Under the pieces are notes generated by a model. The model was given only the letters and a program-made list of their open reading frames with translations. It was not told the DNA's origin and made no database searches. A stretch of DNA of 63,241 nt, the filler included, from Octopus bimaculoides (lineage: Eukaryota): assembly GCF_001194135.2 (NCBI RefSeq). It is 7 parts of 5 records of this genome, joined end to end, with 100 filler letters (N's around TTAATTAATTAA, not from the genome) between each part and the next. Parts side by side here need not be neighbours in the genome. Positions count along the whole stretch, not along the records: positions 1 to 9,845 come from NC_068990.1; 6 more parts are not named here. One strand, written 5' to 3'. Every line of letters begins with the position of its first letter. Within the stretch, counting starts at the first letter, position 1. Of the stretch, positions 1-63,241 are shown one piece after another. The translations under genes were made by a program, and so were the position numbers.

Positions 1-50
<50 letters not shown>
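1..50. repeat. (AGAT)n microsatellite
   Basis: Seen directly; larger (GATA)n tracts also occur at 13328-13455 and 15692-15730. Confidence 0.98.
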
Positions 51-51
<1 letters not shown>

Positions 52-409
52 CGTTTGTAAATTTGTGTTCCTAGATACCTGGTGTGAAACCGTGTGTTAA
101 AACAGATATTGTTATATTTCGGGACGGTCATTTTTTTCTCTCCAAATAAACACACGCACTATATATTCGTTCTTCACTCGTTTATTATTGTTGTTATTTT
201 AACTGATGTCCACTGTCCGCAAATCTTTCGGCACACATATCTAACCTCTTCTGTGACACTTTCCGTCCTCGTGCTGCTCCTGCTTCTCTTAGTCCATTCT
301 GTTTTTGTATCTATATCGGAATTTTACTTTCTTTCTTATTTCCCCCCTCTACTTTGTATTTTGTCCCCTCTGTGTTCAGCCCTGTGTGGCCAATAATGAA
401 ACATATCTT

Positions 410-477
<68 letters not shown>

Positions 478-582
478 CAGACTGAGAGATAGATAGAGAG
501 AAAGATAGATATATATATATCCCAGGGTAGCCCCATAGACCGGTCATATTTATCTTTATCTATCTGTCAATCTATCTATCTA

Positions 583-619
<37 letters not shown>

Positions 620-824
620 TGCAGCACGGAATTTCGTCAGTGAACAGGTCGCGGTCTAAAAGCGACGAAAATAATGGCTTATAAACACCTTCCACGCTGC
701 AATTGTTTTCGTTCCAGCACACGATCTCAGATCAGGTCACTTGCTATGCCTTTCGTATATATGTATGCGTTTGTGCGTGTGCGTGTGTATGTGTGTGTGT
801 GTGTATCTATGTGTTTGTGTCGTT

Positions 825-997
825 TTGTCTGCGTTTGTTCCCCACCACCGCTTAACAGCCGGTGTTGGTTTGTTTTCGTCCCCGTATGATAGCGTTTCGG
901 CAAAGAGAGTTTGATAGAATAAATACCAGGCTTTAAAAAATACTGGAATCAATTCATTCCACTAAAAATCTTTGAAGACGGTGCTCCAGAATGGCTG
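825..997 (+). mobile_element. SINE family A 3'-half fragment, degenerate
   Basis: gtccccgta...ttcggcaaagaga...gatagaataa...ggtgctccagaatggctgca. Confidence 0.7.
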
Positions 998-2657
998 CAC
1001 TCCTCGTATAAGTAAACGCTTGTTTTTGTGGATTCCTTCATAGGAACAGAAATTGCCAGCCGGTTCCAAAGAACTGACTCGGTGCTTATCACTTAGGAGG
1101 CGAAATTACACCGAAACAACGGTTTCTAAGGGTATATTGACATGATTTGAAATGTATTGCGTTATGCTTTTATATTGAAGCTGTTTGACAAATAGAAATG
1201 GATAAGTACCAGATCGAAAAATGATGTAGTCGACATGATTGGTCGAACCCTGGGAAATGGTGCCCAAGCGGGTCAGCATCCCGATGACTAAAAGCAGTTA
1301 AATAGTGTGGAGGCGGGGTGCGTATTGCGTGCGGGCGTGCGAGTGTGTGGCACAAAAGCACATTCCATATAAAACATAGACCATTAATACCTACAGAAAG
1401 CGACTGACGTATACAACCGAAACCAACGCCCCCACACACGCACAATTCCATCACCTCCCAATGTACACAAACGCTATACAACAAATCTGTCAACATCTTT
1501 TTCTAAAGCTTTTTTCATTCTGTATAACAACAACATTTCTCACTAAATTAAGTTATTTCTATTTAGTCCCTTTCTTTTTCTTTCTTCCTAAACTTTCTTC
1601 CTTTTGTTCGGTCTCTTTAGTTTTCTTTATAAATTCATCTTTTCTTTTGTTTGTATTTTGTTGATTATTTGTTTTGTTTTCTATAAAGTGATAATGTCTT
1701 TTCTTTCTTTTCTTTCTTTTCTCCAGTTCTATTTTTGGATAAATTAAGATTCTGAAACCAAACAGTAGTAACAAATTATATTTTATATTCTCCCTCGACT
1801 CTTCACGATTTCTTTTTCCACAAGAGTATTTTTTATTGAACCAAACGTATTTATAATTAGTTTAAATGCAAGTTAAAAATAAATGATTAAAATACAAAAC
1901 CAATTTAGTGCATTTTAAAAATATTACAAAAAATAATGACAGCAATGACAAAATATATTTAAAGAGAATTTTAAAACCGTTTTATTTGTCTGTTACGATG
2001 GAAATGGATAATTCCTTTGATCACCAATCCATTTCGTCTTAAAACCGAATGGCGCCAAACCAAAAGATTTCCAAGCAAGTTCTGCCAAATTACCTGGCCG
2101 TGGTTGGACATAGTAAAGTTAAGCTGAACATAAGTTAGTTACTTAATGTAGTTTACCCCTAGGTCGGCTCGACTTGATCGATACTAAGATAAAAGACAGT
2201 CCAGCTGTCATCACCCGACCCTTATTTGTTTATATTTAGAACTACAGTATGGTTTAAAATTTAATGTAAGACTTACTACCTTTGCTTCTATAACCATCAC
2301 ATATGTATCAATTATTTTTGCATCTTAACCGATGCATTTATCTATCTTCGCATTCTGAAGAGATTTACTTAAGCCAGTAAATCGAAACGATCGTAAACGC
2401 TACCTTCATCTCTGCTTCTTCCTTCTTTGCTATCTAATTAAACTAAAGGCATACCAACGAAAACCACGAGTTTCCCTTTGTTATTTACATCCATTTTCTT
2501 CTCCTATATAACCTAAACTACGGTTTACCAACCGAACCACCTGGTACCGTACAACCTTACAAAAGACTGTACCTACCCAGGTAATAACCAGGAGCGACTT
2601 TGGATTTAATTATCCCTTAGAGGTATTAAAACCCTCTAACTCATACCTATATATATA

Positions 2658-2698
<41 letters not shown>

Positions 2699-4419
2699 NN
2701 NNNNNNNNNNNNNNNNNNNNNNNNNNNNNNNNNNNNNNNNNNNNNNNNNNNNNNNNNNNNNNNNNNNNNNNNNNNNNNNNNNNNNNNNNNNNNNNNNNNN
2801 NNNNNNNNNNNNNNNNNNNNNNNNNNNNNNNNNNNNNNNNNNNNNNNNNNNNNNNNNNNNNNNNNNNNNNNNNNNNNNNNNNNNNNNNNNNNNNNNNNNN
2901 NNNNNNNNNNNNNNNNNNNNNNNNNNNNNNNNNNNNNNNNNNNNNNNNNNNNNNNNNNNNNNNNNNNNNNNNNNNNNNNNNNNNNNNNNNNNNNNNNNNN
3001 NNNNNNNNNNNNNNNNNNNNNNNNNNNNNNNNNNNNNNNNNNNNNNNNNNNNNNNNNNNNNNNNNNNNNNNNNNNNNNNNNNNNNNNNNNNNNNNNNNNN
3101 NNNNNNNNNNNNNNNNNNNNNNNNNNNNNNNNNNNNNNNNNNNNNNNNNNNNNNNNNNNNNNNNNNNNNNNNNNNNNNNNNNNNNNNNNNNNNNNNNNNN
3201 NNNNNNNNNNNNNNNNNNNNNNNNNNNNNNNNNNNNNNNNNNNNNNNNNNNNNNNNNNNNNNNNNNNNNNNNNNNNNNNNNNNNNNNNNNNNNNNNNNNN
3301 NNNNNNNNNNNNNNNNNNNNNNNNNNNNNNNNNNNNNNNNNNNNNNNNNNNNNNNNNNNNNNNNNNNNNNNNNNNNNNNNNNNNNNNATATATATATATA
3401 TATATAATGTATGTATGTGTAAACCCTAGATGAGGGTTCCACAATTCTTTGCTGGCCAAGCCATACAAATGATTTGCTTATAATGGTCAAATATTCGTGC
3501 TGTACATTAGATCTTTCCCTCCATCAAATAAACGTTACCTGGACAGGCGACACGATGTGCTACACGTCAGCTTTCGAAGGGATTCTAGCGCCCTAACCAT
3601 TTGATTCTTCCCGATGTGTACTCATTTCCAGAGACTGGAGAGACTAGATTTAGTTCTTATTGTCTTGGGAACTGGCCAGACGTCGAGGAAATTCCTGAAG
3701 AACAGGTTACTGAATAAACAGAAATAAAATACACTCTATCTCGGCGTTGAGTACTATTTACCTGTTTGGTAGAAACAAACACATACCGCTGTGTGTGTGT
3801 CTGTTTGTGTGTGTCTGTCTGTTTGTGTATGTGTGTGTCTGTTTGTGTGTGTGTTTGTTTGTGTGTGTGTGCGTGTGTGTAGTTGTGTTCGTTTAAGCAT
3901 GCATCTATACAGATACACACGTGCTCACAACTAGAAAAATAAACATGATATTCCTTTGTTAAACTTTCAATTAATTAATTAATTAGACAAAACAAACAAA
4001 TTAGTGAGAGAAGCATATTTAATTGATTCATTATCGGAGTTCTGTACAGATTGTTTATTTGTTTATTTTGTTCTTTGGGATCGGAGCAAATGCTGTTGAT
4101 GGGGGTGGCGAGAATTTTGTTACGTGTGTGTGAGCAGATCTTCGTGTAAGCTTGTGTCCGTTTAGTTGTTTATGCGTAGGAGTTTGTTTGAGGTGGGTCG
4201 GTGGATGTGTGTGTGTGTGTGTGCGTGTACGTGCATGCGCACGCCTGTGATGTGTGTGTGTGTGTGTGCATGTGCATGCGTGCGTGCGTGTGTGTGTTAC
4301 AGGATGAAAAGTGGTGTTCATCTCTTCTCCATCTCAGTTATGAAGCCTCACAGATTGATGATGGGACAGGAAGTTTGGCATTGAATAGAAATCGGTTCAT
4401 TAAAACCATCTGACCAACT

Positions 4420-4772
4420 AATACACCACCACCACTATCACCACCACCACTATCACCACCACCACTATCACCACCACCACTACCACCGCTTCCACCAATG
4501 CCATGAACTCCAACTGAGTGTAAACCACTACCATCTTCCTAATGATTTTCTCTACCACTATTACCGGTGACACAACCATCATCAACGTCACCATAAAGAC
4601 TACCGCCGACACATCAAAAACCACGATCATCATCATCATCATCATCGTCATCCTGGTCGTCGTACAACCGACATTGGCGTTAGGGTTACCAACACCATTA
4701 CAGCAGACACATACCAGAAGCACTACGAACACCAACACCACACGCCACAACTAATACTACAACTACCACCAT

Positions 4773-4807
<35 letters not shown>

Positions 4808-4908
4808 TTGATGATGATGATGATGATGATTATGATGATGATGATGATGACGGTGGTGGTGGTGGATGCGATGATGGTGGTGGTGGTGATGGTGGTGGTG
4901 GTGAGGAC

Positions 4909-4943
<35 letters not shown>

Positions 4944-4968
4944 CAAACAGATAGATCGATAAATAAAT

Positions 4969-5025
<57 letters not shown>
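4420..5025. repeat. Compound tri- and dinucleotide microsatellite cluster (ACC/ACT, GAT, GGT, GT)
   Basis: Seen directly; it produces the poly-T/M/I/V ORFs in the track. Confidence 0.95.
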
Positions 5026-5139
5026 TATGTGCTTGTGTGTATGTGCTTGTGTGTATGTGCGTTGTGTGTGCGCGCGTGTGTCATCATGCAATTATCGAAT
5101 TATGTAAATACATTTACCGTCTTTCCGTTGTGATTGCAG

Positions 5140-5404
5140 GTAGTTTATACATTTATGCTGTGAGTGTTTTCGTTCCCGAACGCTTTGTTACTGCCAACCC
5201 CTTAAGTTTGTCCTTCATAAGAACGGCTTATACAACCAATAACACAAAATGTGGCGTACAAGGAGTCATAATGAGCATCCATCCTCCCCGGGAGAAAGTG
5301 CATCGCTGTTCAAGCAGCATCATCAAAACATTTGGCTGTAGAGGTCAATGTTATTCATACACCGAAATGAACAGTAACCTCACAAGAGTCATTCGTTCCT
5401 GCAG
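5140..5404 (+). CDS. Coding exon of a secreted cystine-knot protein (bursicon-alpha/Norrin-like), N-terminal half of the knot
   Basis: Acceptor ctttccgttgtgattgcAG|5140; open frame ...SLYIYAVSVFVPERFVTANPLSLSFIRTAYTTNNTKCGVQGVIMSIHPPREKVHRCSSSIIKTFGCRGQCYSYTEMNSNLTRVIRSC; contains the CxGxC knot motif; donor TGCAG|GTGACT at 5404/5405 (phase 2). Confidence 0.9.
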
Positions 5405-5442
5405 GTGACTATATACATTATTATTATTATTATTATTATTAT

Positions 5443-5696
5443 GTTTTTTTTTTCTTCTTTCTTCAAATTTTTTCCCATCTCTCGCCGAGTGTTTTCCGTA
5501 CACCTAGGGCAGAGAAACGTTGTATACATTCCCAATTTACACGCGCAAATTCATAGGTAAAACATGTATTTAAGAAAAAAAAAAATCATGAATGGATGTT
5601 GTTTTCACAGCGATAATGCTCTTCTTAGTACATGAGTCGTTCCAGTTAGCACGATTTTTTGCACCTCCTGTAAAGATGGTAAGCCTGGTATCGGCT
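5443..5696 (-). mobile_element. 3' end of an RLE-type non-LTR retrotransposon (R4/Dong/NeSL-like) with (TAA)n tail
   Basis: Minus strand reads IPGLPSLQEVQKIVLTGTTHVLRRALSL*, then a UTR running into (ATT)n at 5417-5442. Confidence 0.7.
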
Positions 5697-6540
5697 TTTG
5701 CTTTGTATTTGTGCAAGTTGACTCCAAATCTCACCCAGCGACCTCAAGAGACAACAAGTTAGAAGTTCAGGTTAGTGTTATGCCTAGGGTGTCATATATT
5801 TGGTTTTGTAAAGAGTATTGTTCTAGAGAATGTCAGTCGAAACAAAAGTAAATTAGAAGTTTGTTTTAAAAGTAATTTGATTATATGATGATTATCTGAT
5901 GTTAAAATGGCCGTAAAAAGTGTTTGCTATTATGTACATTTAAAAGTATTCTGACACTGCTTACAAATTAAGATGTTTGGGGGATTACATAGACAATATT
6001 TTACGTAGGATATGAGCAGTTCCCATGAGCACTATTTATTGAATTTCTTCCATTTTGGGACTTCCGGGAATCATTCCTAAGGCACCTATGACAACAGGTA
6101 TTGTTTTAGTCTTGAGGTTCCAGATTCTGCCAATTTCTATTTCAAGATCTTTATACTTGCTCAAAGTTTTGGTTGGTCTTGACAAAGACATGTCGATTGG
6201 GACAGTCATATCGATGAGGAAGCATGATTTTTGTCTGAAATCCTTCAATATATCTGGCCTATTTGCATCTATCTTTCTGTCAGTTTGAGCAGCATAGTTC
6301 CAAAAGAGTAATATGTGATCATTTTCAAGTACTGGAGGTGATTGAGTTCCCTCTAGTTTTCATCTTGAAGTAGGTCCAAGTCTTTGCAAATTACCCAGTG
6401 AATATACTGTGCAGCTCTATCGTGCCTGAGATACTGGGTAGGTGCAAGAAGGCTGCACAGGGAGACAACATGACCGATGGCTTTTTGGAGTTGGATGACA
6501 TTCTATATAGAGAAATGTAAGTCAAGGTCAGCAAGGCGTA
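5697..6540 (-). mobile_element. 5'-truncated RLE-type LINE: CCHC knuckle remnant, PD-(D/E)xK endonuclease and 3' UTR
   Basis: Frameshifted frames give ...RHDRAAQYIHW..., DANRPDI, KSCFLIDMTVPID, KYKDLEIEIGRIWNLKTKTIPVVIGALGMIP and LMGTAHILRKILSM*. Confidence 0.85.
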
Positions 6541-6754
6541 TCAAAAAAGAACGTGAATGCCTAAATATCTATACCCACTACCGTCGGGTTCACCCATAGT
6601 CTCTCCTGATGGTAAGCGCAATCCTCTGCAGGCTGCTTTCTTCCCTGGTATTGCAACATCTATTATCTTTACTTCATTTTCATTTTTATGGACGACTACT
6701 ATATCTGGTCGTCTCGCCTCTATGACTTGGTCGCACTGCATGTTAAAATCCCAG

Positions 6755-6755
<1 letters not shown>
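6541..6755 (-). mobile_element. Mosaic RLE-LINE fragment (endonuclease piece fused to an RT domain-7 piece)
   Basis: WDFNMQCDQVIEARRPDIVVVHKNENEVKIIDVAIPG followed by CRGLRLPSGETMGEPDGSGYRYLGI. Confidence 0.75.
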
Positions 6756-6813
<58 letters not shown>

Positions 6814-7295
6814 GTTATAAAAACTCACAGCTTATTTTGCTGTGTATAACGGAAAGTGTCAGTTGTCCACAGCCAGCAGACTCAGGTGACACTTGTTTAC
6901 TGGTCATGCTTCAAGAACCCTGCGAAGAATTCTTGCAGCTCCAAGCAATGCTGATTTTTCTAGGTGTTCTACTTTCACACTTCCACCGATCATTTTCAAC
7001 TGTGTTGGCAGTTAAATACTGATACTTCCAAGTGCACCAATTACAATTGGTATCACATCTGCTCTCTTCGTTGACCACAACCTTCGTATTTTCCACTTTA
7101 AATCGCCGTAGTTGTCTATTTTATCTTCTTTCACATTGATCATGTTGCCGGGACATGCTATGTCGATTATCATACATGTTCTTTCTTTATTATTCACCAC
7201 AACAATGTCAGGTTTCCAATGTCTGGTCAGGTAATCACACTGGATCATTACATCCCACGGGATATTGCAGTTCTCATTTTTGGTGACTGTATTTT
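6755..7295 (-). mobile_element. 5'-truncated RLE-type LINE with (TAA)n tail
   Basis: WDVMIQCDYLTRHWKPDIVVVNNKERTCMIIDIACPG...YGDLKWKIRRLW...IPIVIGALGSI...RILRRVLEA*; the tail is (ATT)n at 6755-6812. Confidence 0.85.
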
Positions 7296-7667
7296 ACAAC
7301 ATATATATATATATATGAGTAATGTGTCAATCGATTAGGCCTTTCCTAACGACTCCTTTAATTGATTAATGTAAACCTTACATCATTGTAAAGAAACCGT
7401 TTTCGTCAGATGAATTCATCAACTTCAAAATAAAAGATATTCGAAATGATTTAACATAGCTGGGTCTAATTGTCAACATAAACTGTAAGAATATCAATTA
7501 GTGTGTACTTATGTACCAAGTTAGATATTTACATGATACTGTTGTGTGTGTACATTATTCTGAGCTAACGAGTTGCTCAATTTAAGTAACTAATTCAACT
7601 TGATTTTACTTGTGTGTATGTGTGTGTGTATAGCTTCACATAAAAAATATTATCTTATATTTTCCAG

Positions 7668-7857
7668 TTGTTGCCAAGCAACGGACTTTGGTTTCCAACA
7701 AGCAATAATCAACTGCAAGAACGGTGAAAAAATGCGGAAGATTGTGAAATTTGCCATTAACTGTCATTGTCGACCTTGTGTTTTGAAACCTAGGGTTACA
7801 CTTAAAGATCTGCGCCTCATGCTCAGGATGTCCACCAGAAAACATTGGCCCAACTGA
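7668..7857 (+). CDS. Terminal coding exon of the same cystine-knot gene
   Basis: Acceptor atattttccAG|7668; the phase-2 join gives AG+T=Ser, then CCQATDFGFQQAIINCKNGEKMRKIVKFAINCHCRPCVLKPRVTLKDLRLMLRMSTRKHWPN*. Splicing completes RSCSCCQ and CxCxxC, for 11 Cys in total. Confidence 0.9.
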
Positions 7858-7893
7858 GAGATTGCGGCCAAGTTCTGCGGCTGATCATTGCAC

Positions 7894-7899
7894 AATAAA
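7894..7899 (+). terminator. Candidate polyadenylation signal AATAAA of the cystine-knot gene
   Basis: First AATAAA, 37 nt after the stop codon at 7857; position only, no transcript evidence. Confidence 0.4.
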
Positions 7900-8029
7900 T
7901 ATAGAGATCTCTTTCTAGCTACGGACACACTAACAAACATGCGCAGAGACATACAGACAAATTTCCAATAAGTAAACGCTCGCTCTCGTATTTGCGCACA
8001 TTTAATTCCCAGAGAAACACAGACACGAA

Positions 8030-8090
<61 letters not shown>

Positions 8091-8519
8091 AATTATGTGT
8101 GTAATTATTTTAACAAAATCTCACGCATATTTCTACATATAAGATACTCACACATTGATACACATCGTACACGTACACACACACACACCTAGCAAATCGA
8201 TTCTACACGAAATTTTATTCCCACCGACCAACGCATACCTGTAATTACACAGCCATGGATAGGATATACGCACACGAGCAGACACACAGAGGTAAGGCAT
8301 GGTTAGGTGGACCTTTATATAATTAAACAACAACTTTAATTCCCAAGAATATCATCAAACATTACAACCAACAGCAACTTTGAAAGGCATTGTAGCCACC
8401 ACTTCTCCATGGCAATACTTCTATCACAAACAATAGGCCAACGGTATTTACGAGTAACTTTACAAACACGAACGATTACATCAAGAAACAACAATAAACA
8501 AAGACAATATGATGATAAT

Positions 8520-8522
8520 GGT

Positions 8523-8554
<32 letters not shown>

Positions 8555-9168
8555 AATTTACTACTACTACTGCTACTACTACTACTACTACTACTACTAA
8601 TAATAATAATAATAATAATAATGCAACTACAACTAATAACAGCAGTAGCCACACACTATCAACATCGACACACCACCACAAACAACAGCACAACCACCAA
8701 CACTAACCAGCACCACCTCCCACCGCCCACCGTTACCACCACCTCCTCCAGCACCACTTCCACCACCACCACCACCACTACCACCACCTCCACCATTACC
8801 AACCGCAACACCAATGCAACCAACACCAACAACGGCGCCGAGACTGCCACTACACCACCACCACCACCACTACCATCACGATGCGCAACAGTAAGAGACA
8901 ATAACACCATTAAATTTCTTTAATACCAACAACGTAGACATCTTCAGGACACAGACAAACAACAACAACACCACCACCCCTCCAATGCCACACTACAACG
9001 AATACTTGTATTTACGGCGACACGAAAAACATCACNNNNNNNNNNCTAAGAAATAGAAATTGTTGAACGGCCATCATGAAGGAATAGGAAGTTGTATCAG
9101 AACTACTTGTAAATCACTCCACCATCACTCCCCACCACCCAGTACTGCTGCTGCTGCTGCTGCTGCCC

Positions 9169-9211
<43 letters not shown>

Positions 9212-9480
9212 CACTACTATATTTTAGTCGACCTGCACCCACCCAAGCACATCTGTTAGAACAAACCAGAAGACAAACGACCCTGATTCTCTGTTCCAAA
9301 AAACGAGCTGACAATGACGACGATGTTGATGATGATGATAATGATGATGATGATGATGATGACGACGATGATGACGATGATGACGATGATGATGATGATG
9401 ATGACGACGACAATGACTACGATGATGACGCAACGAACGACGATCATGCTGATACTGATGTTGATCATCATCATCATCAT
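8520..9480. repeat. Compound trinucleotide microsatellites (ACT, AAT, ACC, GAT/GAC)
   Basis: Seen directly. Confidence 0.95.
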
Positions 9481-9785
9481 GTGAAGAAGAATTCCAAACG
9501 GTTTCTTCCATGTTGTATAATTTCTTTCTTTAATTCTTTCTTCTGTTATTTTTTTTCCTATTAAATTTTGATTTTCTTTCTGCACGGAGTGAAGAATCGA
9601 ACCTTTGAAACCAGTAAACAAAACCAACAGCAGTTGGCAAGGAATTTATTGGGTTAAGCTGGGGGTGGGAGGGGGACGGTGATCAAACAACTTCTCTCTT
9701 CTTTCTTTCTCAATCATATTCTTTCTCTCGTCTGCTCTTTCAATCGCCTACACTCTCCATCTTTCTCTTCTCTCCTTTTCTCACT

Positions 9786-9845
<60 letters not shown>

Positions 9846-9945
9846 NNNNNNNNNNNNNNNNNNNNNNNNNNNNNNNNNNNNNNNNNNNNTTAATTAATTA
9901 ANNNNNNNNNNNNNNNNNNNNNNNNNNNNNNNNNNNNNNNNNNNN
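9846..9945. other. Assembly spacer N44-TTAATTAATTAA-N44 (artificial; also at 21206, 28144, 39786, 48094 and 60964)
   Basis: An identical 100-bp construct occurs six times; TTAATTAATTAA puts stops in all six frames. Confidence 0.95.
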
Positions 9946-9982
<37 letters not shown>

Positions 9983-10009
9983 GTATACATACATACATAC
10001 ATACATACA

Positions 10010-10040
<31 letters not shown>

Positions 10041-10168
10041 GTATGTATGTATGTATATACGTGCGTGTTTGTGTGTGTGTCGTGTAGGAGTAGAGAAGAC
10101 TCCTATTACTTTTAAGAAAGCCGTGGGGAGAAAGATGCTCTGACGTAAAAGTTGCAGTCAAAACAGTA

Positions 10169-10180
10169 GCCGCCATCTTG
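10169..10180 (-). promoter_or_regulatory. YY1-consensus motif (CAAGATGGCGGC) in a non-repetitive island
   Basis: Exact match to the YY1 consensus; it could equally be a start-codon context. No functional evidence. Confidence 0.25.
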
Positions 10181-11201
10181 CAATGGTTGTGACTGGAACC
10201 TACGGTGAGGACCGAGACGAGTGGCAAAAGAGTTGCGCTCAATCTTTTGTCACTTCCACTCAATGACACACAGATGTCTCAATATTCATTTCATTTGAAT
10301 GTGAGCAGGTTATCGTCTGACAAATGAGGCAATCGTTATCGTACATGCCTACAAATATGTATGTACGTATGTATGTATCTGTGCACACATATTTATGTAT
10401 ATATGTATGTATATATGTATATATGTGTGTGTAAGTATATATATATNNNNNNNNNNNNNNNNNNNNNNNNNNNNNNNNNNNNNNNNNNNNNNNNNNNNNN
10501 NNNNNNNNNNNNNNNNNNNNNNNNNNNNNNNNNNNNNNNNNNNNNNNNNNNNNNNNNNNNNNNNNNNNNNNNNNNNNNNNNNNNNNNNNNNNNNNNNNNN
10601 NNNNNNNNNNNNNNNNNNNNNNNNNNNNNNNNNNNNNNNNNNNNNNNNNNNNNNNNNNNNNNNNNNNNNNNNNNNNNNNNNNNNNNNNNNNNNNNNNNNN
10701 NNNNNNNNNNNNNNNNNNNNNNNNNNNNNNNNNNNNNNNNNNNNNNNNNNNNNNNNNNNNNNNNNNNNNNNNNNNNNNNNNNNNNNNNNNNNNNNNNNNN
10801 NNNNNNNNNNNNNNNNNNNNNNNNNNNNNNNNNNNNNNNNNNNNNNNNNNNNNNNNNNNNNNNNNNNNNNNNNNNNNNNNNNNNNNNNNNNNNNNNNNNN
10901 NNNNNNNNNNNNNNNNNNNNNNNNNNNNNNNCACGTATACATATTTACATATCTAAATATATATGTACGTGTTTTCCGTTCTCCCGGAGACTGCTATCAT
11001 AGCAATAAGAGAGAGAGAGAGAGAGAGTTTATGTGCTTAAGGGGATAGAATCACTTCCAAGTTTCTTTTTCATGTACATGTATATACACATATATTTATG
11101 TGTGTATGCATGTATATACATACATATGCATATAGGTACACTGGACATATACATACATTTACATCCATGACTACATACATATACATACATACATACATAC
11201 A

Positions 11202-11253
<52 letters not shown>

Positions 11254-11331
11254 CACACGTATACGAAGACACAAACAAACATACAAATACGTGCACATGC
11301 ACATACGCGTGCATATATGCACACACATACA

Positions 11332-11376
<45 letters not shown>

Positions 11377-11799
11377 CCATCATGTCGGTTTCGGCATGTA
11401 TGGCGGAGTGATAATGTGGTGAATATGTGTTTGATGAATCATAAACCGAGAAATGCACTAGTATAAGGGGAGATGGTGGGGTAGTGGTATTCTGCAGGAT
11501 ATACGCAAGGGTACGACGTAGTCGGCAAGAATGGAGAGGCTGGAGATTGTGATTGTATGATAGAGCACTGAATGGTAAGGCGACGAAAGAGTTAATAGGA
11601 CTGAAGAGAGAGGGAGAGAGAGAGAGAGAGGGGGGGTAAGAGTGAGATAGAGAAAGACAGAGCTGGGTAAATGGATGGGACGAGAAATGGGAAAGTGTTA
11701 GGGTAGAATGTTTTTGTAGAATTTTGTAGAGAAGTCGGTGTAGGTTTATGAGATTTCATGATTGGGCGTTTCACATGCACGGGTATATCTGAACGGCCA

Positions 11800-11942
11800 G
11801 CTGTAGTTGTTGTCAACGATGATGATGACGATGATGATGATGATGCAGATGATGGTGGTGGTGGTGGTGGTGCTGGTGGTGCTGGTGAAGACGATGGTGT
11901 TGATGACAGTAGTGGTGGTGGACATGATGATGACGATGATTA

Positions 11943-11984
<42 letters not shown>

Positions 11985-12310
11985 TGATGATGATGGTGAC
12001 GATAATGGTGGTGGTGATGATTGTGATACTGATGGTGGAAATTGTAGTGTTGGTAAAAATGATGGAGGCGGTGATGGCAACAGTAGGATGATAGTGGCGG
12101 CGGTGGTAGTGGTAGTGGTTCTCATAATAGCGATAATACCTTGACGATCACGCTAATAGCAGTGGTAGTGGTGGTGGTGGTAGTGGTGGTGCTAGTGGCA
12201 GCGGTGGCGGTGGCGGTGGCGGTGGTGGTAAAGATGACGACAACGTCATAGTCGACATCATCGCCACCATTATCCCCCTCCTCCTCCTCATCATCCTCAT
12301 CATCATCTTC
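11800..12310. repeat. Compound trinucleotide microsatellites (GAT, GGT, GAC, CAT)
   Basis: Seen directly. Confidence 0.95.
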
Positions 12311-12939
12311 ATCATCATACCTTCCATTGGTCCGTAACCTTCCCAGACATCCATTCATCATTCACACACAACCTAGACAACCAAACGCCAAACCTGTACC
12401 AATTTCATTGACGTGGATCCTCCAATGGCGCCACACCATTCATGACTCTTTCGACAAGAAACAACTCAATCATTATACGTATCAACGAAACATCATAGCC
12501 ACATTTCGTCCCCTAAAGCATCAGCAGAGATCATGTCTAAGAGGACAGGTGGCATGACGCAACTAGAGATATCACAGTCACTCCTAGTATTGGGCCTTAC
12601 TATCACAGAGGTTCTCTCCTGGCTAAAGCACATCTTTTAACAGACGATGATCTCATCCCAAAAACTAGCTTTTCCCTTTAGGACCAAAAGATATTTCAAC
12701 CAATATCGGCATTTTGTACTGACGACGAATAGACAATTTCATTGGAAAGTGTTGATTTAGAAACTATATAGTCTACAGATAACCGAGGTAATTACAATTT
12801 TCACTGGTCTCACCCGCCTGTTTTTGCTCCGCTGAATCTTTCTTTGAGAATTTTTTAAGTGATCTTTTTCTAGCACATTAACAGACCACTTAGTGGTCTC
12901 TTTTATATACACAAGTATATATATATGTATATATATATA

Positions 12940-13140
12940 TATGGGAGAATATACAAATAATAACAACAGACGAGGACAGGTGGTGTAAATAACAAAAGTA
13001 TATATTAGTATGACGCTCGGGAATACGGAAAGTCTTTGACGTTTCGAGCTACGCTCTTCAACAGAAAGAATACGGAGACAAGGAGAAAAACACGGAGAAA
13101 AAAAATTGAATAGTGTTCAGTCAACGGTCAATCATAATAT
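12940..13140 (-). mobile_element. Dispersed repeat resembling a Penelope-like terminal repeat; carries a hammerhead-like motif
   Basis: The reverse complement aligns with 39165-39330 (ttctgttgaagagcgta(a)gctcgaaacgt...cccgagcgt.atactaata...cacctgtc.tcgtct). Confidence 0.6.
13033..13069 (-). ncRNA. Minimal type I hammerhead-ribozyme-like variant
   Basis: 5'-UCUUU CUGUUGA A GAGC-GUA-GCUC GAA ACGU C AAAGA-3': stem I UCUUU/AAAGA, stem II GAGC/GCUC, palindromic ACGU stem III and a GUC cleavage triplet. The core is non-canonical (A6U plus an extra A). Confidence 0.5.
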
Positions 13141-13325
13141 ANNNNNNNNNNNNNNNNNNNNNNNNNNNNNNNNNNNNNNNNNNNNNNNNNNNNNNNNNNN
13201 NNNNNNNNNNNNNNNNNNNNNNNNNNNNNNNNNNNNNNNNNNNNNNNNNNNNNNNNNNNNNNNNNNNNNNNNNNNNNNNNNNNNNNNNNNNNNNNNNNNN
13301 NNNNNNNNNNNNNNNATATATATAT

Positions 13326-13405
<80 letters not shown>

Positions 13406-13410
13406 GTAGG

Positions 13411-13456
<46 letters not shown>

Positions 13457-13755
13457 TGTATGTATATGTGTGCGTGTGTATGCATGTATGTATGCGTGTG
13501 TTATATATATATATATATATATATATACGTACATACATATACATACAAGTACAGAAATGCAAAGACACACACGCACACACAAAGCAAAAACAACACACTA
13601 GGGACAACAACAACAGCAAAATGCATCCACATGGTGTGCGAGCAATGGTAGGAACAGTTCTGCAAATAAAGCAATTAGATAACTAACAACAACATTGACA
13701 GAATTTCCTTAGAACTTTCAACTCATGTGTTCGACGTTTTTTCAGCACTCGCACG

Positions 13756-13804
<49 letters not shown>

Positions 13805-14339
13805 GCTTAGGCATATGTGTGTGTACGTGTATGTATGTATATATATATAATGTGTGTGTGTATATATATATAGTACATGCTACGGGAACTCCAAAGTAAC
13901 ATGCTACTCGACACCCCTCCACACACGCATATATATGTATATATATGTATATATGTTTGTCTGTGTCTGTGTATGTGTGTATATATAATATGGACATATA
14001 AATGCACATACATTATACACATGTATATGTATTTTATACATATGTGTGTGTGCGTGTCATTCCTTGTGCATTTGTGTGTCAGTCTGTGTGTGTGTCTATG
14101 TGTGTGTGTCTGTGTGTGGAGAGAGAGACACACACAGAGAGGGAGAGAAAGAGAGAAAGAGAAAGGGTAGATCACACCTTTTCAACAAACATTAAAACCG
14201 ATATTGATACGTAATTGCTAGCCTCAATTCATAACTATTTCCTTATTGACCAGAGATACACATGATTACTTAATTGGAACAATTTTAAATTGAATTATAT
14301 AGTGACTTATAAACCTTCTAATTAATTGAGGCTAACTGC

Positions 14340-14690
14340 ATAAGCAAGAAATGCTAACACATGCCTCGTTAGTCATGTGATGCACAAGACAACATATATG
14401 TCAAGGAAGTCACCTCCTCTGAATCAAATCTTGATGAAGTGCGTAAAGACTATACAGATACGATAAGAAGTAAATTTAAACAAAGTTACATCAATCATAC
14501 TTCTTCCTTCAGGCACTTAGAAAAAAAGAAGGTTATAAAATTGACCAGTTACACTTTTCAAGATGCTTATAACATCAACTGGAAGATTCTAGATGGAAGT
14601 AATCTATATAAAAACGGGATTGGGAACTGCGATTTATTTGCTTCTGGAGGTTTTCACTTCATAATATCCTCAAATTTATAGCGCCGTACA
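14340..14690 (+). mobile_element. Penelope-like element GIY-YIG endonuclease C-terminal fragment
   Basis: FKQSYINHTSSFRHLEKKK...YNINWKILDGSNLYKNGIGNCDL; homologous to the better-preserved copy at 62790-63061. Confidence 0.7.
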
Positions 14691-14759
14691 CACACATACA
14701 TTAATTCATAAATGCATACACACATACACACATTTCTTTTTCTGAAAATTCTAGCTTAT

Positions 14760-15670
14760 ACAGATTGCCACTTAGGTATTTACTCATATAACCAAATGCA
14801 CCATTCATTATTGGTTAAAATGTGAATTTATAATCTGGATACAGTTGTTCATAGTTATCGTCTTTCTCTTTGATTTTCGAAGAGGTATTCACATCAGCAG
14901 GGTATGTAACCGCTATGGTGGTACATACTGTTTTTTGTTTGTCCCAAAACAACAATATACGGCCTGTTATGTATACATTTACTGAAGTTTTGATGGGAAT
15001 GTTTCACCAATATTCGTTGTGTTGATGCTTGTTTACGTATTCAATAACGGGGGCATTCTCTCTATTTATTTCAGGATAGTCCTTCTTTTATGAATAGCAC
15101 TGTATACTGTATTAGCGACAAAATCGTATCGCATAGGGAGGCAGAACTTTAGTGATATTTTTGAGCAGTTACTAAGCGTATGTGTGATGTCTTCCACATG
15201 ATGTATGACATCTCAAAGCGCCATGGATATCATTGTCTCTTTTGTTTGCTAAGTGTTTTACGGAAATCTCCTGTTCTTGGATAGCAAATACATAACCTTC
15301 GAAATGAGATGTGATGTAACGATCACGAGTCTACGAGAGGCTCTACTTCATGTCAATATTTATGTTTTCTTCAAGTCTTCGGGAAACGTAGCCATGAATA
15401 ATCACTTTTTTTTATATATAAAGTGTTGCACATACAGGAATGTTCGACCAGCAGTTTAGGGGTTCTATTGGAGGTCATCAGGAGGAGAGCACTTCCTCAA
15501 GTGCTCACTGCTGAGACGTAGGATGTTCTCTTCGTTTTTCAGCGAAGTTTATGTATTTATTTTTGCTGTTAATGTTTAGCTGTTTGAAAGAGACTCTACG
15601 ATATTCGAAGGCTGTGTGTACTGGTCTCAAACTTCTACTTCCTTCATCTCTTCACAGTTAGACCCCTGTC
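14760..15670 (-). mobile_element. Degenerate RLE-type LINE fragment (RT C-terminus, CCHC knuckle, endonuclease)
   Basis: Broken frames give a GRGL-like motif, CHTSVEDITHTLSNCSKISLKFCLPMRYDFVANTVYSAI, HNRPYIVV and YPADVNTSSKIKEKDDNY. Confidence 0.7.
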
Positions 15671-15689
15671 AATATTATTGTTTCTGGGG

Positions 15690-15731
<42 letters not shown>

Positions 15732-16689
15732 CTGCAGTATACGTCTTGAGAGAACCACTCGAGGCGCATACTGCAGTATTTGGCGTTCTAAAAATTAATT
15801 CATGTTAAGTTGGAAATAATTGTTTTCTTTATTTTGGTATTTGCACTGCTTGCGTCGCTAATATATATATGTGTGTGTGTTTGTGTGGTGCGTGTGTCTG
15901 TATGTATATGTATGAATGTATGTTTGTAGGTATGTATGTATGTATGTATGTATGCATGTATGCATGTATGTATGTGTGTATGTATGTATATAAATTCACA
16001 CACAATCAAACGCACACACAAGCGCCCGCAGCTGCTTGGCTGCATTTTCTCGTATTTTCATAGCTACTTGTATGTTCATGAACGTATAGCCTTTTAAGTG
16101 TGTGTGTGTGTGTGTGTGTATACGTGTGTGTGTGTGTGTGTGTATTATAAATACATGCACATATTGTACGTACACACATACATACTTATATATGCATTCG
16201 TGTGTGTTAATCTATTAAGGATTCGGCGTGTTTATACAGATATGTGTATGTAATAATGCCTGCGGCTAACGATGTTACTTTTTATAAGCAGAAGTCTACG
16301 TAGCTCTTTGATTTTATATATGCGTTTTATGTGTGTATATTTGTGAGTACATCTGTTTATGTCTCTGTGTGTTAGGAGGAGAGAGACACAGAGAGAGAGT
16401 GTGTGTGTGTTCGTATGCATACGTTTGAATGTATGCGTGCGAGAGGTAACGCAATGCAGCGGTGGAATGTGTGTGAATAAGTTTGTGAATGATTGTGTAT
16501 GAAAATGTTAGGGACTTGTTTTAAGTCTTAACAGATTGTTGTGAAGACCAGCATGGTGCACTGCTTTGTTTTCATTACAATCACGTAATACAATTTAAAT
16601 GTTCCAGATTTCGTTTTACTAAAATTTACCGAAATGTCTACAAACAATGCTTATGTTGACCTAGACAATGTAGAATAAATATGGTGGCC

Positions 16690-17030
16690 TACAATTGCAG
16701 TTTATAATTACCTTTGGTATTTACATATTTACAATCTACTATTACAGTTTGCAGTTTATAATTTCAGTTTACAATTACGGTTTTGACTTAATAATTATAG
16801 CTGACAACTGCAGTTTGCAATCACAGATTTTGAAATTAGAGTTTATAATTACGGTTTACTGTCTATATCTAGTTTGTAATTTCAATTTACAGTTTGAATT
16901 ACAGTTTTAAATTATGAAAAGGACGTAAATTACATCTTATAAATACAGTTTTACTTGCAATTGCAGGTGAATTTCATTTTGCAGTTTATATAATAGTTTA
17001 TAGATTATAATTAAAAATACAGGTGTGAAA
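16690..17030. repeat. Degenerate AT-rich minisatellite built on ataattacagttt-like units
   Basis: Repeated ttacagttt / gcagttt(t)ataatt motifs. Confidence 0.6.
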
Positions 17031-17286
17031 GTTTGTTATCATAGCTGATTTCATAATATTATATTACGCGTGTGCGTGTGTATGTATGTATGTATGTGTC
17101 AGCCCAATTACTAGATCAAAGCAAAATGTACCCTTCATGAACATTAGCAAGCACTTAGAATGCAGCAAAACGGCTTGTGTTCAAGCAGGGAATCTTTACC
17201 AAACCACTGGCCAATAGAAAGATCGGCAAAGATCGGTCAATACAAAGATCAGCTCCAAGAAAAACAACAGTACAGATGGATCGGTG

Positions 17287-17330
<44 letters not shown>

Positions 17331-18308
17331 NNNNNNNNNNNNNNNNNNNNNNNNNNNNNNNNNNNNNNNNNNNNNNNNNNNNNNNNNNNNNNNNNNNNNN
17401 NNNNNNNNNNNNNNNNNNNNNNNNNNNNNNNNNNNNNNNNNNNNNNNNNNNNNNNNNNNNNNNNNNNNNNNNNNNNNNNNNNNNNNNNNNNNNNNNNNNN
17501 NNNNNNNNNNNNNNNNNNNNNNNNNNNNNNNNNNNNNNNNNNNNNNNNNNNNNNNNNNNNNNNNNNNNNNNNNNNNNNNNNNNNNNNNNNNNNNNNNNNN
17601 NNNNNNNNNNNNNNNNNNNNNNNNNNNNNNNNNNNNNNNNNNNNNNNNNNNNNNNNNNNNNNNNNNNNNNNNNNNNNNNNNNNNNNNNNNNNNNNNNNNN
17701 NNNNNNNNNNNNNNNNNTATATATAAATACGCACCCACACGTGCGCAATATTGCGTGTTGTCATTTTGCAAACATTGATTTGAACGCCTTTAATTTATAA
17801 GATATGCTTTTGCGGTTAATTTTCATGAAAGCTATGAATCAAGAGAAACTATGTTTCTGTGTTAAGTATTAGCAAAAAAAACCTTACTCAGCGCAAAAGC
17901 TAAGTACCAGATAAATATTTTGCATACTGTGGCCCAAAAATGTTCAGTAGCAGTAGATATCTTATATCTAATTGACAACGAAAGCAACACAATTTCATAG
18001 CTCTCGTTTAAGTGGGCTGCAAAAGAGAAAGGCCGTTTCTTCTATGTCCATTAGTGCTTGCGTCAATTCTTTTCGATTTTAATCGGATGTATATGAAGCT
18101 GAAATACATGATATTGTATTTCTATTTGTTATGTTCACGGCGGTGCCCCAGCATGGCCACAGCAGATGAGCTGAAACTAGATAAAATGGAAAAAAAATGA
18201 AATGAAAAAAAGTATATTGTTTATGTATTAACTAATTTATGCCACACATGTACAAATATATGTGCTTGAGCGCATGTGTGTGTTTGTCCGTGTGTGTATG
18301 TGCGAGTG

Positions 18309-18352
<44 letters not shown>

Positions 18353-18360
18353 CACATGTA

Positions 18361-18563
18361 TTAGGTTGGTGCATAATTATTGCGGCTTTTTTCAATAAAT
18401 TTTATTCAACAAAAACAATAGCAAGATTTAACAAAAACATCTTTAAATGCTTATTCCGGAGCATATTTATCATCTACTTAAATTTCTGCTTGGCGTTTTG
18501 TTTAAATTTTTTGTTGAATAAAATTTATTGATAAAAAGCCGCAATAATTATGCACCAACCTAA
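18361..18563. mobile_element. Mariner-derived MITE (Hsmar1/MADE-like TIRs), TA target duplication
   Basis: TA-TTAGGTTGGTGCATAATTATTGCGGCTTTTT...AAAAAGCCGCAATAATTATGCACCAACCTAA-TA; inverted arms extend to about 55 bp. Confidence 0.9.
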
Positions 18564-18615
18564 TATGTGTGCGTGTATGCAAATATATATAGAGAGATCC
18601 ACAAATATGTATGTG

Positions 18616-18680
<65 letters not shown>

Positions 18681-18733
18681 ATAGAAAGGTCAACAAAAGA
18701 AAGAGACCTCGATATTATGTAAATAGAGGAATT

Positions 18734-18970
18734 TATCTGTAAAAATATGTGACACTTATTCGGTAGCCATGATAAAACTCCGAGTTTCGGATGCCGGGGT
18801 GGGAACCCACGCTGCCACCTCTTCAGTTATCCGGCCATTGCAAATTTCTCAGTTCCAAATTTTCAATGGCCGGATAACTGAAGAGATGGTGGTGTGGGTT
18901 CCCACCCCGGCATCCGAAACTCGGAGTTTTATCATGGCTACCGAATAAGTGTCACATATTTTCACAGATA
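18734..18970. repeat. Foldback: 114-bp inverted arms separated by a 9-nt spacer
   Basis: 18734-18847 is the reverse complement of 18857-18970 with about 6 mismatches. Confidence 0.95.
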
Positions 18971-19691
18971 TATATATATGTATATATATATACAGAGAGA
19001 CAGACAGAAGGGGAGAGAGAAGCAGAGAGAGAGACATGGTAGTACCCGCAAAAATGACGGAGTTCATTTGTTTATTTGAGCATAGAATATATTATGCAAA
19101 CATGAATTATGCATAATGGTTGTAGCTAAATCTACAATATCGTGCCTGGTTGACCCCGAACTTGAAAAAAAAGGACACCATATAACGGGCTGGCATGGAA
19201 AAGGAGAAACACAGAAAATGCTTTGTGGTGGATAATATACGGACATAGGAGGAAATTGATCTCTCTCCCTCTCTTTCAGTCTGTATGTCTCTCTCTCTCT
19301 CTCTCTCCCTTTCTCTATCTTACGCGTGCGTGTCATAGCGTTGCACGTGTGTGCGCGTGAGTATCATTTACCGATGTATATCAGCAAAAAGATATAAAGA
19401 TAATGAGAAAACAAACTAACTGGTGCTTTCGAACAAAAGCACCGTGTGATATTTCCGTTTTTTGGAAAGTTTAGATTTTGAGCCGAAGCAGTCTCGGTTT
19501 GGTTACTGCTCATTCCCATCTCTTCCTTTCACTCCTACACTGGGCAGTAAAACACATCCTCCTCCAGCTACATGTCTCTATTACTTCTGGGAGGAAAACT
19601 GAGACCAACAAACACAAGCGTATGATACATCGCTTGGTGTTTCATTATTACATTGATATATGTATGTATATGTGTTCTGGCTCTCCGTCGG

Positions 19692-19991
19692 TTACGACGA
19701 CGAAGGTGCAAGTTGATCGGGTCAACGAAACAGCTTGCATTTGAAATTAATGGGCAAATGGCTAAGCAAGCCATAGACAAGCGTAACGTAGTTCTCTGCG
19801 AGATTCAGCGTGACACACAGTGTGACAAGGCTGGCCCCTTTGAATTACAGGTACAACTCATTTTTGCCAGCTGAGAGGACTGGAGCAACGTGAAATAAAG
19901 TGTCTTGCTCAAAGACACAACATGACACCAGGAATTGAACTCACGTCCATACGACCGTGAGTCGAATGCCCTAACCACTAAGCCACGTGCC
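19692..19991 (-). mobile_element. SINE family C (tRNA-like head plus gtgtc(c/t)ttgagcaagacactttatttcacgttgctccag block)
   Basis: Minus strand ggcacgtggcttagtggttagggcattcg...gagttcaattcc has A- and B-box-like motifs; related copies at 29523 and 57504. Confidence 0.85.
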
Positions 19992-20087
19992 TTACTGGAT
20001 ATACGTTAATAGTGTGTACATGCAAGTGTATAATTGTATGTGCGTGCGTGAGTGGTGTGTGCATGTATGTTTGTGTGTGTGAGTGTG

Positions 20088-20535
20088 CCTTAGCGATATT
20101 TCGTCTGACGCTACGTTCTGAGTTCAAATTCCGCTGAGGTCGACTTTGTCTTTCATCCTTTCGGGTCGATTAAATAAGTACCAGTTATGCACTGGGGTCG
20201 CTGTAATCGACTTAATCCCTTTGTCCGTCCTTGCTTGTCCCCTCTATGTTTAGCCTCTTGTGGGCAATAAAGAAGTAAGAAGTTGGGTTTTATTCTTTAA
20301 AGCCAGGAAATATTTTATTATTACAAAAGTCAAATAATAGAGCGAATTGCGGGAATCGTTACTACGCCGGACAAAATGCTTCGCGGCATTTCATCCTTCT
20401 CTACGTCCTCAGTTCAAATTCCATCGAGGTTGACTTTGCCTTTCATCCTTTCGGGGTCGATGAAATAAGTTCCAGGGTTGATGTAATCGACTTATCCCCA
20501 GCCCCGAAATTGCTGGCCTTGTGCCAAAATTTGAA
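20088..20535 (+). mobile_element. SINE family B, two adjacent copies
   Basis: gagttcaaattccgctgaggtcgactttg (about 20120) and cagttcaaattccatcgaggttgactttgcc (about 20410). Confidence 0.85.
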
Positions 20536-22399
20536 GACATTATTACAAAAGTGAAACGATTCTATGCCAAAATAAACAATGAAAAATACATTCTTTTACC
20601 TGTTTACCTGTTGCACTAGTGTTCAGAAATAGAGCCAGTTTCTTGACTCTACTTTCACGGATGATCGGCTCTCAATGATTTGGTTGTCGGGACATACCTT
20701 TTGATATTCAAATGTCAACGTCAGTATCATGAAATTTGAAAAATAAAAGAAGATTCTATGGCAAGGGGAGATGTGAGTTCTGGTGTTTCCCGTAAGGTCA
20801 GTTTTCGTAGAAATGAGAAGAGTATAGTTGTAATATAAAATGTCAATTCTGTTTTTATTTCTTTGAAGAAGAACGGTACTCCGAAAGGTTAAAACATACG
20901 TCACAGCAATCTTTTCTTCCTGATACAAAAACCATCATTAGTTTTCTCAGTAAGAAATTTATTTTTCTGATTTTTCTTTGTTGTTTAGTGAAACAGCTAC
21001 AAAATAAAGTTGCAAAAATACAAATTCAAATCTTTTTATGTGGTTTCCTTCTTTCTAATAATACAAAATGTATTTTGATATGGTTGTTTACAGATCCGAA
21101 AACATCGAAAATAAAAATTAGTTGCAAGAATAAAAGTCAAAAACAAACGCATCTGTTTATTTGATGAAACACACACATATATGTCGAAGTGTTTATATAT
21201 ATATANNNNNNNNNNNNNNNNNNNNNNNNNNNNNNNNNNNNNNNNNNNNTTAATTAATTAANNNNNNNNNNNNNNNNNNNNNNNNNNNNNNNNNNNNNNN
21301 NNNNNTTTTTTTTTTTTTTTTTCCTTCCTTCCCCCTCCCAAAAAGAAAAGCTCTACATTGTATTTGTCCCATCTTCGTTGAGCCCTGTGTGGCTAATAAA
21401 AGAAATGTATCTATCTATCTATTTATCTAAGTACGTATGTGTGTGTATGTCTGGATATATGAAAGTCTCTGTACGTGTATGTGAATGTTTTTGATTCTCA
21501 GTCATTAAAGCTTTCGCTCTTTTTGATGTGTTTAGTATGTATTCTATGAATATACACAGGCTACGCACGCACACTTACACATACACATACACACACACGC
21601 ATACACACAGCACAGCACACACTATCTCAACGTTGAGTGTAATGCTAAATTGTAAAAATACATTAACTGCCGTTTCCACTCACATAACTTCTATTCTAGA
21701 GAAGAGGCTTTTTCTGACAATGAATCCCAATTACTTAGAAGCGAAAGCGAAAAAAAAAAAAGTAAAAAATAAAAATTAAATAAATATAAAACAAAACAAA
21801 AATAGATAAATGAAAACTTGAATACCGATGCGCATTGTTTAGGTAATAGATGCGTAGACAATTGACTCTGGGATTTTAGTCGTTTAGAATTAATGAAATT
21901 CTCTTCATCTTGCGTTAGTTCTAAACCTATGACGTTTATGCTTCTATGTGACCGTTCTAAGCAACTATTAAGGGCTGAATGATTGTAAGAATAGCGTTAG
22001 CTAGACAATGAATGTCGTATAATAAAATATCTTTGAGAATAGAATGAAGTTATCGTTCGTATTTAACGTGTATATAAATATTAATGAAAGTTAATCAACG
22101 TCAGCTAAATGATTAAACTGGAAATTCAAGTTAGGTAAATGGACGCCATTATCGCCTGATACTTTCCATATTGTGTATTACTATAACACTGTAATTGTTA
22201 TAAGTAATATGTATGGTGACATATAGACCCCCTTAACCTTCTCTCATGCCCCCTCTGTTTTTCTCACTTTCTCTCTATGAATCCATTTAAATATCCCACT
22301 ATCAGTTCGTCTATATATCGTTTTATCTATCTAACTACTTTATGTATAAGTGATGGGTATCCACATGGATATATAATGTATATATACATATATATATAC

Positions 22400-22508
<109 letters not shown>

Positions 22509-23254
22509 CGTACATGTATGTTGTGCTTATCCGAATATATGCAACCATGATATTATTCAACATTCCGCATTTGCATTTTAAAAATCAATATTATACTGTT
22601 TCATCTTTTTGTTATACTCACCAATATAGTGCTAGCCTCTCTTTAAAAAACATTGTTTCTGTATTTTGATTTAAATTTCTCTTTGTATTTGTCTGCGTGT
22701 GTTTTGTATACATATGCAGTGGTTTGTGTTTGCATGCGTCAACATGTGTTTGTACAAATAGTTAAAATAGGTGTTTTTCTACATTCTTCAAAATATGATA
22801 TACACAAGTAAGAAGACATTGTGATTTATATACTGCTATAGTGTGGCAGAATACTTAACAAATTCGCTTCTCAAACACCTCGTCCCGGTTTCTTGACATT
22901 TGTCATAGACTCGTCTCATGTGTAGATCCACACATCATTTGTACAAGTGAGTTGAAGGAAATGGGCAGACACTTTCAAATGAATTCTCCCTGTAATTCAA
23001 ATTTACAATTTTTTCAAGCACCATATCACTGTGATTTTACCTGCAAGTTACGTTATGGTACACGCGTTTAATTATTCGCTAATTTGCGGAATATGTGATT
23101 TAGTGGATCGAACAACGTCGAATCCAAGTGAGATATATTTCTTCTAAATTCTGATTTAAAAGTGATCGACGTACCGTTAGAAAATTAAAAGCAAATTATT
23201 TTTAATTATTTCAAAATTTGGCGGAATGTCTAAAATTTTAGAATGAAAAGGCTG

Positions 23255-23420
23255 TTAATCAATGGCATCGATACCAGTGTTCAACTGGTACTTATTTAAT
23301 CGACTCCGAAAATATTAAAAGTAAATCAGATTTTAGAAGAATTAGAATTCAGAGCGAAAGAGTCAGAAGAATTACCGCTAAGTATTTTATCTTGTGGGGT
23401 AACGATTCTGCCAGCTTTCT
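23255..23420 (-). mobile_element. SINE family B, degenerate
   Basis: actggtacttatttaatcgac...ccgctaagtatttt...ctaacgattctgccagct. Confidence 0.7.
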
Positions 23421-25993
23421 ACCTTTCTAGTACTCAATAACGTTTAAGACAGTGTAGTCAGGGGACATGAGTCAACGCTGGCTGATGATATACTCTTGAA
23501 GGAGCTCATGGGTTGGAGGGGAGGCCCAAAGAAACAAAAGAAGTAATGCTGTAACCGATGTTCTATACCCAATAATTTTTTTAAATGAATATCCTAGTTC
23601 CAGGTTGCGTCCTGTTAGATAGAGCATCGAAGTAAATATGCTAGACCAATACATATTGAGATCTAAGTATATTTAGTTACATACAAAAGTAGACAGTGTG
23701 TGAGAGAGCAATAATTGATTATAAATCGACCTCGTTACTTGAGTGGTTGGTACTTGTTGTATTAGTCCTGGTGGGATTTGAATAGAGAACGTAAAGTGCG
23801 TCAAGAAATATCGAAAGGCGTTTTTGTCGTTGATTTTAACGATATTGCTACTTCACTAACCTAATAGCCAATTTTAAATGACACAAACGTGTGCTTTGCG
23901 TTGGATTTTGGCTCCTTATGAGCCCTAACATTGTACAACAATGATCAAAGCCATTACAATTATGACTATCGTATATTTTTGTATATCTATGATTACATAG
24001 CCTGTGTAGATTTCCTATGATGCTTGCCATTCTAATCTGATACATCTCATTCGTGTATCGCCAACACACTGAAGTCATTTGTAAGTATAACTGCACATAC
24101 ACCTGCGTATAGAAAGCTACGATTTGAATATAATTAGGCCGATATTTTTGCCAGTTTGAATAACTCCTTAGACACGCATTTATTGTCATGTTTCGACTAG
24201 CTTATTGTTAATTAACAGAAATCACATGTGATAACAATAATGCATATGTGTTTTCCCAGACATGTACTGCGTAATACAACCACCGTTTTCTTTTCTCTCT
24301 CTCTCTTTTCGCTTTTGTTTTTGCAGGCGGAGAATGTGATCTGTGAAAAATTTAGTAGTTATTTCTTGCAATTTGAACGACCTTCTAGAGGCTTCATCAT
24401 TGGCTAGATTATATAAATGTTCAGACATTATGATTAAGCTTACGTTGCTTAAAATGTCGATTACAGACTACGTGACTATATATTAAAAGGAAATAGATAA
24501 TTATCTAGGCAGCGTACACCTTGTTCGCTATTGAATTTTATATGCATATTTAACACCAAATAACTTTTCATAACAATTAGATAGAGAAAAAGATAATAAA
24601 ATGTCTTATCTGCGTCTATGTAATTTATCGTATGAAGCGGAGAATCTTGGAAATATATATATATTTAATTGTCATCTTTGAATTGTGCTCTGTATTTAGT
24701 ATACTTACGCATGAACAAAATTTACACAAGAACAACCAGTGTCATATATTTATGTACTCGTAAATATAAATCTACATATTTTTATGCATTTACATTGTAT
24801 ATTCAAACATATAATTAAACAAAAAAAAAACTCTCACTTTTTATGTACTTGTATACATAAATATATTCTTGGACATAAATCTCTCTAGGCATATGTTAAT
24901 GTTATTGTATATATAGGTATATTTAACAATATCGTTATATATAGTATGTGCCTGTGCGTCTGTATGTATGCGTAAAAGTGTGTGTATGTGTGTGTGTATG
25001 TGGGAAGCTTGTGAAAGAATGGGATAGGGAAATTAAGTGCCATTATCAGCAAAATCTACAAAAGCGGTTTTGTTAATATCATGAAAATATCAATATCAAT
25101 ACCAGTAGCTACGTATGTATGAATGTATATATGTATGTATGTATCTGTCTATTTATCTATCTGTTTATATCTCTCTCTCTCTATGTATATATACATGCAC
25201 ACACGCAAATACACACACACGCACGTACATACATACATATATAACAATATCCTCTCTATATGTATGTTTATGTATGTATCTCCACATACATAGTTGTTAT
25301 ATATATACATATATATATATATATANNNNNNNNNNNNNNNNNNNNNNNNNNNNNNNNNNNNNNNNNNNNNNNNNNNNNNNNNNNNNNNNNNNNNNNNNNN
25401 NNNNNNNNNNNNNNNNNNNNNNNNNNNNNNNNNNNNNNNNNNNNNNNNNNNNNNNNNNNNNNNNNNNNNNNNNNNNNNNNNNNNNNNNNNNNNNNNNNNN
25501 NNNNNNNNNNNNNNNNNNNNNNNNNNNNNNNNNNNNNNNNNNNNNNNNNNNNNNNNNNNNNNNNNNNNNNNNNNNNNNNNNNNNNNNNNNNNNNNNNNNN
25601 NNNNNNNNNNNNNNNNNNNNNNNNNNNNNNNNNNNNNNNNNNNNNNNNNNNNNNNNNNNNNNNNNNNNNNNNNNNNNNNNNNNNNNNNNNNNNNNNNNNN
25701 NNNNNNNNNNNNNNNNNNNNNNNNNNNNNNNNNNNNNNNNNNNNNNNNNNNNNNNNNNNNNNNNNNNNNNNNNNNNNNNNNNNNNNNNNNNNNNNNNNNN
25801 NNNNNNNNNNNNNNNNNNNNNNNNNNNNNNNNNNNNNNNNNNNNNNNNNNNNNNNNNNNNNNNNNNNNNNNNNNNNNNNNNNNNNNNNNNNNNNNNNNNN
25901 NNNNNNNNNNNNNNNNNNNNNNNNNNNNNNNNNNNNNNNNNNNNNNNNNNNNNNNNNNNNNNNNNNNNNNNNNNNNNNNNNNNNNNNNNNNNN

Positions 25994-26037
<44 letters not shown>

Positions 26038-26040
<3 letters not shown>

Positions 26041-26898
26041 GATGCGATGGGTAAACTATAGCCATTTTATATATTTTTTAATTTCGTGCATGTGCGTTGT
26101 TTGTTTTTGATTTTGTCGACTACACAGTATAGTACGATCTGTTGGACTCCCACCGTTTGTGAGAGATAAAGCACCGTGACGCAATTCACTCTGCCAGAAA
26201 TTGGGAAACGACATGATGTACTGCTTAGCGTTCGTGCCGGAAGTCCCAATACGTAAATATCAGAGTCTTTGGGTGTCAATCATAGGACTTGCAGTGTCCC
26301 CAAAGCATGTTCCGAGAGTGGTAAAAATCAGATACCCAGTCAACATTATGGTGTTTGGAGTGATCACTTGTGATGGTGACGTTATGCCTCTATTCATCAT
26401 CCCACACGGCCTCAAACTCAACATGGAGTGCTTCGAGGAGGTAGTGTTGGTTTGGGTTAAAAGGGTACCACATAGAAGACCCTATGTCTGGCAACAGGAC
26501 TCTGCACTATGGCACACAATCAGGAAAACCCATTCATGGCTTTCAGACAATTTCTGCGATCACTTCACCCCTAACATTTGGCCCTCATACACTCCAGCAT
26601 GCAACCCCCTTGATTATTATGTGTAGGACGCAGTTGAGAATACAAAACTCCTTGTGACACCAAAAATGAACTGATGGCAATGATTATGGCAGCATTCACC
26701 AACCGTCCAGAAGTGTTGCAGTAGATTTCGAAGTCGTCTGGGAACCTTGATCAAAGCCAATGTCAATTTTATTGCATACATTTATTCTTTAGTATTTCAA
26801 AATAATTTTACGTAACTTTGGTAATATATCTGTTAAAATGAGATGCCAGTTTTATTCTCCTTTTTGCGTAATTTAGACAATTTATTCACCGCAACCAG
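26038..26898 (+). mobile_element. Internally deleted Tc1/mariner DD37D (maT-type) transposon
   Basis: Left TIR caggatgcgatgggtaaa after (TA)n; degenerate right TIR gacaatttattcaccgcaacc; transposase remnant ...YPVNIMVFGVI...WQQD(37 aa)D in NPLDYYV. Confidence 0.85.
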
Positions 26899-26930
<32 letters not shown>

Positions 26931-26937
26931 AACAAAC

Positions 26938-26972
<35 letters not shown>

Positions 26973-27039
26973 CACACACAAACAAGCACACACACACAAA
27001 CAAACACACACACACAAACAAACACACACACACAAACAA

Positions 27040-27072
<33 letters not shown>

Positions 27073-27089
27073 AACACACACACACAAAC

Positions 27090-27120
<31 letters not shown>

Positions 27121-27902
27121 GATGTATGTATGTATATGTGCATATATATACANNNNNNNNNNNNNNNNNNNNNNNNNNNNNNNNNNNNNNNNNNNNNNNN
27201 NNNNNNNNNNNNNNNNNNNNNNNNNNNNNNNNNNNNNNNNNNNNNNNNNNNNGATTTATTTTATACCATCCTCTCAACGTCCTAATTTATTAAAAAAAAA
27301 AAACACGCAAGCATACACCCACGCACATAAATACAGAAATACGCGTGCAATGACACTAGACACTCGTACACACCATTTGTTAAAAGACGTACATACATAT
27401 ATGTGTATCTATACATAGATACATATATATGTAATATGTTAATGTGAATACTGGTAAAATCAATATTGTCTGTTGAGACAATATTTTTAACGTATATATA
27501 AATATATTATATTTGATATAAACATTTCCTGGTTTCTAAACCACGAAGAGCCTGAATAAATTTGAGGTTAATTGCGAAATGATTTGTTACCGAATTACCA
27601 TTCTGTACACGCAACGCATCTACAATGAGTTCATTATAAGAATATTAAATCTTAAGATGTTGGTCAAGAAACGTTCCAGAAAGTAAATGTTACTCTTATT
27701 TGGTTAAGATGTGCGGTCTTTACGTGTCAAGGATTCCTTTTATAACTAAGCCAAATAAACATTTCGTGTTTGTGATTGGTAATATTCTGTGTACTGCATC
27801 ATATTACATGAATGCATCCCTGTGATGTGTATATATTTGTATCTGTATGTATCTGTATATGTACATGCACACACACACACAAAGAGAAATATATACATAC
27901 AT

Positions 27903-27933
<31 letters not shown>

Positions 27934-28090
27934 CGTGTGTATATATATACACGTATATATATATTTATGTATAAGCATGTATTCATAGAATACACATTTG
28001 TATATGCTCATATGTGTAGACTTCTTTGTAACAGTAAGTACGTTTTATCCATACATGTATGTGCATATATAACCGCTTATAATTTGACTT

Positions 28091-28143
<53 letters not shown>

Positions 28144-28614
28144 NNNNNNNNNNNNNNNNNNNNNNNNNNNNNNNNNNNNNNNNNNNNTTAATTAATTAAN
28201 NNNNNNNNNNNNNNNNNNNNNNNNNNNNNNNNNNNNNNNNNNNGTGTGTGTGTGTTTGTGTCTGTTTGTGTTTTTATGTGTGTGTGTCTAGAGTCGAAAG
28301 ATACACACGTCCTTAAGCAGATATCGCTTCTTTACTTGTTTCTTTGCCATTAGTGAATTTTTCTAATTCTGCTTTGATAAAAACTTCACCTGAAGCGCGC
28401 CAATCTATTTCTTTTCATTTTCATTTTCATTGCAACGACATAGAATTCACTGCGCACAACTTTTTTTCTTTCCTTTCATGATTTGTGTCTGTTTACATTT
28501 TGTCCTCCGCCCTTCGAAGTTTTTCTCACTAATAGTAACCTTTCAAGTTGTCTAAATTCCCGTCTCTTATTCACCTCCTGGCCTTTGTACTATTTTATCT
28601 ACACACACACACGC

Positions 28615-28664
<50 letters not shown>

Positions 28665-29078
28665 NNNNNNNNNNNNNNNNNNNNNNNNNNNNNNNNNNNN
28701 NNNNNNNNNNNNNNNNNNNNNNNNNNNNNNNNNNNNNNNNNNNNNNNNNNNNNNNNNNNNNNNNNNNNNNNNNNNNNNNNNNNNNNNNNNNNNNNNNNNN
28801 NNNNNNNNNNNNNNNNNNNNNNNNNNNNNNNNNNNNNNNNNNNNNNNNNNNNNNNNNNNNNNNNNNNNNNNNNNNNNNNNNNNNNNNNNNNNNNNNNNNN
28901 NNNNNNNNNNNNNNNNNNNNNNNNNNNNNNNNNNNNNNNNNNNNNNNNNNNNNNNNNNNNNNNNNNNNNNNNNNNNNNNNNNNNNNNNNNNNNNNNNNNN
29001 NNNNNNNNNNNNNNNNNNNNNNNNNNNNNNNNNNNNNNNNNNNNNNNNNNNNNNNNNNNNNNNNNNNNNNNNNNNNNN

Positions 29079-29112
<34 letters not shown>

Positions 29113-29114
<2 letters not shown>

Positions 29115-29186
29115 GACAGGCTTCTTTCAGTTTCCGTCTACTAAATCCACTCACAAGGCTTTAGTCGGCTCGAGGCTATAGTAGAA
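29113..29186 (-). mobile_element. SINE family A central fragment
   Basis: Reverse complement of tgtcttctactatagcctcgagccgactaaagccttgtgagtggatttagtagacggaaactgaaagaagcc. Confidence 0.85.
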
Positions 29187-29193
29187 GACATAA

Positions 29194-29392
29194 AGGCGGC
29201 GAGTTGGCAGAAACTCGGTGAAACTGGGTGAAATGCTTAGCGGCATTTCGTCTGCCGTTACGTTTTGAGTTCAAATTCCGCTGAGGTCGGCTTTGCTCTT
29301 CATCCGTTCAGAGTCGATGAATTAAGTACCAGTTACGCACTGGGGATCGTCGTCCCCTATATGTTTAGCCCCTTACGGGCAATAAAGAAATA
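29194..29392 (+). mobile_element. SINE family B copy with an internal deletion
   Basis: ggcggcgagttggcagaaac...gagttcaaattccgctgagg...caataaagaaataac. Confidence 0.85.
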
Positions 29393-29522
29393 ACAACCAT
29401 AAGTATTATATTTAAGTGACTAATCTGTCGCGGTAGTTGTTGTGTAACTCCAAATCAATGTTGACTGTGCAAGGCTTTCACTAAAAGTTATCCAGCCATG
29501 ATCATCTAGTCTGCTGTTGTGA

Positions 29523-29760
29523 AGGTTCGTGGCTTAGTGGTTAGAGTTTTGGACTCATGATTATATGATTGTAGTTTCGATTCTTGGACCGGGCGTCGTG
29601 TTGTGTCCTTGAGTAAAACTCTTCGTTTCACGTTGCTCCAGTTCACTCAGCTCGCAAAAACGAGTAATTCTGCGACAGACCGCCGTCCTGTCCAGGTGGG
29701 GATAATATACACCATGAAACCGAGAAACCAGTCCTTATAAGGCAGCATCACTCGGGGAGG
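29523..29760 (+). mobile_element. SINE family C, different 3' tail
   Basis: cgtggcttagtggttagag...gtttcgattct...gtgtccttgagtaaaactc...ttcacgttgctccagttcactcagct. Confidence 0.8.
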
Positions 29761-31149
29761 ATCCCTATAAATTTTATATAGAGTGACTGGTTGACATTTC
29801 TGAAATAAATAAGTTTTCCAGTGTTGTTCTTGTATAAAAGTAACAATTTTAATCTGAAATTCGCCCCTCAATGTCGCACCTTCCGCAAAGAAAACAGTGA
29901 AATATTTCGTAGAATAAATCGGAGTCATTATTGATTTCACCCCAGAAAGCCCCTTGCATCGATTTTTCACATCTTGTATATGTCGTCGTATCGTGAAACT
30001 TGCCGCTTTATATCACGTACAAATATATACTCTGCCCTACTGTATTTAGTATATCCGTTGTCACAAAGACAGTTATCAAATCAAACGCAAATTCTAATGT
30101 TCCTTGTTTGAACGATATTTCAATCACCTTTCATTCGGATCAGAAACTACTCTCCTCCGTGATAAATAAATATTCTCACTCAATTTGACTATTTCCGGTG
30201 TTAAGAGTCATGCAGCGGCAATGACTATACACACTTTAACGAACTTGTCTTCGATGTGTGGATTCCCTTCCTTTCCAATTAACTCCCACACACTCACAAG
30301 CTATCTATCTAACTTTCGTGCGTTACGCAAGTTCTTTCATTAATGTGGCAGTCGATAATATATCGCTGTTTGCATGAAGATTCTTTAAAAATGTTCTAGC
30401 GTGTCTAAATGCAAAACTCCGTTTTCACTTTTGCCTAGCCTTCATGTTTGATTTTTACAATGGCGTATTTGTACAACCGTATAACCTACGGTCAAATCTT
30501 CACAAATATCTAATTATCTGTCCATTTTTCATCGAACAAAGAACCGATTCCGGCATTTTTTTTTCTTCCTCCATTAGTAATAGCCATTAGAGACAGGTTT
30601 ACTTTTAATCGTTTCAGATTTGTGATCTGAAATCTTTAAATAACCCTTGGCAAAGTTAGCGCTAAATGGTTGATATTAATTGGTTCTCTACACTTAATGC
30701 TGAATATCAGGTCTATGTTATGTCATCAAGTTGTAGATATATCGACACATAATTATTGTCACAAGACTAATCTTACATTATATTGAATCCATGCACTCTA
30801 TACCCCACAAATACGTGTGTTGCTACTGCAATTTAAATTTCCAAATCGTTTGGCGTACAGCCACATACAGTGGAGTGACTTTAAGGATTCTACAAAAATT
30901 TATACACTTAATTATTTAATAAAATAAAATATACACACTGCAGCAAATAACCTATATCATACGTTGCTTCTAGAGAAAAGTAAGACCTCACCCGACGGGC
31001 GAGATGGAAAGCTTTTTCACTATTCAGAATATTTTTTTTTTATATATCCAACGTACAAACAACCTGAAAGATTGTTTTTAGATACATAGCATATTTTATA
31101 AATATACCTAGTTAACGTATCATAAACGCATGTAAATATATGTTGCTCT

Positions 31150-31320
31150 TTCGGGTGTGTATTAAATGCCTGAGAGGCCTGCATGATGTGGATGTAGGTG
31201 TCTTCAATATCAAGCTGAATCTTCCCCTGTCAAGAGTTCCAGATGAGCCTACCACACGGCAAGAAACACAGATGAGAGCAGCAGCAGCAGTATCAGACTC
31301 CCTCATTCACCGAATGCTAT
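31150..31320 (+). mobile_element. Probable 3' end of a CR1/L2-type LINE ORF2
   Basis: LRGLHDVDVGVFNIKLNLPLSRVPDEPT resembles the FKxxLDxxL C-terminus of CR1-clade ORF2 (from recall). Confidence 0.45.
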
Positions 31321-31484
31321 GCATCAGAGTAGGTTTCAAAAAATAGTGTAGCACAGCCAACGATAGTGCTCCAGCATGACCGCAGCTTTAAAGCTGAAAC
31401 AAGAGAAAGTGTTAAAGACTTATATATACAAATAAACATACATACACACATACATACATACTTACATACATATACATACATATA

Positions 31485-31921
<437 letters not shown>

Positions 31922-33788
31922 ATTCCAACGTTGGATTGTTTCGAATGCCCTCTCTGTTCATGTTCTTCCTACAGGTTTCCACACGCACGCCTTTAAAAGA
32001 AATATTAATTGTTGCTGCTGAAATTAGTTATATCTACTCAAATTTTAATAGCTCTTAACTGTAGAAAGTAGTTTAAATACCAAGCTATATTCTTTCGAAG
32101 ATTCCTATGTTTGAAACTATTTTTGTTGAAGAATATCAAGTTTATTGACGCACCCTGACAAACAGAAAATAACAAAATCTATTTTTGCGTATTGGAATTA
32201 CCATGAATTTCAATGTTGCAGTTAAATGCTTCACGGCATTATTCCTAATGATCTTTGTATGCCGGGTCAGGACGAAAAGCGCTACTCTTTATCCCAAAGT
32301 TAAAATAATAAAAGTAATTATAAAACCCTCGTAGGAAAGCATGAACTTAAATATCTCAGTCTCATTAACGTTTCTAACGAAAGACGAAAAGACGAACCTG
32401 AACATACTAACAATCGAACCCCTTCCATCTGCAGCCATTATTATTCCACGAAGATTCTGATTTATTATCTCAAACAATATTTGATATTCCGTATATCATA
32501 TCACCGCAGTTGTTCGTTGCTGTCTGCAAATGCATAAAGATTTAAATATAGAAAGTGAGCGAAATTCAATTGTATTTTTCTCATTTTATTTAATATAATA
32601 AACTTAACAACGAACCATTGCGGCAACGGTACATAAACACGGTAGAAATCCAAAGCGAAAGTGAAAGTTATGCATCTCGATGTAATTATCTGTACCACAT
32701 GTACAACGTCTCGTAGCTCATGCGCAAAACCGGCAGCACAGCAGCAATAGCCATCATCAAAAGGTTCATTTTGGGAAAAGTGCTTTACTTTCAAATCTCG
32801 TCTTGCAAATATAACAATAACAAGCTGCTTGTCAGAAGAATTGACATATCCGGTCCTGTAACATTGTGGGCGATTGTCTTTCTAGTTTTCCATATCCTGG
32901 TTGGCTGGTTGGCCGACTGGCTGGTTGGCTGATTTTACTTTAAAACTTTCTTGTAAGGCGTCGAATGAGTAAGTAAAGCGAGAAGAGAAGACAGAGTAAA
33001 GGCGAATAAGCGAGGGGGTGGGGATGGGTGCCGGAAGAAAAGGAGGAGGTGCTGGAATTGAGGCTGGAGGTGCAGCTGGAAGAGGCAGTTAATGGACAGG
33101 GTGGAATGTGAAGTAGAGAGAGAGAGAGAGAGAGAGAGAAAAATTCAAGACAGAGATGTACGAAAAGCTGTAGGAGAACTAAACTAGAACTACTGGTGTA
33201 TATATANNNNNNNNNNNNNNNNNNNNNNNNNNNNNNNNNNNNNNNNNNNNNNNNNNNNNNNNNNNNNNNNNNNNNNNNNNNNNNNNNNNNNNNNNNNNNN
33301 NNNNNNNNNNNNNNNNNNNNNNNNNNNNNNNNNNNNNNNNNNNNNNNNNNNNNNNNNNNNNNNNNNNNNNNNNNNNNNNNNNNNNNNNNNNNNNNNNNNN
33401 NNNNNTATCTCTCTCTCTATTCACACACACACACACACACTCACACACACACACACACATATATATATATGTGGTGCGTAGGTTAATTTCGTAAAAACTT
33501 CTTTTGCCTCGTTCTCTCTTTCACTCTCACTCTCTTGTTAATTATGTTGTCTCAGAATTTTACTTTCTATCCTGCTCTCTAATATATATATATATATATA
33601 TACATATATACAGAGGGATAGAGACAAACCGAAAGACGGAAAGAGACGGAGAGAGAGACGAAGAGGACGAGAGAAAAAGTGAAAGAGTGAGAAAGAAATT
33701 GAGAGAAAGAGGAAGAAAGAAAGCTATGCAGCTGATTGCGTAGCTGAGAATGTGTGTGCAAAGATGAAATAATTAAGAACCAATAGAA

Positions 33789-33833
<45 letters not shown>

Positions 33834-33939
33834 AAAAGAGTGAAAAGGGAGACAAGAGAGAAAAGGACAGAGAGACACAATGGGAAGGTGTGAAAGAGAA
33901 TTGAGACACCAGTAGGATGACAAGGAGTGTGTGAGAGAC

Positions 33940-34340
33940 GACTAAAGATCATGAGACAGGAGAGAAAAGAAAGAGGAAATTAAAGTGTAAGGGAGTGTAA
34001 GGAAGTGTGGAGGAGAGTGGACAAAGGACAACGAGAGGGTAAAGGAAATGAGTGAGTTAAAGAGAAAGGATGGGTTAGGAAGTATGGGGAAGAGTGAAAA
34101 CAGGACAGAGAGAGAGGGTAAAGAAGGGGATAGAGTTAAAAGGAATGGGTGCGTTAGGAAGTATGGCGAGGAGTGGAGAAAAGTTAGTGAGAGAGAAAAG
34201 AAAATGAGAGTTAAAGCGAAAGTGAGTGTTAGGATTAATGGAGGAGGGTGGACAAAAGACAGAGAGAGGGTACAGAAGAGGAGAGAGTTAAAGCGAAAGG
34301 AAATATTCGGCAATATGAGGGAGAATGGTCGAAAGACGAT
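33940..34340. repeat. Purine-rich degenerate tandem repeat (about 70-80-bp units)
   Basis: ggagagtggacaaaggac...gagttaaagagaaagg recurs as ggagggtggacaaaagac...gagttaaagcgaaagg. Confidence 0.55.
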
Positions 34341-35873
34341 GAGAAAGGCAAAGCAAAGAAATGTGTTTTCCTTTCTCAGCGTTTGTGGGAAGATGTCCAA
34401 AATAGATGTGAATGCTGTGTTTATACACTTGAGTTCTTAACTATCTACTATTAAAATCAATAGTGCGTAGTAATTCAAACGGTCCACTTTGATAATCTGG
34501 TTGTAAAACGAAACCCACTATATTTAAACTTGCCTCCACCTATGTAATAAACGACTCGTTCACTGGTTTTCTTTTCTTCATTGTATTTAAATAGATTTGA
34601 AAAAGAATGTAAGTAAAATAATAATAATAATAATAATGATAAAGAAGAAGAAAAAACAATAATAAGTGGGTGTCAGCAAGTTTTCATGTTTTATTTTGGG
34701 TTTGGTTTGAGGGTAGGGGGTTGGGTTAGTGGTGGCGCGGGAAGGGAAAGAGAAAAAAGAGGAAACAAGGAAAATCAACGGAAACAAAAGGAATAAAAAT
34801 AATAATAGTAATANNNNNNNNNNNNNNNNNNNNNNNNNNNNNNNNNNNNNNNNNNNNNNNNNNNNNNNNNNNNNNNNNNNNNNNNNNNNNNNNNNNNNNN
34901 NNNNNNNNNNNNNNNNNNNNNNNNNNNNNNNNNNNNNNNNNNNNNNNNNNNNNNNNNNNNNNNNNNNNNNNNNNNNNNNNNNNNNNNNNNNNNNNNNNNN
35001 NNNNNNNNNNNNNNNNNNNNNNNNNNNNNNNNNNNNNNNNNNNNNNNNNNNNNNNNNNNNNNNNNNNNNNNNNNNNNNNNNNNNNNNNNNNNNNNNNNNN
35101 NNNNNNNNNNNNNNNNNNNNNNNNNNNNNNNNNNNNNNNNNNNNNNNNNNNNNNNNNNNNNNNNNNNNNNNNNNNNNNNNNNNNNNNNNNNNNNNNNNNN
35201 NNNNNNNNNNNNNNNNNNNNNNNNNNNNNNNNNNNNNNNNNNNNNNNNNNNNNNNNNNNNNNNNNNNNNNNNNNNNNNNNNNNNNNNNNNNNNNNNNNNN
35301 NNNNNNNNNNNNNNNNNNNNNNNNNNNNNNNNNNNCATATGTACGTGTGTGTGTATGCAGGAAGCATCTGGTCGATGGATAATCTTCTGAACTAATTAGA
35401 TATTGTTTCAGTTCTTTTTCTTTCCTTGCATAAAATATCGTATCAGACAGAGAAAAGTTTTAAGTTTCCTTAATCTTATAATAATTCTGCTTATCAATGC
35501 GTTACTTAGCCCGTCGGTGTCGCTTTCATGTGATTAGAGGTAAGGAGGGAAAAAAGAAACGCGAGAGAGAAAAAAAAAGAGAGGAGAATGAGAAAGGAGA
35601 GAGAAAAAGAGGATAAGGCGAAGTGTGAGAGAGTGAGAAGGACAAAGAAAAAGACGGAGAGAGAAAAAAATATAGAGAGAGAAAAAAATATAGAGAGAGA
35701 AAAAAATATAGAGAGAGAAGCGTCCATGATGTGAGGTATGGGGTACGTAATATTTATTACCTGCTTTAAAAAGTTAGTCGAAGGTAGTGATAGTATAGAG
35801 GATAGTTAAAATGTAATCTTAGCAGAGGGATGATGTTCTGATGGTAGGTAAAGAGAGGTACAGAGAGAGGGGA

Positions 35874-35904
<31 letters not shown>

Positions 35905-36743
35905 AAGAGAGAGAGAGAGGGATGGGAAAGAGAGATGATGAAGGTGGTGGTGTGGAGGTGGTTGTGGTGATTGGATAGTTAAAAGTATATTCAATTTTAA
36001 TTGAAAGTTTTTTTTTTTATATCACTTATCACTTAACAAGTGGCAGATATATTCAATTTAACTAAACGTTGTTTCATATTTACAGGATAGTTTTTTTATT
36101 TATGGGTAAAATGGAAAAAATAAGAGTGAATATTTATTTTATGAATACTGTGTATTAATTAAGTCTATAAAATTGTGCATAAATTATATAAAGTGTCTAT
36201 ATAAAATGCATTAAGTAATCATCGTATTCCAGTTTCTTTAACTTTTCAATGAGTAACAGATGAGCGACTATATTTCTATACAGACACAACAAGGCTACAC
36301 TTTTAAGTTTTTTGGATAAAGTTTTCAGAATTAACCCAATAAGTATACCATAATTCCATAAAATACACCTGGGTCCCGTTAGTCAATAATTACTTTGCGA
36401 CAAACGCCTTCGTGTAATAGAATATTTCCACTGCAACTATTAACGTTAGTCTCACATGCTGTATTTCCTAAATACTTGACATTTATCGAGATTCCGAACG
36501 TAAAGACACAACCATGTCTTGTACAATCTGGAAGCCCTACCTTCAATTTTGCCTTTAATTCTCTTTAATAATCATCACTTTATCCATTAATCCTCTAAGT
36601 ATGATGTTTTACGAAAATTAGCTCTTATCGCCACCAAATGAATTTGTCGTTGCAAGAATTTTAAGCATCTCGTCTTTCATTGAATAATAACATTTGAAGA
36701 TTTAAGCGTGTAGAATTTTGGTTTTGTCAAGCTTCACAACGTA

Positions 36744-36950
36744 TTAGGTTGGTGCATAATTATTGCCGCTTTTTTTCCAATAAATTTTATTCAACAAAAA
36801 ACTAAAAAAAAAGCGCCAAGCAGAAATTGGGGTAGATGGTGAATATGCGCCAGAATAATAATTTAAGGTTGTTTTTGTTAAACGTTGTTATTGTTTTTGT
36901 TGAATAAAATTTATTGAAAAAAAAGCAGCAAGAATTTTGCACCAACCTAA
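36744..36950. mobile_element. Second copy of the mariner MITE, opposite orientation
   Basis: Same TIRs with TA flanks; the internal sequence is the reverse complement of that in 18361-18563 (gcgccaagcagaaatt vs aaatttctgcttggcg). Confidence 0.88.
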
Positions 36951-38041
36951 TACTTCATCATTTCTNNNNNNNNNNNNNNNNNNNNNNNNNNNNNNNNNNN
37001 NNNNNNNNNNNNNNNNNNNNNNNNNNNNNNNNNNNNNNNNNNNNNNNNNNNNNNNNNNNNNNNNNNNNNNNNNNNNNNNNNNNNNNNNNNNNNNNNNNNN
37101 NNNNNNNNNNNNNNNNNNNNNNNNNNNNNNNNNNNNNNNNNNNNNNNNNNNNNNNNNNNNNNNNNNNNNNNNNNNNNNNNNNNNNNNNNNNNNNNNNNNN
37201 NNNNNNNNNNNNNNNNNNNNNNNNNNNNNNNNNNNNNNNNNNNNNNNNNNNNNNNNNNNNNNNNNNNNNNNNNNNNNNNNNNNNNNNNNNNNNNNNNNNN
37301 NNNNNNNNNNNNNNNNNNNNNNNNNNNNNNNNNNNNNNNNNNNNNNNNNNNNNNNNNNNNNNNNNNNNNNNNNNNNNNNNNNNNNNNNNNNNNNNNNNNN
37401 NNNNNNNNNNNNNNNNNNNNNNNNNNNNNNNNNNNNNNNNNNNNNNNNNNNNNNNNNNNNNNNNNNNNNNNNNNNNNNNNNNNNNNNNNNNNNNNNNNNN
37501 NNNNNNNNNNNNNNNNNNNNNNNNNNNNNNNNNNNNNNNNNNNNNNNNNNNNNNNNNNNNNNNNNNNNNNNNNNNNNNNNNNNNNNNNNNNATATAGATA
37601 TATATGTAGATATATATATATATGTAGATATGTGTGTGTGTATATATATAGGGTTATAAGCGTAGATATCTGTATGTATGTATGTATGTATGTGTTGTAT
37701 ATATGCTTTTTGACTAGGACATTCAGTTCTGCCTGACGAGTTATTCGTGTACCGAATTTTAAATTCAAGTCGAAATCATAAATTTGATTATAGTTTTTTT
37801 TCCTGCGTAGAACCTAACCTTCAGTAAATATTGCGTTGTTATTCTTCAATTTGCTTTAAAAATAACATTAACGTACCATGTATATATTTACTTATACGCA
37901 CCCATATATATGCAGTAATGCATCACATCTTTTATACCTATATGTACATATATATATATATAAATATATACATATATATATATATATATATTTATATATA
38001 TGTATACATATATATATACATATCATTATATGTATGTATAT

Positions 38042-38088
<47 letters not shown>

Positions 38089-63241: not shown

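What the first reader, a model, noticed from the sequence alone, without database searches (positions are those of the whole stretch)
5140..7857. Divergent 11-Cys cystine-knot hormone-like gene with both bursicon-alpha and Norrin features
Seen: two exons splice in frame (phase 2, GT-AG) to give C-x18-C-x9-C-RGQ-C-x16-C-S-CC-x13-C-x15-C-H-C-RP-C, a basic tail (VLKPRVTLKDLRLMLRMSTRKHWPN) and two N-glycosylation sequons (NNT, NLT). Established: 11 Cys with CxGxC, CxCC and CxCxxC define bursicon subunits and Norrin. The motifs CxSY, RSCxCCQ and CRPC are bursicon-alpha-like. The SIxxP..CSS stretch, the 15-residue C8-C9 spacing and CHC match Norrin as I recall it. The strongly conserved bursicon-alpha signature (PVIHVLQYPGC.PKPIPSFAC) is absent. 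Inference: this is not canonical bursicon-alpha but a separate paralog, possibly an undescribed cephalopod or mollusc ligand for a type-B LGR (rickets/LGR4-like) or a Frizzled receptor.
Basis: partly seen in the sequence, partly recalled or inferred. Interest (0 to 1): 0.85.

Follow-up and report, generated by a model that had tools for sequence, protein, structure and literature searches.

The report
Octopus bursicon-alpha-like hormone gene, already annotated
These two exons are the last two of three coding exons of the Octopus bimaculoides gene that RefSeq already calls "bursicon"; it belongs to a distinct, old bursicon-alpha-like branch shared by molluscs, annelids and ribbon worms, and is not a Norrin relative or an undescribed cephalopod ligand.

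Summary
Window 5140-5404 and 7668-7857 splice GT-AG in phase 2 and give exactly the 11-Cys pattern, basic tail and two sequons reported. It is incomplete: the product is 100% identical to residues 12-161 of XP_014770796.1 "bursicon [Octopus bimaculoides]". The first coding exon (MRLPMAILLT|G) lies 22.1 kb upstream of 5140, outside the window.

The protein is not a canonical bursicon-alpha. It belongs to a well separated lophotrochozoan subfamily, here called x18, defined by:
- C1-x18-C2 with an invariant PP;
- C8-x14/15-C9;
- CxCRPC;
- a conserved C-terminal LRxLL helix;
- an intron between C5 and xCC.

Members occur in cephalopods, gastropods, a chiton, annelids and nemerteans. Several are already named: Charonia and Biomphalaria "bursicon alpha", Urechis "bursicon-A2". 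Capitella, Lineus longissimus and Elysia marginata each also carry a canonical C1-x13-C2 alpha, so the two types are paralogs.

The Norrin-like residues (CSS, CHC) vary within the family. The x15 spacing is generic to CTCK domains.

"Undescribed", "cephalopod or mollusc specific" and "Norrin features" are not.

I could not determine whether octopus also has a canonical alpha or a beta subunit. The receptor is unknown. The gene is already known, and interest is modest.

The parts
5117..5139 (+). Polypyrimidine tract and splice acceptor (AG at 5138-5139) of the intron of about 22.1 kb that separates coding exon 1 (outside the window) from coding exon 2
   Evidence: Sequence ...ccgtctttccgttgtgattgcag|GT. 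The RefSeq protein continues upstream as MRLPMAILLT|G. That exon was found at L001 10001-10031, followed by GTAAGT.
5140..5404 (+). Coding exon 2 (phase 2). It encodes the end of the signal peptide, a low-confidence linker with the NNT sequon, and the cystine-knot domain from C1 (TGT 5250-5252) to C5 (TGC 5400-5402). This stretch includes the x18 C1-C2 loop (SIHPP...), CRGQC and the NLT sequon.
   Evidence: Translation. 100% identical to P0001/XP_014770796.1. The x18 HMM hits this ORF at 50.9 bits.
5405..7667 (+). Intron (GT 5405-5406, AG 7666-7667) that splits the C5-x-CC motif after the second base of the Ser99 codon. It contains an (ATT)n microsatellite and decayed repeat-derived ORFs on the minus strand.
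   Evidence: Other x18 genes show the same intron position: fragment predictions P0048, P0052 and P0054 end '...CR', and P0024, P0029, P0030, P0053 and P0067 start just before 'CC'. The knot domain is uninterrupted in the canonical alpha genes examined.
7668..7857 (+). Coding exon 3. It encodes C6-C11 of the knot (CC 7669-7674; C11 TGT 7777-7779), the 25-residue basic tail VLKPRVTLKDLRLMLRMSTRKHWPN (7780-7854) and the stop TGA (7855-7857).
   Evidence: The x18 HMM scores 44.2 bits on this ORF. The tail is predicted helical for residues 144-155 and is conserved as D(I/M)xxLRxLL across the family.
7894..7899 (+). AATAAA hexamer 37 nt after the stop codon; a possible polyadenylation signal
   Evidence: Read directly from the sequence. 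No transcript evidence was examined.

Best explanation
Window 5140-7857 holds coding exons 2 and 3 of the three-exon Octopus bimaculoides gene annotated 'bursicon' (XP_014770796.1, chromosome CM046610.1).

The 161-residue precursor has four parts: a signal peptide, a short disordered linker, one CTCK/DAN-type cystine-knot domain with 11 Cys, and a basic C-terminal helix.

It is the cephalopod member of a lophotrochozoan subfamily of bursicon-alpha-like proteins (x18 type). The subfamily is marked by C1-x18-C2 with an invariant PP, C8-x14/15-C9, CxCRPC and an LRxLL tail. It is paralogous to canonical bursicon-alpha.

Inferred mechanism (not shown here): it is secreted from peptidergic neurons as a glycosylated, disulfide-linked dimer. 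The odd 11th Cys and the CTCK fold suggest this. The partner would be itself or a bursicon-beta-type subunit. It would signal through a type-B leucine-rich-repeat GPCR of the rickets/LGR4-6 class, as arthropod bursicon does.
For: Identity:
- 100% identity and coverage to P0001 'bursicon [Octopus bimaculoides]'.
- The window maps to L001 27000-36845, with exon 1 at L001 10001-10031.

Family:
- An exhaustive profile search separates a tight group at E 3e-24 to 4e-14 from all other cystine-knot proteins at E >= 9e-9.
- All members of the group share the x18/x15 spacing and the tail motif.
- They come from gastropods, annelids and nemerteans, plus a chiton and Capitella.
- Octopus scores 109.8 bits against the x18 HMM built without cephalopods. 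It scores 55.6 bits against canonical alpha and 7.4 bits against beta.
- In leave-one-out tests all 15 x18 and all 44 x13 sequences prefer their own family.
- x18 is monophyletic in the NJ tree, in 248 of 500 bootstraps, with the diagnostic 5-residue insertion trimmed out. It sits next to canonical alpha.
- hhalign x18 against canonical alpha: probability 99.6%.

Paralogy:
- Elysia marginata has P0017 (x18) and P0089 (x13).
- Lineus longissimus has .65108 (x18) and .39370 (x13).
- Capitella has CapteP217220 (x18) and ELT93240 (x13).

Fold:
- The knot core of the AF2 model has pLDDT 94-97.
- The best PDB matches are Norrin, C. elegans LGR ligand alpha2/beta5, Gremlin, NBL1, FSH and VWF-CK.

Expression context from the literature:
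- A 'PEP-Burs' neuron type in the O. vulgaris paralarval brain (PMC9712504).
- Urechis bursicon-A2 is up-regulated around larval settlement (PMC7737342).
- Arthropod bursicon is an alpha/beta heterodimer that activates LGR2 (established knowledge, as cited in PMC4079206).
Against: - No receptor, dimer partner or bioactivity is known for any x18-type protein, so the mechanism is by analogy only.
- I could not show that octopus has a bursicon-beta or a canonical alpha. The last word-indexed search returned only 19 hits, none cephalopod, and did not even recover many of its own query sequences, so it is uninformative.
- Bootstrap support for x18 monophyly is only about 50% on an 88-column alignment.
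- Mollusc monophyly within x18 is weak (38 of 500).
- It is not verified that the 'burs' marker of PMC9712504 is this gene.
- The Pfam DAN match (20.9 bits, cut-off 22) leaves a BMP-antagonist-like activity formally open.
Confidence: 0.8

Rival explanations
1. It is simply THE bursicon alpha subunit of cephalopods. Under this reading cephalopods kept only the x18 copy, which pairs with bursicon-beta and activates the rickets-type LGR. Functionally it would then be ordinary bursicon despite the unusual loop lengths.
For: - RefSeq names it bursicon. Gastropod surveys that reported one alpha (Charonia, Biomphalaria) reported this type.
- No cephalopod x13 alpha appeared among the hits whose taxon I could identify.
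- It shares the alpha-specific spacings C2-x9-C3 and C7-x13-C8, and CxCRPC.
Against: - Absence of a cephalopod x13 alpha is not established. Most of the 87 representatives have no taxon label, and one search was insensitive.
- Where genomes were checked, both types coexist (Elysia marginata, Capitella, Lineus). This argues for distinct, retained functions.
Confidence: 0.35
2. It is a Norrin-type ligand that acts on Frizzled-4/LRP (or LGR4) rather than as a bursicon subunit.
For: - The best Foldseek PDB hits are Norrin (E 3e-6, TM 0.6), including the Norrin-LGR4 complex.
- There is a local SI.HP..CSS resemblance, and the C8-x15-C9 spacing is shared.
Against: - The PDB holds no arthropod bursicon, so Norrin ranks first by default. 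VWF-CK, Gremlin, NBL1 and FSH also match.
- Identity to Norrin is 23%, against 35% to an insect alpha.
- CSS and CHC are not conserved within the family.
- Norrin spacings (C1-x15-C2, C4-x23-C5, CxCEEC) are not met.
- 0 of 500 bootstraps join x18 with Norrin.
- A separate Norrin-like protein exists in Tubulanus.
Confidence: 0.03
3. It is a DAN-family BMP antagonist rather than a hormone subunit.
For: - Pfam DAN at E 3.7e-4.
- One family member is auto-named NBL1 (Elysia marginata).
- Profile hits to NBL1 and Gremlin in the PDB.
Against: - The DAN score is below Pfam's cut-off (20.9 against 22), and Cys_knot scores higher.
- The nearest relatives by a wide margin are bursicon alphas.
- The CxCRPC and RSCxCCQ signatures are of bursicon-alpha type.
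Confidence: 0.07
4. The exons are the C-terminal CTCK domain of a larger mucin-, VWF- or Slit-like protein, or a pseudogene fragment.
For: Exon 5140 begins at an acceptor, so something lies upstream. CTCK domains of large proteins have the same 11-Cys framework.
Against: - The upstream exon encodes only MRLPMAILLT|G with an ATG and forms a signal peptide.
- All orthologs are single-domain proteins of 148-208 residues. One gene model is 253 residues.
- The frame is intact and conserved across cephalopods.
Confidence: 0.01

Closest known systems
x18-type lophotrochozoan bursicon-alpha-like proteins, already deposited under several names: Charonia tritonis 'bursicon-alpha precursor' AQS80491.1; Biomphalaria glabrata 'Bursicon alpha' XP_013089160/KAI8793169; Urechis unicinctus 'bursicon-A2' QUP51993.1; Lineus longissimus XP_064648490; Capitella CapteP217220
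   Same: - Identical Cys spacing: x18, x9, xGx, x16-18, x, x13, x14-15, x, RP.
- Invariant PP in the C1-C2 loop.
- GCRGxCxSY, RSCSCC and VKFAxxCxCRPC motifs, and the LRxLL tail.
- 25-38% overall identity.
- 110 bits against the family HMM built without cephalopods.
   Different: - Cephalopod sequences have CSS/CQP after the loop, a shorter pre-domain linker and the NNT sequon before C1.
- The mid-loop NxT sequon is shared with molluscs, but not with annelids or nemerteans.
Canonical bursicon alpha (Burs; arthropod cuticle-tanning hormone subunit, with x13-type orthologs in echinoderms, annelids, molluscs and nemerteans)
   Same: - 11-Cys CTCK framework.
- C2-x9-C3, C7-x13-C8 and CxCRPC.
- SY after C4 and R/ERSCxCCQ.
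- Single-domain secreted precursor.
- hhalign probability 99.6%.
   Different: - The C1-C2 loop has 18 residues, not 13, and lacks the PVIHVLxxPGC/PKPIPSFAC signature.
- The C8-C9 loop has 15 residues, not 17-23.
- The C-terminal tail differs.
- x18 genes have an intron inside C-x-CC. The canonical genes inspected have an uninterrupted knot exon.
- Both types coexist in single species, so they are paralogs.
Norrin (NDP)
   Same: - CTCK fold with 11 Cys.
- C2-x9-C3, C7-x13-C8 and C8-x15-C9.
- Top Foldseek hits.
- Norrin also binds a type-B LGR (LGR4; PDB 9khh).
   Different: - 23% identity.
- C1-x15-C2, C4-x23-C5 and CxCEEC.
- It never groups with x18 in trees.
Bursicon beta (partner of bursicon)
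   Same: Same superfamily and 11-Cys count. It is the presumed dimer partner.
   Different: - C2-x8-C3.
- CEGxC.
- C-terminal CxC(F/S/V)xC.
- The HMM score is only 7.4 bits.
VWF/mucin C-terminal cystine-knot (CTCK) domains and DAN-family BMP antagonists (NBL1, Gremlin)
   Same: Same fold. The profile E-values against the PDB are 1e-8 to 1e-7, and the C8-x15-C9 spacing is shared with VWF-CK.
   Different: These are multidomain proteins or BMP antagonists. None has the CRPC terminus or the alpha-type motifs.

Membership tests
CTCK / cystine-knot hormone superfamily (Pfam PF00007 Cys_knot) | CxGxC ... CxC knot with the 11-Cys CTCK framework, scoring above the Pfam gathering threshold | tested here: met
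   28.6 bits against a cut-off of 24. The Cys pattern was measured. The AF2 knot core has pLDDT 94-97, with Foldseek matches to Norrin, the C. elegans alpha2/beta5 LGR ligand, Gremlin, NBL1, FSH and VWF-CK.
x18-type lophotrochozoan bursicon-alpha-like subfamily | C1-x18-C2 with invariant PP; C8-x14/15-C9; CxCRPC | tested here: met
   Octopus spacing is 18/9/RGQ/16/S/13/15/H/RP. All 15 family members have x18, and all but one have x14-15.
x18-type lophotrochozoan bursicon-alpha-like subfamily | Higher score against the subfamily profile than against any other cystine-knot profile, with the query's own clade left out | tested here: met
   109.8 bits (x18 without cephalopods) against 55.6 (x13 alpha), 62.8 (other single-domain CTCK) and 7.4 (beta). 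The leave-one-out test holds for every member.
x18-type lophotrochozoan bursicon-alpha-like subfamily | Conserved C-terminal tail, D(I/M/L)xxLRxLL, predicted helical | tested here: met
   Octopus has TLKDLRLMLRMS. L151 is invariant in alignment A3. The AF2 model has a helix at residues 144-155.
x18-type lophotrochozoan bursicon-alpha-like subfamily | Phase-2 intron between C5 and xCC | tested here: met
   In octopus the junction is 5404|7668. Read-through fragment predictions from other x18 genes stop or start at the same point. The taxa of those fragments are unknown.
Canonical bursicon alpha (Burs) | Alpha-type framework: C2-x9-C3, C7-x13-C8, CxCRPC | tested here: met
Canonical bursicon alpha (Burs) | C1-x13-C2 with a (P)xIHxL/I..xxC N-terminal strand, and a C8-C9 loop of 17-23 residues | tested here: not met
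   Octopus has x18 and x15. The canonical sequences in the tree set have x13 and x14-23, all but one x17-23, once the regex's choice of an earlier Cys is corrected.
Canonical bursicon alpha (Burs) | One-to-one orthology with arthropod Burs (single alpha-type gene per genome) | tested here: not met
   x18 and x13 genes coexist in Elysia marginata, Lineus longissimus and Capitella. For octopus itself the presence of an x13 gene could not be tested.
Canonical bursicon alpha (Burs) | Forms a heterodimer with bursicon beta and activates the LGR2/rickets-type receptor | not testable with these tools
   This needs recombinant co-expression and receptor assays. No octopus beta sequence was recovered.
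Norrin (NDP) | Norrin spacing (C1-x15-C2, C4-x23-C5, CxCEEC) and closest sequence affinity to NDP | tested here: not met
   23% identity and 35 bits, using the human NDP sequence written from memory. A PDB Norrin chain was hit at E 4.9e-4, no better than VWF or NBL1. 0 of 500 bootstraps join x18 with Norrin.
Norrin (NDP) | Frizzled-4 CRD / LRP5/6 binding surface | not tested
   No residue-level comparison or binding assay was done.
Bursicon beta (Pburs) | C2-x8-C3, CEGxC, and a terminal CxCxxC without RP | tested here: not met
   7.4 bits against the beta HMM. Spacing is shown.
DAN-family BMP antagonists (Pfam PF03045) | Score above the Pfam DAN gathering threshold | tested here: inconclusive
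   20.9 bits against a cut-off of 22. The decapodiform ortholog carries a precomputed PF03045 hit. Many true bursicon alphas also carry PF03045, so the hit does not discriminate.
Multidomain CTCK proteins (VWF, mucins, Slit) | CTCK as the C-terminal domain of a large multidomain protein | tested here: not met
   The precursor is 161 residues with its own ATG and signal-peptide exon. No other cystine-knot exon lies within 10 kb upstream or downstream of the gene.

The most novel reading that the evidence does not exclude
The x18 clade is a third, functionally independent bursicon-family hormone of Lophotrochozoa, retained alongside canonical alpha and beta since before the mollusc-annelid-nemertean split. 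It would have its own dimerisation mode (for example a homodimer stabilised by the conserved C-terminal helix). It would also have its own receptor specificity, either a distinct type-B LGR paralog or a non-LGR target. In cephalopods it may be the only alpha-type ligand left and would define the 'PEP-Burs' neurons.
Probability: 0.3. Interest if true: 0.6.

Novelty: already known. Interest (0 to 1): 0.27.

Why it matters
The gene is already annotated and is ordinary for genome annotation. The useful outcome is a classification point. What mollusc and annelid surveys variously call "bursicon alpha", "bursicon-like", "bursicon-A2", "NBL1" or "CTCK domain-containing protein" is one coherent paralog group. 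It can be recognised by loop lengths, a tail motif and an intron position, and it is distinct from the canonical alpha that several of the same species also have.

The physiological role of bursicon outside arthropods is unknown. An octopus brain neuron type is defined by 'burs' expression. Knowing which alpha-type gene is meant, and whether it pairs with beta, therefore matters for receptor deorphanisation in lophotrochozoans.

Tried and rejected
- I searched the window for the first exon (MRLPMAILLT) by six-frame and degenerate regex. It is absent. I found it in the fetched locus instead.
- I tried to settle whether octopus has a canonical x13 alpha. A profile of 50 canonical alphas returned a list swamped by arthropods, showing 120 of 180 hits.
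- A lophotrochozoan-only profile returned just 19 hits, none cephalopod, and missed many of its own query sequences.
- I looked up contigs of untyped representatives P0038, P0069, P0039 and P0021. They came from an ENA metagenome-type assembly, a JGI vent metagenome, assembly GCA_905397895.1 (a mussel, as I recall) and a Logan run. None could be tied to a cephalopod.
- Literature and supplement searches for cephalopod bursicon sequences found none. They covered PMC6425005, PMC6660194, PMC9712504, PMC5996578, PMC4200219 and PMC4772807. The relevant FASTA supplements were truncated when stored.
- Pfam on the intronic minus-strand ORFs gave nothing meaningful.
- The first bootstrap attempt with Biopython timed out. 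I redid it with my own NJ code.
- Rejected: Norrin affinity, a beta subunit, and a CTCK tail of a larger protein. Reasons are given under the rival explanations.
Full report
**1. The observation**

I read window 5000-8000 and translated the two proposed exons.
- Exon 5140-5404 is preceded by ...ttgtgattgcag and ends TGC AG|gtgact.
- Exon 7668-7857 is preceded by ttatcttatattttccag and ends CCC AAC TGA.
- Joined in frame 2 they give a 150-residue open frame.
- Its cysteine spacing is C-x18-C-x9-C-RGQ-C-x16-C-S-CC-x13-C-x15-C-H-C-RP-C, followed by 25 residues (regex).
- Pfam Cys_knot matches above threshold (28.6 bits against 24). DAN matches just below threshold (20.9 against 22).

**2. What the gene is**

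- A protein search finds a 161-residue protein that is 100% identical over the whole query. It is named "bursicon [Octopus bimaculoides]", XP_014770796.1.
- The same cluster holds "bursicon-like [Octopus sinensis]" and an O. vulgaris protein.
- A second cluster at 60% identity holds a Sepia (Acanthosepion) pharaonis protein and cephalopod-like transcript contigs.
- The RefSeq protein starts MRLPMAILLTG before SLYIY. These 11 residues are not encoded in the window.
- The gene's locus (L001, chromosome CM046610.1 of GCA_001194135.2) shows the window is L001 27000-36845. ATGCGATTGCCAATGGCTATACTTTTAACAG|GTAAGT sits at L001 10001-10031, 22.1 kb upstream of 5140.
The missing exon supplies the start codon and most of the signal peptide.
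- No other cystine-knot exon lies within 10 kb upstream or downstream of the gene.

**3. Which kind of cystine-knot protein**

An exhaustive HMMER search of 1.84 billion cluster representatives used a profile of the two cephalopod sequences. It gave 87 hits with a clear break:
- eleven representatives at E 3e-24 to 4e-14;
- everything else at E >= 9e-9.

The tight group shares the following features:
- C1-x18-C2 with an invariant PP;
- GCRGxCxSY and RSCSCC;
- C8-x14/15-C9, with one gene model at x19;
- VKFAxxCxCRPC;
- a tail with D(I/M)xxLRxLL.

Sequences below the break include typical bursicon alphas. They have C1-x13-C2, C8-x17-23-C9, and in arthropods PVIHVLQYPGC.PKPIPSFAC.

Cluster look-ups name the tight group:
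- Urechis unicinctus "bursicon-A2";
- Owenia, Littorina and Patella proteins;
- Charonia tritonis "bursicon-alpha precursor";
- Haliotis and Batillaria proteins;
- Biomphalaria "Bursicon alpha";
- Tubulanus and Lineus proteins;
- Elysia marginata, auto-named NBL1.

The supplement of PMC6425005 adds Capitella CapteP217220 and the chiton Acanthochitona. I call this the x18 type.

**4. Ortholog or paralog of canonical alpha**

Three species carry both types:
- Elysia marginata: P0017 (x18) and P0089 "bursicon" (x13).
- Lineus longissimus.65108 (x18) and .39370 (x13).
- Capitella teleta: CapteP217220 (x18) and ELT93240 (x13).

So the two types are paralogs that predate the mollusc-annelid-nemertean split.

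Profile tests agree:
- Octopus scores 109.8 bits against an x18 HMM built without cephalopods. It scores 55.6 against a 44-sequence canonical-alpha HMM and 7.4 against a beta HMM.
- In leave-one-out tests all 15 x18 and all 44 x13 sequences prefer their own family. Echinoderm alphas show the smallest margins.
- An NJ tree on 88 trimmed columns, with the diagnostic 5-residue insertion removed, recovers x18 as a clade next to canonical alpha in 248 of 500 bootstraps. Cephalopods are a clade in 473 of 500, and beta in 495 of 500.
- hhalign of the two alpha-type profiles gives 99.6% probability, so they are close relatives.

Gene structure also differs:
- x18 genes have a phase-2 intron between C5 and xCC. 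This is seen in octopus and in read-through fragment predictions from other genomes.
- The knot domain of the canonical genes I inspected is one exon: Elysia marginata at L003 10950-11390, P0038 and P0039.

**5. The Norrin idea**

- The PDB holds no arthropod bursicon. Sequence and profile searches hit VWF-CK, Norrin, NBL1, Gremlin and the C. elegans LGR ligand at similar weak levels.
- The AlphaFold model has mean pLDDT 74.6. The knot core is at 94-97, the signal helix spans residues 5-20, the linker 21-43 is disordered, and the tail helix spans 144-155.
- That model matches Norrin best (E 3e-6, TM about 0.6). It is followed closely by the C. elegans alpha2/beta5 ligand, Gremlin, NBL1, FSH and VWF-CK. 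This is a fold-level match.
- BLASTP gives 23% identity to human Norrin, whose sequence I wrote from memory. It gives 35% identity to an insect alpha.
CSS is CQP in decapodiforms. CHC is CSC, CIC, CQC, CAC, CYC or CNC elsewhere.
- The x15 loop is also the VWF-CK spacing.
- x18 never joined Norrin in 500 bootstraps. Norrin instead paired with a different nemertean protein (Tubulanus .17866) that looks truly Norrin-like.
- Norrin homologs outside vertebrates are already reported (PMC4079206).

**6. How it probably works**

Shown:
- It is a secretory precursor with one glycosylatable CTCK domain and an odd (11th) cysteine.
- It is conserved from chitons to octopus and in annelids and nemerteans.

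From the literature:
- Arthropod bursicon is an alpha/beta heterodimer acting on LGR2/rickets (cited in PMC4079206 and PMC5996578).
- Bursicon roles outside arthropods are unknown (PMC4772807).
- An O. vulgaris paralarval brain cell type is defined by 'burs' (PMC9712504).
- Urechis bursicon-A2 rises around larval settlement (PMC7737342).

Inferred:
- The octopus protein is a neuroendocrine, disulfide-linked dimeric ligand of a type-B LGR.
- Whether it pairs with beta, with itself or with a canonical alpha is open.
- I could not establish whether octopus has a beta or an x13 alpha.

**7. Novelty and verdict**

- The gene is annotated and named. Its orthologs appear in published neuropeptide surveys under bursicon names.
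- The papers I read do not say explicitly that these sequences form a separate, ancient paralog group with diagnostic loop lengths, tail and intron. PMC5996578, for example, attributes two alphas to duplication in some bivalves. Platynereis "A-2" is a different, x13-type duplicate.
- That is a modest classification point, not a new kind of system.
- I rate the finding as already known, with interest about 0.27.
- The most novel reading not excluded is that x18 is a functionally independent third bursicon-family hormone with its own receptor. I give this about 0.3 probability.

Noticed in passing
window 6036-6248, 6541-6828, 7012-7248 (all minus strand, inside the intron): Three ORF fragments share PDIVVV..IID(V/I)A(I/C)PG ... 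KY.DL..EI..W.....IP(V/I)VIGALG.I. They look like decayed copies of one interspersed repeat or retroelement-like family. Pfam gives no meaningful match.
   Followed up: partly
window 2699-3387 and throughout 1-9845: There is a 689-N assembly gap flanked by (TA)n. Microsatellite density is very high: (TG)n at 4972-5081 just upstream of the exon, (TGA)n at 4773-4943, (ATT)n at 6755-6813, (AC)n at 8017-8087 and others. Many long 'ORFs' in the window are translations of these repeats.
   Followed up: partly
window 7894-7899: An AATAAA hexamer lies 37 nt downstream of the stop codon. It may be the poly(A) signal, which would imply a very short 3' UTR. No transcript data were checked.
   Followed up: no
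Supplement of PMC6425005: TubulanusPolymorphus.17866 (not in the window): This nemertean protein (CQRHYYVQKVVHPKKDC...ATYRFIDRCACRPC) resembles Norrin (CMRHHYVDSISHPLYKC...ATYRYILSCHCEEC). It pairs with human Norrin in the NJ tree. Lophotrochozoans therefore appear to have a separate Norrin-type gene.
   Followed up: partly
P0219 and P0225 (Elysia chlorotica EGW08_014831/014832, same 319,745-bp contig): Two consecutively numbered canonical (x13) bursicon-alpha genes lie on the same contig. This looks like a local tandem duplication distinct from the x18/x13 split.
   Followed up: no
L003 10950-11390; L002 3001-3480; L005 2001-2480: The canonical alpha genes inspected encode the whole knot domain in one exon. 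x18 genes are split between C5 and xCC. This gene-structure difference tracks the two paralog groups.
   Followed up: partly
P0027, P0031, P0034, P0076 and P0046, P0077, P0085 (representative-search hits, taxa unknown): These are further single-domain 11-Cys proteins. Several end exactly at CxCRPC or CxCGPC with no tail; others end CxC(Q/T)PC with a tail of 12-22 residues. All carry CSCC(Q/A)P- or CxCC(K/R)P-type motifs. They form groups outside both alpha types in the NJ tree, and octopus scores 62.8 bits against their joint HMM. Their identity is unresolved.
   Followed up: no
(leave-one-out HMM margins): Echinoderm bursicon alphas (Antedon, Acanthaster, P0033, P0042) have the smallest preference for the x13 profile over the x18 profile. 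This suggests they retain ancestral features shared with x18.
   Followed up: no
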